This document shows positions 1-64,000 of a stretch of DNA of 64,000 nt, one piece after another; the stretch's first letter is position 1; every line of letters begins with the position of its first letter. This DNA comes from an uncultured Opitutaceae bacterium. Lineage in GTDB: Bacteria > Verrucomicrobiota > Verrucomicrobiia > Opitutales > Opitutaceae. Where the stretch lies: the NCBI GenBank assembly GCA_903916755.1, contig CAIWXW010000100.1, positions 2,026 to 66,025 on the forward strand. The letters run 5' to 3'. Under the pieces are notes generated by a model. The model searched no databases. It was not told the DNA's origin and saw nothing but the letters and a program-made list of their open reading frames with translations. The position numbers were made by a program, and so were the translations under genes.

Positions 1-1
1 T

Positions 2-1036
2 CCGGAAGTCTTTCACACCGAGCGCGGCGTGGACGTCCTGCGCAACTTCCTGGTCGGGGTGTGCAAAGCGCGGCAGGACTGGACCGTCCGCGACTTCATC
101 GAGAAGGCCGTGGCGGACATCCGAACCCAGGTCGGCGACGAGCGCGTGATCCTCGGCCTGTCGGGCGGGGTCGATTCGTCGATCGCGGCCGCCCTGATCC
201 ACCGGGCGATCGGCCAGCAGCTGACCTGCATCTTTGTCGACAATGGGCTCCTGCGGCGGGGCGAGCGCGAGAGCGTGGACGCCCTCTATCAGCGCAACTT
301 CAAGCTGGATGTCAGGATTGTCGACGCCTCCGCGGTCTTCCTGCGCCGCCTGAAGGGCGTGGCTGAGCCGGAGCGGAAGCGGAAGATCATCGGACGGACC
401 TTCGTCGAGGTGTTTGAAAAATCGCTCAAGTCGGTCGGCCCGGCCGGCTTCCTGGCGCAGGGCACCCTCTATCCGGACGTCATCGAGAGCGTGGCCATCG
501 GGGCGAACCCCGCGGCCCTCATCAAAACCCACCACAATGTGGGCGGATTGCCGAAGCGGATGAAGCTCAAGCTGCTCGAGCCCTTGCGCGAACTGTTCAA
601 GGACGAGGTGCGCCGGGTGGGGGCCGAGCTGGGCCTCCCGCGCGAGGTCGTCTGGCGCCAGCCGTTCCCGGGTCCGGGTTTGGGCGTGCGGGTGCTGGGC
701 GAGATCACGCGCGACAAGCTGGAGATCCTGCGCGGCGCCGACGCCATTCTCCAGGAGGAGATGATGACGAGCGGCTGGTACTGGAAGGTCTGGCAGTCGT
801 TCTGCGTCTTCCTGCCGGTCAAGTCGGTCGGCGTCGTGGGCGACGAGCGCAATTACGCCTACGTGATCGCTTTGCGCGTCGTGGAGAGCATCGATGCCAT
901 GACGGCGGACTGGACCCGGCTGCCCTACGATCTGGTCCGGAAGATCTCCAGCCGGATCACCAACGAGGTGCGGGGCGTGTCGCGCGTCGTCCTCGACGTC
1001 AGTTCCAAGCCGCCGGCGACCATCGAATGGGAGTGA
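2..1036 (+). CDS. guaA: GMP synthase (glutamine-hydrolysing), 5'-truncated by the window edge
   Basis: The frame is open from nt 2 (PEVFHTERG... is the end of the GATase domain). It has the ATP-pyrophosphatase P-loop LSGGVDSS and the typical C-terminus ...[11 protein letters not shown]. Confidence 0.93.
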
Positions 1037-1068
1037 GGGTTGGAGGCGGCGGGCGCCACCGAACGGTC

Positions 1069-1217
1069 GGGTCCTGATTTGCCGGAAGGGGCTATCCGCG
1101 TCTGGTTTTGGCCGAGGCCCGGAATCGCCGTCAAGCCGGCCGCCCCGGGCGACGGCCCCGAGACGGCGAAGAGGCCAAAAGGCCGCTGCGATAGCCCCTT
1201 CCGGCAAATCAGGACCC
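1069..1217. repeat. Perfect 28-bp inverted repeat (1069-1096 / 1190-1217) around a 93-nt spacer; MITE-like or long-hairpin element
   Basis: GGGTCCTGATTTGCCGGAAGGGGCTATC is matched exactly by its reverse complement GATAGCCCCTTCCGGCAAATCAGGACCC. The spacer has further symmetric pairing: TTTTGGCC 1106-1113 with GGCCAAAA 1173-1180, and GCCGTC 1127-1132 with GACGGC 1151-1156. Confidence 0.85.
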
Positions 1218-1263
1218 TACCCACCGGGCTTGAACTTTGGCCGGAGATGGGACGTAGTGGGGG

Positions 1264-2202
1264 ATGCATCGAATTATGCAGCTTTCCCCCCTCCTGGCCC
1301 TCCTGGTCTTCCCTTTGGCCGTTCGCGCCGATGAACCGGCGATTATCGCCAAGGCCCGGGCCTATCTCGGCTCCGAAGAGGCCCTTTCAGGGGTCCGATC
1401 CGTGCACCTCGTCGGTTCGTTTGTCGCGGGGACCGTGCCGGCCGCCGGTTCATCCGCTGCCCCGGGCACCGGCGCTTCTGCCTCGACCGTGGACATCATT
1501 TTCCAGCGGCCCTACCAGCACCACCTCGTGGTCACGGCAATCCAGACGGTGCCCCAGAATGCGCGCGCGACGGACGACCAGAAGGCGGGCATCGCTCCGG
1601 GCTCCGGGAACACCAGCCGCGTCATCCGGACGATCGCCCTCAACAGCTACGACGCCTGGGAGAAGGTCGAGGTGAACAACAATCCCCCGCAGCTTGGGCT
1701 GCTGGGCAAGGACCAGATCCGCGTCCTCCGGGCCGATGTTTGGGAAAATCTCGGCTATTACCGGGGTCTCGAGGCCGAGGGCGGCCATGTCGAGGACCAG
1801 GGTCCCGTGACCCAGGACGGCGTCGCCTGCGAGAAGGTCGCCTTCATCCATTCCCCGTCGGTCATCTACTACCGCTATTTTGACCGCGATACCGGCCGGC
1901 TGGTCTTCACCCAGACGATCGGCGGCCTCAAGATCCGCGAGGAGGGCATGATCGTCGTCAGCGGCATCAAGTTTCCGCAGAAGATCGTGACGGTCGAGCC
2001 CCAGTCCGCCGCGAACCCGACCCCCCGGACGACCACGCTCACGATCGACAGCGTGACGGTGAACGAGGTGTTCCCGACCAGCGAATTCTCGGTGCCGCTG
2101 CCCCCGCTGCCGGCGCGCGACCTGGTCCCGGTCTCGGGCCCGATCCAAAGCGACATTCACTTTGGCGGCGCGACCCCGGCGGCCGGCACGCCCACGCCCT
2201 GA
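1264..2202 (+). CDS. Secreted hypothetical protein (possibly LolA-like lipoprotein-sorting fold)
   Basis: N-terminal signal peptide MHRIMQLSPLLALLVFPLAVRA/DEP, with an alternative ATG at 1276. Coding-like composition. The fold suggestion is only an impression from the AKARAYLGSEEAL...VHLVGSF opening. Confidence 0.6.
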   Translation: MHRIMQLSPLLALLVFPLAVRADEPAIIAKARAYLGSEEALSGVRSVHLVGSFVAGTVPAAGSSAAPGTGASASTVDIIFQRPYQHHLVVTAIQTVPQNARATDDQKAGIAPGSGNTSRVIRTIALNSYDAWEKVEVNNNPPQLGLLGKDQIRVLRADVWENLGYYRGLEAEGGHVEDQGPVTQDGVACEKVAFIHSPSVIYYRYFDRDTGRLVFTQTIGGLKIREEGMIVVSGIKFPQKIVTVEPQSAANPTPRTTTLTIDSVTVNEVFPTSEFSVPLPPLPARDLVPVSGPIQSDIHFGGATPAAGTPTP

Positions 2203-2216
2203 GGCGCCGCGGGCCC

Positions 2217-3512
2217 ATGCTCCGTCTTCGCTTTAGCGATCGGAACTTCGCCGGCGCTCTGGCGGCGTTCTGCCGAGAGACCGCCGTGCCGGCGTCGATC
2301 GCGACGGCGGTGACCGACATCTTGACGGATGTCCGGAAGGAGGGCGATGCGGCCGTCGCCCGCTATGCGGCCAAGTTCGACGGGGCCGTGCTGCGCCCGC
2401 GCGATTTCGCGGTCCGCCCGGCGGAACTCAAGGCGGCCGCCCGGCGCCTCCCCGCCGCGGAGCGCAAGGCCCTGGCGGCGGCGGAGGCCTCGGTCGCGGC
2501 CTTCAATCGTCGGAACCAGCCCCGCGATTGGACAGGCCGGAATCCGCATGGGGCCAGGGTGGGGGAGAAATTTGATCCGATCCGGCGGGTGGGGCTCTAC
2601 GTTCCCGGCGGCCAGGTCCCCCTGGTTTCAACCGTGCTGATGACCGCGGTCCTGGCCCGGCTCGCCGGCTGCCCGGAAATTGCCGTCTGCACGCCCGCGC
2701 CGGCGAGCGGCCGGATCGCCGACGGGCTGCTGGCGGCCCTCGAGCTGGTCGGCATCACGGAAATCTACCGGGTGGGCGGGGTTCAGGCGATCGGCGCCCT
2801 GGCCTATGGCACCGCCACCATTCCCGCGGTCGACAAGATCTTCGGGCCCGGCAACGCCTATGTCTGCGAGGCCAAGCGGCAAGTCTTCGGCACCGTGGGC
2901 GTGGATTCCCTGCCCGGTCCCAGCGAACTGATGGTGATCGCCGACGAGACCGCCCGGCCGGACTTTGCCGCGGCCGATCTCCTCGCGCAGGCGGAGCACG
3001 GCTCGGGCCGCGAGAAGATCCAGCTGATCGGCGCCTCCGCGCGCGTGCTCGACGCGATCCTGGCCGAGGTCGACCGGCAGGTCCGTACGACCGGCCGCGC
3101 GGACAGCGTGCGCCGGGTGCTGGCGGACGGCTTTCTGGTCATCGAGGCGCGGTCGCCCGCGCAGGCCGCCGCCGTCGCCAACGCGGTCGCCCCGGAGCAT
3201 CTCCAGCTGCTGGTCAGGCCGGCCTCGGCCAAGGCACTGACCAAGGCCGTCACGACGGCCGGCGCGATCATGATCGGCAATTTCACCCCGACGGCCCTGG
3301 GGGATTTCGTGGCCGGCCCGAGCCACGTCCTGCCAACGGCCGGCGCCGGCCGTTTCCTCAGCGGGCTGCGCGTGGCGGATTTCCTGCGGCGGACGAGCCT
3401 GGTGGAATACGACGCGCGGAGCGTCCGGCGCGCCGAGCCCACCGTCGCCGCGTTTGCGGCCATGGAGCGACTCGATGCCCACGGGCGTTCGGTCAAGATC
3501 AGGACGACCTAG
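2217..3512 (+). CDS. hisD: Histidinol dehydrogenase
   Basis: 431 aa. Characteristic segments include GLYVPGG, IYRVGGVQAIGALAYGT, DKIFGPGNAYV, PGPSELMVIAD, AQAEHG and APEHLQL. Followed by hisC. Confidence 0.95.
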   Translation: MLRLRFSDRNFAGALAAFCRETAVPASIATAVTDILTDVRKEGDAAVARYAAKFDGAVLRPRDFAVRPAELKAAARRLPAAERKALAAAEASVAAFNRRNQPRDWTGRNPHGARVGEKFDPIRRVGLYVPGGQVPLVSTVLMTAVLARLAGCPEIAVCTPAPASGRIADGLLAALELVGITEIYRVGGVQAIGALAYGTATIPAVDKIFGPGNAYVCEAKRQVFGTVGVDSLPGPSELMVIADETARPDFAAADLLAQAEHGSGREKIQLIGASARVLDAILAEVDRQVRTTGRADSVRRVLADGFLVIEARSPAQAAAVANAVAPEHLQLLVRPASAKALTKAVTTAGAIMIGNFTPTALGDFVAGPSHVLPTAGAGRFLSGLRVADFLRRTSLVEYDARSVRRAEPTVAAFAAMERLDAHGRSVKIRTT

Positions 3513-3513
3513 C

Positions 3514-4623
3514 ATGGCGACGCCCCGGCCGCCGGCGCTGAGCCATATCGCCCAGCTGCACGCCTACACTCCCGGCTTGCAGCCGACCGAACCTGGCTGG
3601 GTGAAGCTTAACACCAACGAGTGCCCCTATCCCCCGAGCCCGCGGGTGGCGGAGGCCGTCCGCCGCGAACTCGGCGAAACGGGGGCTACGCTCCGACTCT
3701 ATCCCAACCCCCGCAGCCTCCCCGTGCGCGAGGCGATCGCCGCCCTGCACGGTCTGCGGGCGGAGCAGGTCTGCGTCGGTAACGGTTCGGATGACATCCT
3801 CAACCTGCTGGTGCGGTGCTTCTGCGACCGCGCCGCCGCGGCGGCATTCACTTGGCCGAGCTATTCGCTCTATCCGGTGCTGGTGGGCATCCAGGATGGC
3901 CGCAGCCTACAGATCGAATTCGACCGCTCGCTGCGCCTGCCGGCGGACCGCATCGCCGCCTCCGGCGCCAGCGTCTTCTTCCTGACCTCGCCGAACGCAC
4001 CCACCGGGGTGGGATTTTCCACGGCGGAGATCGAGCGGCTCCTGCATTCGTTTCCCGGGATCCTGGTCGTCGACGAAGCCTACGCGCCCTTCGCGCGCGA
4101 AAACGCCCTTCCGCTGCTGGCCCGCTATCCGAACCTCGTTGTCGTCCGCACGCTGTCCAAGGCCTATGCCCTGGCTGGCATCCGGGTCGGCTACGCCTTG
4201 GGCGATCCGGCGACCATCGACCTGCTGGACCGGGTCCGCGACAGCTACAACGTGAACCGGCTGTCCCAGGCCGCGGCCATCGCCGCCCTGGGCGATCCCG
4301 CGTACTATGAGGGCGTCATCGCCCGGATCCGGGCGACCCGGGATCGGTGCGCGCAGGGCTGGTCCGAGGGCCATGGCTGGTTTACCTATCCCTCGCAGGC
4401 CAACTTCGTCTTCACCGAGCCGAAGGACACCCGCGGGCGGGCGGGTCCCGCCATCGCTAAATCCGCCTACGACTTCCTCTGTTCCCGCCAGGTCCTGGTC
4501 CGGCACTTTCCCAGCCATGCCTTGACCGCCTCCTTTCTCCGCATCAGCGTCGGAACGGACGACGAGATGAGCGTCCTCAACCAAAGTTTCGCCGCATGGC
4601 TTCAAGCAGCACCCAACGCGTAG
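3514..4623 (+). CDS. hisC: Histidinol-phosphate aminotransferase
   Basis: ATG at 3514, directly after the hisD stop. The track ORF start at 3454 overlaps hisD. Class-II aminotransferase features: [17 protein letters not shown], and the PLP-lysine context [16 protein letters not shown]. Confidence 0.93.
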
Positions 4624-5201
4624 CGACCGTCTCCCGCCAGACGGCGGAGACCGACATTGTCCTTTCCCTTGCGATTGACGGCCGCGGCGCGGGCAAGATC
4701 GACACCGGCGTGGCCTTCTTGGATCACATGCTGGCCCTCTTCGCCAAGCACGGCCTCTTTGACCTGACGGTCAAGGCCAAGGGCGACACGGACGTCGACT
4801 ATCACCACACGGTCGAGGACGTCGGCCTCGTCCTGGGGCAGGCTTTCAAGGAGGCGCTGGGCGGGAAGGTCGGGATCAAGCGCTACGGATTTTTTCTTCT
4901 CCCCATGGATGAGGCGCTGGTGCGCGTCGTCGTCGACGTCGGCGGGCGGCCCCACCTGGTCTACGAAGCGGGCGCACCCACGATGTTTGTCCGCGATTTC
5001 AATATCATCCTGGTCAAGGAATTCTGCCGGGCGTTCAGCAACACCCTCGGTGCGAACCTGCACGTCGCCCTGATCTACGGCGAGGAGCCGCACCACGTCG
5101 CCGAGGCCGTCTTCAAGGGCCTGGCCCGCGCCCTGGATATGGCGACCCAGATCGAACCGCGCGCGGCCGACCTTCTGCCCAGCACCAAGGGCAAGCTGTA
5201 G
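4596..5201 (+). CDS. hisB: Imidazoleglycerol-phosphate dehydratase
   Basis: 201 aa. Contains [39 protein letters not shown]. Overlaps the end of hisC by 28 nt. Confidence 0.93.
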
Positions 5202-5221
5202 GGATCCTCCTTCCCCCGCGA

Positions 5222-8212
5222 TCAGGGCGGCGGCTTGCCGCCCTTCTTCGCGCCCGGCACCGGCCGGGTCGCGGCCCGCGCCAGCAGGTCATGCCAGGCG
5301 GTCACGTCGATCTGCTGGAGGGTGCCGCCGAGGCGGACGGACTGGACCAGGAGGCCGTAGCCGAGCGCGTCCTTGCGGGTGGACATGAGCCCCCCCTTGG
5401 CCAGCAGTTCGGCGGTCTGGCCGCGGGCGCCGAACTGCAGTTCCAGCGCGAGGGGCTGGGCCGACAGCGGCAGCCCGGGGACCGGGCTGATGTCGCCCGT
5501 GCCGGTGAGGTGCTCATCGGCCGAAGTCAGGTTGAGGGCCGTGATGCGCAGGTGGTGGTCCGCCCCGCGCACCGCGGTCACGTCCACATGATCGTAGCCG
5601 ATCTCCGCCACCTCGGTGGTGAAGATCATGACGGCCTCGGCGATCGGGCTGACGTCATTCTTCCCGCCGATGCCATCCGCCTTCGGCTTGACCTCGAGAA
5701 ATTTGCCGACCGCCGAACCCACGCTGCCCAGGGCGTCCCGCATCGGGCTGGCGATTTCCGGGATGGATTCGGCCACGCTCGTCTTGAGGAATCGGATGAT
5801 TCCATTTTCCCCGGTGATGTGGTATTCCTCGCGGGCCCGCGCCCGCAGGTCCGCGAAGCGCGCGCCGGAGGCCGTGAGCCGGCGCTCCACCGCGAAGTGG
5901 CCAGCGACGACGGGATCCTGCCCCGCGGGCGTCGACCAAAGCGACGAGGCGTCCACCCGGTCGATGCGCGTCAGTCCCTGGAGGGCATAGGGCGCGGCCA
6001 GGGTGCCATCAAAGGTGATGGCGCCCTCGGCATGAGCGAGGGTGCGGTCGGGCAGCGAGCCGTGGCCATTCTCCAGCTGGAGTTTCCCGGGCTCGGCCTC
6101 GAGCACGCCATAAACACCGGCAAAATTGCGGCCGAACGCGGCCAGGTGATCGAATTCCATCGTGACGCGCCCGGTCCAGGTGCCCCAAAAGGGCGCGGGC
6201 ACCGCCGGCGTGCCCGGGAGGGGCGCCCCGCCCAGGGCGGCCAGCGGGCCGGCGAGCAGGCCCAGGTGATCGAGGACGACGTTCTCGCCGGTGAGCCGGA
6301 CGTCCAGGCGATTGCCGGCGGGATCGCGCTCGAGCGTGCCGTCGGCCGCCAAGTCCGAGGTCAGGCTCCCGGTGACGGTCTTGATCGGCGCGAGGAACTT
6401 GATCCGGCCGTCTGAATCGATGCTGGCCTCGACGCTCGCGCTGACGGTATGGGCAGGATCGTCCCCGACGACCGCGACCTTGCCGTCGATCTCCGTCGCC
6501 TCGCCCAGGCTGGCGGAGAAGTCGCCGGAAGCGGTGCGGCCCGCGATCCACCCGGCGTGCGCCAGCGCCGGCTGCGCGAGCAAGGCGTGGAGATCGCCCT
6601 GCCAGGTCCCGCTGGTCACCAGCGGCTGGCCGTCGCCGGCATCGCGGGAGATCTTGCCGGCGATTGTGGCCAGGGTCCGGCCGTCGCCCCGCACGACGAG
6701 GGGTGCGGCCGCCGCGTGCCAGCCGTCGGGGCCGTTGTCGGCGGTCAGGGCCAGGGAGAGGTCGAGGCCGCGCCCGAGGGCCCGGCCATCGCGCTCCACC
6801 GTGACGCCCGCGGCGGTCAACGGCGCCAGCGTCCGCACGGCAAATCCCCCGGCGGCCGCCCGGATCATGACTTCGCCGGCGACATCGCCGCCCCGAAAGG
6901 TCACGCGGTCCGTCAGCCCGGCGAGCCATGCCAGCGGCAGGGCGCGGATGGTGGCATGGATGAAGTCCGTCTCGGGGTTGGCCACCTTGAGCCCATGCGA
7001 GGGCAGGTCATAGGAGAAGGGTTGCAGCACCTGCAGCCGCGCGAGCGGGCGGGGGGATCCCAGGTCGACCTCCAGCTGGTCGATCCGCACCGCGCTGCCG
7101 TCGCGCGCCCCGTCGAAGGTGGCCGCGAGGGCCAGCGGCCCGAAGCGGTCGAGGGTCGGGGCCAGCTCGCCCCAGTGGGTGATCGAGGCGTGCAGCTGCC
7201 CGCGCGCCTTCGCCTGCGAGAAATCCCCGTTGGTGGCGAAGCTGCCCGCCCCGGTCGCCTCGAGTGCGGGTAGCGGGCGGCCGAGCGTGAAGGGCCGCAG
7301 ATCGGGATCGCGGGCATCGACCTGCCAGTTGCCGGCGAGCAGGCCGGTGGCGAGCGGCAGCCGGGCGGCGAGCGTCAGGAGGTTGCGGGGTCCGCGGTTG
7401 AGCGTGAGCTGATAGTTTTCAGCGTCGCTTTCGCGGGTGACGCTGCCCGCGAGGGCGAGGGCCACCGGTTCCAGTAGGGCGCCGCCTTCGGCCGCCAGGG
7501 TCCCCTGGACCGTGACCTGCCGGACCGTGCGGGGTGAATCCATCGCGACGACGAGCTGCGCGTGCGCGGTCAGGGTCTTGGCCTGCAGCCAGACTTCGGC
7601 GGTCGAAGCGTCCAGCGACAGCTTGCCCTCGCGGCCGGCCGCGAGGCCGCCGCCGGTCAGGACGACATGGATGGTGACCGGCGGCCGGAAGGGTGCGGCC
7701 ACCAGGATGACGTCGCCCTCGAGTTCGAGGCCGTCCAGGGCCACATCGCACGGCAGGTGCCACGAGCTGAGCAGTCCGCGAAACACGCGGGCCGCCTGTT
7801 GGCGCGCCTGCGCGCTGGCGGGGCCCGCCGCGGGGCCGCCGGGCGGTGGAACCGCGCGGGACCGGACCGCGCCCGGGGCCGGCCGGCCGCTGAGATCGAG
7901 CGTCCAGCCTTTGGCGACCAGGCGCTGCAGCCGGAGCTGCCGGCTGCGCGCGGTGGCGATGACGGGCAGCCGGGCCTCCACGGCTGGCAGGCTCAGCACC
8001 GCGCCCGGCAGCTCGAGCTGGAGGTTTTCCGCCTGCACCTTGCCCCAGCCCACGTAGAACGCGTCGACCGAGCCATGCAGTTGCGGGTGCCGGTCGAGCA
8101 CCGCCTGGGCCAGGCGCGCCTGCACGAAGGGCAGGAAGATCACGGCCGAGAACAGGACGACCACGATGAGCGCCAGGACCAGGCAGTTCAGGAGGAGTTG
8201 GAGGAATTTCAC
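5222..8212 (-). CDS. Large N-terminally membrane-anchored protein, AsmA/TamB-like architecture (function unknown)
   Basis: 996 aa with a GTG start. It has a single N-terminal TM helix (LLLNCLVLALIVVVLFSAVIFLPF) followed by a long Ala/Gly/Leu/Thr-rich, probably beta-rich, body. No catalytic motif recognised. Confidence 0.55.
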   Translation of the reverse strand: MKFLQLLLNCLVLALIVVVLFSAVIFLPFVQARLAQAVLDRHPQLHGSVDAFYVGWGKVQAENLQLELPGAVLSLPAVEARLPVIATARSRQLRLQRLVAKGWTLDLSGRPAPGAVRSRAVPPPGGPAAGPASAQARQQAARVFRGLLSSWHLPCDVALDGLELEGDVILVAAPFRPPVTIHVVLTGGGLAAGREGKLSLDASTAEVWLQAKTLTAHAQLVVAMDSPRTVRQVTVQGTLAAEGGALLEPVALALAGSVTRESDAENYQLTLNRGPRNLLTLAARLPLATGLLAGNWQVDARDPDLRPFTLGRPLPALEATGAGSFATNGDFSQAKARGQLHASITHWGELAPTLDRFGPLALAATFDGARDGSAVRIDQLEVDLGSPRPLARLQVLQPFSYDLPSHGLKVANPETDFIHATIRALPLAWLAGLTDRVTFRGGDVAGEVMIRAAAGGFAVRTLAPLTAAGVTVERDGRALGRGLDLSLALTADNGPDGWHAAAAPLVVRGDGRTLATIAGKISRDAGDGQPLVTSGTWQGDLHALLAQPALAHAGWIAGRTASGDFSASLGEATEIDGKVAVVGDDPAHTVSASVEASIDSDGRIKFLAPIKTVTGSLTSDLAADGTLERDPAGNRLDVRLTGENVVLDHLGLLAGPLAALGGAPLPGTPAVPAPFWGTWTGRVTMEFDHLAAFGRNFAGVYGVLEAEPGKLQLENGHGSLPDRTLAHAEGAITFDGTLAAPYALQGLTRIDRVDASSLWSTPAGQDPVVAGHFAVERRLTASGARFADLRARAREEYHITGENGIIRFLKTSVAESIPEIASPMRDALGSVGSAVGKFLEVKPKADGIGGKNDVSPIAEAVMIFTTEVAEIGYDHVDVTAVRGADHHLRITALNLTSADEHLTGTGDISPVPGLPLSAQPLALELQFGARGQTAELLAKGGLMSTRKDALGYGLLVQSVRLGGTLQQIDVTAWHDLLARAATRPVPGAKKGGKPPP

Positions 8213-8369
8213 TCGTTGAGGCGGCGCCCGGTCAGACCCCGCGCCACCGGCAGAGTGTCATCGAAATCGAGCCGATCCGCCCTGTCAGCGCCTAATCCCG
8301 GTGATTTTAGCCAGCCCCCCCGCCGGGTATTTACTTCCGCCGGGCATCGGCTAATCGTGTCCTTTCGCC

Positions 8370-9032
8370 ATGACTTCCCGCCCGCCGACCATCGCGGTCA
8401 TCGACACCGGCATTTGCAACCTGCGCAGCGTGACCAAGGCCCTCGAGGCCGTGGGCGCGCAGCCGCTGGTCGTGCGGACTCCCGCCGAGCTGCAGGGCAT
8501 TGCGGCCGAGGGGCTGGTGCTGCCCGGGGTGGGGGCTTTGCGCGACTGCGTGGCCTCGCTGCGGACCAGCGGCTTCGCCGACACGGTGCGCGGCTGGATC
8601 GGCGAGGATCGCCCTTTCCTGGGGGTCTGCCTGGGCATGCAGGCGCTCTTCGAGCGCTCTGAGGAAGGCAACGTGGAGGGGCTGGGGGTCTTCGCCGGGC
8701 AGGTGCGCAAGTTTCGGCTGCCGCCGGGCTTCAAGATCCCCCACATGGGCTGGAATACGCTTCGGTTTCGCGACCCGGCCTCGCCGCTGGCCGCCGGCCT
8801 CGCGGGGACTGAATCCTTTTACTTCGTGCACAGCTTCTTCTGCGAGCCGGCGGACTCCGCGCTCGTCCTGGCCGAATGTGACTACGGCGGCTATTTTCCA
8901 GCCATCGTCGCCCGGGGCCGGGCCTTCGCCACCCAGTTTCACCCCGAAAAGAGCCAGGCCAACGGCCTGCGGATATATCGCAATTTCGCGGCGGTGGCGA
9001 CGGCCGGGACAACACCTGCAAAGGCCCGGTGA
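8370..9032 (+). CDS. hisH: Imidazole glycerol phosphate synthase, glutamine amidotransferase subunit
   Basis: Class-I GATase: IAVIDTGICN, catalytic GVCLGMQ, PHMGWN, FYFVHSF, QFHPEKS. Confidence 0.92.
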   Translation: MTSRPPTIAVIDTGICNLRSVTKALEAVGAQPLVVRTPAELQGIAAEGLVLPGVGALRDCVASLRTSGFADTVRGWIGEDRPFLGVCLGMQALFERSEEGNVEGLGVFAGQVRKFRLPPGFKIPHMGWNTLRFRDPASPLAAGLAGTESFYFVHSFFCEPADSALVLAECDYGGYFPAIVARGRAFATQFHPEKSQANGLRIYRNFAAVATAGTTPAKAR

Positions 9033-9116
9033 TCGGGGGCTTACGCTGCGGTTATATTGCCTTTCGCAGCCATCTTTGCTTTGCCAGTGGCCCTCTTTTA
9101 GCTTCGTTTAGCGGTC

Positions 9117-10415
<1,299 letters not shown>

Positions 10416-10431
10416 TCGCGGGGGCGAGCTC

Positions 10432-11358
10432 ATGCCGGCTGCTGGCGCCGATTCCGGAAGCCTCGTCGCCGGCCTCCGCGACCGGCTGCTGGCGGCGTTC
10501 TCGGGCGAGATCCACAGCCTTTATCTCCTGGGCAGCCGCGCCTTGGGCCGGGAGACGGCCGCCAGCGATTACGACCTGGCGATCCTGTTCCGTCACCCCG
10601 CTGACGCCGGGAAGCGGCAGGCAGTCGAACGATGGGCCGAGACGATCCGGCGCGCGGGCGAAGTCATGGTCGACACCACGGTCCTCGACCCGGGCGATCT
10701 GGCCGGGGGAGTCCGTCCCTACCTCAAGATCGGCCGGTGCCTGACGGGCGAGGACGTGCTGGGCGGCGCCCCGCTCCGGCCGGCGGACGAACTCGTGGCC
10801 TACTACGGGCATCTCGCCGTCTATTTCCTCTGGGCCGTGCGGGGCCGGCCGGCCGTGCTGCAGCATCCGCTGGCCTACCCGGCGGGCGGCGAGGAATTCC
10901 GGGGGTACGATCGTCAGGGGATCCGGGTGGGGGAAAACCAATATGTGCCGGGCTGCGCGCAGCTGGTGAACGATGTCTGCTCCCTCGCCAATTTTCGCAT
11001 GGCCCGCCTCGCGGGCGTCTTTTGCCCGAGCAAGAGCCTGACCGTCGCGACCTGGAGCCAGTGCCTGCCGGACGACCCCTGGCTGCCGCTCGTGCGGGAG
11101 GTCTATGAACTCGGCCGCACCCAGGGCCAGGGGCGCCTGCCGGACGCGCCGGCCGACCGGCGCCGGCTGGCGGAATGGTGCGGGGCGCTCCTGCCATTTG
11201 AAAACGAGGAGCTGACCGCCTGCCTCCTCGCGCTGCCGCGCTTCGCGGCGCTGCCCGATCCGGAACTGCGGCAGCGCACGCTCAGCATCGTGCGCGGCGT
11301 CACCTCCCGCGACCCGGCGGTGGTGGCGGCACTGGCGGCGGCGAAGGCGCTCCTGTGA
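10432..11358 (+). CDS. Nucleotidyltransferase-domain protein (pol-beta superfamily)
   Basis: ATG at 10432. The track start at 10174 overlaps gltA out of frame. NTase signature: LYLLGSRALGRETAASDYDLAILF (GS...DxD). Substrate unknown. Confidence 0.65.
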   Translation: MPAAGADSGSLVAGLRDRLLAAFSGEIHSLYLLGSRALGRETAASDYDLAILFRHPADAGKRQAVERWAETIRRAGEVMVDTTVLDPGDLAGGVRPYLKIGRCLTGEDVLGGAPLRPADELVAYYGHLAVYFLWAVRGRPAVLQHPLAYPAGGEEFRGYDRQGIRVGENQYVPGCAQLVNDVCSLANFRMARLAGVFCPSKSLTVATWSQCLPDDPWLPLVREVYELGRTQGQGRLPDAPADRRRLAEWCGALLPFENEELTACLLALPRFAALPDPELRQRTLSIVRGVTSRDPAVVAALAAAKALL

Positions 11359-12251
11359 CGACCGCGCCCCGCGTTTCGGTCATCATTCCCGTGCGCAACG
11401 ACGCCGCTTCGCTGCGGCTCTGCCTGGCGGCCCTCCAGCGGCAGGAATTCCCGGCGGACGAATTCGAGATATTGGTGGTGGACAACGGCTCGAGCGACGA
11501 CCTGCCGGCGCTGCGCCGGGCGTTTCCCGCCGTCCGCTGGCTGGAGGAAGGCGGCGCGGGCTCCTATGCGGCCCGCAACCAGGGCCTGCGGCACGCGGCC
11601 GGCGACATCATCGCCTTCACCGATGCCGATTGCGTGCCTGATCCGGCCTGGTTGCGCGAGGGCGTGGCGGCGCTCGCGGCCGGGAGCGCGACCATCGTCG
11701 GGGGCGAGGTGCCGTTCCTCGACCCCGTGGGTCGCGAGCTCAACGCGTACGAGATCCTGGAGACGATCATGTTCGTCCTCGGCAGCGTCCAGAAATTGAT
11801 CGCCGAGCGGGGCTTCGCGATCACGGCCAACCTTTTTGTCCCGCGCGCGGTGTTTGCGCGGGTGGGAGCGTTCGACCCGGCCTTCAAGTCGGCGGGCGAC
11901 CGCGAGTGGGTGCACCGGGCCGTGGCCCGGGGAGAGCGGCTGAGCTACTCGGCCGCGGCGATCGTCCGGCATCCCCGACGCAGCACTCGCGCCGCCTTCT
12001 ACCGCAAGCAGCGGCGGCTGGTCGGGGGCCACCTCACCCTGCTCCGCCGCGAGCATCCGGGTCCCGCCGCGGTCGTGGCCTACCTGCGGATGGTCTCGCT
12101 GCTCGATCCCCGGGTGTATCGGGTCGCATTCCGCGAGCCGCGGGCCCGGCATTTCCGACTCCGGTTCGCGGCCACGGTCCTGGCGGTCAGCGTGGTCACG
12201 ACCGGCGAGAAAATCCGGCTGCTCCTCGGCGGATCGCCGGCGCGCGGTTAG
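11355..12251 (+). CDS. Family-2 glycosyltransferase
   Basis: The GTG start overlaps the upstream stop (GTGA). GT2 N-terminus VSVIIPVRNDAASL, with a DNGSSDD region and a TDADCVP (DxD-like) motif. Confidence 0.8.
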   Translation: MTTAPRVSVIIPVRNDAASLRLCLAALQRQEFPADEFEILVVDNGSSDDLPALRRAFPAVRWLEEGGAGSYAARNQGLRHAAGDIIAFTDADCVPDPAWLREGVAALAAGSATIVGGEVPFLDPVGRELNAYEILETIMFVLGSVQKLIAERGFAITANLFVPRAVFARVGAFDPAFKSAGDREWVHRAVARGERLSYSAAAIVRHPRRSTRAAFYRKQRRLVGGHLTLLRREHPGPAAVVAYLRMVSLLDPRVYRVAFREPRARHFRLRFAATVLAVSVVTTGEKIRLLLGGSPARG

Positions 12252-12335
12252 CCCGGAGCTTTGGGCCGGAACCGGGGTCAAAGACCCTTGCCAGTCGGCG
12301 GCGCCGGCTTTCTATTCTCAGGTCCCGCAGATCCC

Positions 12336-13082
12336 ATGATCCTTCTCGGCGTCAACATCGACCACGGAGCCACCCTGCGGCAGGCGCGCTATCGCGAGGC
12401 GCCCGCCAGCGCGGGGGCGGCGGTGGAGCCTGATCCGGTGGCGCTGGCCATTCTGGCCGAGCAGGCCGGAGCGGACGGCATCACCGTCCACCTGCGCGAG
12501 GACCGCCGACATATCCAGGACCACGACGTCGTCCGCGTGCGCCAGACGGTCGCGACCCGGGTCAACCTTGAGATGGCCTGCACGCCGGCGATGACGGAGT
12601 ATGCCCTTCGCCTGCGGCCCGATTCCGTCTGCCTCGTCCCCGAGAATCGCCAGGAGGTCACGACGGAGGGCGGCCTCGATCTGGTGGGCAACCGCGATCG
12701 CGTCGCCGCCGTGGTGCGGGCCATGGACGCCGCCGGCATCACCACCAGCCTCTTCATCGATCCGGACGCGCCGCAGATCGCGCTCGCGGCTGAGCTGGGC
12801 GCGCCCTGGATCGAGCTGCACACGGGGGCCTACGCCAATGCCTATTACACGCCGCGCCGCGCGGCGGAATTCGAGCGGCTGCGCCGCGGCGCGGTCCAGG
12901 CGCACGGCCTGGGTCTCGTCGTCAACGCGGGCCACGGCATTAACTACATCAACATTGCCGAAGTGCGGACGCTCCCGCACCTGCACGAGCTCAATATCGG
13001 GCACAGCATCCTGAGCCGCGCGCTCTTCACCGGCATTGCCGAGGCGGTGCGCGAGATGAAGGCCCGGATGAATCCTGCTTAA
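12336..13082 (+). CDS. pdxJ: Pyridoxine 5'-phosphate synthase
   Basis: ATG at 12336 gives MILLGVNIDHGATLRQAR. Also GADGITVHLREDRRHI, ELHTGAYA, NAGHGINY and ELNIGHSI. Confidence 0.93.
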   Translation: MILLGVNIDHGATLRQARYREAPASAGAAVEPDPVALAILAEQAGADGITVHLREDRRHIQDHDVVRVRQTVATRVNLEMACTPAMTEYALRLRPDSVCLVPENRQEVTTEGGLDLVGNRDRVAAVVRAMDAAGITTSLFIDPDAPQIALAAELGAPWIELHTGAYANAYYTPRRAAEFERLRRGAVQAHGLGLVVNAGHGINYINIAEVRTLPHLHELNIGHSILSRALFTGIAEAVREMKARMNPA

Positions 13083-13083
13083 A

Positions 13084-13497
13084 TTGGAAAACCTCCAGCT
13101 TCCCCCCGGCGGCATCCTCCTGGGCCTCGGTGCCGACATCATCGAGGTCGACCGGATCCGCCGCGCCGTGGAGCGGCAGGGCGAGCGTTTCCTCCTGCGG
13201 GTCTACACCGAGGAGGAGCGGGCCTACTGCCTCCGGCACGCCCATCCCCATCCGCACCTGGCGGCGCGCTTTGCGGCCAAGGAGGCGGTCTCGAAGTGCT
13301 TCACCACCGGGATCGGGGCGGATCTCAGCTGGAAGTCCGTCTCGGTCTACCATGGCGCGCGGATGCAGCCGCTGATCCGGCTCGACGAGCAGGGGGAAGC
13401 GCTGCTGCGGCGCCGCGGCGCGACCCATGTTCTGGTCACCCTTTCCCATACCCGGGCCTCGGCCATGGCGGTCGCCGCCCTGGTCCGGGCGGTTTGA
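13084..13497 (+). CDS. acpS: Holo-[acyl-carrier-protein] synthase
   Basis: GLGADIIEVDRIRR, RFAAKEAVSKC and a ...LSHT... C-terminus. The start codon is uncertain (TTG at 13084; no nearby ATG). Confidence 0.85.
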   Translation: MENLQLPPGGILLGLGADIIEVDRIRRAVERQGERFLLRVYTEEERAYCLRHAHPHPHLAARFAAKEAVSKCFTTGIGADLSWKSVSVYHGARMQPLIRLDEQGEALLRRRGATHVLVTLSHTRASAMAVAALVRAV

Positions 13498-13530
13498 TCC
13501 GGACGCCTTTTCCGCCAACCTGTTCCGGCC

Positions 13531-14046
13531 ATGGATGACTCTCCCGTTCCCGCCCCGCCCACCCCGGTCCCCTCCTGGGTGATGCTGGGCTTTGTGGTGG
13601 GCGTTCTGTTCATGCTGGCCCTGCCGCGGCGCCAGGCCCCGGCGCCCGCCCCGCCGGTCCCGGTCATGGCGCCCCCCCCGCCGCCGGCCCCGCCGCCCGC
13701 GATGACCACGATCGAGGCGGTTTTCGCCCAGTGGGGAAAATACGCGGTGTGGGATAATGACACGACCGAGGTCGCCCTCTGGGACTCGCAGACGAAGGAC
13801 TTTTCCCAGTGCTATGTGGTGCTGCGCGCGGGCGACACCTACTTCTTCCATTCGATCCCCCGCCTGACGCGTCCGCTCCTGCGGCATGGCCTGCCGGACG
13901 GCGAAAACACGCCGCTCGAGTTCACCGAGACGGCCGCCCAGCAGCGGGAATGGATGCGCGCGTCGCGCGACGAAAGCTGGCGGGCCTTCACCGAGGCGGT
14001 GCATAGTGGCGTCGCGGCCCCGCCGAAGCCGAAGGTCGCGCCATGA
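13531..14046 (+). CDS. Single-pass membrane protein with proline-rich linker (hypothetical)
   Basis: TM helix WVMLGFVVGVLFMLAL, then a PAPAPPVPVMAPPPPPAPPP linker and a ~110-aa globular domain. The stop overlaps the nnr start (ATGA). Confidence 0.6.
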   Translation: MDDSPVPAPPTPVPSWVMLGFVVGVLFMLALPRRQAPAPAPPVPVMAPPPPPAPPPAMTTIEAVFAQWGKYAVWDNDTTEVALWDSQTKDFSQCYVVLRAGDTYFFHSIPRLTRPLLRHGLPDGENTPLEFTETAAQQREWMRASRDESWRAFTEAVHSGVAAPPKPKVAP

Positions 14047-15557
14047 AACCCGCCAGTCATCCCATTTTCTCGGGCGCCCAGGCGCGGGCCTTTGAGGCCC
14101 GCTATTTTGGCGGGGACGAGACGGCCGAGGGGGCCGCCATGGAGGCGGCTGGCGCCGCCGTGGCCGCCGCCGTCCTCCGCGATTTTGGCGAACGCGGTCC
14201 CTGGCCCGCGGCAGCGCGGATTCTGGTCCTGGCGGGCAAGGGCCACAACGGCGGCGACGCCCTGATCGCGGCCCGTCACCTGCTCCGGGCGCATCCTGAC
14301 GCCCGGGCCGACGTCATCTTCGCCTTGGGCCAGAGGGAACTGCGGCCTCTGGCCCAGCATGCCTGGCGGGAACTCTGCCACGCGTGCCCCGATCGCGTCC
14401 TGGCCATCCCCGCGGAGCGCATGGCCCGCCGGTACGATCTCAGCCTCGACGGAATCTTTGGCTTTCAATTCCGCCCGCCGGTGCCGCGCGGGGTGGGCGC
14501 CTTGCTGGCGCGGGTCAATGCGCTGCCGGTGAGCCTCCGCACGGCCATCGACCTGCCCAGCGGCCTGGGGGATGCCCCGGCGGCCGCCGGGGCCGCCGTC
14601 TTTCGCGCCGATTTCACCTATGCCACGGGCAGCGTGAAGCAGGCGGTGGTGAATCCCTCGGCGGTGCGGTGGGTGGGAAGGCTCCGCTACCTAGACTTGG
14701 GATTTTTTGACGGCGACGCCATAGCCGGCGCCTCGCGGGTGCTTACCCTGGGGGTCCTGGCGGACCTGAGCGCCCTGCGGGCGGCGGACTCCGACAAGCG
14801 GACCTACGGCCACCTCTTTGTGATCGGCGGGTCGCGGGGCTACCCGGGCGCCGTGCTCATGGCCGTGCTCGCCGCCCTGCGCAGCGGGGTGGGGCTGCTG
14901 ACGGCGGCGGTGCCGGAGTCCCTGGCTCCAGCCTTCGCCGCCCGCGCCCCCGAGGCCATGTGGGTGGGACTGCCGGAGACGCCCGACGGCGGGCTGGCGC
15001 TGGAGGGGCGGCGGCTCCTGCAGTCGCGGCTCGGGCGCGCCAGCGCCATCGCGATGGGTCCCGGCCTCGGCCGGGAGCCGGAGACTCTGGCATTGATGCG
15101 GGAGGTGGTGGAGGCTGCCACAGTGCCGCTGGTCATCGACGCCGACGCCTTGCGGCCGGAGATCGTCACGGCGGGCACGATGCCGCGCATCCTGACGCCC
15201 CACGCGGGGGAATGGGAGCGGATCAAGGCCGGCAGCGGGCGGCGGCGCCAGCCGCGCGCCTGGAGGGAGGCCGTGGTCGTGCACAAAGGGCCGCTGACGG
15301 CCGTGGCGTCCGGCCCGAACCGTTATTTCAGCCCGTTTGGCGGCCCCGTCCTCGCGCGCGGGGGCAGCGGCGACGTGCTGACCGGGCTCACGGGCGGCCT
15401 GCTCGCCCAGACGCCGGCCGATCCCCTGCTGGCGGCCTGCCGGGGCGTGGCGTGGCACGGCCGGGCGGCGGATGCGCTCGCGCGGGCCCAGGGCGCCACG
15501 GCGGCCGTGGTGACCGACTTGCTAGAGTACCTTCCGCAAGCATTGCGTGAAGGCTGA
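14043..15557 (+). CDS. nnr: Bifunctional NAD(P)H-hydrate repair enzyme (epimerase / ADP-dependent dehydratase)
   Basis: 504 aa. The YjeF-N part has GKGHNGGDAL. The carbohydrate-kinase part has GHLFVIGGSRGYPGA, GPGLG and GGSGDVLTG. Confidence 0.88.
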   Translation: MKPASHPIFSGAQARAFEARYFGGDETAEGAAMEAAGAAVAAAVLRDFGERGPWPAAARILVLAGKGHNGGDALIAARHLLRAHPDARADVIFALGQRELRPLAQHAWRELCHACPDRVLAIPAERMARRYDLSLDGIFGFQFRPPVPRGVGALLARVNALPVSLRTAIDLPSGLGDAPAAAGAAVFRADFTYATGSVKQAVVNPSAVRWVGRLRYLDLGFFDGDAIAGASRVLTLGVLADLSALRAADSDKRTYGHLFVIGGSRGYPGAVLMAVLAALRSGVGLLTAAVPESLAPAFAARAPEAMWVGLPETPDGGLALEGRRLLQSRLGRASAIAMGPGLGREPETLALMREVVEAATVPLVIDADALRPEIVTAGTMPRILTPHAGEWERIKAGSGRRRQPRAWREAVVVHKGPLTAVASGPNRYFSPFGGPVLARGGSGDVLTGLTGGLLAQTPADPLLAACRGVAWHGRAADALARAQGATAAVVTDLLEYLPQALREG

Positions 15558-16692
15558 CCCCGCATCCGACCTCCTCACCGAATCCCAGGCCTGTCTGGTC
15601 CTCAACGCCCTCCCGGGGGTGGGCCCGATTGTCCTGCACCGGCTGCGTGAGGCGGTCGGAGGCGGGTTCCGCGAGGTCCTCCTCGCGCCCCCGTCCCGCT
15701 GGGAGAAGGTGCGGGGACTGCGGGAAGCCGGAGCGGCGGCGCTGGCCGACTGGAGCCGGCATTTTGACCTGCCGGGCGAGGAAGCGAAGTTGGCGGCTGC
15801 GGGAGCCTCGTTCCTCGCCTGGAGCGATGACTCCTACCCGGCCGCCTTGCGGGAGATCGCCGATCCGCCGCTCGGACTGTACCGCCGCGGGCCGGCTGAC
15901 CCTGGCCGGCGAGGGGTCGCGATTGTCGGCACCCGGCGGCCGACGCACTACGGCCGAGCGGTGGCCCGCGAGCTCGCGAGGGCGCTGGTGGAACGCGATT
16001 TTTGTGTCGTGAGCGGGCTGGCGCAGGGGATCGACACGGCCGCGCATGAGAGCGCGCTCGCGGCCGGGGGCGCGACGGTGGCCGTCCTCGGCACGGGTCT
16101 CGACCTGGCCTATCCGCCCGAGAATCGCGCGCTCCAGGAGCGCATCGCGGCCACCGGCGCGATCCTTTCGGAATTTCCGTTTGGCCGGCCGGCCTCCCGG
16201 CAATCGTTTCCCCGCCGCAACCGGATCGTCGCCGGTCTCTCGCTCGCGGTCATCGTGGTCGAGAGCGGCGCGGCGGGGGGCGCCATGATCACCGCCCGGC
16301 TGGCAGGCGAGCAGGGCCGGCCGGTCTTCGCCGTCCCGGGCCGGATCGATCAGCCAACGAGCGCCGGCTGTCACCAGCTGATCCGCGATGGGGTGACCCT
16401 GCTGACCGGGATCGAGGACCTCCTGGAGGAACTGGGCTTTCTCGGCGGCCGGCGGCCGCTGCCGATCTCCCCCCGGCCCGGGGCCGGTCTCGCGGAGGCC
16501 AGCCGGCTGACGGGGGACGAGGCGAAGGTGCTGGCCCGGTTGGCCGGCGGCGAAATTCTCGCGCCCGACGTATTGGCGGAGAGCCTGGCAATCCCGGCCG
16601 CGCGGATCTCGGCCGCCCTCCTGATGCTGGAACTCAAGGCCCTGGCGGCCCGGCAGCTCGACGGCCGCTACGAGGCGATCGACCCCGCCTAG
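15547..16692 (+). CDS. dprA: DNA-processing protein DprA
   Basis: YP..L..I.DPP context, VAIVGTRRPT.YG, SGLAQGIDTAAH, GTGLDLAYPPEN and FPRRNRIVAGLS. GTG start, start uncertain. Confidence 0.88.
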   Translation: MKADPASDLLTESQACLVLNALPGVGPIVLHRLREAVGGGFREVLLAPPSRWEKVRGLREAGAAALADWSRHFDLPGEEAKLAAAGASFLAWSDDSYPAALREIADPPLGLYRRGPADPGRRGVAIVGTRRPTHYGRAVARELARALVERDFCVVSGLAQGIDTAAHESALAAGGATVAVLGTGLDLAYPPENRALQERIAATGAILSEFPFGRPASRQSFPRRNRIVAGLSLAVIVVESGAAGGAMITARLAGEQGRPVFAVPGRIDQPTSAGCHQLIRDGVTLLTGIEDLLEELGFLGGRRPLPISPRPGAGLAEASRLTGDEAKVLARLAGGEILAPDVLAESLAIPAARISAALLMLELKALAARQLDGRYEAIDPA

Positions 16693-17024
16693 CCCGGAGG
16701 CCACGTGAGGACGCGGCCGGCCAGGAGGTGGACGTGCAGGTGCGGCACGGTTTCGCCGGCATCCGGCCCGTGGTTGATCACAATGCGGTAGCCGCCGGCG
16801 AGGCCCAGCTGGCGGGCCATCACGCCCGCGACCACCAGGAGATGGCCCAGGAGGGCCTCATCCCCTGCCGCCGCCTCGCCCAGCCGCGGGATGACCTTTT
16901 TGGGGATGAGCAGGAGATGGACCGGCGCCTGCGGGTCGCGGTCCCGAATGACGAGGCAGCGGTCGTCCTCGTACTCGATCTGCGCGGGAATCTGGCGGGC
17001 GATGATTTTCTCGAAGATCGTCAT
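16689..17024 (-). CDS. HIT-family (histidine triad) nucleotide hydrolase/transferase
   Basis: 111 aa. TIFEKIIARQIPA opening and the triad HLHVHLL. Confidence 0.9.
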   Translation of the reverse strand: MTIFEKIIARQIPAQIEYEDDRCLVIRDRDPQAPVHLLLIPKKVIPRLGEAAAGDEALLGHLLVVAGVMARQLGLAGGYRIVINHGPDAGETVPHLHVHLLAGRVLTWPPG

Positions 17025-17530
17025 AGGAAGAGCAGCTGCAGGTCCGCGTGCGCGCCGGTGCGGGCGGCGGCGAGTTCGCGGATGAAGGCGAGCGCGTCGT
17101 CGTAGTCGCGCTGGCGCCGCGGCGTGACCCGGCGGTCGGCGGGGAGCAGGGCGGGGCGGAGGTTCGTGATCAGCAGGGTGGACTCGCGGAAGGGGGCCAG
17201 CTGCTTCAGGCCCTGCATGATCTCGGCCCGCGCAAAGAGCGGGGTGGAGGAGTGCAGGGTGGCCGTGGCGTCCCAGTGGAAGAAGCCGTGCGCCGGCTGG
17301 TGTCGGCAGAACTGCGCGAGCAGCCGGGCGGCCGCGGCATTGAAGGCGGCGTCGAAGCGGGCGGCGGTCTCCGGCTGCTCCTGGGCCTGGACCTCGAGCT
17401 CGGCCAGGCTGAAGGCGAGGCCGATCTTGATCTGCTCCGCCAGGTAAAGATCGTGCCCGGTGACGTGGGCGAAGAGCGCGTTGATGAAATGCAGCCGGCG
17501 CAAGTCATCGCGCGCAGGCGCGGCCCTCAA
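17021..17530 (-). CDS. Hypothetical protein (169 aa), translationally coupled between nrdR and the HIT gene
   Basis: ORF with 4-nt overlaps at both ends. The predicted TTG start overlaps the nrdR stop. No motif recognised. Confidence 0.5.
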   Translation of the reverse strand: MRAAPARDDLRRLHFINALFAHVTGHDLYLAEQIKIGLAFSLAELEVQAQEQPETAARFDAAFNAAAARLLAQFCRHQPAHGFFHWDATATLHSSTPLFARAEIMQGLKQLAPFRESTLLITNLRPALLPADRRVTPRRQRDYDDALAFIRELAAARTGAHADLQLLFL

Positions 17531-17994
17531 GGGGTTTTCCCCTTCGGTTTGGCCAAGGCGCTGATCTCGTGCATGAACTCCGAGACGTCGCGGAACTCCT
17601 TGTACACGCTGGCGAAGCGCACATAGGCAACCTGATCGATGTTGCGCAGGCGCTGCATCACCCCTTCGCCCACGGCATGGGACGGAATCTCGGTCTCATA
17701 CTGGGCCTCGAGCGCGTCGATCACGTCCTCGACCAGCATGGTGATCTGTTCCAGGTCGATCGGACGCTTGTGGCAGGCGGCCCGGACCGCCCGAATCAGC
17801 TTCTCGCGGTCGAACTCCTCCCGGCGCCCGTCGCGCTTGATGACGACGATGCCGTCGCGGACCAGGGTCTCGGTCGTCGTGAAGCGATGGGTGCATTCCA
17901 TGCACTCGCGGCGGCGGCGGATGGTGTTCCCCTCCTTGCTGATGCGGGAATCGATGACCTTGTCCTCAATGGAAGTGCATTTGGGGCAGCGCAT
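17527..17994 (-). CDS. nrdR: Transcriptional repressor NrdR
   Basis: Zinc ribbon MRCPKC...RRRRECMEC, then an ATP-cone (VIKRDGRREEFDREKL). Confidence 0.95.
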   Translation of the reverse strand: MRCPKCTSIEDKVIDSRISKEGNTIRRRRECMECTHRFTTTETLVRDGIVVIKRDGRREEFDREKLIRAVRAACHKRPIDLEQITMLVEDVIDALEAQYETEIPSHAVGEGVMQRLRNIDQVAYVRFASVYKEFRDVSEFMHEISALAKPKGKTP

Positions 17995-18019
17995 GGGTGT
18001 AACGTGCGACCGTCAGGTC

Positions 18020-18586
18020 CTAGTTTAGTTCGAGGAAATTCTTCAGGATTTTCATGCCGCCGTCCGTCGCGATGGACTCGGGGTGAAACTGGACGCCCCA
18101 GATGGGCATCGAGCGGTGGCGCAGGCCCATGACCTCGCCCTCGGCCGTCTCGGCCGTGATCTCGAGCTCCGCGGGAAAGCTGGCCCGCTCGACCAGGAGC
18201 GAATGGTAGCGGGTGGCCGGAAAATCCTGGGGCATGTCCTTGAAGAGGTCCTTGCCGTTGTGCTCGATCGGCGAGGTCTTGCCGTGCATCAGCCGGCCGG
18301 CCCGGACGACCTTGCCGCCAAAATACTGCCCGATCGCCTGGTGGCCGAGGCAGACGCCGAGGACGGGGGTCTTGCCGGCAAAGGCCTTGATGATGTCGAG
18401 CGTCACCCCGGCCTCGGTGGGCGAGCAGGGGCCGGGCGAGATCATGACCCGGTCCGGCTTGAGGGCGACCGCGGCCGCGGGGGTGATCTCGTCGTTGCGG
18501 AACACCCGCTGTTCCACCCCCAGCTGGCCGAAATATTGGACCAGGTTGTAGGTGAAGGAGTCGTAGTTGTCTATGACCAGGAGCAC
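18020..18586 (-). CDS. trpG: Anthranilate / aminodeoxychorismate synthase component II (glutamine amidotransferase)
   Basis: [47 protein letters not shown] start. Confidence 0.9.
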
Positions 18587-18727
18587 TTCCCACCATTTAA
18601 CCGCGAAGTCGCCCCCGGGTCAATACGGGGCGCAGGCCCCCGGGCCGGTGCCCGGGCCTAATGGGGGATGCAATCCGGCCTGAAACCGTTTGCCTCCGCC
18701 CCCCTCCCGTCCGAAGCTGCGCCGCTC

Positions 18728-19858
18728 ATGGCGCCTTTCACGCTCCTCCAGACCGACACCGCCACCGCCGCGCGGCGGGGCCGGCTGCGCACGCGGCACG
18801 GCGTGGTGGAGACGCCCATCTTCATGCCGGTGGGGACCCAGGGCACGGTCAAGGCGGTGACACCGGCCCACTTGCGCGAGATCGGCGCCCAGATCATCCT
18901 CGGGAACACGTATCACCTGAACCTCCGGCCGGGGAGCGCCCTGGTGCGGGAAATGGGCGGGCTGCACAAGTTCATGGGTTGGGACGGCCCCATCCTGACC
19001 GACAGCGGCGGCTTTCAGGTCTTCAGCTTGGCGCGGCTGCGGGAGATCAGCCCCGAGGGGGTCGCCTTTCAGTCCCATCTGGACGGCGCCAGGCTGTTCC
19101 TCGGCCCCCGCGAGGTCATGGGGATCCAGGCCGACCTTGGGTCGGACATCGCCATGGTGCTCGACGAATGCCCGCCCTGGCCCTGCGAGCGCTCCGCCTG
19201 CGCGGAGGCGGTCGCGCGCTCGCTGCGCTGGGCGACGCAGTGTCGGCAGGTTGCGACCGACAGCGGGTTCCTGGCCGCCGGCCACCACGTCTTTGCGATC
19301 GCCCAGGGGTCGAGCTTCGCGGACCTGCGCCGGGAGGCCGCCGAGAGCCTGGCCGCGCTGGATTTCTCGGGCTACGCGATTGGCGGGGTGAGCGTGGGCG
19401 AGCCCGAGCCGGAAATGCTGGCGCAGGTGGCGATGACCGCGCCCTTCCTCCCGGCGGACAAGGCGCGCTACACCATGGGCCTGGGCACGCCCCCGCAATT
19501 GCTCAAGATGGTGGCCTTGGGCGTGGACATGTTCGACTGCGTTCTGCCCACGCGCGTGGCCCGAAACGGCCTCGCCTTTACGCCGGACGGCCCGATCAAC
19601 CTCCGCAACGAGCGGTTCCGGGCCGACCCGCGGCCGGTGGTCGAAGGGCTCGACAATTACACCTGCCGAAACTTTTCCCGGGCATACCTCCGCCACCTCT
19701 TCATGGCCGGCGAGATGCTCGGCGGGACCCTGGTCACGATCCACAACCTACACTTCTTCCTGGACCTGATGGCCCAGGTCCGGGCCCATATTGAAACCGG
19801 CGACTATGCCTCTTGGCATCGCGGCTGGATCGAGCGGTATGAGGCTGGGCATAGCTAG
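18728..19858 (+). CDS. tgt: Queuine tRNA-ribosyltransferase (tRNA-guanine transglycosylase)
   Basis: ATG at 18728 gives MAPFTLLQTD. Also TPIFMPVGTQGTVK, LGNTYHL, TDSGGFQV, GYAIGGVSVGE, DMFDCVLPTR and the zinc site context. Confidence 0.93.
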   Translation: MAPFTLLQTDTATAARRGRLRTRHGVVETPIFMPVGTQGTVKAVTPAHLREIGAQIILGNTYHLNLRPGSALVREMGGLHKFMGWDGPILTDSGGFQVFSLARLREISPEGVAFQSHLDGARLFLGPREVMGIQADLGSDIAMVLDECPPWPCERSACAEAVARSLRWATQCRQVATDSGFLAAGHHVFAIAQGSSFADLRREAAESLAALDFSGYAIGGVSVGEPEPEMLAQVAMTAPFLPADKARYTMGLGTPPQLLKMVALGVDMFDCVLPTRVARNGLAFTPDGPINLRNERFRADPRPVVEGLDNYTCRNFSRAYLRHLFMAGEMLGGTLVTIHNLHFFLDLMAQVRAHIETGDYASWHRGWIERYEAGHS

Positions 19859-19871
19859 CCGACTTTCATCC

Positions 19872-20018
19872 ATGGCCACGAAGAAAAAAGCCTTTGATGC
19901 GATTGCCGCGTCCCGCCAATGGCGCCGGCAGACGAGCCGCATACTGCTCGCGATGACTTCGGCGGAGCGGATCGCTTTTTTGGATCGTTGCTTGCAGCGC
20001 TGGCCCGCGCGGCCTTGA
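19872..20018 (+). CDS. Candidate small basic protein (48 aa), unverified
   Basis: Internal ATG of track ORF 19791-20018, in the otherwise empty 290-bp tgt-uxs spacer: MATKKKAFDAIAASRQWRRQTSRILLAMTSAERIAFLDRCLQRWPARP. No homology evidence available. Confidence 0.25.
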   Translation: MATKKKAFDAIAASRQWRRQTSRILLAMTSAERIAFLDRCLQRWPARP

Positions 20019-20147
20019 GAGAATCGGAGGCAAGGTCGCCTCTTGAAAGCCAGCGCTGTCGACCGAGCATGATCCGGGCGACTATCGGCCTGAAGGGCCT
20101 CGCTTTCGGATTGCCGCCGAGCGGTTTACGTAAGAAACTCAGCCGGA

Positions 20148-21074
20148 ATGAGAATCCTCGTCACCGGAGGGGCCGGCTTTCTGGGCTCCCACCTCTGCGA
20201 CCGCCTGATCAGGGACGGCCACGAGGTCGTCTGCCTGGACAACTTCTTCACCGGCCGGAAGCAGAACATTGCCCACCTCCTGGGCGTCCCGGGCTTCGAG
20301 CTGGTCCGCCACGATGTGATCGATCCCTTCAAGTTTGAGGTGGACCAGATCTACAACCTGGCCTGCCCCGCCTCGCCGCCGCACTACCAGTACAACCCGA
20401 TCAAGACCATCAAGACGTCGGTGATGGGCGCCATCAACTGCCTCGGCCTGGCCAAGCGCGTCAAGGCGCGGATCATGCAGGCGAGCACGAGCGAGGTGTA
20501 TGGGGATCCGCAGGTGCACCCGCAGCCGGAGACTTATTGGGGCAACGTCAACCCGATCGGGAAGCGGTCGTGCTATGACGAGGGCAAGCGCTGCGCTGAG
20601 ACCCTTTTCTTCGATTACCACCGCGAAAACCGGGTCGATATCCGGGTCATCCGGATCTTCAACACCTACGGCCCACGCATGCACGAGGCCGACGGGCGGG
20701 TGGTCTCGAATTTCATCGTGCAGGCGCTGCGCGGCGAGGACATCACGATCTACGGCGACGGGAGCCAGACCCGGTCGTTCTGCTTTGTCGATGACCTGAT
20801 CGAGGGGTTCATCCGCATCATGGCCCAGTCCGAGACGGTGGGCCCGGTCAACCTGGGCAATCCCGGCGAGTTCACCATGATGCAGCTGGCGGAGCTCACG
20901 CTGAAGCTGGTCGGCGGGAAGTCGAAGATCGTCCACAAGGCGCTGCCCTCCGACGACCCGAAGCAGCGCCGGCCGGACATCACCATTGCCCGCAAGGTCC
21001 TGCAGTGGGAGCCGAAGGTTCCGCTCGAGGAAGGCCTCAAGCGGACGATCGAGTATTTCCGCGGCGTCGTCTGA
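20148..21074 (+). CDS. UDP-glucuronate decarboxylase (UDP-xylose synthase), extended SDR
   Basis: [28 protein letters not shown], catalytic YDEGKR, and the [10 protein letters not shown] signature typical of UXS. Confidence 0.9.
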
Positions 21075-21092
21075 TCCCGCGCGGCGGCGAGC

Positions 21093-22046
21093 CTACTTTC
21101 CGTACTTGATGACGGTGGGGGCGCCCACGTCCACGTGGGACTGCGATCCCACCGCGGTCTGCCGGTCCACCAGATCGTCCATCTGCTTGCCGAAATAATC
21201 CGCCGCCTGATGGCTCATGGCCGGCAGGGCCTCGGTGAAATTGTTGCCGTCGGCGCGGATGTTCATCCGGACCGACCAGACCGGCCGCGGCTGGTCGGGC
21301 TTGGTGGCGGACGCGAGCTGCTTGCCGCCCCGCGCCGCGTGGTCGCGCTGGATCTTCTGGTAGTCGTAAGCCAGCAGGATGACGAAATACCGCTCGTCGA
21401 TCAGGTCCTGGATGTGGCTGGCCTCGGACTGGCTAATGCCGCTCGGCGTGGCCCAATCCATCTTTCCCTCCTTGGCCAGCGCATCGGTGTAGCCGAGCAG
21501 CCGCGCATTGCGGTTCAGTTCCGACTGCTGGGAGATCGCCTCGGTGTCGGCGTTGGAGAGATTGATGTTCATGTTGCTGATCGCGGCGATGCCGGCCGTT
21601 CCACCCGCGGTGCTCGACATGCCAGCGTTGTAGGCTCCGATCGAGGAATAGAGGTCCTTCAGCTCGAACTGATACTGGGTGTTCGATTTGTCGTTCATCG
21701 GATCGTTCATCGTGGTCCCCCAGTTCACCACGATCAGCAGGTCGGCGGCGCGCGCGTCGCGCGTGGGCAGGTAGTTCTGCCGGGCCAGGTCCGGGGCCAG
21801 CGTCTTGGCGATCGCCATGAAGGTTTCATGGTCGATCGAGGGATCATGGGTCATGCCACCGAAGAACTTTCCCTGGTAGAGGACGTAGCTTTCGGCGCGG
21901 GGCGAGCCGTTGGCAAATTTGTGCTCGGTGTACGCCTTGTTGGCGGTCGCGTTGATGATGACGAAATCCTCATGGTCGGCGCGGAGGGCCAGGGGCGAAA
22001 GGGCGGCGGCCAGAAGGGCGGCGAAAGGGAGGATCAGCGTTTTCAT
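21093..22046 (-). CDS. Secreted hypothetical protein (318 aa)
   Basis: ATG at 22046 gives the signal peptide MKTLILPFAALLAAALSPLALRA/DH. The upstream 70 codons of the track ORF lack coding character. Asn/Ser/Asp/Lys-rich, with no recognised motif. Confidence 0.65.
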   Translation of the reverse strand: MKTLILPFAALLAAALSPLALRADHEDFVIINATANKAYTEHKFANGSPRAESYVLYQGKFFGGMTHDPSIDHETFMAIAKTLAPDLARQNYLPTRDARAADLLIVVNWGTTMNDPMNDKSNTQYQFELKDLYSSIGAYNAGMSSTAGGTAGIAAISNMNINLSNADTEAISQQSELNRNARLLGYTDALAKEGKMDWATPSGISQSEASHIQDLIDERYFVILLAYDYQKIQRDHAARGGKQLASATKPDQPRPVWSVRMNIRADGNNFTEALPAMSHQAADYFGKQMDDLVDRQTAVGSQSHVDVGAPTVIKYGK

Positions 22047-22370
22047 GCTCGGAGGGGACGGGGTGACGGTTGCTCCTATCTCTGCCTGAATCATGCCACG
22101 GAAACGGATGGGTTGCAAACCGCTGTTTTGAAGATGCTTATGATTTCGATCACCGGTAAATTTGCCCCTGGCCCGGGCGACCCTGGTTGCGGGCACCCAC
22201 TCCTGTCTATCGACAGCGGACATGGCGGGCGGTAACCCCCAGCGGCTGAAAAACACGGGAGGGCGCTCAAGGTCGCCGCGACAATCGGGCGAGGCCCGTG
22301 TCCACTCGGGTGAGGCCGCCGCATTCGATTTGCCAAGGCGCGGCCAAACGATACGATTTCAACCCCTTTC

Positions 22371-25300
22371 ATGCTCTCTTCCCTGTTTAAGCGGTTCTCC
22401 GGGCGGCACTACCGCAAGTTTCTCGAGGCTTGTCGGCCGATTGTGGCCAGGATCAACGAGTTGGAGAATTCGTATCAGAGCCTCACCGATGATCAGCTGC
22501 GGGCCAAGACGGATGAGTTTCGCGCCCGCCTCAAACAGGGCGAGACCCTCGACCAGATTCTGCCGGAAGCCTTCGCCGCGGTGAAGAACGCCGCCCGCCG
22601 GCTGCAGGGCCGCAAGATCACGGTCTGCGAGCATGAGCTGACCTGGGACATGGTTCACTTCGACACCCAGCTGATCGGCGGCATGTCGCTGCACCAGGGT
22701 CGGATCGCGGAAATGGCCACGGGCGAGGGCAAGACCCTGGTCGCCACACTGCCCCTGTACCTGAACTCCCTGGTCGGCCGCAATTCCCAGCTGGTCACGG
22801 TCAATGACTACCTGGCCCGCCGCGATTCCGAGTGGATGAGCTACATCTACCGCTTCCTGGGCGTCAGCTGCGGCTGCATCCAGCAGCAGATGGCCCCGGC
22901 CCTGCGCCGGGACATGTACAACTGTGACATCACCTATGGGACCGCGAGCGAGTTCGGGTTCGACTACCTGCGCGACAACGGCATGGCCACGCGCAAGGAG
23001 GACCAGGTCCAGCGGGACCACTGGTACTGCATCGTGGACGAGATCGACTCGATCCTGGTGGACGAGGCGCGCACGCCGCTGATCATCTCCGGGCCGGCGC
23101 CGATCGAGCGCGAGCAGCCGTTCACGCGGCTGAAGCCGAGCGTCGACCGGCTGGTCAGCGACCAGACGCGGCTCTGCAACAAGCTCGCCGGCGAGGCCAA
23201 GGATCTCCTGGAAAAGGCCGCCCCCAGCGCGGATGACCGCCATCTGGCCGCGCGCAAGATGCTGCAGGTCAAGATGGGCAATCCGAAGAACAAGCAGCTG
23301 CTCCGCCTGATGGAGAACCCGGAGATACTGAAGCAGCTGGACAAGATGGAGACGGACCTGAACTCCGACCTGAACAAGGACCAGCTCTACCAGCTGAAGG
23401 AGGATCTGCTTTACGTCATCGACGAGCGCCAGCATCAGGCCGACCTGACGCTGCTGGGCCGCAACCAGCTCCGCCCGGACGACCCCGATGGCTTCGTGCT
23501 GCCGGACCTCGCCACCGAGTTCTCGGACCTCGACCGCGACACGACGCTGACCCCGGAGGAACGCGAGGCCCGCAAGGTCGCCGCCCAGTCGCACTACGCC
23601 ACCATTTCCGAGGAGATCCACGCGATCTCGCAGTTGCTGCGGGCCTATTCGCTCTACGAGCGCGACGTCGAGTACGTCGTCACGCCCGAGGGCAAGGTGA
23701 TGATCGTGGACGAGAACACCGGCCGCGTGATGCCCGGCCGCCGCTGGTCCGACGGCCTGCACCAGGCGGTCGAGGCCAAGGAGAACGTCGCGATCGAGCG
23801 CGAGACGCGCACCTACGCGACGATCACGATCCAGAACTATTTCCGGATGTACGAGAAACTGGCCGGCATGACCGGCACGGCCGAGACGGAGGCGACCGAG
23901 TTCAACGACATCTACAAGCTGGCGGTGCAGGTCATCCCGACCAACCGGCCCGGCATCCGCATCGACCGCAACGATTCCATCTTCAAGACCCGCCGGGACA
24001 AATACACGGCCGTCGTGCGCGAGATCGAGGCCGCGCACAAGCGGGGCCAGCCGGTCCTGGTCGGCACGACCAGCGTCGAGTCGTCGGAGGTGCTGTCGCG
24101 CATGCTCAAGCGGACCGGCGTCATCCATTCGGTCCTCAACGCCAAGTTCCACCAGCAGGAGGCGGAGATCGTCGCCCGCGCCGGGCACCGGGGCTCGGTG
24201 ACCATCGCCACCAACATGGCCGGCCGCGGCACCGACATCAAGCTGGGGGAGGGTGTCCGCTATAACGTCACCACCAAGCCGCATCCCGAGAAGAAGGGCG
24301 TCCTGGTCTACGTGCTGACCGAGCCGACCTCCGGCGAGGTCCGCGAGCTCGACTCCGACAGCGATGCCGCCCGCACCCTCCAACTCCGCCCCGATACCCG
24401 GGTGACCGGCGGCCTCTTTGTCATCGGCACGGAGCGCCACGAGTCCCGGCGCGTGGACCGGCAGCTGCGCGGCCGCTGCTCCCGCCAGGGCGATCCCGGC
24501 CTGACCAAGTTCTTCCTTTCCCTCGAGGACGACCTGATGCGGCTCTTTCTGCAGGGCAACCTGGCCTCCCGCCTGATGGAGGGCTCGATGAAGGACGGCG
24601 AGGAGCTGGAGCACTCGCTGCTCAACCGCTCGATCGAGTCGGCCCAGAAGAAGGTCGAGCAGCAGAATTTTTCCCAGCGCAAGCGGCTGCTGCAGTACGA
24701 CGACGTCCTGAACCAGCAGCGCGAGGTGATCTACGGCATCCGCAACGCGGCGATCCACGCGGAGCGCTCGAAGGAAATCATCTTCGAGCAGGTCGAGGAG
24801 GAGCTCCTCAACCGCCTCCACGTCGCCGGCTTCGGCGAGAAGGGCGGCGCCAACGCCGCCGCGGTCGAGAGCCTGGTCGGCTGGATCAACGCCCATTTTC
24901 CGGTGAGTCTCCGGCCGGACGAGCTGGTCGGCGACGCGCCCGAGGCGCTGGTCGCCCAGATCCTCGGGCGGGTGAAGCAGGCTTACGCGGTGAAGGAATC
25001 GGTCGAGCAGCCGGAGGCCCTCGGCGGCCTCGAGCGCTACGTCGTGATCAACGCCATCGACCGCCACTGGCAGGAGCACCTGACGGAGATGGAGGAATTG
25101 CGGCGCTCCATCGGCCTGCGCAGCTACGGCCAGAAGGATCCCCTGGTGGAGTACAAGGCCGAGGCCTACACGTATTTTGCGGAGCTGATGGGCAACGTGC
25201 GCCTGGAGATCTGCACCGGCCTCTTCCGCAGCGCCTCGAACCTCGAGTCTTTTGAGAACATGCTCTCGATCCTGGCGCGCAGCGCCCGGACCCAGGGCCC

Positions 25301-25496
25301 GGAGAACGCCCCGGCCCCCGCCCGCCTCGTGGCGCCGCCGCCCGGCGCCCCTCCGGGCGCCCCGCCCGCGCCGACGCCGGAGGTGGAGGTGCAGCTGCCG
25401 AAGGTCACCATTCGCCGCGACGTCCCGAAGGTGGGCCGCAACGATCCCTGTCCCTGTGGCAGCGGCAAGAAGTTCAAGCAGTGCCACGGGGCCTGA
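22371..25496 (+). CDS. secA: Preprotein translocase ATPase SecA
   Basis: 1041 aa. Walker [58 protein letters not shown], and the C-terminal zinc finger [14 protein letters not shown]. Confidence 0.97.
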
Positions 25497-25520
25497 GCGG
25501 CCCCGGGCGCCCGATCCGAC

Positions 25521-27176
25521 ATGGCTGACGCCCCCTGGCCCGACGGGCTCGAGACCCCGCCCTCCTACTGGCGGCTGAACGCGCGCTGGCTCGCGCCCCT
25601 GGCGGTCTTCCTCTCCACCGCCATCCTGACGGTGCTGTCCTTCCCGCCCTATGCGGCGCCGGAATTCGCCTACGCCTTCGCCTCGCCGGCGATCTTTTGG
25701 GCGTTCTCGCGCCCTCCGCTCAAGGTCTTCGTCTGGACTCTCTTCGCCGCGCAGGCGGTGGCCTGGATCGTCATTCTTTGCTGGCTGCGCCACGTGACCT
25801 TCTTTGGCCTCTTCCTCCTCGGGCCCTTTGTCGGCGCATGGGTCGGCAGCTGGTACCTCGCGGTCTGGTGGACGATGCCGCGACTGCACGGGCGGCCGGC
25901 CCCGGTGCGCATGCTGGCCCAGCTCGGGCTGGCCGGCGCCTGGGTGCTGGTGGAGTGGACGCGCACCTGGCTCCTGAGCGGTTTTCCCTGGCTGCCGCTG
26001 GCGGCCAGCCAGTGGCAGCGGACCAGCATCCTGCAGATCGCCGCCTACACGGGCGCCTATGGCGTCTCCTTTGTCCTGATCGCGATGAATGTCGGGTTCG
26101 CGGCCTACGCCCACCGGCTGCTGGTCGAGGGCGAGCGCAATTTTCTGAAGCGGCGCAGCCCGGAGTTCCTGCTCGCGCTGTTCCTCCTCCTGGCCTGCCT
26201 CTCGATCCAGGTGCAGGAGACGATCAATCGCCGGCTTTTCAATGAATCGCTCGGCCGGATCGCGCTCGTCCAGCCCGACATTCCGCAGAGCGCGAAATGG
26301 GATCCCGCCGAGGCCCCGGGCATCCAGCGGATCCTCGAGCGGCTGACCCGGACGGCCGGCGCCAGCCGGCCCGACCTAATTCTCTGGCCCGAATCGGCCG
26401 CGCCGGGCGCCGTCAAGGGGGACCCGGAGATGCAGGCGTGGGTGGCCTCGCTCGCCAAGGAGACGAACGTCCCGCTGCTCATCGGGGCGAATGCCTTCGA
26501 GACCGACGCCAACGGCACCCGCTGGTACGATGCCGGCTTCGCGGTCACGCCCGACGGGGTGCAGCCGTCCTACTACGCCAAGCGGCATCTCGTGCCCTTC
26601 GGCGAATATGTCCCGCTCCGTCCGGTTCTCGGCTGGATGTCGAAATTCGTGCCGCTGCCGGACGACGCGAACCCGGGCCGGGATGCCGCGCCGCTTTTGA
26701 TCCGGCTGCCGCACGGGCCGACCGCCTTCGGAGTATTGATCTGCTATGAGGACATCTTCCCACAGCTGGCCCGCGACAGCGTCCTGTCCGGGTCCGACGT
26801 GCTGGCGGTCCTGACCAACGATGCCTGGTACGGCGAGGAGGGCGCCGCCTACCAGCACGCCGCCCACTCCGTCCTGCGGGCGGTCGAGACCCGCCGTCCC
26901 GTGCTGCGCAGCGGCAACGCCGGCTGGAGCGGCTGGATCGACGAGTTCGGCGGGATCCGGTCCACCCTCCAGGATGACCAGGGCAGCGTGTACCTGCGCG
27001 GGACCGGCTCGGTGAACGTTTCGCGCGACCGCCGTTGGGTCGGGCGGAAGAGCTTTTACGTGGAGCACGGCGACTGGTTTGTCCTGGCGAGCGCGGGCCT
27101 CGCGCTGCTGGGATTCGCGCTGTTGTTCCGGGTGCCCCCGACCGTGCCGGAACCCGGCGCCGGATTGCTGCGGTGA
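25521..27176 (+). CDS. lnt: Apolipoprotein N-acyltransferase
   Basis: Polytopic N-terminal domain plus a CN-hydrolase domain (LILWPESA, catalytic Cys in VLICYEDIF), and a C-terminal TM helix. Confidence 0.88.
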   Translation: MADAPWPDGLETPPSYWRLNARWLAPLAVFLSTAILTVLSFPPYAAPEFAYAFASPAIFWAFSRPPLKVFVWTLFAAQAVAWIVILCWLRHVTFFGLFLLGPFVGAWVGSWYLAVWWTMPRLHGRPAPVRMLAQLGLAGAWVLVEWTRTWLLSGFPWLPLAASQWQRTSILQIAAYTGAYGVSFVLIAMNVGFAAYAHRLLVEGERNFLKRRSPEFLLALFLLLACLSIQVQETINRRLFNESLGRIALVQPDIPQSAKWDPAEAPGIQRILERLTRTAGASRPDLILWPESAAPGAVKGDPEMQAWVASLAKETNVPLLIGANAFETDANGTRWYDAGFAVTPDGVQPSYYAKRHLVPFGEYVPLRPVLGWMSKFVPLPDDANPGRDAAPLLIRLPHGPTAFGVLICYEDIFPQLARDSVLSGSDVLAVLTNDAWYGEEGAAYQHAAHSVLRAVETRRPVLRSGNAGWSGWIDEFGGIRSTLQDDQGSVYLRGTGSVNVSRDRRWVGRKSFYVEHGDWFVLASAGLALLGFALLFRVPPTVPEPGAGLLR

Positions 27177-28225
27177 TGAGCTCCCGCGTCTCCGCCACCG
27201 ACCTGGTGACCTACGCCCGCGCCTTGCTGGCGGGCACGGGATTGGAGGCGGAAAAGGCGCAGGCCGTCGCCGAGGTCCTGGTGGAAGGCGATCTGCTGGG
27301 TCACACCACGCACGGCCTCCAGCTGCTCCCGGGTTACCTGACCGAGCTGGAGCAGGGCCGGATGGCCCGCGCCGGCTCGCCGAAGGTCCTGGCGGATTTT
27401 CCGGCGGCGGTCACCTGGGATGGCAACCGGCTCCCGGGCCCCTGGCTGGCGCGCGAGGCCCTCGCGCTGGCGGCAGTCCGCGCGCGCACCCAGGGCACCT
27501 GCACGGTGGTCATCCGGCGCAGCCATCACCTGGCCTGCCTGGCCGCCTACCTGCAGCCGATCGCGGAGCAGGGGCTGATGGTACTCCTTTCCTGCTCGGA
27601 TCCCTCCGCCGGGGGCGTCGCGCCGCACGGCGGCCGCAAGGCCATTTACACTCCGGATCCGCTGGCCGCCGCGTGGCCGACCGACCAGGGGCCGGTGATG
27701 CTCGACGTCTCGATGTCGATCACGACCAATGGACTCAGCAAGCGCCTGAAGGCGGAAGGCGGCCGGTTTCCCGGGGCCTGGGCGGTCGATGGCGGCGGCA
27801 ATCCCACCGACGATCCGGCGGCGCTCTTCGGGGAGAACCCGGGAGCCCTCCTGCCGCTGGGCGGAACCGATCACGGCCACAAGGGCTATGCGCTCGGGCT
27901 CCTGATCGAAGCGCTCACCGGCGGGCTCGCCGGCCACGGCCGCGCGGATCCCGCCGAGGGCTGGTCGGCGAATGTCTTCCTGCAGGTGCTCGATCCCGCC
28001 CTTTTCGGCACCCGGGATGATTTCATCCGGCAGACCTCCTGGCTGGCCGACGCCTGCCGGCGGAATCCGCCCCGGCCCGGCTTCGAGCGCGTGCGCCTGC
28101 CGGGCGAGGCGGGCCTGAAGCGCCGGGCGGACCAGCTGGCCCGCGGCATCGAACTCTACCCCGGCATCCTCGCGGCCCTCGCGCCCTGGGCCCGGAAATT
28201 CGGCGTTGTCGCGCCCGCCGCCTAG
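27176..28225 (+). CDS. Ldh_2-family (malate/L-lactate dehydrogenase type 2) NAD(P)H oxidoreductase, substrate unknown
   Basis: The ATG at 27176 overlaps the lnt stop (TGATG). Family hallmarks: LVEGDLLGHTTHGLQLLPGY and GGTDHGHKGYALGLLIE. Confidence 0.8.
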   Translation: MSSRVSATDLVTYARALLAGTGLEAEKAQAVAEVLVEGDLLGHTTHGLQLLPGYLTELEQGRMARAGSPKVLADFPAAVTWDGNRLPGPWLAREALALAAVRARTQGTCTVVIRRSHHLACLAAYLQPIAEQGLMVLLSCSDPSAGGVAPHGGRKAIYTPDPLAAAWPTDQGPVMLDVSMSITTNGLSKRLKAEGGRFPGAWAVDGGGNPTDDPAALFGENPGALLPLGGTDHGHKGYALGLLIEALTGGLAGHGRADPAEGWSANVFLQVLDPALFGTRDDFIRQTSWLADACRRNPPRPGFERVRLPGEAGLKRRADQLARGIELYPGILAALAPWARKFGVVAPAA

Positions 28226-28243
28226 GCTCCAATCTCATCCCTT

Positions 28244-29443
28244 ATGTCTCCCAAGCTCATTCGCCGCGCCGTCGAGGCGCTGGAAAAATTCAAGATTGAG
28301 ACGCCCTCCTGGGGCTTCGCCGACACCGGCACCCGCTTCGGCAAGTTTTTCCAGGACGCCGCCGCGATCGACGTGAACGACAAGCTGGCGGACGCCGGCC
28401 AGGTCCATCGGCTGACGGGCTGCTGCCCGACGGTCGCCGTGCATGTCCTCTGGGATTTCAAGAAGGGGGAGGATCCCAAGGCCGTCGCCCGCCTCGCCCG
28501 CAAGCACGGGGTCAGGATCGGCGCGATCAACCCCAACCTCTTCCAGGAGCAGTGCTACAAGTGGGGCTCCTTCGGCAACCAGGATGCCGCCATCCGCCGC
28601 CACGCGCTGCGCCACTGCTACGACTCGATCGCGATCGGGAAGGCGGTCGGCAGCGAATTCATCTCCCTCTGGTTCGCCGACGGCACGAGCTATCCGGGCC
28701 AGGAGAGCATCCGCGACCGCAAGCACCGCTTCGAGACCTGCCTGAAGGCCTGCCACGCCCGGCTGGCGCCAGGCCAGACGATGCTGGTCGAGTACAAGCC
28801 CTTCGAGCCGGCGTTTTACGCCACCGACATCGCCGACTGGGGCATGGCCTACGTGCTTTCGAAGAAAGCGGGCCCGCGCGCCAAGGTCCTCGTCGACACC
28901 GGCCACCACTACCAGGCCCAGAACATCGAGCAGATCGTGGCCTTTCTCCTCGATGAGAACATGCTCGGCGGGTTCCACTTCAACGACCGCCGGTACGCCG
29001 ACGACGACCTCACGCTGGGGTCGATCGATCCCTACCAGGTCTTCCGGATCTTCCACGAGATCCATGCCTTCGCCGCCGATCGCGGCGCGGCGCCGGACAT
29101 TGCCTACATGATCGACCAGTGCCACAACGAGAAGCCGAAGATCGAGGCGACGATCCAGACGGTGGTGATCGCGCAGGAGCTCTACGCCAAGGCGGCCCTC
29201 GTGAACCACGAGAAGCTGCGCCGCGCGCAGGCCCGCAACGACGTGGTCACGGCCGAGCTCGAGCTGAAAAAGGCGTTCTTCACCGATGTGGCCCCGGCCC
29301 TGGCCGCGTGGCGCCGGCGCCACGAGCTGCCGTCCGACCCGCTGGCGGAGCATCGCCGCAGCGGCTACGAGCGGAGGGCCGCCACCGAGCGGCGGGCCCG
29401 GCGCCAGGCATTGGGCCTCGTGCAGGGTGGCAGCTTCGCCTGA
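28244..29443 (+). CDS. L-rhamnose-isomerase-like sugar isomerase (xylose-isomerase-fold TIM barrel, RhaI type)
   Basis: 399 aa. The FKIETPSWGFADTGTRFGKF opening, VDTGHH and HFNDRRYADDDL resemble the Rhizobium/Pseudomonas stutzeri-type L-rhamnose isomerases. Substrate not determinable. Confidence 0.7.
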   Translation: MSPKLIRRAVEALEKFKIETPSWGFADTGTRFGKFFQDAAAIDVNDKLADAGQVHRLTGCCPTVAVHVLWDFKKGEDPKAVARLARKHGVRIGAINPNLFQEQCYKWGSFGNQDAAIRRHALRHCYDSIAIGKAVGSEFISLWFADGTSYPGQESIRDRKHRFETCLKACHARLAPGQTMLVEYKPFEPAFYATDIADWGMAYVLSKKAGPRAKVLVDTGHHYQAQNIEQIVAFLLDENMLGGFHFNDRRYADDDLTLGSIDPYQVFRIFHEIHAFAADRGAAPDIAYMIDQCHNEKPKIEATIQTVVIAQELYAKAALVNHEKLRRAQARNDVVTAELELKKAFFTDVAPALAAWRRRHELPSDPLAEHRRSGYERRAATERRARRQALGLVQGGSFA

Positions 29444-29456
29444 GGCGAGGCTGCGG

Positions 29457-30677
29457 CTAAAACGCGCCGGGCTTCCAGGCCAGGACTCCCGCCAGGGCGG
29501 CTTTGACCGCCGGCGGGGTCTCGGGCGTCTGCTGGAGATATCCCAGGTAATCGCGCACGAGCTTGTGCTGGGCTGCGTTGAGGCGCAGCGACCAAAGCGT
29601 GGCATTGAGGAGAGCGCTCTTCATGACCTCCGGTGGCGGCGTGGCCGGCGGATGGGCGAGCTGGCGAAATGCGTCGAGCTGCCCGGCATAGGGCAGGTCG
29701 TGGCCCACGACCTCGACCATGGCTTCGATCGGGCCAAAGTACCCTCCGGCGTAGAAGCGGCCCCAGAGCATGTCGAGCTGGCTGCTGGTTTCCGGGGGTC
29801 CCGCATGGACCGGCAGTTCGCGGCTGGCCGCGGCGACCGCCTTCCTTGAACTAAAAATGAGATCAGCGGTCATGGCCGGGTTGATCCGCTGCGCATGGGC
29901 GAACACCAGCGCCAGCAGGTGGCGCTCATCCCCCTCGGACGAGAGGAACCACTGCTTGAACCAGGGCAGAAGCCAGGGGTTGTCGACCAGGACCTGCCCG
30001 TAGAAGCCCAGGATCGTGCCCAGGCCATCGACGCCCTTCGCCAGGAGAGCGGGATTGCGGCTGAGGGCTTCCAGCGCGGGCAGCGCGAACCGCGGCTCGG
30101 GTCGCAGATAGTAGCGCGCGATCCATTCGTTCGCGTCGAAATTTTCCGGAAGGGGCAGGGGGCGATTCGAATTCGCGACCTCGACCGAGACGGTCTTCGT
30201 CCGGCTCTGGCCCGAGACGCCGTCATGCACGGTGACCTCGAACTGATAGGCGCCGAAGGGATCGGTGAGCGCGGTGGCGAAGGCCTGCAGCTTGCGGGGG
30301 AAAAGCAGGGTGTGGGGCTGGACCTTGAGCTGTGCGGCCACGACATTGGCGGTCGAGGCCTGGACGCGCCCGTCGGGATAGCGCACCGTCAGGTCATAGG
30401 AGACGCTGGCCCGGTCGGCTGCATCCGTCGCGAAACGGGAAACCACGAGCAGGAGATCCACCCGCTGGCCGGGTGCGATCTCCTTGGTGCGCGCGAGCAC
30501 CGGGGTGACGCCGGGAGGGGTGTGATAGTAGATATCCGTGTGGCCGTACTGGACAGAGGTCAGGACATCGAAGTCGAGGATGGCCGCGGCGGGCGCGTTT
30601 TCGGCCGCGGCGCCGATCGACGCGAGCGACACGAAACCGGTGAGCGCGAGGCCCAGGAGGAAGCGAAAGCGCTGCAT
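29457..30677 (-). CDS. Secreted hypothetical two-domain protein (406 aa)
   Basis: ATG at 30677 gives the signal peptide MQRFRFLLGLALTGFVSLASIGAAA/EN. The upstream 208 codons of the track ORF overlap the SDR gene out of frame. No known motif. Confidence 0.65.
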   Translation of the reverse strand: MQRFRFLLGLALTGFVSLASIGAAAENAPAAAILDFDVLTSVQYGHTDIYYHTPPGVTPVLARTKEIAPGQRVDLLLVVSRFATDAADRASVSYDLTVRYPDGRVQASTANVVAAQLKVQPHTLLFPRKLQAFATALTDPFGAYQFEVTVHDGVSGQSRTKTVSVEVANSNRPLPLPENFDANEWIARYYLRPEPRFALPALEALSRNPALLAKGVDGLGTILGFYGQVLVDNPWLLPWFKQWFLSSEGDERHLLALVFAHAQRINPAMTADLIFSSRKAVAAASRELPVHAGPPETSSQLDMLWGRFYAGGYFGPIEAMVEVVGHDLPYAGQLDAFRQLAHPPATPPPEVMKSALLNATLWSLRLNAAQHKLVRDYLGYLQQTPETPPAVKAALAGVLAWKPGAF

Positions 30678-30697
30678 GGGAAAGGTCAGGCGCCCGG

Positions 30698-31480
30698 TCA
30701 GGCCATGTAGCTGCCACCGTTGAGGTCGAGGGTGGCGCCGTTCATGAACCCGTCGAATTCGCTGGCGAAATACACCGCGGCGCGGGCCACGTCGTCGGTC
30801 GTGCCGGCGCGTCCCAGGGGAATGCCGGCGATGGCGGCGCGCGCCGCCTCCGGCGTGGTGTGGGTGGCGTGAAACTGCGAGCCGAGGATGAATCCGGGAG
30901 CCAGCGCGTTGACCCGGATGCCCTTGGGCCCGAGTTCGAGGGCCAGCCCGCGCGTGAGGGCGAGAATGGCGCCCTTGGCCGTCGCATAGGCGAGGGATCC
31001 CGCGCTGCCGCCCCGCCGCCCCGCGATCGAGGACAGGTTGACGACGCTGGCGCCGCCGCGCGTCCTGGCCGCGGTCTCGAGATGGGGGGCGGCGGCGCGC
31101 GTGATCCGCCGGGCGCTGCCCAGATTGAGCGCCATGACCTCCGCCCAGTACGCGTCGTCGGCGTCGGCCAGCGCCTCGCGGCGGACGAGCGAGCCGGCAT
31201 TGTTGATGAGCACATCCAGGCCGCCGAGGAACGCGGCCGCCTCGGCCACGATCCGGACGCACTCGGCGGGTTCGGTCAGGTCGGCGGACGAAACCTGGCA
31301 ACGGCGATCGCGGGCCTCCGCTTCGCGCCGAAGCTTACCCGCGGCGTCCGCGCTCCCGTGATAATGCACAAAGACATCGCAGCCGGCGTCGAGCAGCTGG
31401 CGGCTGATGGCCAGGCCAATGCCCTGGGCTCCAGCAGTTACCAAGGCGCGTTTTCCGGCCAATTTGGAGTGAACAAGCAT
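30698..31480 (-). CDS. Short-chain dehydrogenase/reductase (classical SDR)
   Basis: ATG at 31480 gives MLVHSKLAGKRALVTAGAQGIGLA (TGxxxGxG). NNAG, the YATAKGA catalytic Y-x3-K and PGFI are present. Confidence 0.88.
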   Translation of the reverse strand: MLVHSKLAGKRALVTAGAQGIGLAISRQLLDAGCDVFVHYHGSADAAGKLRREAEARDRRCQVSSADLTEPAECVRIVAEAAAFLGGLDVLINNAGSLVRREALADADDAYWAEVMALNLGSARRITRAAAPHLETAARTRGGASVVNLSSIAGRRGGSAGSLAYATAKGAILALTRGLALELGPKGIRVNALAPGFILGSQFHATHTTPEAARAAIAGIPLGRAGTTDDVARAAVYFASEFDGFMNGATLDLNGGSYMA

Positions 31481-31859
31481 CGCATTGAAGATGGGTCGGT
31501 TGCGGTTCTGAAGCAAGAAGCTGAGGCCGCAATCAAGATTGGCACCAAAGAGCATCGCCATCTTCTGCAGGCCATGGGAAGTGGCTTTACCGCCAAGCTC
31601 TTTCGTCATCACGGTTCGCAAGCCGTGCTGCTTCCCGTCGGTTTTGAGATGCCCGGGGAGGGAGTGAAGATTTCTCGAGTGACGGGCGGAGTCTGGCTGA
31701 CGCCGATCCTTTCGGATTTCGAACACCGACGAGCGACTTTTTTCGCCCTGGCGGGCTGCGATCCCGGAATCGAGGACGTGCCGCCGCACCAGGACCCGGA
31801 TCTCCCCCGGGAATTTTAGGATCAAACCTTCGCCGGTGCTTTGGCGCCGGGCCGCCTCT

Positions 31860-33323
31860 TCAGGCGCGGCCCAACTCCCGCAGCGCATCCCCGGCGGCGC
31901 TCAGATTCTCCGGCTTCATCTCGACGTAGTTGCGCGAAAGGATGATTCCGGTCGCGCCGCCCGCGAAGACGGCCCGCACGGCCGCCTTCACCCCTTCGGG
32001 CGTGCAGTGGCTCGTGCCGGCGGGGACGGGGATGTCGATGTCGATGCCCGGCCAGACCTGCGTCTTGCTTCCGGCGAGGCCATCGACCGCGCGCCGGGTC
32101 TCCCGCTTGACGTAGTCCGCCGAGAAGCCGGTGGTCACCAGCTTGTCGTACGGCGCTTCCTTCAGGTCGAGCTCATGGTAGAGGAGTTCCGCGACTTGGG
32201 CCGGCGGAAGATCGCCGTAGGGTCCGGCGAGCCCGGAGCTGGCCCCGGCGTGAAACCGTTCGCCCGCGCAATTGTTGTACACGGCCGGGCGCACGAAGTC
32301 GGAGAAATGCTGGTACACGCCGTAGTCCTCCTCGGCGCGCAGGAAGGGATTGAAGGTCACGGTTTGCCACACGTGCCAGCCCATCGGCAGCGCCGGATTG
32401 GCGGCCTTCATCCGCCGGTAGAGCTCCGCCTGAAGGTCGTGGCGGCCGCGCACCCAGAGGTTCTCCCAGGCGATCAGCTCCGGATAGTTGAGCAGCACCC
32501 GCCAGAAGGAGGTGAAGTAGCCGTCGACCGGGCGGCGGTTGGCCCTGCGTTCGCGCATCAGCTTTTCCACGGCGAAGAACCCCTGCCGCGCCCGCTCGAC
32601 ATCGATTCCATCGGCCCGCGCCTGGCGCTGGCAATATTCGCAGAAGCAGGTGGGCCGGCTGACCTCGCCCAGGTTCAGCATGTTGAGGAAGCCGCTGCCG
32701 CGCTCGGCGCCCCACATCATGCCGCCGATGTCGTAGGAGCGGGCATAGTCCTCGACCACGCCGCCCAGCCAGGCCCGGTAGGCGGGATGCCGCTTGCACG
32801 GGCCGGAGGGATGGCCGGTCACGCGCCGGCCGTGGGCGTCGATCTCGTACATGTCCGTCCAGCGGGGCATCCCCGCCGGGCAATGATTGTCCTCGAGGAC
32901 GAAGGGGAACACCTTGATGCCATGCTTGCGCGCGGCGGTGATCGCCCGGTCCAGCACGTCGACGTCGCCGTGTTCCGTGGCGCGCATGTCCTCGTAGGTG
33001 AGGGTGGCGCCCTGATAGTGCTCCATGTGCGGGATGGCGTAGTTGCCGCCCCGGAAACCCGGCTGATGGTCGAGGCCGGCGCGGTGCTCCTCGTGAGTAT
33101 AAATGAAGGGGAACAGAGCGGTGACGCCGCCCCGCTCCTTCATGTCGCCCAGGATCCGGTCCAGGTCGGGTCCGGCCAGGATGGCCACGGATATCGGCAT
33201 CGCCACCATGGTTTCCTGGCGGGTGGGAGCCGGCGCCGGGGTCTGCGCGGGCAGGAGCGAGGAGCCGGACAGCGTGGCGCCCGCGCCTGCAGCCGTCATC
33301 TTGATGAAGTCGCGTCGGTTCAT
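31860..33323 (-). CDS. TAT-signal TIM-barrel glycoside-hydrolase-like protein with GH42-like Cys4 signature (paralog 1)
   Basis: ATG at 33323 gives the twin-arginine signal MNRRDFIKMTAAGAGA. Contains GPCKRHPAYR...WGAERGSG...CFCEYCQ. About 70% identical by eye to paralog 2. The fold and function assignment is inference. Confidence 0.8.
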   Translation of the reverse strand: MNRRDFIKMTAAGAGATLSGSSLLPAQTPAPAPTRQETMVAMPISVAILAGPDLDRILGDMKERGGVTALFPFIYTHEEHRAGLDHQPGFRGGNYAIPHMEHYQGATLTYEDMRATEHGDVDVLDRAITAARKHGIKVFPFVLEDNHCPAGMPRWTDMYEIDAHGRRVTGHPSGPCKRHPAYRAWLGGVVEDYARSYDIGGMMWGAERGSGFLNMLNLGEVSRPTCFCEYCQRQARADGIDVERARQGFFAVEKLMRERRANRRPVDGYFTSFWRVLLNYPELIAWENLWVRGRHDLQAELYRRMKAANPALPMGWHVWQTVTFNPFLRAEEDYGVYQHFSDFVRPAVYNNCAGERFHAGASSGLAGPYGDLPPAQVAELLYHELDLKEAPYDKLVTTGFSADYVKRETRRAVDGLAGSKTQVWPGIDIDIPVPAGTSHCTPEGVKAAVRAVFAGGATGIILSRNYVEMKPENLSAAGDALRELGRA

Positions 33324-33333
33324 AGGGGTAAGA

Positions 33334-34806
33334 TCAGGCGAGGCCGAGCTCGCGGAGGGCATCGCCCGCGGCGCTCAGATTCTCGGGTTTCATTTCAACG
33401 TAGTTGCGCGAGAGGATAATGCCGGTTCCGCCGCCCTGGAACACGCCCTTGACGGCCGCCTTCACGCCTTCCGGGGTGCAGCGGCTGACGCCCGCGGGCA
33501 CGGGGACATCGATGTCGATGCCCGGCCAGACATCGACGGGGCGGGGGCCGCCGGCCACGCCTTCCAGGGCGCGGCGCGTCTCGCGCTCCACATAGCGGGC
33601 GCTAAGCCCGGTCTGGCTGACTTTCCCGTAGGGCGGCTCGTCATACCCCTGCATCCGGTACATGAGGGCCAGGACCTCGTCGGCCGGCAGGTCGCCGAAG
33701 ACCCCCACGTGGGCGGCGGCGGCGAAGGCGTGGTAACGCTCGCCCGCGACATTGTTGTAGACGGCCGGCCGGATGAAGTCGGAGTACTGCTTGAGGAGGC
33801 CATAGTCCTCCTCGGCCCGCTGGAATGGGCTGAAGGAGACATTCTGCCAGATGTGCCATCCGATCGGCAGCGCGGGGTTGGCGGCCTTCATCCGCTGGTA
33901 GAGCTCCGCCTGCATCCCGTGCCGGCCGCGCACCCAGAGGTTTTCCCACGCGATCAGTTCGGGATAATTGAGCAGGATCCGCCAGAACGTGGTGAAATGC
34001 CCGTCGGGCATCCGCTCCCCGGCCTTGCTCGCGCGCATGAATTTCTCGATCTCGATGAAGCCGCGGCGGGCGCGCTCGACGTCGATCCCGGTCTCCTTCG
34101 CGTTTTTCTGGCAGAACTCGCAGAAGCAGGTGGCCCGGCTGCCATCGCCTAGCCCGCTCATCGAAAGGCCGGCGGCGTTGAGGAATCCGCTCTGGCGCTC
34201 GGCGCCCCACATGAGGCCGCCGATCTCGTACGAGCGGGCGTAGTCCTCCACCAGGCCGCCGACCAGGGCGCGGTAATAGGGGTTGTGCTTGCACGGCAGG
34301 CTGGAGATGCGCCCGTGAAAATCGACCTCGGCCAGCTTTTTCCAGTTCGGGACCGCCTCGGGACGATGGTTGTCCTCGAGTACGAAGGGAAAGACCTTGA
34401 TGCCGTGCCGCCGGGCCGCGGGGATCACCTTCGCCAGCACGTCGACGTCGCCGAAGTCTGTCGCGCGCATGTCGGCATAGGTGAGGATCGAGCCCTGATA
34501 GTATTCCATGTGCGGCGTGGCGTAGTTGCCGCCGCGGAAGCCCGGGGTGTGCTCTGGCACGCCAGCGCGATGCTCCTCGTGGGAATACATGAAGGGAAAG
34601 AGCGCGTTCACGCCGGCCCGGTCCTTCATGTCGCCGAAGATCCGGTCCAGGTCGCCGGTGACCAGCGGAGCGACGCAGATCGGCATTGCGATCATCACCT
34701 CGCGCTTCGGCGCCGCCGCGGGAGTCTGCGCGGACAGGAGGCGGGCGGTCGCCAGGGTAGCGACGGCGCCGGTCGCGGTCGTGGTGATGAAGTCGCGGCG
34801 GTTCAT
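33334..34806 (-). CDS. TAT-signal GH42-like Cys4 protein (paralog 2)
   Basis: MNRRDFITTTATGAV twin-arginine signal. Contains LPCKHNPYYR...WGAERQSG...CFCEFCQ. The start overlaps the paralog 3 stop (ATGA). Confidence 0.8.
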   Translation of the reverse strand: MNRRDFITTTATGAVATLATARLLSAQTPAAAPKREVMIAMPICVAPLVTGDLDRIFGDMKDRAGVNALFPFMYSHEEHRAGVPEHTPGFRGGNYATPHMEYYQGSILTYADMRATDFGDVDVLAKVIPAARRHGIKVFPFVLEDNHRPEAVPNWKKLAEVDFHGRISSLPCKHNPYYRALVGGLVEDYARSYEIGGLMWGAERQSGFLNAAGLSMSGLGDGSRATCFCEFCQKNAKETGIDVERARRGFIEIEKFMRASKAGERMPDGHFTTFWRILLNYPELIAWENLWVRGRHGMQAELYQRMKAANPALPIGWHIWQNVSFSPFQRAEEDYGLLKQYSDFIRPAVYNNVAGERYHAFAAAAHVGVFGDLPADEVLALMYRMQGYDEPPYGKVSQTGLSARYVERETRRALEGVAGGPRPVDVWPGIDIDVPVPAGVSRCTPEGVKAAVKGVFQGGGTGIILSRNYVEMKPENLSAAGDALRELGLA

Positions 34807-36299
34807 GCGGGGGTAGGGGGCGTGAGACCCAATTCGCGCACGGCGCTGCCGGCCGCGTTCAGGTTCTCGGGTTTCATTTCAAGAAAGTTGCGCGAGAGCA
34901 GGACCCCCTGGCCGCCGCCGCGGAAGACCGCCTTGACGGTTTCCCGCACGCTTTCCGGGGTGCAATGGCTGGAGCCGGGCGCCACCGGCACGTCGATGTC
35001 GATGCCGGGCCAGACCTGGGTCGCGCTGCCGGCGACCCCGGTCACCGCCCGGCGGGTTTCCCGCTCGACGTAATCGGCGGAGAGTCCCGTGGCGGCCACC
35101 CGACCGTAGGGCGCCTCCCCGCGGTAATTCAGCTGGCGGTAGAGGACCTCGAGCATTTCGTCGGGCGGCCCGTCACCCAGGATGTTCTGGTGCACGCTCT
35201 GCATGAAGCTATGGGTCCGTTCCCCGGCGCAGTTGCTGTACAGGACCGGGCGGATGAAGTCGGAGAACGCCGTCATTTCGGCGTAGTTTTCCTCGGCGCG
35301 GTGAAACGGGCTGAAGGAGACGTTGTGCCAGATGTGCCAGCCGACCGGGAGGGTGGGCTTGATCGACTTGATCCGCCGGTAGAGCTCGCCCTGCATCTCG
35401 TGCCGGCTGGTGACCCAGAGGTTCTCCCAGGCGAGCAGCTCGGGATAATTCAGCAGGATCCGCCAGAAGGCCGTGAAATAGCCGTCCCGCGGGCGATGGC
35501 CGGCCCGGCCCGCGCGCACGTACTTTTCGATTTCACCGAAGCCGAGGCGGGCGCGCTCGACGTCGATGCCCTTGGCCCGCCCCTTTTTCTGGCAGAATTC
35601 GCAGAAGCAGGTCGCCTTGCCGGGATCGGCCTTGGCGCCGTTGTGGTACGCACCCAGGGCATTGAACAGGCCGCCCTGCCGCTCCGATCCCCACATCAGG
35701 CCGTCGATGTCATAGGAGCGGGTGTAATCCTCGACCAGGCCGAGCAGGTAGCCGCGGTAGTATGGGTTGTTGTTGCATGGTCCGGAAGGATGGCGGTCGG
35801 TGCGGCGGCCATGGAAATCGATCTCGTAGAGCTGTTCCCAGTGCGGGATCTGCGGCCGGCGATTGTCCTCGATGATCCAGGCGAACGTCTTGATGCCGCG
35901 GGGCTTGCTGGCGGCGATGGCGAGGGCCAGCAGATCCTTGTCCCCGAATTCGGGCCCGCGCATGTCTTCGTACGTCAGGATCGTGTCCTTGTAGTACTGC
36001 ATGTGCGGAATCGCATAGTTGCCGCCGCGGAAGCCCGGCGGGCTCACGCCCGCCCGCTCTTCGATGTGCGAATAGATGAAGGGAAAGAACGCGTTGGCGC
36101 CGGTGCGCTTTTGCACGTCGTCGAGCAGCTGGCCCAGATTCGGCCGAGAGAGGGGCTCGGCGGCGGTGGCCACGCCGATCAGGGGGGCGCTGGGGGCGGC
36201 GGGGGCTGCCGGGGCGAGGGCCCCCCGGAGGAGCTTGCCTCCGCCCATGGCGGAGCCGGCACTGAGGGCGGTCAACTTGACGAAATCGCGGCGGTTCAT
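34803..36299 (-). CDS. TAT-signal GH42-like Cys4 protein (paralog 3)
   Basis: ATG at 36299 gives MNRRDFVKLTALSAGSA. Contains GPCNNNPYYR...WGSERQGG...CFCEFCQ. More diverged than paralogs 1 and 2. Confidence 0.8.
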   Translation of the reverse strand: MNRRDFVKLTALSAGSAMGGGKLLRGALAPAAPAAPSAPLIGVATAAEPLSRPNLGQLLDDVQKRTGANAFFPFIYSHIEERAGVSPPGFRGGNYAIPHMQYYKDTILTYEDMRGPEFGDKDLLALAIAASKPRGIKTFAWIIEDNRRPQIPHWEQLYEIDFHGRRTDRHPSGPCNNNPYYRGYLLGLVEDYTRSYDIDGLMWGSERQGGLFNALGAYHNGAKADPGKATCFCEFCQKKGRAKGIDVERARLGFGEIEKYVRAGRAGHRPRDGYFTAFWRILLNYPELLAWENLWVTSRHEMQGELYRRIKSIKPTLPVGWHIWHNVSFSPFHRAEENYAEMTAFSDFIRPVLYSNCAGERTHSFMQSVHQNILGDGPPDEMLEVLYRQLNYRGEAPYGRVAATGLSADYVERETRRAVTGVAGSATQVWPGIDIDVPVAPGSSHCTPESVRETVKAVFRGGGQGVLLSRNFLEMKPENLNAAGSAVRELGLTPPTPA

Positions 36300-36433
36300 G
36301 ACGGGGTTGGATCTATTTTGCCCAAAAGGGGCGGGGCACGGCGCAGGTGGAGCCTCGGGCCCGCGACGGCCCGCTGTCACGACAAAAGCCTTGGCCTTTC
36401 CCGCCGGCGGGCCTTCGCTGGGAAGGCATTTCC

Positions 36434-36784
36434 ATGACTGACGCACCCAACCCGGCTTTGGCTGCGGCTTTTTCCAAAATTAATTTGGACGGGGCGAAGC
36501 GGCATGCCTTCCTCTGCGTGGGTCCGGACTGCTGCGCCCCCGAGGCGGGCCTGGCGACCTGGGACGTCCTCAAGCGGACGCTGGGCCGGACCGGCGCGTC
36601 CGTCCTGCGCACCAAGGCGGCGTGCCTCCGCATCTGCCAAGGGGGCCCCTGGCTGGTCGTCTACCCGGAGGGTGTCTGGTACGGCGGGGTGACGCCGGAG
36701 CGCTGCGAGCGCATCGTGACCGAGCATCTGGTCGGCGGGCGCCCGGTGTCGGAATGGGTGATCCGGGCGCATCCTTTGGCCTAA
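36434..36784 (+). CDS. Thioredoxin-like [2Fe-2S] ferredoxin
   Basis: ATG at 36434. Cys pattern C-x4-C (FLCVGPDCC) and C-x3-C ([11 protein letters not shown]), plus [10 protein letters not shown], typical of this ferredoxin family. No signal peptide. Confidence 0.75.
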
Positions 36785-36808
36785 CGGTTCGTCTGGGCTT
36801 TCCGTTCC

Positions 36809-38053
36809 ATGCCCTCCCCGACTTCCCCTTCGTTTAGCCGCCGCGACTTCGTCAAGCTGACCGGCACCGCCGCCATCGCCTCCGCCCTGGTGCCCAAGCT
36901 GCGCGCCGCTCCGGCCGCCCGTCCGTTCGAGGTTTCCGCCAGCCTTTACGCCTGGGATCTTCACGATGAGGGCGTCGAGCGGGTGCTGGACAACCTGCAG
37001 GAGATGGCGGCCGTCAATTCCGTCTACCTGATTGGCGTGATGCATCCCGAGCGCCGTCCGCTTGGCGGCGGCGTCTTTCCCCATAACCCGGTGCGCCAGA
37101 CCTGGACGGCCGAGGACGCCCGGTGCTACTGGCACCCGGACAGCGCCCGCTACGGCCGCATCCATCCGCGGCTTTCGGACCACGCCTGGCTCAACCAGAC
37201 GGATTGGCTGCGGGTCCTGGTCGACGCCGCGGGCAAGCGCGGGCTGCGGGTGGGCGTCGAAAATTCCCATGCGCTGGTGGACAAGCAGCGCGCGGAAGGC
37301 GAGTTCTCGGACTGCGTCGAACGCAACGTGCATGGGGAGATCACCCATGTCCGCACCTGGCTGCGGCCGCTGTGCCCGAATCATCCCGATGTGAGCGCCT
37401 ACGCCGGCAATCTCTTCGGGGACGCGGTGGTGAACTACGGGCTCGATTATGTGACCTCGGCCATTGTCTCCTTCGATGAGGGCGGTCCGGGCCGCGGCGC
37501 CTGTTTCTGCGCGTCCTGCCACCGCGTCGCCGCGGCCGAGGGTCTCGATTTCGCGCGGATCCAGCAGGTGCTCCTGGCCAACCCGGCGGCGGAGCCGGAG
37601 CGGACCACCTGGCAGGATTTCCGCCAGCGGTCGGCGGCGCGTTTTTATGCGGGAATCCACGAGAAGCTCCATGCCCTTAAGCCGGGCGTCGACGTGCGCT
37701 ACAGCCAGCACATGGCCAATCCCGCCGACTGGGGGATCAAGCTCAGCGTCCTGCAGCCGAATCTCGATTCGATCCGCATCCAGGAATACAGCGAGCAGAC
37801 CGGCAATCCGGCGTTGATGGCGGGCAAGCGGGCCATGCTCGCGGGCGCGCGGGCGGAGCTGGGGCCGGATTTTCCCGTGCACTCCGCCATCGCGGTGCGG
37901 CTCAAGGCCACCCCGGAACTGATTCGCGAGGGCATTCGCATCGCGGTCGAGACCGGGATGAACGGGATCACCCTCGGCCACTATGATGGCGCGAGCTTCC
38001 CGATGCTCCACGCGGTCCGCGATGGACTCGCGGACGCGGGAATCCGGAGCTAG
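36809..38053 (+). CDS. TAT-signal GH42-like Cys4 protein (distant paralog 4)
   Basis: Twin-arginine signal SFSRRDFVKLTGTAAIA. Contains LCPNHPDVSAY...SFDEGG...CFCASCH. Starts 25 nt downstream of the ferredoxin gene. Confidence 0.75.
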   Translation: MPSPTSPSFSRRDFVKLTGTAAIASALVPKLRAAPAARPFEVSASLYAWDLHDEGVERVLDNLQEMAAVNSVYLIGVMHPERRPLGGGVFPHNPVRQTWTAEDARCYWHPDSARYGRIHPRLSDHAWLNQTDWLRVLVDAAGKRGLRVGVENSHALVDKQRAEGEFSDCVERNVHGEITHVRTWLRPLCPNHPDVSAYAGNLFGDAVVNYGLDYVTSAIVSFDEGGPGRGACFCASCHRVAAAEGLDFARIQQVLLANPAAEPERTTWQDFRQRSAARFYAGIHEKLHALKPGVDVRYSQHMANPADWGIKLSVLQPNLDSIRIQEYSEQTGNPALMAGKRAMLAGARAELGPDFPVHSAIAVRLKATPELIREGIRIAVETGMNGITLGHYDGASFPMLHAVRDGLADAGIRS

Positions 38054-38083
38054 CCCTGCGCTGCGCCCCGCCGCCGCGACGGC

Positions 38084-40762
<2,679 letters not shown>

Positions 40763-40772
40763 GGAAGGCGGG

Positions 40773-41849
40773 TCAGCTGGCGATCACCAGGGGCTCGAGC
40801 CCGCTCAGCCGCAGCAGGGGGGCGGCCGCCGGGATCGGGCGGGGCTTGAAGCCCCGGACCGCCTGCGCGATCGCGGCGATGTGCGGCGGCGTTGAGCCGC
40901 AGCAGCCGCCCACGAGGTTGAGCCAGCCGTCGGCCGCAAACTCGCCGAGCACCCCCGCCATGTCCGCGGGGGATTCATCGTAGCCGCCGAAGGCGTTGGG
41001 CAGGCCGGCGTTGGGATAGCAGGTGGTGTAGCAGGACGCCAGGCGCGACAGCGTCTCGACGTACGGGCGCATCTGCCGGCCGCCCAGGGCGCAGTTGACC
41101 CCGACCGAAAACGGCCGGGCGTGGGCGATGCTGGCGTAAAAGGCCTCGATCGTCTGCCCGGACAGCGTCCGGCCGGAGGCGTCCGTGATCGTCACGGAGA
41201 TCATCACCGGCAGCCGGAAGCCGACTTCGTCGAATAGCGCGGCGAGGGCGAACAGGGCCGCCTTGCAGTTGAGGGTGTCGAAGATCGTTTCGATCAGCAG
41301 GGCGTCGACGCCGGCGGCGATCAGGGCCCGGGCCTGTTCGGTATAGGCGGCGACCACCTGGTCCCACGAGACCGCGCGATAGTCCGGCCGATTGACGTCG
41401 GGGGACATGGACAAGGTCCGGTTGAGCGGACCGATGGCTCCCGCCACGAAGCAGCGCCGGCCGGGCGTGGCCGCCTCCGCCTTCTGCGCGGCGCGGCGCG
41501 CACAGCCCACCGCCGCCGTGTTGAGCTCGGTCACCAGCGCCTCAAGATGATAGTCCGCCTGCGAGATGGCGTTCGAATTGAAGGTGTTGGTCTCGACGAT
41601 GTCCGCGCCCGCCGCGAAATACTGCCCGTGAATGTCCTCGATGATGTCGGGACGCACGATCGACAGCAGGTCGTTGTTGCCCAAAAGGTCCTGCACCGGG
41701 CGGGGAAAGCGCGTGCCGCGGAAATCGGCCTCCTTCAGCTGGAAGCCCTGGATCATCGTGCCCATGGCGCCGTCGAGGACCGCGATGCGCTGCTGGAACA
41801 GCGCGCGGAGGGGGCCAAAGGAGGGTGATTCGGGCGGTAGGCTGCTCAT
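40773..41849 (-). CDS. metH: Methionine synthase, N-terminal polypeptide (homocysteine S-methyltransferase module)
   Basis: 358 aa. [19 protein letters not shown] and the zinc ligands in GVNCALG and GGCCGSTP. Ends at ...[12 protein letters not shown], the canonical inter-module linker. Confidence 0.92.
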
Positions 41850-42014
41850 GGGAGGGATCGGTCGACCGGCACCAAGTACAAGCGGACCAAGGGTCTAAGC
41901 CAATGCCGATTCACCGGCCTGGCAAGAGCACATATCGTCATATTGAAATGCATTGATATATTTTCTTGCGCCGGACGGCCGGCCCGGTTGAGTCCAGCCG
42001 TCCGTCGTTCTTTA

Positions 42015-42205
42015 TTTCAGTCCGGGCAACAGGGAAGGCCGTGAAAGCCGGCCACAGTTGCGCTGCGGTTACGCATCACAAACTCTCATCCCGTGAAAGC
42101 GGGAAGAAAGCCAATCTCCGGGCGACCGGGGGTGAAGGCGAGGAGGGAGGCAGGGCGCCGACGCCCGAGACCTGCGGAGTCCGAACATCTCTGCCCGGAT
42201 CCTTG
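42015..42205 (+). promoter_or_regulatory. Cobalamin (B12) riboswitch in the btuB-like leader
   Basis: Core AACAGGGAAGGCCGTGAAAGCCGG...GCGCTGCGGT and GCGGGAAG. B12 box GCCCGAGACCTGCGG at about 42163-42177 (compare the E. coli btuB leader GCCCGAAGACCTGCCGG). Closing helix TCCGGGC 42021-42027 with GCCCGGA 42193-42199. Confidence 0.8.
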
Positions 42206-42269
42206 GCTCCCACCTGACCTCCCTGCGGTCCGGCGCTTCCGCGCCGGCCGCGCGCCCTTCATCGCATCC

Positions 42270-44153
42270 ATGAAGCCCGACCTCATGCAAACCCCCTCCT
42301 CTTCCCGCGCGGCTGGTCCGCGCCTTGTCCTGGCCGCGGCCGCCCTCTGCGGCGCCCTGACGCTCCGGGCCCAGACCGTTCCCTTCCAGCTCGCCCCGGT
42401 GGTCGTTTCCGCCACGCGCGTGGCCGAGCCGTCGAGCAATGTCGGCACGGCGATCGACGTGGTGTCCGGCGCCGATGTCGAGCGCCAGCAGCTGACGACC
42501 TTCGCCGCGGCCCTCTCCGGCGTGGCCGGCGCGCCGGCCTTCGCGACCGGCCAGACCGGCGCCGCGACCTCGCTGTTTCTCCGCGGCGCGAATTCGAACC
42601 AGACCCTGTTCCTGGTCGACGGCATCCGGCTGAACGACGCCAACACCGACTACGCCAATTTCCTCGGCGGCGCCCGGATCTTCCCCACCGATTCGATCGA
42701 GGTCGCGCGCGGCCCCCAGAGCACGCTGTACGGCAGCGAGGCGGTGGGCGGCGTGGTGTCGCTGCGCATGGCCCCGGGCACGGGCCAGCCCGCCGAAACC
42801 GTCACGGCCGAGGCCGGCTCGTTCGGCACGGTCGACGGCGTCGTGACGGCGCAGGCCGCGCTCGGCCCCTGGGCCTACAACGTCGCGGTGTCCGGCGAGC
42901 AGACCCAGAACGACCGGGTCAACAACGCCCTCGACAGCACGAACGTCGCCTTGCGGCTCGATGACCAGATCTCCACCGACCTGCACATCGGCGCGACCCT
43001 GCGCGGGCTCGTGCAGCGCTACGGCGACCCGGGCGACGCGTTCACCAACAACCTCCTCGATTACGAGCGGGAGGAGAACTGGCTGGCCACGGTGTTCGCC
43101 GATTTCCGCCTGACCGAGAACATCCTCAGCCACCTCACGTTCGGCGGCCAGGAGCGGCGCTTTGTGGCGGTCGTGCCGGCGCCGGGGCGGCCCGCGCAGG
43201 TCAGCGTGACCAAGAATCTCCGCGGGGTGCTCGACTGGCAGTTCACGGCCCGTCTGACCGAGAACAACCTGTTCACCGGCGGCGTCACGGCGGAGAGCGG
43301 CAGCACGATCGCCACCGGCTTCGGCAACATCAACAAGCACCAGACCCTCTTCAGCTATTTCGGCGAGGATGAGTGGACCCCGATCGCCAACCTGCACCTG
43401 ACCGGGGGCCTGCGGCACGACGACTACAACACCTTTGGCGGCGCGACCACCGGCCGCGCCACGCTCGCCTGGCTGATCGCGAACGGCATGGTCAAGGTTC
43501 GCGGCAGCTATGGCTCCGGCTTCGACGCGCCGAGCTTCCTGGACCTCTATGCCAAGAGCGCCTTTTTCGTCGGCAACCCGACCCTCCGGCCCGAGACATC
43601 CCACGGGTGGGATGGCGGCCTGGATATCTATCTGCCGGGGGACAAGACGACGCTCAGCGCGACCGGATTCCAGACCGACTACGGCAACCTGATCATCGAC
43701 AACTTCAACGTGTTTCCGGGCACCGCCCAGAATGTGGAGCGCGCCCGCACCCGCGGCGTGGAGTTGTCCGCCAACACGATCCTCTTCAATCACGCGCGGG
43801 CCAAGGTCGCCTACACCTACCTGGAGGCGCGCAATCTTTCCGAGAACACCGCGCTGCTCCGCCGGCCGCGCAACAGCCTGGCGGCCGACCTGTGGTCCGA
43901 CCTGGGGGGAGGCTTCACGGCGGGGGTGGGCGGCAGCTACGTCGGCCGCCGGCCGGACGTCGACGCGCGGACCTTCGCGACAGTGATCGATCCGGGTTAC
44001 ACCGTTGTGCGGGCCTATGCCGCCTGGCAGGCGTCGCAGCGGCTGACCCTCAAGGCGCGGATCGAGAACGCGCTCGGCCGGCAATATGAGCCGGTGAACG
44101 GCTACCCCCAGCCCGGGACGGGCATCTACGGCAGCGTGGAGCTGAAGTTCTAG
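42270..44153 (+). CDS. btuB: TonB-dependent outer-membrane receptor, BtuB-like (cobalamin/corrinoid uptake inferred from the riboswitch)
   Basis: ATG at 42270 gives a signal peptide. TonB-box/plug PVVVSATR...VDVVSGADVERQ, FLRGANSNQTLFLVDGIRLND, and a C-terminal ...YGSVELKF ending in Phe. Confidence 0.85.
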   Translation: MKPDLMQTPSSSRAAGPRLVLAAAALCGALTLRAQTVPFQLAPVVVSATRVAEPSSNVGTAIDVVSGADVERQQLTTFAAALSGVAGAPAFATGQTGAATSLFLRGANSNQTLFLVDGIRLNDANTDYANFLGGARIFPTDSIEVARGPQSTLYGSEAVGGVVSLRMAPGTGQPAETVTAEAGSFGTVDGVVTAQAALGPWAYNVAVSGEQTQNDRVNNALDSTNVALRLDDQISTDLHIGATLRGLVQRYGDPGDAFTNNLLDYEREENWLATVFADFRLTENILSHLTFGGQERRFVAVVPAPGRPAQVSVTKNLRGVLDWQFTARLTENNLFTGGVTAESGSTIATGFGNINKHQTLFSYFGEDEWTPIANLHLTGGLRHDDYNTFGGATTGRATLAWLIANGMVKVRGSYGSGFDAPSFLDLYAKSAFFVGNPTLRPETSHGWDGGLDIYLPGDKTTLSATGFQTDYGNLIIDNFNVFPGTAQNVERARTRGVELSANTILFNHARAKVAYTYLEARNLSENTALLRRPRNSLAADLWSDLGGGFTAGVGGSYVGRRPDVDARTFATVIDPGYTVVRAYAAWQASQRLTLKARIENALGRQYEPVNGYPQPGTGIYGSVELKF

Positions 44154-44157
44154 GCGC

Positions 44158-44583
44158 TCAGGCCGCCTTCCAGGCCAGCACCAGCGCGCCGGCGACGATC
44201 AGTCCGCCGCCGGCCGCGTGCTGCCAGGTCAGGCGCTCGCGCAGGAAGAGGGCGGCCAGCAGGATCGCGAAGACCACGCTCAGCTTGTCGATCGGCGCGA
44301 CCCGGGAAACCGGGCCGAGCTGGATCGCGCGAAAGTAGCAGAGCCAGGACAGGCCGGTCGCGATGCCGGATAGCGCCAGGAAGAGCCAGGTGTGCCGCGA
44401 GAGGTTCGCCAGCGCGCCCCGCGGGGCCCACGCGAATGCGAGCGCCCAGGTGAACACCAGCACCACCGTGGTGCGGACGGCGGTGGCGAGGTTGGAATTG
44501 ACGCCCTCGACGCCGATCTTCGCCAAGACCGCCGTGATCCCGGCGAAAAAGGCCGAGAGCAGCGACCACGCGATCCAGGTCAT
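44158..44583 (-). CDS. Small EamA/DMT-superfamily membrane transporter (single EamA domain)
   Basis: 141 aa with 4-5 predicted TM helices. Opening MTWIAWSLLSAFFAGITAVLAKIGV is typical of EamA half-transporters. Confidence 0.7.
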   Translation of the reverse strand: MTWIAWSLLSAFFAGITAVLAKIGVEGVNSNLATAVRTTVVLVFTWALAFAWAPRGALANLSRHTWLFLALSGIATGLSWLCYFRAIQLGPVSRVAPIDKLSVVFAILLAALFLRERLTWQHAAGGGLIVAGALVLAWKAA

Positions 44584-44612
44584 GGGAATCGGCGGCCGCG
44601 CGGTCGCGGCGC

Positions 44613-45269
44613 CTAGAGCTTCTCGACGATCTTGTCCGCCAGGCCGTAGGCGATGGCTTCCTTGGCGTTGAGGTAGAAATCGCGGTCGCTGTCGCGCGCG
44701 ATCTTCTCAATCGGCTGGCCGGACGCGGTCGCCAGGATCTGGTTCAGCTCGCCGCGCAGTTTTTCCATTTCCTGCGCCTGGATGTTGATGTCCGTCGCAG
44801 GGCCGATGAAGCGGCCGGCGATCAGGGGCTGGTGGATGAGGACGCGGGCGTGCGGATAGAGGAAGCGGCGGCCCTTGGTGGTGCCGCAGAGCAGGATCGA
44901 CCCCATCGAAGCCGCCATGCCGGTCACGACGATGTCGATCGGCGAGGTGATCATCCGCATGGTGTCGAAGACCGCCATGCCGGCGGTGATCGAGCCGCCC
45001 GGGGTGTTGATGTAAAAGGTGATGTCCTTCCCGGGAGCGGTCGACTCGAGATAGAGCAGGCGCTCGCAGAGGGCCTTGGCCGACTCGTCGGTCACGGCGC
45101 CCCAGAGAAAGAGCTTCCGCTGCTCGAGGAACTTCCGCTCGACGATCAACGACACGGAGGAGGAGCGCTGCTGGACCGGGGCCTCTTCCCGTTCGTCCTC
45201 ATCCTCATCGTCATCCAGGCGGGGAACGGGAGCGGCGAGGCCGGGCTGCAGGTTATTAAAGTGCATCAT
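44613..45269 (-). CDS. clpP: ATP-dependent Clp protease proteolytic subunit with atypical acidic N-terminal extension
   Basis: Catalytic Ser in GMAASMGS, His in RVLIHQP, and Asp in RDSDRDFYL. First ATG at 45269 (the track start at 45299 is TTG). The DDDEDEDEREE tract precedes the core. Confidence 0.85.
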   Translation of the reverse strand: MMHFNNLQPGLAAPVPRLDDDEDEDEREEAPVQQRSSSVSLIVERKFLEQRKLFLWGAVTDESAKALCERLLYLESTAPGKDITFYINTPGGSITAGMAVFDTMRMITSPIDIVVTGMAASMGSILLCGTTKGRRFLYPHARVLIHQPLIAGRFIGPATDINIQAQEMEKLRGELNQILATASGQPIEKIARDSDRDFYLNAKEAIAYGLADKIVEKL

Positions 45270-45370
45270 GGAAAGGAGGACTATGAGCGGCCCCCGCAAT
45301 TTGGCAAGGGCGGGAGCAGGGCCGCCGCCGGCATTGCCTCGGACCCGTCCGAGCCCCAGATTTCCCGGGC

Positions 45371-46999
45371 GTGAAACGTCTTTCCGGCAACATCGTGGAC
45401 CTGGCCGCCCGGAGGATCTTTCCCGGGCGGGTGGAATGGGAGGGCGGGGTGATCCGGCGGATCGTGCCCGAGCCCGGCCGGCGCTTCACTCATTATATCG
45501 CGCCGGGGTTTGTGGACGCCCACGTGCACATCGAGAGCTCGATGCTGCCGCCGGCCGAGTTTGCGCGGCTGGCGGTGGTGCATGGGACGGTGGGCACTGT
45601 CTCCGATCCGCACGAGATCGCCAACGTGCTGGGAGCCGCCGGTGTGCGCTACATGCTGGCCGAGGCTCGCCGCACCCCCCTCAAGATCTGCTTCGGCGCC
45701 CCGCCCTGCGTGCCGGCCACCCCCTTTGAGACCGCGGGCGGGCGGCTGGGGGCGCGCACGGTGGCGGCGCTCCTGCGGCTGCCGGGGATCGGCTACCTGA
45801 GCGAGGTCATGAATTTCCCCGGCGTCCTGGCCCGCGAGCCGGACCTGATGGCGAAGATCGCGGCCGCGCGGCGGCTCGGGCTGCCGGTCGACGGGCATGC
45901 CCCGGGCCTCCGCGGCGCGGCGCTCAAGGCGTATGCCGCCGCCGGCATCACCACCGACCATGAATGCTTCACCTTGGCGGAAGCCGAGGAAAAGATCGCC
46001 GCCGGCATGAAGATCCTGATCCGCGAGGGCTCCGCCGCGCGGAATTTCGCGGCCCTGGCCCCGCTGCTGCGCTCCCGGCCGGACCAGTGCATGTTCTGCT
46101 GCGACGACCTGCACCCCGACGAGCTGATCCGCCACCATCTCGATCATCATGTGCGGCGCGCCCTGGCGGCCGGCGCCGACCGCTTTGACGCGCTCATCTG
46201 CGCGAGCGTCTTGCCGGTGCGGCACTATGGGCTCAAGGTGGGGCTGCTGCAGACGGGGGATCCGGCGGATTTCATCGTGTTCACCGGCTGGAAAAACCTG
46301 CGTGTCCGCCGGACCTACCTGCAGGGGGAGCTGGTCGCCCGGGACGGGCGCAGCCTGCTGCCCCGCCGGCCGGCCGCGGTGGCCAATGCGTTTCGCGCCC
46401 GCCCGCGGGCGCCCGCGGATTTCCGGGTGCCGGCCGGCGGCGGTCGGCTGAATGTGATCGTGGCCGAGGCCGGGCAGCTCGTCACGGGCTGGAAAAAGAT
46501 CGCCGCCCGGGTGGTCGATGGCGCCGCCATGTCCGATCCCTCGCGCGATCTGCTCAAGCTGGCGGTCGTCAACCGCTATGAGCCCCGGGCGCCCGTGGCG
46601 GTGGGATTCATCCGGGGCTTCGGCCTCAAGTCCGGAGCCCTCGCCTCCTCCGTGGCCCACGATTCCCACAACATCGTGGCGGTGGGCGTCGATGACGCGT
46701 CGCTCGCGGCGGCGGTCAATCGGGTCATAGCCCATCGGGGCGGCGTGGCCGCGGTGGGCCTGGGGGAGGAGCGGGTGCTGCCGCTCCCGATCGCCGGGCT
46801 CATGTCCAACGAGGACGGCCACGAGGTGGCCGCGGCCTATGGCGAGGTGGAGGCGCTGGCCCGGCGGCTCGGCAGCGGGCTGCCGGCCCCGTTCATGACC
46901 CTTTCCTTCATGGCGCTCCTGGTGATTCCCGACCTGAAGCTCAGCGACCGCGGTCTTTTTTCGATCGTGCGCGGCGGGCCGGTCCCGGTGGCGGGTTGA
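45371..46999 (+). CDS. ade: Adenine deaminase
   Basis: 542 aa. Amidohydrolase metal site GFVDAHVHIESSML, then DGHAPG, TTDHEC and SVAHDSHNIVAVG. GTG start. Confidence 0.88.
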   Translation: MKRLSGNIVDLAARRIFPGRVEWEGGVIRRIVPEPGRRFTHYIAPGFVDAHVHIESSMLPPAEFARLAVVHGTVGTVSDPHEIANVLGAAGVRYMLAEARRTPLKICFGAPPCVPATPFETAGGRLGARTVAALLRLPGIGYLSEVMNFPGVLAREPDLMAKIAAARRLGLPVDGHAPGLRGAALKAYAAAGITTDHECFTLAEAEEKIAAGMKILIREGSAARNFAALAPLLRSRPDQCMFCCDDLHPDELIRHHLDHHVRRALAAGADRFDALICASVLPVRHYGLKVGLLQTGDPADFIVFTGWKNLRVRRTYLQGELVARDGRSLLPRRPAAVANAFRARPRAPADFRVPAGGGRLNVIVAEAGQLVTGWKKIAARVVDGAAMSDPSRDLLKLAVVNRYEPRAPVAVGFIRGFGLKSGALASSVAHDSHNIVAVGVDDASLAAAVNRVIAHRGGVAAVGLGEERVLPLPIAGLMSNEDGHEVAAAYGEVEALARRLGSGLPAPFMTLSFMALLVIPDLKLSDRGLFSIVRGGPVPVAG

Positions 47000-47005
47000 G
47001 GACTG

Positions 47006-47395
47006 CTACCAGGCGAACTTCAGGAGGGCGAGGCCGGTTCCGCCCGCCCAAGTGCCCACCTCCATCGGCCCCAGGCGGGCGATCGCCCCGCCCTTATAGA
47101 GGGTGAAATGGTCGTCGACCGCGTTTTGGCGGGCCACGGCCTGGTCGAGGCCCTGGCTCTCCCATCGGTTGCGCACGATCACGCGCCGAAGGAGGACCAC
47201 GTCGGTCGCCGGCTTGGTGGCGGGCGCGTCGGCCGCCGCCTTGGGGGCGTAGACAAACGACTCGCGAAAGGCGGCCTTCATTTCCTGGTCGATGTCCGGC
47301 TTCGTGTCCTGGGCGTGTCCCAGCCGGAGCAAGCCAAAGACGGCGGCGGCGGCGAGGCCGTGGCGGCACCAGCGTATCAGGGCTACGGCGCGCAT
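47006..47395 (-). CDS. Small secreted hypothetical protein (129 aa)
   Basis: ATG at 47395 gives a signal-like N-terminus MRAVALIRWCRHGLAAAAVFGLLRLGHA/QD. The longer track ORF overlaps the deaminase gene. Confidence 0.45.
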   Translation of the reverse strand: MRAVALIRWCRHGLAAAAVFGLLRLGHAQDTKPDIDQEMKAAFRESFVYAPKAAADAPATKPATDVVLLRRVIVRNRWESQGLDQAVARQNAVDDHFTLYKGGAIARLGPMEVGTWAGGTGLALLKFAW

Positions 47396-47469
47396 GACGA
47401 CGTTTTGTATCCCGGCCCGCGCCCGGGTTCCAGCTTTTTTGCGGTGCAATGCCCGCCGCCGGGCCGGCC

Positions 47470-47946
47470 TCAGTACTTCACCTTGTCCGTCTTGGCCGCC
47501 CACTCCTGGAACGCCCTCTGCGCCTGATCGCGGAGCAAGGGCTCCATCGGGATCGTGCGCTGGTCCGGGGGCAGGGGAATCTGCTGATAGATGAAATCGT
47601 CGTCGAAACCCACCGCCGCGGCATCCTGGCGGGTATTGGCGTAGTAGATCCGCGGGATGCGCGCCCAGTAGATGGCGGACAGGCACATCGGGCAGGGCTC
47701 GCAGCTGGTGAAGATCTCGCAGTCGGTCAGCTGGAAGGTGCCGAGCTCCCGGCAGGCGGCGCGGATCGCGACCACCTCCGCGTGCGCGGTGGGATCGTTG
47801 GAGGAGGTGACCTGGTTGTTGCCCTGGCCGACCACTTTTCCCTGGCGGACGACGACGCAGCCGAAGGGTCCGCCGCGCGCGGCGCGCAGGCCCTCTTCCG
47901 ACAACCGGATCGCCTCCCGCATGAATTTTTCCTTTTCCTGGGCCAT
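47470..47946 (-). CDS. guaD: Guanine deaminase (CDA-fold zinc deaminase)
   Basis: 158 aa. Zinc motifs HAEVVAIR and CEPCPMC. The size and purine-cluster context favour guanine deaminase over tRNA adenosine deaminase. Confidence 0.75.
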   Translation of the reverse strand: MAQEKEKFMREAIRLSEEGLRAARGGPFGCVVVRQGKVVGQGNNQVTSSNDPTAHAEVVAIRAACRELGTFQLTDCEIFTSCEPCPMCLSAIYWARIPRIYYANTRQDAAAVGFDDDFIYQQIPLPPDQRTIPMEPLLRDQAQRAFQEWAAKTDKVKY

Positions 47947-47950
47947 GGGC

Positions 47951-48799
47951 TTACTTCCGGTCGATGACCGCCTCGATCTGGCCGTGCGGCTCGTCGATCG
48001 GCAGGAAGGTCAGGTTGGCGTTGTCCATGCCGAATGGCTTCAGGTTGAGGAGGAGATAGTGCTTGTTGGGCAGGGCGAGCTTGACGCGGTCGATCTGCGG
48101 GACCGCGGCGAAGGCAGCCTCGGCCATCTGGTACAGCGTGGCCTGGACGGAGGGGCTGAAGTTGGAGGCGAAGGCGCCGAGCATGGCGTCGAGGATCGCG
48201 CCATTGGCCGCGTTGGCATCGAAGCCCGCGGCGGGCTCGCCGGCCCAGCGCCAGCGCGCCTGCAGGTCCGTGGCGAGGATCCGGTCATCGGTCTCCGGCA
48301 GGGTGGTGAAGTCGTCCCGCGGGAAGCCCGAGAAGCCCGAGGCGGTTGATTTCATGATCAGCAGGTCCTCCAGGCCCGATTCCAATTCGGGCGCCGACCC
48401 GCGCGCCGCGACCAGGCGGGTGACCGGGTGCGCGCCTTCGCCGGTGAAGGCATGATCATGCGGTCGGCCGCCGACCTCCAGGCGGGACCAGCGGCGCTCG
48501 CGGGTGTCGATCGTCACCCGCGCGACGTGGGCGAAGCGGTCCAGGAAGTGGCGCGCGAGCAGGAGGACGAAGGGCTCGGTCTGGGCGGTCAGGTGCTGGT
48601 GGGCGAGCCCCTGAACCGTGTTCTTCATCGTGTCCGTGGCCACGACCTTGCTGTTGTCCCCGGCCGTATAGGACGTCTCGAACTCGCCCTCGAGGCGGAC
48701 GCCGACCGTCAGCTCCTTCACCTCGTGCCGCGCGCCCTGGCGGAGGACCTTCATGACCCGGACGCGCTGTTTGCCGTAATTTTGGGAGACCAGTTGCAT
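47951..48799 (-). CDS. uox: Urate oxidase (cofactor-independent uricase)
   Basis: 282 aa. YGKQRVRVMKV, YTAGDNSKVVATDTMKNTV and the tunnelling-fold repeat. Confidence 0.9.
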   Translation of the reverse strand: MQLVSQNYGKQRVRVMKVLRQGARHEVKELTVGVRLEGEFETSYTAGDNSKVVATDTMKNTVQGLAHQHLTAQTEPFVLLLARHFLDRFAHVARVTIDTRERRWSRLEVGGRPHDHAFTGEGAHPVTRLVAARGSAPELESGLEDLLIMKSTASGFSGFPRDDFTTLPETDDRILATDLQARWRWAGEPAAGFDANAANGAILDAMLGAFASNFSPSVQATLYQMAEAAFAAVPQIDRVKLALPNKHYLLLNLKPFGMDNANLTFLPIDEPHGQIEAVIDRK

Positions 48800-48906
48800 C
48801 GGAAGCGGCGCGGAGAAGACCGTATTCCGGACTGGCTCGCAACCACTATGTAGGTGACAGGACGCTACGAGTGCTCAATTTTTACCGGGACTCAACCCCG
48901 CCCACC

Positions 48907-50499
48907 ATGCCCTCCCTCCTCATTTCCGGCCTCGAGATTTGCGCCCCGCTTGATGCGCGCGCCGCCGAGATCCTCAGCCCCGAGGCCTGCGCTTTCCTGG
49001 CCCAGCTCTTCCGCGAGTTCGAACCGCGCCGCCGCGCCCTCCTGCAGCGCCGGGCCGAACGCCAGCGCGCCTTCGACGGCGGCCAGCTGCCCGATTTCCT
49101 GCCGGAGACCGCCGCCATCCGCGGCGGCGACTGGCGCGTGCCGCCGCCTCCGGCCGACCTCACCGACCGCCGCACGGAGATCACCGGCCCGGTGGACCGG
49201 AAGATGGTGATCAACGCGCTCAACTCCGGCGCCAAGGTGTTCATGGCCGATTTCGAGGACGCGACCTCGCCGGTCTGGGAGAACATGCTCGAGGGCCAGT
49301 CCAACCTGCGGGACGCCGTGCGCCGGACGATCTCCTTCACCGGCCCAAACGGCAAGAGCTACGCCCTGAACGAGAAGACGGCGACTTTGGTGGTGCGCCC
49401 GCGCGGCTGGCACCTCACGGAGAAGCACGTGCTGCTCAACGGGGAGCGCGTCTCCGGCTCGATCTTCGACTGGGGCCTTTATTTCTTCCACAACGCCAAG
49501 GAGCTGCTCGCGCGCGGCTCCGGCCCGTACTTCTACCTCCCGAAGATGGAGAGCCACCTCGAGGCGCGGCTGTGGAACGACATCTTCGTCCGCGCGCAGG
49601 CGCTCGTCGGGGTGCCGAAGGGCAGCGTCCGCGCCACCGTCCTGATCGAGACGATCCTCGGCGCCTTCGAGGCCGAGGAGATGCTCTACGAGCTGCGCGA
49701 GCACTCCAGCGGCCTCAACTGCGGGCGCTGGGACTATATCTTCAACTGCATCAAGCGGCTGCACGCGCGGCCCGGCGTGGTCTTCCCGGAACGGGCGCAG
49801 GTGACGATGACCTCCCCGTTCATGCGCGCCTACTGCCTCAACGTGATCAAGGTGTGCCACAGCCATGGCGCGCCCGCCATCGGCGGCATGGCCGCGCAGA
49901 TCCCGATCAAGAGCGACCCGGCCGCGAACGCCGCCGCCATGGCCAAGGTGCTGGCGGACAAGGAACGCGAGGCGACCGACGGCCATGACGGCACGTGGGT
50001 GGCCCATCCGGCCCTGGTGCCGATCGCCCTGCAGGCCTTCGACCGGATCATGCCGCAGCCGAACCAGATTTCCCGCCGGCGGGATGACGTGACCACGACG
50101 GCGGCCGATCTCCTCGCGCCGCCGACGGGCTCCATCACCGAGGCGGGCGTGCGGCTCAACCTCAGCGTCGGCGTGCAGTACCTCGAAGCCTGGCTCGGCG
50201 GACTGGGCTGCGTGCCGCTCTATCACCTGATGGAGGACGCCGCGACCGCGGAGATCTCGCGGGCGCAGCTCTGGCAGTGGCTGAAGTACGGCGCGGCGCT
50301 GGCCGACGGGCGCAAGATCACGGTCGAGCTCTGCCAGCGGCTGCTCGGCGAGGAGCTGGAGAAGATCAAGGGCGAGGTCGGGGCGGAGCGCTACGCCCGC
50401 GGCCACTTTCCCGCGGCGATCAAGCTCTTCATGGAGATGGCGCAGGCCGACAAGATGGAGGAGTTCCTCACGCTGCCGGCCTACGAGCAGCTGCCCTGA
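48907..50499 (+). CDS. aceB: Malate synthase A
   Basis: ATG at 48907. TGPVDRKMVINALNSGAKVFMADFEDA, YFYLPKMESHLEARLWNDIF, NCGRWDYIF and TWVAHP. Confidence 0.93.
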   Translation: MPSLLISGLEICAPLDARAAEILSPEACAFLAQLFREFEPRRRALLQRRAERQRAFDGGQLPDFLPETAAIRGGDWRVPPPPADLTDRRTEITGPVDRKMVINALNSGAKVFMADFEDATSPVWENMLEGQSNLRDAVRRTISFTGPNGKSYALNEKTATLVVRPRGWHLTEKHVLLNGERVSGSIFDWGLYFFHNAKELLARGSGPYFYLPKMESHLEARLWNDIFVRAQALVGVPKGSVRATVLIETILGAFEAEEMLYELREHSSGLNCGRWDYIFNCIKRLHARPGVVFPERAQVTMTSPFMRAYCLNVIKVCHSHGAPAIGGMAAQIPIKSDPAANAAAMAKVLADKEREATDGHDGTWVAHPALVPIALQAFDRIMPQPNQISRRRDDVTTTAADLLAPPTGSITEAGVRLNLSVGVQYLEAWLGGLGCVPLYHLMEDAATAEISRAQLWQWLKYGAALADGRKITVELCQRLLGEELEKIKGEVGAERYARGHFPAAIKLFMEMAQADKMEEFLTLPAYEQLP

Positions 50500-51012
50500 A
50501 TGGCCCTTCCGGTCCAGTCCGTCGCCGACCTGAACACCTGCGATCGCGCGGCGTTCGTCTCGGCGCTCGGCGGGCTGTTCGAGCACTCGCCCTGGGTGGC
50601 GGAGGAGGCCTTCGCCCGCCGGCCGTTTCGCGACGCGGTCCACCTCCATGCGGAGCTCTGCGCCGCGATGCGGGCGGCGCCGGCGGAACGCCAACGGGCG
50701 CTCATCCGGGCCCATCCCGACCTGGCCCAGCGGCTGGAGGGGCTGACGGCCGCGTCCCAGCGGGAGCAGTCCGGGGCCGGCCTCGACCGGCTGGCCGACG
50801 CGGAACTGGCGGAGTTCCGGGAGCTGAACACAGCCTATCGCGCGCGTTTCGGCTTCCCCTTTGTCATCTGCGCGCGGTTGAACGCCAAGGAGGCGATTCT
50901 GGGCGCGATGCGGGCCCGCCTGCTTCACTCCCCGGAGGCCGAGTTTGCCGGCGCGCTCGCTGAGATCGAAAAAATCGCATGGCTCCGGCTGGGGGATATC
51001 CTTAAGAACTAG
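50500..51012 (+). CDS. uraD: 2-oxo-4-hydroxy-4-carboxy-5-ureidoimidazoline (OHCU) decarboxylase
   Basis: 170 aa. [25 protein letters not shown], and [14 protein letters not shown]. Confidence 0.88.
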
Positions 51013-51022
51013 TCCGTCCGCC

Positions 51023-51367
51023 ATGCCCGCCAAACTCAGCACCCATGTCCTCGATCTCGTCCGTGGCGCGCCGGCCGGGGGCGTGACGATCGAGCTGTGG
51101 CGGCGCGGGACGGACCAGGCGCTATTGAAGACCGTGGTCACCAATGCGGACGGCCGGACGGACGCGCCGCTGCTGGGCGCCGGCGAACTCGCGGTCGGCG
51201 CGTATGAGCTGGTCTTCCAGGTCCGCGCCTACTTCGCGCAGCGCGGGATCCCGTGCGACTTCCTGGACAACGTGCCGATTCGCTTTCACGTCTCCGACCC
51301 CACCGCCTCCTATCACGTGCCGCTGCTCGTCACCCCCTGGGCCTACAGCACCTACCGGGGGAGCTGA
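51023..51367 (+). CDS. uraH: 5-hydroxyisourate hydrolase (transthyretin-like)
   Basis: ATG at 51023. [30 protein letters not shown]-terminal signature. Confidence 0.9.
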
Positions 51368-51372
51368 CCGGC

Positions 51373-52605
51373 ATGAAAAGGGATGCCATGGCGCAGGCGG
51401 GCCGCCGACTCGTTCATCGGCTGGACCAGCTCGGCGAGGTGACCGACGAGCCGGACAAATTGACCCGCACCTTCCTGTCGCCGGCCATGCGCAAGGCTAA
51501 CACGCTGGTGGGCAGCTGGATGCGTGAGGCCGGGCTCGCGGTGCGCGTGGACGCGGTCGGCAACCTGATTGGCCGGAAGGAGTCCGGCCGCCCGGCGGCC
51601 AAGACCCTGTTGCTGGGCTCACACTTGGACACGGTGCGTGATGCCGGCCGCTTTGACGGGGCCTTGGGCGTGCTGCTGCCGCTGGCTGCCCTGGACTGCC
51701 TGCGGCGCCAGGGTGTGACGCTGCCTTTCGCGGTCGAGGTGCTGGGATTTTCCGAGGAGGAAGGCGTGCGCTTCTCGAGCTCCTATCTCGGCAGCAAGGG
51801 CTATGTCGGCCGCCTGGGGGCGACGGACTTGAAGCGGCGCGACGCCCACGGACGGACGCTATCCGAGGCGCTGGGCCGGCCGCCCGGAAGCGTCCCGGCG
51901 CATGATCGGCGGGAGCTTCTCGGCTATGTGGAGGCCCACATTGAACAGGGGCCGGTGCTGGAGGCCCGGCGCCTGTCCCTGGGCGTGGTATCGGGCATCG
52001 CCGGGCAGACCCGCGCGGAATTGACCTGGACGGGCCGGGCCGGCCACGCGGGCACGACGCCGATGGCGCTGCGGCGGGACGCGCTGGCGGGCGCGGCGGA
52101 ATTTCTCCTCGCGGCCGAGGCCTACGCCCGGAAGCGGAGGCCGCTGGTGGCCACCGTGGGCCGGATGGCGGCCGCGCCCGGCGCCGCCAACGTCATCCCG
52201 GGGCTGGCGGTCCACTCCCTGGACGTGCGCCATCCGCGGGATGCCGTCCGCCGGCGGGCCCTGGCCGATCTGCGCGGGGCGGCGCGGAAGATCGCGCGCC
52301 GGCGCGGGCTGCGTCTGGCCTGGCGGACGACCCAGGATGATGCGGCGGTGGCCTGCGCGCCGGCCCTGACCGGCCTCCTCGAGCGCAGCGTGCGCGCCCA
52401 GCAGGGCCGGAGCCTCACCCTGGCCAGCGGCGCCGGCCACGACGGCGTCATCATTTCTTCCCTGACCCCGATCGCCATGCTCTTTGTCCGCTGCCGCGCC
52501 GGGCTCAGCCACCATCCCGACGAGCACGTGGCGCCGTCTGACCTGGCGATGGCGCTGCGCGTCATGGTCGATTTTCTGCAAAGGCTTGCCGCCCAATATG
52601 AGTAA
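51373..52605 (+). CDS. allC: AllC-family Zn/Mn amidohydrolase (M20): allantoate amidohydrolase or ureidoglycolate amidohydrolase
   Basis: ATG at 51373. DAVGNLIGR, GSHLDTV..AGRFDGALGV, FSEEEG, GAGHDG. Which of the two paralogs performs which step cannot be decided from sequence alone. Confidence 0.8.
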   Translation: MKRDAMAQAGRRLVHRLDQLGEVTDEPDKLTRTFLSPAMRKANTLVGSWMREAGLAVRVDAVGNLIGRKESGRPAAKTLLLGSHLDTVRDAGRFDGALGVLLPLAALDCLRRQGVTLPFAVEVLGFSEEEGVRFSSSYLGSKGYVGRLGATDLKRRDAHGRTLSEALGRPPGSVPAHDRRELLGYVEAHIEQGPVLEARRLSLGVVSGIAGQTRAELTWTGRAGHAGTTPMALRRDALAGAAEFLLAAEAYARKRRPLVATVGRMAAAPGAANVIPGLAVHSLDVRHPRDAVRRRALADLRGAARKIARRRGLRLAWRTTQDDAAVACAPALTGLLERSVRAQQGRSLTLASGAGHDGVIISSLTPIAMLFVRCRAGLSHHPDEHVAPSDLAMALRVMVDFLQRLAAQYE

Positions 52606-53968
52606 CGTCTTCGACTTGCTGATTCGCAATGGCGACGTGGTCACGCCTGAGGGCGTCCTCCGGGCCGACGTCGGCGTGTCCGAAGGGCGGATCGTGCGGA
52701 TCGCGCGCGAGCTGGAGGGATCCGCCAAGGAAACCATCGAGGCGGCGGGCCTCCATGTGTTCCCCGGCATCCTGGACGCGCATGTGCACTTCAACGAGCC
52801 GGGCCGCGCCGACTGGGAGGGCCTGGCCAGCGGTTCAGCCGCGCTGGCGGCCGGCGGGGGCACCGCGTTCTTCGACATGCCGCTCAACTCGGTGCCGCCC
52901 GTCCTCGACCGCGAGAGCTTCGCGCTCAAGCGGGCGCTGGCCGAGCAGAAGTCGCGGGTGGACTTTGCGCTCTGGGGCGGCCTCGTCCCGGGCAACCTGG
53001 ACCGGCTCGGCGAGTTGCGCGACGCCGGCGCGATCGGCCTCAAGGCCTTCATGTGCGGCAGTGGCGTGGAGGAATTTCCGGGCATCATCGATGCGGCCAC
53101 GCTGCGCGCGGGGATGAAGCGGGCGGCGGAGCTCGGCCTGTTGGTCGCGGTGCATGCGGAGGACGACGCCCTGGCGCGGAGCCTGGTGGACGCGGCGCAG
53201 GCCCGCGGCGAGACGGATGTGCGCTCCTGGATGGCGACCCGGCCCGTGGAGGTGGAGCTGGCCGCCATCCGCACGGCCACGGACATCGCGGGCGAGACCG
53301 GCTGCCGCCTGCATATCGTGCATGTCAGCAGCCCGGAGGGCGTCATTCTCGTGGCGGAGGCCCGGCGCCGCGGGGTGGACGTGACCGCTGAAACCTGCCC
53401 GCACTACCTCCTCTTGAACGAGGAGGACGTGGTGCGCCTCGGCGCCCCGGCCAAATGCTTTCCGCCGCTGCGTTCGGAGATCCGGCGCCAGCGGCTCTGG
53501 GAGGCGGTCGAACACGGCGGCCTCGACACGATCGGTTCGGACCATTCGCCCGCGCCGCCGACCATGAAGGTCTCCAACGACTTCTTCGCGATCTGGGGCG
53601 GCATTTCCGGCTGCCAGCATGGCTTCCCCCTCCTGATCTCGGTCGCGCTCGAACGGGCACCGGCCGCCGAGGCGCTGCCCCGCCTCGCGACCCTGCTCGC
53701 CGCGAACGTGGCCGACCGGTTCAGCCTGGCCGGGCGCAAGGGCCGGCTGGCCGAGGGGGCGGACGCCGATTTCGCGCTCCTCAACCTCCAGGGCGATCAT
53801 GTCCTGCACAACGAGGAGCTTTTCTATCATTTTCAGCAGGGACCCTATGACCGGCGGCGCTGCACCGTCGGCGTCGCGCGCACGATCGTGCGGGGTCGCA
53901 CGGTTTATGCTGAGGGGCGGATTGCCTCGGCGCCGTCCTTCGGGCACCTTCTGACCCCATCCCCATGA
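52598..53968 (+). CDS. allB: Allantoinase
   Basis: ATG at 52598. DLLIRNGDVV, GILDAHVHFNEPGR.DWEG, LKAFM, HAEDD, HIVHVSS, GSDHSP. Confidence 0.9.
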   Translation: MSNVFDLLIRNGDVVTPEGVLRADVGVSEGRIVRIARELEGSAKETIEAAGLHVFPGILDAHVHFNEPGRADWEGLASGSAALAAGGGTAFFDMPLNSVPPVLDRESFALKRALAEQKSRVDFALWGGLVPGNLDRLGELRDAGAIGLKAFMCGSGVEEFPGIIDAATLRAGMKRAAELGLLVAVHAEDDALARSLVDAAQARGETDVRSWMATRPVEVELAAIRTATDIAGETGCRLHIVHVSSPEGVILVAEARRRGVDVTAETCPHYLLLNEEDVVRLGAPAKCFPPLRSEIRRQRLWEAVEHGGLDTIGSDHSPAPPTMKVSNDFFAIWGGISGCQHGFPLLISVALERAPAAEALPRLATLLAANVADRFSLAGRKGRLAEGADADFALLNLQGDHVLHNEELFYHFQQGPYDRRRCTVGVARTIVRGRTVYAEGRIASAPSFGHLLTPSP

Positions 53969-54720
53969 TCAAAGCACCCTCCGATCTCTTCGGGCACACC
54001 CGGGCCCATGTCGGCGCCCGGCACGCCCTCCTGACCCCGAACAATCATGTTGGCAGCGTGGTGCCGGGGATCTCCGGCGCCACCACGGTCATTTTGATCA
54101 ACGAGGCCATGGGGGCGAAATTCGCGCAGGTGCTCGTGACCTTCCAGAAGGGCGGCTCCGCCGCCGCGCCGGCCAACGAGCTCGAAACCTTTGGCGCCCT
54201 GCTCGGCGGCTCCGCGACCGTCCTGGTCGGAGGCAAGAAGGAGCGCTGCGGCCCCGGCGGCTTTTTCTTCGCGCCGGCCCGGCAGACCTGGAGCCTCTCC
54301 GCGCCGACGGCGGGCGCGCAGCTCCTCCTTTTCCAGAAGAAGTACGTCCCGCTGGCCGGCGTTTCCGGTCCGCGCCCCCTCATCAGCGACGCCGCCCGCG
54401 TGAAGGGCGTGCCGTTCCTGGGCGATCCGGCCGCCAACCTGCAGGTGCTCCTGCCGGACGAGCCGGCCTATGATCTCGCGGTAAACATCTTCGCCTACGA
54501 GCCGGGCGGGCACCTGCCTTTCGTCGAGGCGCACGTCATGGAGCACGGGCTGCTCATGCTCGACGGGGAGGGCGTCTACCGCCTCGAGGACAGCTGGTAT
54601 CCGGTCCGGGCCGGCGATGCCATCTGGATGGCCCCCTTCTGCCCGCAGTGGTTCGTGGCGATGGGCAAGCAGCCGGCGCGCTATCTTTACTATAAGGACG
54701 TCAACCGTCCCGCCCTATGA
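53965..54720 (+). CDS. allE: (S)-ureidoglycine aminohydrolase (bicupin, YlbA/AllE type)
   Basis: 251 aa. The start overlaps the allB stop (ATGA). The opening ...GHTRAHVGARHALLTPNNHV and the cupin segments EAHVMEHGLLMLDGEGVY are typical of UGlyAH. Confidence 0.78.
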   Translation: MIKAPSDLFGHTRAHVGARHALLTPNNHVGSVVPGISGATTVILINEAMGAKFAQVLVTFQKGGSAAAPANELETFGALLGGSATVLVGGKKERCGPGGFFFAPARQTWSLSAPTAGAQLLLFQKKYVPLAGVSGPRPLISDAARVKGVPFLGDPAANLQVLLPDEPAYDLAVNIFAYEPGGHLPFVEAHVMEHGLLMLDGEGVYRLEDSWYPVRAGDAIWMAPFCPQWFVAMGKQPARYLYYKDVNRPAL

Positions 54721-55976
54721 AACCGGGACCGAGTTCCCTGGCGCTGACCTTTGACCATCCCGGCCTGGCCCGGGCGATCGAGGAGCTGGCCCTGATTTCG
54801 GAGGCGCCGGCTCCCGCCGTGACCCGGGTGCTGTTCTCGGACACGGACCTGCGGGGCCGCGCCTACGTGCGGGCGCAGGCCGCGGCCGCCGGCCTGACCG
54901 TGCGGGAGGATGCGGTCGGCAACATCTTCGCGCGCTGGGAGGGGAGCGAGCCCGCCCTGCCCGCGGTCGCCACGGGCTCGCACACCGATGCCATTCCCAA
55001 TGCCGGCCGTTTTGACGGGGTCGTCGGGGTGCTGGGGGGGCTCGCGGCGCTGGGGGCCCTGCGCCGCTCCGGTTTCCAGCCGCGGCGCTCGCTGGAGGCG
55101 GTGATGTTCACGGCGGAGGAACCCACCCGGTTTGGCCTGGGCTGCGTGGGCAGCCGGCTCCTCGCCGGGGCGCTGTCGCTCGAGAAGGCGCGCGCCCTGC
55201 GTGACCGGGAGGGCCGCTCGCTGGACGAGCTCCGCGCGGCCGCGGGCTGCACGGGCCCGCTGGAGTCCGTCCGGCTGGCCCCCGGCTGCTACCATTCCTT
55301 TGTCGAGCTGCACATCGAGCAGGGGCCGCTCCTGGAGCAGGAGGGGATTCCCATCGGGCTCGTGGAGGCCATTGCCGGGCCCAGCGCCTACCGGGTCAGC
55401 CTGCGCGGCGAAGGCGGCCATGCCGGCGCGGTGCTGATGCCGGTGCGCCATGACGCATCGCTGGCGGCGGCGGAGATCGCCCTGGCGGTCGAGCGCGGGG
55501 CCAAGGGCAGCGGCAGCCCGGACACGGTCGGAACGACCGGCGTCTGGCGGATCGAGCCCGGCGCCATCAACAGCGTGCCCTTTTTCGCGCAGATCGAAAT
55601 CGACCTGCGGGATACGCGGCTGGACGCGCGCGACCGGGCCCTGGCCGAGATCAGGCGGACGGCCGAGGATGCCGGACGGCGCCGCGGCGTGAAGGTGGAG
55701 ATGGCCGAGATCAACGCCGACCCGCCGGCCGCCGGCGATCCGGCGACGATCGCCATCGCCGAGCAGGTCTGCGCCGAACTGGGCGTGCCCTGCCGCCGGA
55801 TGGTGAGCCGGGCCTACCATGATTCCCTCTTCATGGCGCGGGTCTGTCCGACCACGATGATCTTCATTCCCTGCCGCAACGGCTGGAGCCACCGGCCCGA
55901 GGAATTCGCCGAAGCCGCCCACATCGCCACCGGCGTCGAGGTCCTGGCCCGCACGCTCGCGCGGCTGGCTGGCTGA
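54717..55976 (+). CDS. Second AllC-family amidohydrolase (candidate ureidoglycolate amidohydrolase)
   Basis: DAVGNIFAR, GSHTDAIPNAGRFDGVVGV, FTAEEPTRFG, SRAYHDS. Paralogous to 51373-52605. ATGA overlap with the upstream gene. Confidence 0.75.
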   Translation: MKPGPSSLALTFDHPGLARAIEELALISEAPAPAVTRVLFSDTDLRGRAYVRAQAAAAGLTVREDAVGNIFARWEGSEPALPAVATGSHTDAIPNAGRFDGVVGVLGGLAALGALRRSGFQPRRSLEAVMFTAEEPTRFGLGCVGSRLLAGALSLEKARALRDREGRSLDELRAAAGCTGPLESVRLAPGCYHSFVELHIEQGPLLEQEGIPIGLVEAIAGPSAYRVSLRGEGGHAGAVLMPVRHDASLAAAEIALAVERGAKGSGSPDTVGTTGVWRIEPGAINSVPFFAQIEIDLRDTRLDARDRALAEIRRTAEDAGRRRGVKVEMAEINADPPAAGDPATIAIAEQVCAELGVPCRRMVSRAYHDSLFMARVCPTTMIFIPCRNGWSHRPEEFAEAAHIATGVEVLARTLARLAG

Positions 55977-55979
55977 CCC

Positions 55980-59753
<3,774 letters not shown>

Positions 59754-59779
59754 GCGGCGCGCCGCCCCGGCCCCGCCCC

Positions 59780-60430
59780 TCAGGGGGACGAGGTTTCAAT
59801 GTGGATATTGCGCAGATCGAAGGGGAATCCCTCCAGCTGAAGTCCGATCTGGCCCGAGGCGGGATTGCAGCCGGTCACCTTGTTCTGGGCGACGCCGTTG
59901 ATCGAGCACTCGAGCACGCCGTCGTGGCAGCTGATGTCGGCGCTGTTCCATTCGCCGTACGGCTTCTCGCTGGAGGGATTCATCCGGTTCAGCTGCGGCA
60001 CCGCGGCCCCGGGCTTGGTCGAAAGCGGCTCGGCGAACGTCGCGCCGGCCATCGGCAGCAGGTCGCCGCCGCGCGTGACCTTGGTCTGCACCTGGATGGA
60101 TTTCGGCCAGGTGTTCCGGTCGATCGGCCCGGTCGCGATGTGGATCAGGACGCCGCCGTTGGTGTTCTTGGGCGTGTTGGCCGGCCAGCGCCATTCGACG
60201 TGCAGCTGGTAGTTCGTGTAGGTGCCGGCGGCGACGAGGTAGCCGATCGGCTTGCCCGCCACGGCCACCGTGCCGTCGCCGCCGACCACGCACACTTGGT
60301 TGATGTCCGACGGTGTCGGCGTCACGAGCGTCCAGCCGGACATGTCCTTGCCGTTAAGCAGGTCGGTGGCGTGGGCCGGGGAGGCGGCGCAGGCGGCGCC
60401 GAGGGCAAGGAGCGGGAGGAGGAAGCGCAT
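59780..60430 (-). CDS. Secreted DUF1080-like (3-keto-disaccharide hydrolase / concanavalin-like) protein
   Basis: Signal peptide MRFLLPLLALGAACAASPAHA. LLNGKDMSGWT..., NGGVLIH and GQIGLQLEGFPFDLRNIHIE are typical of the DUF1080 jelly-roll family. Confidence 0.7.
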   Translation of the reverse strand: MRFLLPLLALGAACAASPAHATDLLNGKDMSGWTLVTPTPSDINQVCVVGGDGTVAVAGKPIGYLVAAGTYTNYQLHVEWRWPANTPKNTNGGVLIHIATGPIDRNTWPKSIQVQTKVTRGGDLLPMAGATFAEPLSTKPGAAVPQLNRMNPSSEKPYGEWNSADISCHDGVLECSINGVAQNKVTGCNPASGQIGLQLEGFPFDLRNIHIETSSP

Positions 60431-60473
60431 GGGGAGGGGTTCGGAGGGGATGGGAGACGAGGAGGAGGGGGGA

Positions 60474-62186
60474 TTACAACTGCTTTTCGATGCCGGGGAT
60501 CAGGAAGAGGAAGAAGCTCCGGAGGTGCTGGAAAAGATTGACGGGTTCGTGGTGGCGGACGGCGGCCTTGCCGCGCGCCTCGCCCGTCCAGACCAGACGG
60601 GTCCCGAGGAAAGAAGTTGCGGGGCCGGACGGCGACGGTTCCAGCCGGACCCGCCAGCTTTGGTTGGGCGCGCAGTCCCGGCGGATGTCGCGCGCGGCCT
60701 GTTCCGCCAGTCGCTTGCTGTCGATGATCGCGGCGACCTCCAGGTTGAGGAAGGCCGAGCGGGGATCGAGATTGTAGCTTCCGACCCAGACCCGCTGGCG
60801 GTCGAAGACCATGACCTTGGAGTGCAGGATCGCGTACGACTGCTGGGGCCGAAACCAGCTGGCTTCGGCCGGGAGGCCGGCGCCGTCGCGCTTGTATTCG
60901 TAGAGTTCCACCCCGAGCCCCAGCAGTCGGCGGCGATAGCGCTCATAGGCATCGTAGACGACCGGCACATCCGTGGTGGCCGCGGTGTTGGTCAGGACGG
61001 TCACGGTGACGCCCCGCGCGCGCATCGCGCGGTACCAGTCCATCCCGTCCCGGCCGGGGACGAAATAGGCCGCCTCCATCAGGGCCTCCTGCCGGGTGTT
61101 CCGCCATTCGCTTTCCAGCACATGGGTCAGCGGACTGATCTCGCCCAGCGGCGCCGCCACCTGGGCGGCGGGATCGGCTCGAATTTCGCCGGGCGCCCAG
61201 ATCAGGGCGTCGCCCCGCTCGAGGTCGGCGAGATAGCCGTCGCGGGTGGCTTCATATTGGCGGGCGAAGGATTCGACCCCGAGGGAGCGCTGCTCGATCT
61301 GGGCCCGGGCGATGGCGAGGGCGTTCGGATCCTTGAGCGGATTGGCCAGCTTTGCCACCGGCACGGCCCACGTGCTGTTCCAGTATTCGTCGAAGATGGC
61401 GGAGGCCTGGCGGGTGACGTCGCCGGCGGCCAGCAGATCGAAATCCCGGAAGCCGTGCTTGTTCTCGAGGTCGAAATATTCGTCGCCGATGTTGCGGCCG
61501 CCGAGAATGACGGCCGTGTTGTCGACCGTCAGCTGCTTGACATGCATCCGCCGGTTTAGCCGCTTGAAGTCGAAGGCATATTCGAGCCAAAGCGCCCAGC
61601 GCGGGTGATAGTGGACGGGATTGTAGACCCGCACCGAAAAATTCGGGACGGACGACAGCGTCGAGAGCTTGGCGGCATGGCGGAGGTTGAAATCATCCAG
61701 GAGCAGGCGGACGCGCACGCCCCGGTCCGCCGCCTGGAGCAGGTGGAGGGTCAGGAGGTCGCCGGTCTGGTCGTCGTCAAAGATGTAGTATTGGATGTCG
61801 ATCGTCCGCTCCGCGGCGTCGACCAGCGCGAGGCGCGCGGCCAGCGCCTCCGGCCCGAACTCCAGCAGGTGGAAGCCGGACTCGCCGGGATGGCCGAGGG
61901 CGAGGCCGGAAAGCGCCCGGCCCAGGGTCGTGGCCTGCGGATGCTCCAGGGCGTGGGACGCGGGCAGGCCGCCCGTGGGGATGGCGGCGCAGCCGGCCAG
62001 GCTCAGGAGCCACCCGGCCAGGAACGCCGTTGCCCCCGGCCATGCGCATGACCGACGAGCCCGGCCATCCGGAACGGGGGCGGCGGTCAAGATGGGGGTG
62101 AGCTGGATGGCCAGGTGGGAAATGGAGCGCGCAATATGGCGGGCGCGGGACCGGGGCAAAAGGCTAATGTTCAACCTCTCCGGCAT
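60474..62186 (-). CDS. Phospholipase D-family lipoprotein with two HKD motifs (ClsC/PLD-like)
   Basis: HKD motifs MHVKQLTVDN and LHSKVMVFD. Lipobox LSLAGC after about 60 residues, so the true start may be downstream of the ATG at 62186. Confidence 0.75.
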   Translation of the reverse strand: MPERLNISLLPRSRARHIARSISHLAIQLTPILTAAPVPDGRARRSCAWPGATAFLAGWLLSLAGCAAIPTGGLPASHALEHPQATTLGRALSGLALGHPGESGFHLLEFGPEALAARLALVDAAERTIDIQYYIFDDDQTGDLLTLHLLQAADRGVRVRLLLDDFNLRHAAKLSTLSSVPNFSVRVYNPVHYHPRWALWLEYAFDFKRLNRRMHVKQLTVDNTAVILGGRNIGDEYFDLENKHGFRDFDLLAAGDVTRQASAIFDEYWNSTWAVPVAKLANPLKDPNALAIARAQIEQRSLGVESFARQYEATRDGYLADLERGDALIWAPGEIRADPAAQVAAPLGEISPLTHVLESEWRNTRQEALMEAAYFVPGRDGMDWYRAMRARGVTVTVLTNTAATTDVPVVYDAYERYRRRLLGLGVELYEYKRDGAGLPAEASWFRPQQSYAILHSKVMVFDRQRVWVGSYNLDPRSAFLNLEVAAIIDSKRLAEQAARDIRRDCAPNQSWRVRLEPSPSGPATSFLGTRLVWTGEARGKAAVRHHEPVNLFQHLRSFFLFLIPGIEKQL

Positions 62187-62246
62187 GAATTCGCGGTCCG
62201 ATGGATGGGGGATCCACCGGATGGGCGGGCCGGTCCGCGCGGTCCC

Positions 62247-64000
62247 TCATGGGCGCGGCCGTCTGGCTTTCTGACCGGACCCGGTTTCTCGCCCGGCTGG
62301 CTTGGCGGCGACTTTTTCGGCCTTGGCTTCGAGCTTTTGCCGAGCCTCATCCTCTTTTTCCCTTAGCTTTTGCTGCCGCTCCCACGCCTTCCGTGCGGTG
62401 AGGAAGCCGTCGGACGGCGAGGTCGATTCCAGATTTTCGAAAAAGGTCCGCACACCGAAGCGAATGGTTTCGCTCCAAGGCGCGCCGGGGCGACCGCCGG
62501 GGTTGGGCGGGGCGGCATTGGGCAGGTTCTGCGCCGTTACCCGGCCAAACTGCGGGCGAGGGGGAGCGGGCGCCCCCGCCCCCGTCCCACGCCCGGCTGC
62601 CGCGGGCACAACGGCGGCGCCCGGCCCGCGCATTGAGGCGCCACTGCCCAGCAGGTGCCCGGCGACCCCGCCGCCCCCGACCGCGGCCGTAGCCAGGGCG
62701 GTGCTGGCGCCCGCGATCAGCCCGGTGGCGAAGGTGGACAGGAATGCCCCGGCCGCTCCCGCGCCCTTCAGGAAGACGGCCACCAGCTTTGGGGTTTTCA
62801 GCGCCACATAGAGGGCGAGGAAGAGATAGGTCACCAGGTAGCAAAAGGTGGCGAGGGCGGCGACCTCGCCACCGGTGGCGGCGACCGCCACGGCGGCGGT
62901 CGCGCCATACGCCACCCCCGCCGCCGTCTGCGCCCATCCGCCGCTGGCCGGGGCGAGCGGGCCCAGCAGCATGTATTTCAGCACGAGCGCCATCAGCGCG
63001 TCGACGAACAGCATGATGAACTGGTAGGCGGGCACGACCACCGTGAGCCAGCCGAGTGACCGCAGGACGCCATAAAATGCCTCCTCGGTCACCGGCATGA
63101 GCCAGAAGGGCATCGCGATCACCAGGAGGAAGAGGTTCACCTCGATCAGGACCTTGACGGCCGCCGTAAAAATGTAGGCCACCATCCGCGTCAGCACGAC
63201 GCCGAGGCTGCGGCCGGCCCAGTCGACGGCGGCCCGGATTTGATTCAGCCATCCGCCCGCCGCCGCCGCCGCCCGCTCGACCTGATCGGAAAACCAGGCG
63301 CGGGCGCGCCGGGCCAGGGTGGGGGAGGCGCCGAGGATCGGGAGGAGCTGGGCGTCGAGGTAGGTGAGCGTGTCGCCCAGGACGGCCTTCGCGTAGCGCT
63401 GGCGGCCCGCCTCGAACGCGGCGGTCGCCCCGGGCAGCGCGGGCAGGGCGAGCGTCTCAGCCGCCTGGGCATCGTCCAGCGCGAGCGCAGTCGAAAGCGG
63501 GGCGAGGCTGGAGGATTGGCCAGCGGGAAAGGCGATCGTGAGCGCGCCGGTGCCGGGGGGCAGCGCCCCCAGGTCCGCGACCAGGGCGCCGAAGTTTTGC
63601 ACGAGCGTCCGCCCGACCAACGCGGCCAGCCGGTCGTCTGGAATCTGCGCGTCGGTCCACAGGCTGGAATCGAGCAGCGGCAGCTGGCCCGGCTGACCGA
63701 CCCCGGCCAGCGCCGCGTTGACCGAGCCGGCCATCGCATCGTACCACGCGCCCAATTGGATCACCTCGGCGCGCGCGGCCCCGGGGGGATGAAGCGCGAC
63801 CGCGCGTCGCGCGGCCGCATCGCGAATGGCGTCGGCGCGCGCGGCGGCGAAGGTGAGGGGACCCACGCCGCCGGCCTGCAGGAGGTGCCCCAAAGCCTGG
63901 TCGGACATCGCCTGGACCGCCGCGGACACGGCGGAGTTCACGGTCATGAGCAGGCCGTACAGCAGGGGGGTGTTGGCTATGATCACGACGCCCATCAGCA
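62247..64000 (-). CDS. Polytopic membrane protein with large soluble loop and Gly/Pro-rich then Lys/Glu-rich tail; 5' end outside the window (TrbL/VirB6-like architecture, speculative)
   Basis: The frame is open to the window edge. At least 5 hydrophobic helices, for example VNLFLLVIAMPFWLMPV and LGWLTVVVPAYQFIMLFVDALMALVL. The C-terminus is GGGGVAG...PAPPRPQ...KAWERQQKLREKEDEARQKLEAKAEK. Confidence 0.6.
   Translation of the reverse strand, partial: LMGVVIIANTPLLYGLLMTVNSAVSAAVQAMSDQALGHLLQAGGVGPLTFAAARADAIRDAAARRAVALHPPGAARAEVIQLGAWYDAMAGSVNAALAGVGQPGQLPLLDSSLWTDAQIPDDRLAALVGRTLVQNFGALVADLGALPPGTGALTIAFPAGQSSSLAPLSTALALDDAQAAETLALPALPGATAAFEAGRQRYAKAVLGDTLTYLDAQLLPILGASPTLARRARAWFSDQVERAAAAAGGWLNQIRAAVDWAGRSLGVVLTRMVAYIFTAAVKVLIEVNLFLLVIAMPFWLMPVTEEAFYGVLRSLGWLTVVVPAYQFIMLFVDALMALVLKYMLLGPLAPASGGWAQTAAGVAYGATAAVAVAATGGEVAALATFCYLVTYLFLALYVALKTPKLVAVFLKGAGAAGAFLSTFATGLIAGASTALATAAVGGGGVAGHLLGSGASMRGPGAAVVPAAAGRGTGAGAPAPPRPQFGRVTAQNLPNAAPPNPGGRPGAPWSETIRFGVRTFFENLESTSPSDGFLTARKAWERQQKLREKEDEARQKLEAKAEKVAAKPAGRETGSGQKARRPRP

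Follow-up and report, generated by a model that had tools for sequence, protein, structure and literature searches.

What do three tightly packed, closely similar genes encode when their products open with a twin-arginine motif and reach no curated family model? The question is raised by a 64,000-nt stretch of DNA, referred to here as the window, from the genome of a soil Opitutaceae bacterium (Verrucomicrobiota). Its minus strand carries three co-directional open reading frames (34803-36446, 33334-34806 and 31860-33362), which a preliminary description had read as a tandem triplication of Tat-exported, GH42-like proteins.

Organization of the gene array

The bounds of paralogs A, B and C were set by the MNRRDF start present in each frame and are listed with the other features in Table 1. 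The A stop and B start overlap as ATGA (...GCATGAACCGCCGC), and the TGA stop of B is followed by 10 nt (TCTTACCCCT) and then by ATGAACCGACGC. The ORFs and these directly read junctions confirmed the described packing of three co-directional genes with a 10-nt gap and an ATGA overlap. Public gene calls on an identical contig start C at an alternative ATG upstream, at 33362 and inside the end of B, giving 500 aa; the MNRRDF start of C agrees with the starts of A and B. A protein 100% identical to B is present on public Opitutaceae-like MAG contigs.

Table 1 Coordinates of the array, its predicted functional features and the two adjacent genes.
Feature	Position in window	Strand	Details
Paralog A	34803..36299	(-)	498 aa, start MNRRDFVK; ORF and motif coordinates; Glu144, Cys175, Glu206, C231-F-C233-E-F-C236, WPGIDID 430-436, SRNF 469
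Paralog B	33334..34806	(-)	490 aa; ORF; copy used for the structure model
Paralog C	31860..33323	(-)	487 aa; ORF, junction sequence, TIGR01409 above cutoff
Twin-arginine signal peptide, B	34729..34806	(-)	~residues 1-26, MNRRDFITTTATGAVATLATARLLSA; motif read, Pfam TAT_signal (PF10518) and TIGR01409 matches
Equivalent signal segment, A	~36219-36299	(-)	
Equivalent signal segment, C	~33246-33323	(-)	
Barrel strands, B			~residues 38-43, 68-75, 141-144, 198-202, 315-319, 344-348, 429-431, 462-466
Predicted metal site (Cys4), B	34291-34293; 34111..34128	(-)	Cys172; C227-F-C229-E-F-C232
Predicted metal site (Cys4), A	35775-35777; 35592-35609	(-)	Cys175; Cys231, Cys233, Cys236
Predicted metal site (Cys4), C	32796-32798; 32631-32648	(-)	Cys176; Cys226, Cys228, Cys231
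Candidate general acid/base, B	34198..34200	(-)	Glu203 (WGAER), directly after barrel strand 4
Equivalent of Glu203, A	35682-35684	(-)	Glu206
Equivalent of Glu203, C	32703-32705	(-)	Glu207
WPGIDID, B	33508..33528	(-)	Residues 427-433, strand 7 and exit; Asp433, candidate second carboxylate
Thioredoxin-like [2Fe-2S] ferredoxin	36437..36784	(+)	115 aa, no signal peptide; divergent from A-B-C
Short-type paralog	36809..38053	(+)	414 aa, TAT signal, CFCASC; sister family

The three proteins share 57–69% identity (B vs C 69%, B vs A 57–59%), far beyond chance, with homologue E-values effectively 0. Paralog A groups with the "A-type" genes, the first copies in related Opitutaceae loci, and the array is the product of an old split between A and B/C followed by a later B/C duplication. 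Three paralogs are therefore present as described, but the word triplication hides two events of different age, and copy number among related Opitutaceae varies from one to three.

The short-type paralog beside the array is divergent (28% identity), and its product scores above the TIGR01409 cutoff (17.0 vs 16.7 bits). Homology between the long and short families is clear from hhalign, which aligns them Cys for Cys (probability 99.9%, E 2.7e-34). In all related Opitutaceae loci that were examined, a short-type gene adjoins the long-type gene or genes. Precomputed matches to GHL10, GHL6 or GH42 exist for some short-type relatives. The ferredoxin gene, 24 nt upstream of the short-type paralog, encodes a product similar to Aquifex Fd4 (1f37; phmmer E 1.7e-13) that stays below cutoff against the NCBIfam 2Fe-2S ferredoxin models. 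A homologue occupies the same position in one related Opitutaceae locus (L007), with similar-sized ORFs there in two others (L008 and L009). A functional link between the ferredoxin and the barrel paralogs is uncertain.

Family and predicted fold

A, B and C belong to a large family: clustering at 50% identity gives at least 1287 clusters, and GTDB species representatives contain 474 loci. These loci lie mainly in MAGs of Verrucomicrobiota and Planctomycetota, with a few in Acidobacteriota bins, and many of the assemblies are from soil or peat. No Pfam or NCBIfam family model reached its curated cutoff for A, B or C, and a sequence search of the PDB yielded no significant match to a solved structure, in agreement with the earlier impression that no characterised family could be recognised. 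In a conservation sample of 84 diverged homologues (25–47% identity), the sub-threshold Pfam matches included GHL6 in 22 and GHL10 in 16 (E <= 0.01), the best reaching E ~1e-6.

The AlphaFold2 model of B (pLDDT 89, pTM 0.87) is a (beta/alpha)8 barrel, and the TIM-barrel claim thus holds, with the confident model lying in the structural neighbourhood of GH42. A Foldseek search of the PDB placed GH151 (6tvk, E 4.7e-9) first, followed by PgaB-C/GH153, GH42 (1kwg, E 7.8e-8), Cwp19/GHL10 and GH164; all of the top 50 matches were carbohydrate-active barrels or close kin. TM-scores to known glycosidases were ~0.45–0.5 at 10–14% identity. The model of the short-type paralog (pLDDT 91.8) matched Cwp19/GHL10 and GH42 best. 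The likeness to GH42 stands for the fold and the Cys motif, but several other relatives are just as close: the scores of GH151/GHL6 and GHL10/Cwp19/PgaB equal or exceed its own.

Conserved residues and the Cys4 motif

The sequence blocks quoted in the preliminary description were all found in A, B and C, the common set being FRGGNYA, F[PA][FW][VI][LI]EDN, WG[AS]ER, NYPEL[IL]AWENLWV, WPGIDID and SRN[YF][VL]EMKPENL. Each protein also carries the four cysteines as C...C[FY]CxxC; Cys172, Cys227, Cys229 and Cys232 of B are kept in 83, 83, 83 and 80 of the 84 homologues, and Glu203 in every one. With these positions conserved, the analogy to GH42 survived the alignment. The motif also matches the zinc cluster of GH42 (3tts) at the sequence level, through the short-type profile combined with the long/short alignment: the profile places CPNHPxxxxYA...C[F]CxxC onto SCPNSPTYRKYA...CYCDNC of 3tts (E 0.031), which upholds the proposed resemblance to the GH42 Cys4 zinc site.

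The conserved Glu upstream of CxCxxC is present as reported; its spacing (C 19 residues, B 24, A 25) somewhat exceeds the 15–20 first given. The hallmark of clan GH-A is Asn-Glu, and its replacement by [AS]-E is evident from WG[AS]ER in all three proteins. Across the homologues, the residue before the invariant Glu is Ser or Ala in 46, Asn is not among the four commonest residues at that position, and the position of Gly201 is Gly in 62.

Strand 7 reads W-P-G-I-D-I-D in the window proteins against a family consensus of G-I-[GD]-x-D-[IV]-P. Retaining GH-A-like glycosidases have two carboxylates, where strands 4 and 7 of the (beta/alpha)8 barrel reach their C-terminal ends. In the alignment the strand-4 Glu is invariant, and the position of Asp433 on strand 7 is Asp or Glu in 65 of the 84 (D 62, E 3, N 9, G 6). 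Since 15 members have Asn or Gly there, Asp433 may not be an essential nucleophile. Strand 6 of B (344-348) is followed by the conserved Tyr350 and Asn/Asp352 and by no conserved Glu, as judged by model strands and alignment. Other conserved positions (n = 84) are Arg204 (73), His318 (71), Lys/Arg346 (79), Tyr350 (77), Arg357 (81), Arg467 (77) and Glu471 (73). The window clade has lost two residues conserved elsewhere in the family: a Gln that ends strand 1 and the Glu within a "DEG" motif.

Predicted export through the Tat pathway

The twin-arginine start attributed to each gene was borne out: N-R-R-D-F-[IV]-[KT] leads into an Ala/Gly/Thr-rich hydrophobic stretch in A, B and C. The NCBIfam model TIGR01409 (cutoff 16.7 bits) was passed by C (20.9 bits), matched below threshold by B and not matched by A. 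Residues 1-31 of B were modelled with pLDDT <50, as expected for a signal peptide. On this sequence evidence, A, B and C are predicted Tat substrates and the window proteins are predicted to be periplasmic.

The same is not true of the family at large. Around 55 of the 84 diverged members (~65%) are without any signal peptide, which contradicts the portrayal of the family as intrinsically periplasmic. The N-terminal extensions found in ~29 are all of twin-arginine type (RR, one KR), with no plain Sec signal among them. This exclusive use of Tat by the exported members fits folding or metal loading in the cytoplasm, and a pre-folded Zn(Cys)4 barrel or oligomer would be the likely reason for it.

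It is very unlikely that the Cys4 site binds an Fe-S cluster or redox-active metal in place of structural zinc. Under that alternative, these proteins would be Tat-exported redox or lyase-type enzymes, with the ferredoxin serving maturation or electron transfer. Export by Tat alone is indeed a usual trait of redox proteins with a cofactor, the gene between the short-type and long-type genes does encode a [2Fe-2S] ferredoxin, and the four cysteines are near-invariant, more strictly kept than is reported for GH42, where the cluster is not universal (PMC8573354). Against this, the GH42 zinc site can be aligned with the motif together with its flanks (CPNxPxYR ... C[FY]CxxC), and the Foldseek matches listed for B and the short type include no redox or radical-enzyme fold. 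The ferredoxin, having no signal peptide, would remain in the cytoplasm, and its gene is absent beside the family homologues examined in lineages outside Opitutaceae. Cytoplasmic relatives, moreover, occur in sugar-catabolic operons. Even less probable is the stronger version, in which an Fe-S or redox metal at the Cys4 site is needed for catalysis and the proteins form a new class of cofactor-dependent carbohydrate-active barrel enzyme; it would explain both the Tat-only export and the ferredoxin gene embedded in the Opitutaceae locus.

Genomic neighbourhoods

The array had been proposed as part of a periplasmic processing system, a proposal that found no conserved partner: across 79 genomic loci of the exported clade, no conserved neighbour was detected. 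The neighbours there are heterogeneous and mostly housekeeping genes, with flanks that include pectinesterase (2 loci), GH88 and GH9. Among the relatives sampled in 82 metagenomic loci, a GHL6/Glyco_hydro_42M protein of ~730 aa lies directly upstream in 7–10, and a UxaC glucuronate isomerase gene is near the family gene in 3–7, directly upstream in four. In locus L092, an MFS_2 glycoside-type transporter gene directly precedes a tandem pair of cytoplasmic family genes. Other neighbours of relatives include galactokinase, sulfatase and sugar-binding SBP_bac_1 genes, and a rhamnose-isomerase-like gene (TIGR02635, 503 bits vs a cutoff of 531) flanks the array in the window and in related Opitutaceae. 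The operon neighbours of distant relatives point to sugar catabolism. For the substrates there is a weak hint of uronate-containing or pectic sugars.

These neighbourhoods bear on two further alternatives. In the first, A, B and C would hydrolyse GlcNAc-type envelope polymers, for example denuded peptidoglycan strands or a PNAG-like exopolysaccharide, with Glu203 as the single catalytic acid in a substrate-assisted or lytic mechanism like that of GHL10 Cwp19/DigH or PgaB-C/GH153. The best structural matches of both long and short types include PgaB-C and Cwp19, GHL10 gives sub-threshold matches, one carboxylate is invariant with no invariant second, and the window proteins are predicted to be periplasmic. 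The roughly 65% of the family that is cytoplasmic argues the other way, as do the partners of those members, which are not cell-wall genes but sugar importers, UxaC and the glycosidase-like GHL6/GH42M genes, and the flanks of the array hold no cell-division or exopolysaccharide genes. Taken together, envelope polymers are improbable substrates.

It is likewise unlikely, if less so, that the proteins are not glycosidases at all but sugar or uronate isomerases, epimerases, esterases, lyases or non-catalytic binders whose GH-like fold is merely ancestral. The classical GH-A catalytic motifs are missing, and the many conserved basic residues (R204, R276, R330, K346, R357, R412 and R467) suggest an anionic ligand. 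UxaC, the rhamnose-isomerase-like protein, SDR and aldo-keto reductase neighbours act on free sugars. Conversely, all significant structural neighbours listed are glycosidases or glycosidase-like domains, the invariant Glu occupies the position on strand 4 that is canonical for the acid/base, and pairing with glycoside transporters and glycosidase-like genes fits glycoside cleavage.

Proposed function

Sequence comparison and the predicted fold favour, by somewhat better than even chances, the reading of A, B and C as members of a large unnamed single-domain barrel family, distant kin of GH42, GH151 (GHL6) and GHL10, and as probable glycosidases that contain a structural Zn(Cys)4 site. Each protein would fold in the cytoplasm around a structural metal, most likely Zn2+, held as in GH42 by a single Cys that follows strand 3 together with the C[FY]CxxC loop that follows strand 4. 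We propose that folding and metal uptake in the cytoplasm lead to export in the folded state via Tat. In the periplasm, the enzymes would hydrolyse a glycosidic bond in an oligosaccharide or glycoside, with the invariant strand-4 Glu (Glu203 of B) as putative general acid or acid/base. The second catalytic carboxylate would probably be Asp433 at the exit of strand 7, or alternatively Glu144 after strand 3. The three copies would most likely differ in substrate or linkage preference; the segment most variable among them is the 19–25-residue loop from the Glu to the Cys cluster.

If active as glycosidases, A, B, C and their relatives would found a new glycoside hydrolase family, and with its non-canonical set of catalytic motifs this family could supply a step of soil glycan turnover that has no assigned enzyme. 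Why some metal-containing hydrolases travel via Tat is a further question for which the locus is a clean test case, with the same fold lacking a signal peptide in most relatives as the contrast. The practical value is moderate, many "GH-like" families being uncharacterised, and nothing here conflicts with current understanding.

Comparison with known systems

Periplasmic enzymes exported via Tat with a cofactor or metal share with A, B and C the [ST/N]-R-R-x-F-[LIV]-K motif and hydrophobic region, and exported family members use Tat only; they differ in that no redox cofactor domain is detectable in this family.

With the GH42 beta-galactosidases (PF02449; 1kwg, 3tts) the family shares the (beta/alpha)8 barrel (short type, Foldseek E 2.7e-10), a CPNxPxYR-like context around the Cys that follows strand 3, C[FY]CxxC after strand 4, a Glu at the strand 4 exit, and a Tyr after strand 6. 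The GH42 nucleophile lies in an M-E motif on strand 7. Its acid/base belongs to an N-E-Y motif where strand 4 ends, and its Cys cluster is a structural Zn(Cys)4 site present in only part of GH42 (PMC8573354). In the family under study N-E-Y is replaced by [AS]-E-R, M-E is absent with GIDID on strand 7, and the Glu-to-Cys spacing is 19–25 rather than 5–9 residues. Identity is 10–14% and TM ~0.47. B has long helical inserts after strand 4 (~243-309) and strand 6 (~351-417), and the window proteins are without the trimerisation domain (PF08532, no match) or the C-terminal domain of GH42, A, B and C being single-domain and the B model one barrel plus helical inserts. At E <= 1, PF02449 matched none of A, B, C and the short type, and precomputed matches occur only in a few short-type relatives. 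Membership of GH42 was rejected, as the NEY and ME motifs, the Pfam model and the domain architecture all fail.

GHL10 (PF02638; Cwp19 of C. difficile, 5oq3) and PgaB-C (GH153, 4p7n) are single-domain exported barrels of ~350–400 residues that head the structural matches of the short type (E 1.8e-11, TM 0.58) and rank among the highest for B. PF02638 (cutoff 27.9 bits) was not reached, with no match for A, B or C and 17.9 bits for the short type, and the peptidoglycan and PNAG substrates of these proteins do not suit the cytoplasmic majority of the family.

In the GH151 alpha-L-fucosidase ALfuk2 (6tvk), the nucleophile Asp154 ends strand 4 and the acid/base Glu235 ends strand 6 (PMC10154630); GHL6 (PF14871) marks the GH151 enzyme Mfuc3 (PMC4723247). 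GH151 proteins have three domains, 660–730 aa and an active site completed by a neighbouring subunit, whereas this family is single-domain, and the nucleophile Asp of FLD-IVGER falls on Gly201 (MWG-AER) of B in a HMMER alignment that is not significant (E 0.57). PF14871 (cutoff 35 bits) was not reached: A scored 15 bits (E 0.031), B and C gave no match, and the best of the 84 relatives had E 1.6e-6. GH151 was nevertheless the only glycosidase returned by the profile-to-PDB sequence search, in that same non-significant match, with G-E-R and then CxCxxC aligned. It is the best Foldseek match of B, GHL6 is the commonest sub-threshold Pfam match in the family, and GHL6/GH42M proteins are the commonest operon neighbours of its relatives.

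Organization of the gene array

Three co-directional long-type paralogs, henceforth referred to as A, B and C, were identified on the minus strand, and the preliminary description of packed genes with shared features was confirmed by direct reading of the genes, junctions and motifs. The stop codon of A and the start codon of B overlap as ATGA, and 10 nt separate the stop codon of B from the ATG of C. In public gene calls for the identical contig, C begins at an upstream ATG inside the 3' end of B and is 500 aa long; the MNRRDF start appears preferable because the same start is present in the other two paralogs. B shares 69% identity with C and 57–59% with A. A tblastn search of the window with 84 family members found no further long-type copy and one divergent relative, the short-type paralog, which belongs to a sister family. 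The window has a G+C content of ~68%. Public metagenome-assembled contigs encode a protein identical to B (100%), and the closest named relatives of B are from Opitutaceae. Coordinates of all features are collected in the table.

Features of the array and its surroundings, in window coordinates
Feature	Position	Strand	Length	Remarks
Long-type array	31860-36299	-		three genes
A	34803-36299	-	498 aa
B	33334-34806	-	490 aa
C	31860-33323	-	487 aa
Inverted repeat	31840-31875	-		right after the C stop
SDR ORF	30698-31888	-	396 aa	length as in public records
Uncharacterised protein	29457-30677	-	406 aa	downstream of the SDR gene
L-rhamnose-isomerase-like sugar isomerase	28244-29443	+		TIGR02635, 503 bits (cutoff 531)
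Ldh_2 family dehydrogenase	27035-28225	+
Ferredoxin, thioredoxin-like [2Fe-2S]	36437-36784	+		Aquifex Fd4-type; 1f37, E 1.7e-13
Short-type paralog	36809-38053	+	414 aa	28% identical; TAT signal; CFCASC
Methionine synthase, split	38084-41849	-	358 aa and 892 aa	two adjacent genes

The inverted repeat behind C is G+C-rich (GGGCCGCGCC TGAAGA GGCGGCCC), has no T tail and was missed by a simple terminator scan. In the short-chain dehydrogenase (SDR) ORF, the SDR domain begins at residue 146; the gene more likely starts near 31480 (260 aa), and the ~380 nt separating C from the SDR gene would then be apparently non-coding. The 406-aa protein carries an N-terminal hydrophobic signal-like segment and had no Pfam or NCBIfam match; its variable slot is occupied by a different uncharacterised 597-aa gene in the related locus L009. 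The isomerase, just below its model cutoff, and the Ldh_2 dehydrogenase are encoded convergently with the array and are syntenic in Opitutaceae. Methionine synthase is divided into an S-methyl_trans protein (358 aa) and a protein with pterin-binding, B12-binding and activation domains (892 aa), and the same split occurs in related Opitutaceae loci.

Origin of the array

The syntenic locus in related Opitutaceae comprises, in this order, MetH, the short type, one or more long-type genes on the opposite strand, variable genes, the rhamnose-isomerase-like and Ldh_2 genes, Lnt and SecA. One long-type copy is present in locus L007, two in L009, L010 and L050, at least two in L008 and three in the window. 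In a neighbour-joining tree, A clustered with the first copies of L008, L009, L010 and L050 and with one copy of L011, B paired with the second copy of L008 in a group joined by the single copy of L007, and C clustered with the second copies of L010 and L050. Between the A-type and B/C clades lay sequences from other Verrucomicrobiota and Planctomycetota, an arrangement that rules out a recent triplication and argues for an old A versus B/C pair followed by a later B/C duplication. The tandem triplication initially described thus holds for the three packed genes, and the tree places their origin in two events of different age, with a copy number that varies among loci. Since every residue invariant in the 41-sequence alignment of the clade is kept in A, B and C, none of the copies looks decayed. 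Tandem pairs also recur independently in other lineages (L092, L104, L129, L132, L140, L010, L050 and L011), with three copies in L129.

Family assignment

Profile searches were performed against Pfam-A and NCBIfam. For the long type, Pfam-A returned the TAT signal and a GHL6 match for A at 15 bits versus a cutoff of 35, and NCBIfam returned nothing besides its TAT signal model; direct assignment to a known family was rejected, as these databases gave only TAT-signal and sub-threshold GHL6/GHL10 matches. PDB sequence searches using phmmer with B, the 41-sequence profile and the short-type profile gave no significant match, and the sole glycosidase listed with the 41-sequence profile was the GH151 fucosidase 6tvk (E 0.57). 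No characterised member was found in the literature on GHL6 or on new GH families with GH42 and Verrucomicrobia. The view that the proteins match no characterised family therefore stands.

The family is large. More than 900 close homologues were found, all unnamed or "hypothetical" and none with a precomputed Pfam domain. When 1.84 billion cluster representatives were searched exhaustively by HMM, 1287 clusters scored E <= 1e-3, with 316 reaching E <= 1e-30. GTDB species representatives contained 474 loci, of which the best 80 were all from MAGs, many from soil, peat or bog assemblies. These best 80 belong to Verrucomicrobiota (Opitutaceae, Limisphaerales, Verrucomicrobiia) and Planctomycetota (Tepidisphaeraceae, Phycisphaerales), with a few bins otherwise labelled, including Acidobacteriota.

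Among 84 diverged members, 22 matched GHL6 and 16 matched GHL10 at E <= 0.01 (best ~1e-6), and some short-type relatives carry GHL10, GHL6 or GH42 matches. The GH151 enzyme Mfuc3 is reported to carry a GHL6 domain (PMC4723247). Because the Cys4 motif was the only membership feature of GH42, GH151/GHL6 or GHL10 clearly found in A, B and C, these proteins are described as a family-level variant outside those families, new within a known superfamily.

Predicted fold

An AlphaFold2 model of B, built from the 41-sequence alignment (pLDDT 89, pTM 0.87), is a (beta/alpha)8 barrel disordered only at residues 1-31, the signal peptide. Its strands lie at ~38-43, 68-75, 141-144, 198-202, 315-319, 344-348, 429-431 and 462-466, with long helical insertions after strand 4 (243-309) and strand 6 (351-417). 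The top Foldseek match in the PDB was the GH151 alpha-L-fucosidase 6tvk (E 4.7e-9); GH42 beta-galactosidase 1kwg (E 7.8e-8), the PgaB C-terminal domain (GH153), Cwp19 (GHL10) and GH164 beta-mannosidase were also among the best. With TM ~0.45-0.5 and 10-14% identity for these matches, the model indicates a clear fold neighbourhood without a close solved relative. The short-type model (pLDDT 91.8) matched Cwp19 (E 1.8e-11, TM 0.58), GH42, PgaB and GH35. The GHL6, GHL10 and GH42 profile matches agree with these structural neighbours.

Export

A, B and C share the MNRRDF[IV][KT] start followed by an Ala/Gly/Thr-rich hydrophobic stretch, in agreement with the twin-arginine signal proposed for each. 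The NCBIfam twin-arginine model scored above its cutoff for C and more weakly for B, and was silent for A despite the same motif. An N-terminal extension was present in ~29/84 diverged members, all with an RR (one KR) twin-arginine-type signal, while ~55/84 begin at strand 1 without a signal peptide; a plain Sec signal was found in none of the 84. The family is therefore predicted to be mainly cytoplasmic and, where exported, to use Tat. Tat-only export fits the earlier idea of folding and metal uptake in the cytoplasm, and the members without a signal contradict the supposition of an intrinsically periplasmic system. GH42 and GH151 enzymes are oligomers, and oligomer formation would be a further explanation for the use of Tat.

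Short-type paralog and ferredoxin

The short-type paralog has a separate family that is likewise large, with 554 matches at E <= 1e-3. The set of invariant residues in this family is distinct from the long-type set, with many His, Glu and Asp (E41, H52-D53-E54, H79-x-E81-x-R83, E151-x-S153-H154, R364 and Y392-D393). The exit of strand 4 bears no invariant acid, which suggests an active site different from that of the long type.

A small same-strand ORF precedes the short-type gene in the syntenic locus and encodes the thioredoxin-like ferredoxin in the window and in L007; similar-sized ORFs hold this position in L008 and L009. The ferredoxin of the window has no signal peptide and lies 24 nt upstream of the short-type gene. 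Its association with the family was treated as lineage-specific, since no ferredoxin was found beside family members outside Opitutaceae.

Genomic context of relatives

All-against-all ORF clustering of 79 GTDB loci of the exported clade, which contains A, B and C, revealed no conserved neighbour, and guilt by association failed. The recurrent neighbours, in at most 11 loci, reflect housekeeping synteny (ClpB, LpxA, a ThiF-family protein, MarC and an aldo-keto reductase). Immediate same-strand neighbours were heterogeneous by Pfam counts and included a few plant-wall enzymes (pectinesterase in two loci, GH88 in one, GH9 in one), and each of four individual homologues inspected beyond the Opitutaceae synteny stood alone. 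The proposed processing "system" was thus not borne out in this clade.

The wider, mostly cytoplasmic family was more informative. In L092 (6454-11000), a MFS_2 glycoside-type transporter gene is directly followed by two tandem family genes, and tandem or multiple copies were present in 9/161 loci from several lineages. Of 82 loci, mostly metagenomic, 7-10 encode a GHL6/Glyco_hydro_42M protein of ~730 aa directly upstream of the family gene. This protein has a ...GLER..CYCDYC motif of its own; it is encoded upstream of the family gene in L134, L136, L142, L162, L169 and L171 and downstream in L164 and L168. As the commonest immediate operon partner in metagenome contigs, this protein suggests that two related barrel enzymes act on one substrate. 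UxaC glucuronate isomerase was found near the family gene in 3-7/82 loci, directly upstream in four, and Gfo/Idh/MocA, galactokinase, sulfatase, sugar-binding and TonB-type outer-membrane proteins also recurred; these counts overstate independent observations because some layouts are near-identical. An AP_endonuc_2 barrel gene adjoins a distant family member in L091.

Conserved residues and proposed function

Conservation was assessed in 84 full-length homologues 25-47% identical to B (mean column identity 27%; residue numbering of B). Glu203 and Phe228 were present in 84/84, Cys172, Cys227, Cys229 and Asp343 in 83/84 each, Arg357 in 81/84, Cys232 in 80/84, Lys/Arg346 in 79/84, Arg467, Arg330 and Tyr350 in 77/84 each, Arg204 and Glu471 in 73/84 each, and His318 in 71/84. 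The four cysteines and the glutamate singled out in the preliminary description are thus kept, not lost, across distant homologues.

Glu203 directly follows strand 4 (198-202) in the model of B. In clan GH-A enzymes, the acid/base residue occupies the position following strand 4, and the invariant Glu203 would be the catalytic acid. The second catalytic residue is uncertain. A second carboxylate would most naturally be supplied by Asp433 at the strand 7 exit, and the role of this residue is uncertain because the position holds Asp in 62 and Glu in 3 of the 84 members, with Asn in 9 and Gly in 6. Glu/Asp144, after strand 3, is an alternative candidate, kept in 70/84 and aligned with a Glu that is invariant among short-type proteins. 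Two residues that the rest of the family keeps have been lost from the window clade, namely a Gln closing strand 1 and the Glu within a "DEG" motif, and this loss suggests altered specificity.

The evidence best supports A, B and C as probable glycosidases of an undescribed family in the GH42 / GH151-GHL6 / GHL10 superfamily, with a putative structural Zn(Cys)4 site; in the window lineage they would be exported folded via Tat. With an invariant acid at the strand 4 exit and glycosidases among the nearest folds at 10-14% identity, a barrel enzyme of another kind is unlikely. A uronate-containing or pectic substrate is weakly suggested by the abundance of conserved basic residues and by the neighbouring UxaC, pectinesterase and GH88 genes; hydrolysis of a cell-envelope glycan, for enzymes with PgaB and Cwp19 among their structural neighbours, is quite unlikely. 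The rhamnose-isomerase-like gene is compatible with pectic or rhamnose-rich glycans and carries little weight because it is convergent and part of the conserved synteny. Barrel families of the GH-like type often lack a characterised member, and this one has so far offered no mechanistic surprise. The probable glycosidases are nevertheless a reasonable target for expression and screening, given the large family, the non-canonical motif set and the strict use of Tat when exported.

Comparison with GH42 and GH151

In GH42, the four cysteines bind structural Zn, and the catalytic motifs are N-E-Y and M-E (PMC8573354). The short-type profile aligned CPNHPxxREYA...C[F]CxxC to SCPNSPTYRKYA...CYCDNC of GH42 3tts (E 0.031), and the long and short families aligned Cys for Cys (hhalign probability 99.9%, E 2.7e-34). 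By these alignments the Cys4 resemblance to GH42 is real, and common ancestry of this sub-structure is most likely. A Fe-S or redox site in the Cys4 motif, for which the ferredoxin gene of the window might be cited, is very unlikely. Radical-SAM and other known Fe-S motifs were ruled out, since the cysteines form CxCxxC with one distal Cys in a GH42 context, not CxxxCxxC.

The structural analogy to GH42 thus extends to the barrel and the Cys4 site and stops at the catalytic motifs. Where GH42 has N-E-Y, the long-type family has [AS]-E-R, and where GH42 has M-E, strand 7 of the family reads G-I-[GD]-x-D-[IV]-P. The family likewise differs from GH151, in which the nucleophile is Asp154 (PMC10154630, review); in the 6tvk alignment (E 0.57), this residue is aligned to a conserved Gly.
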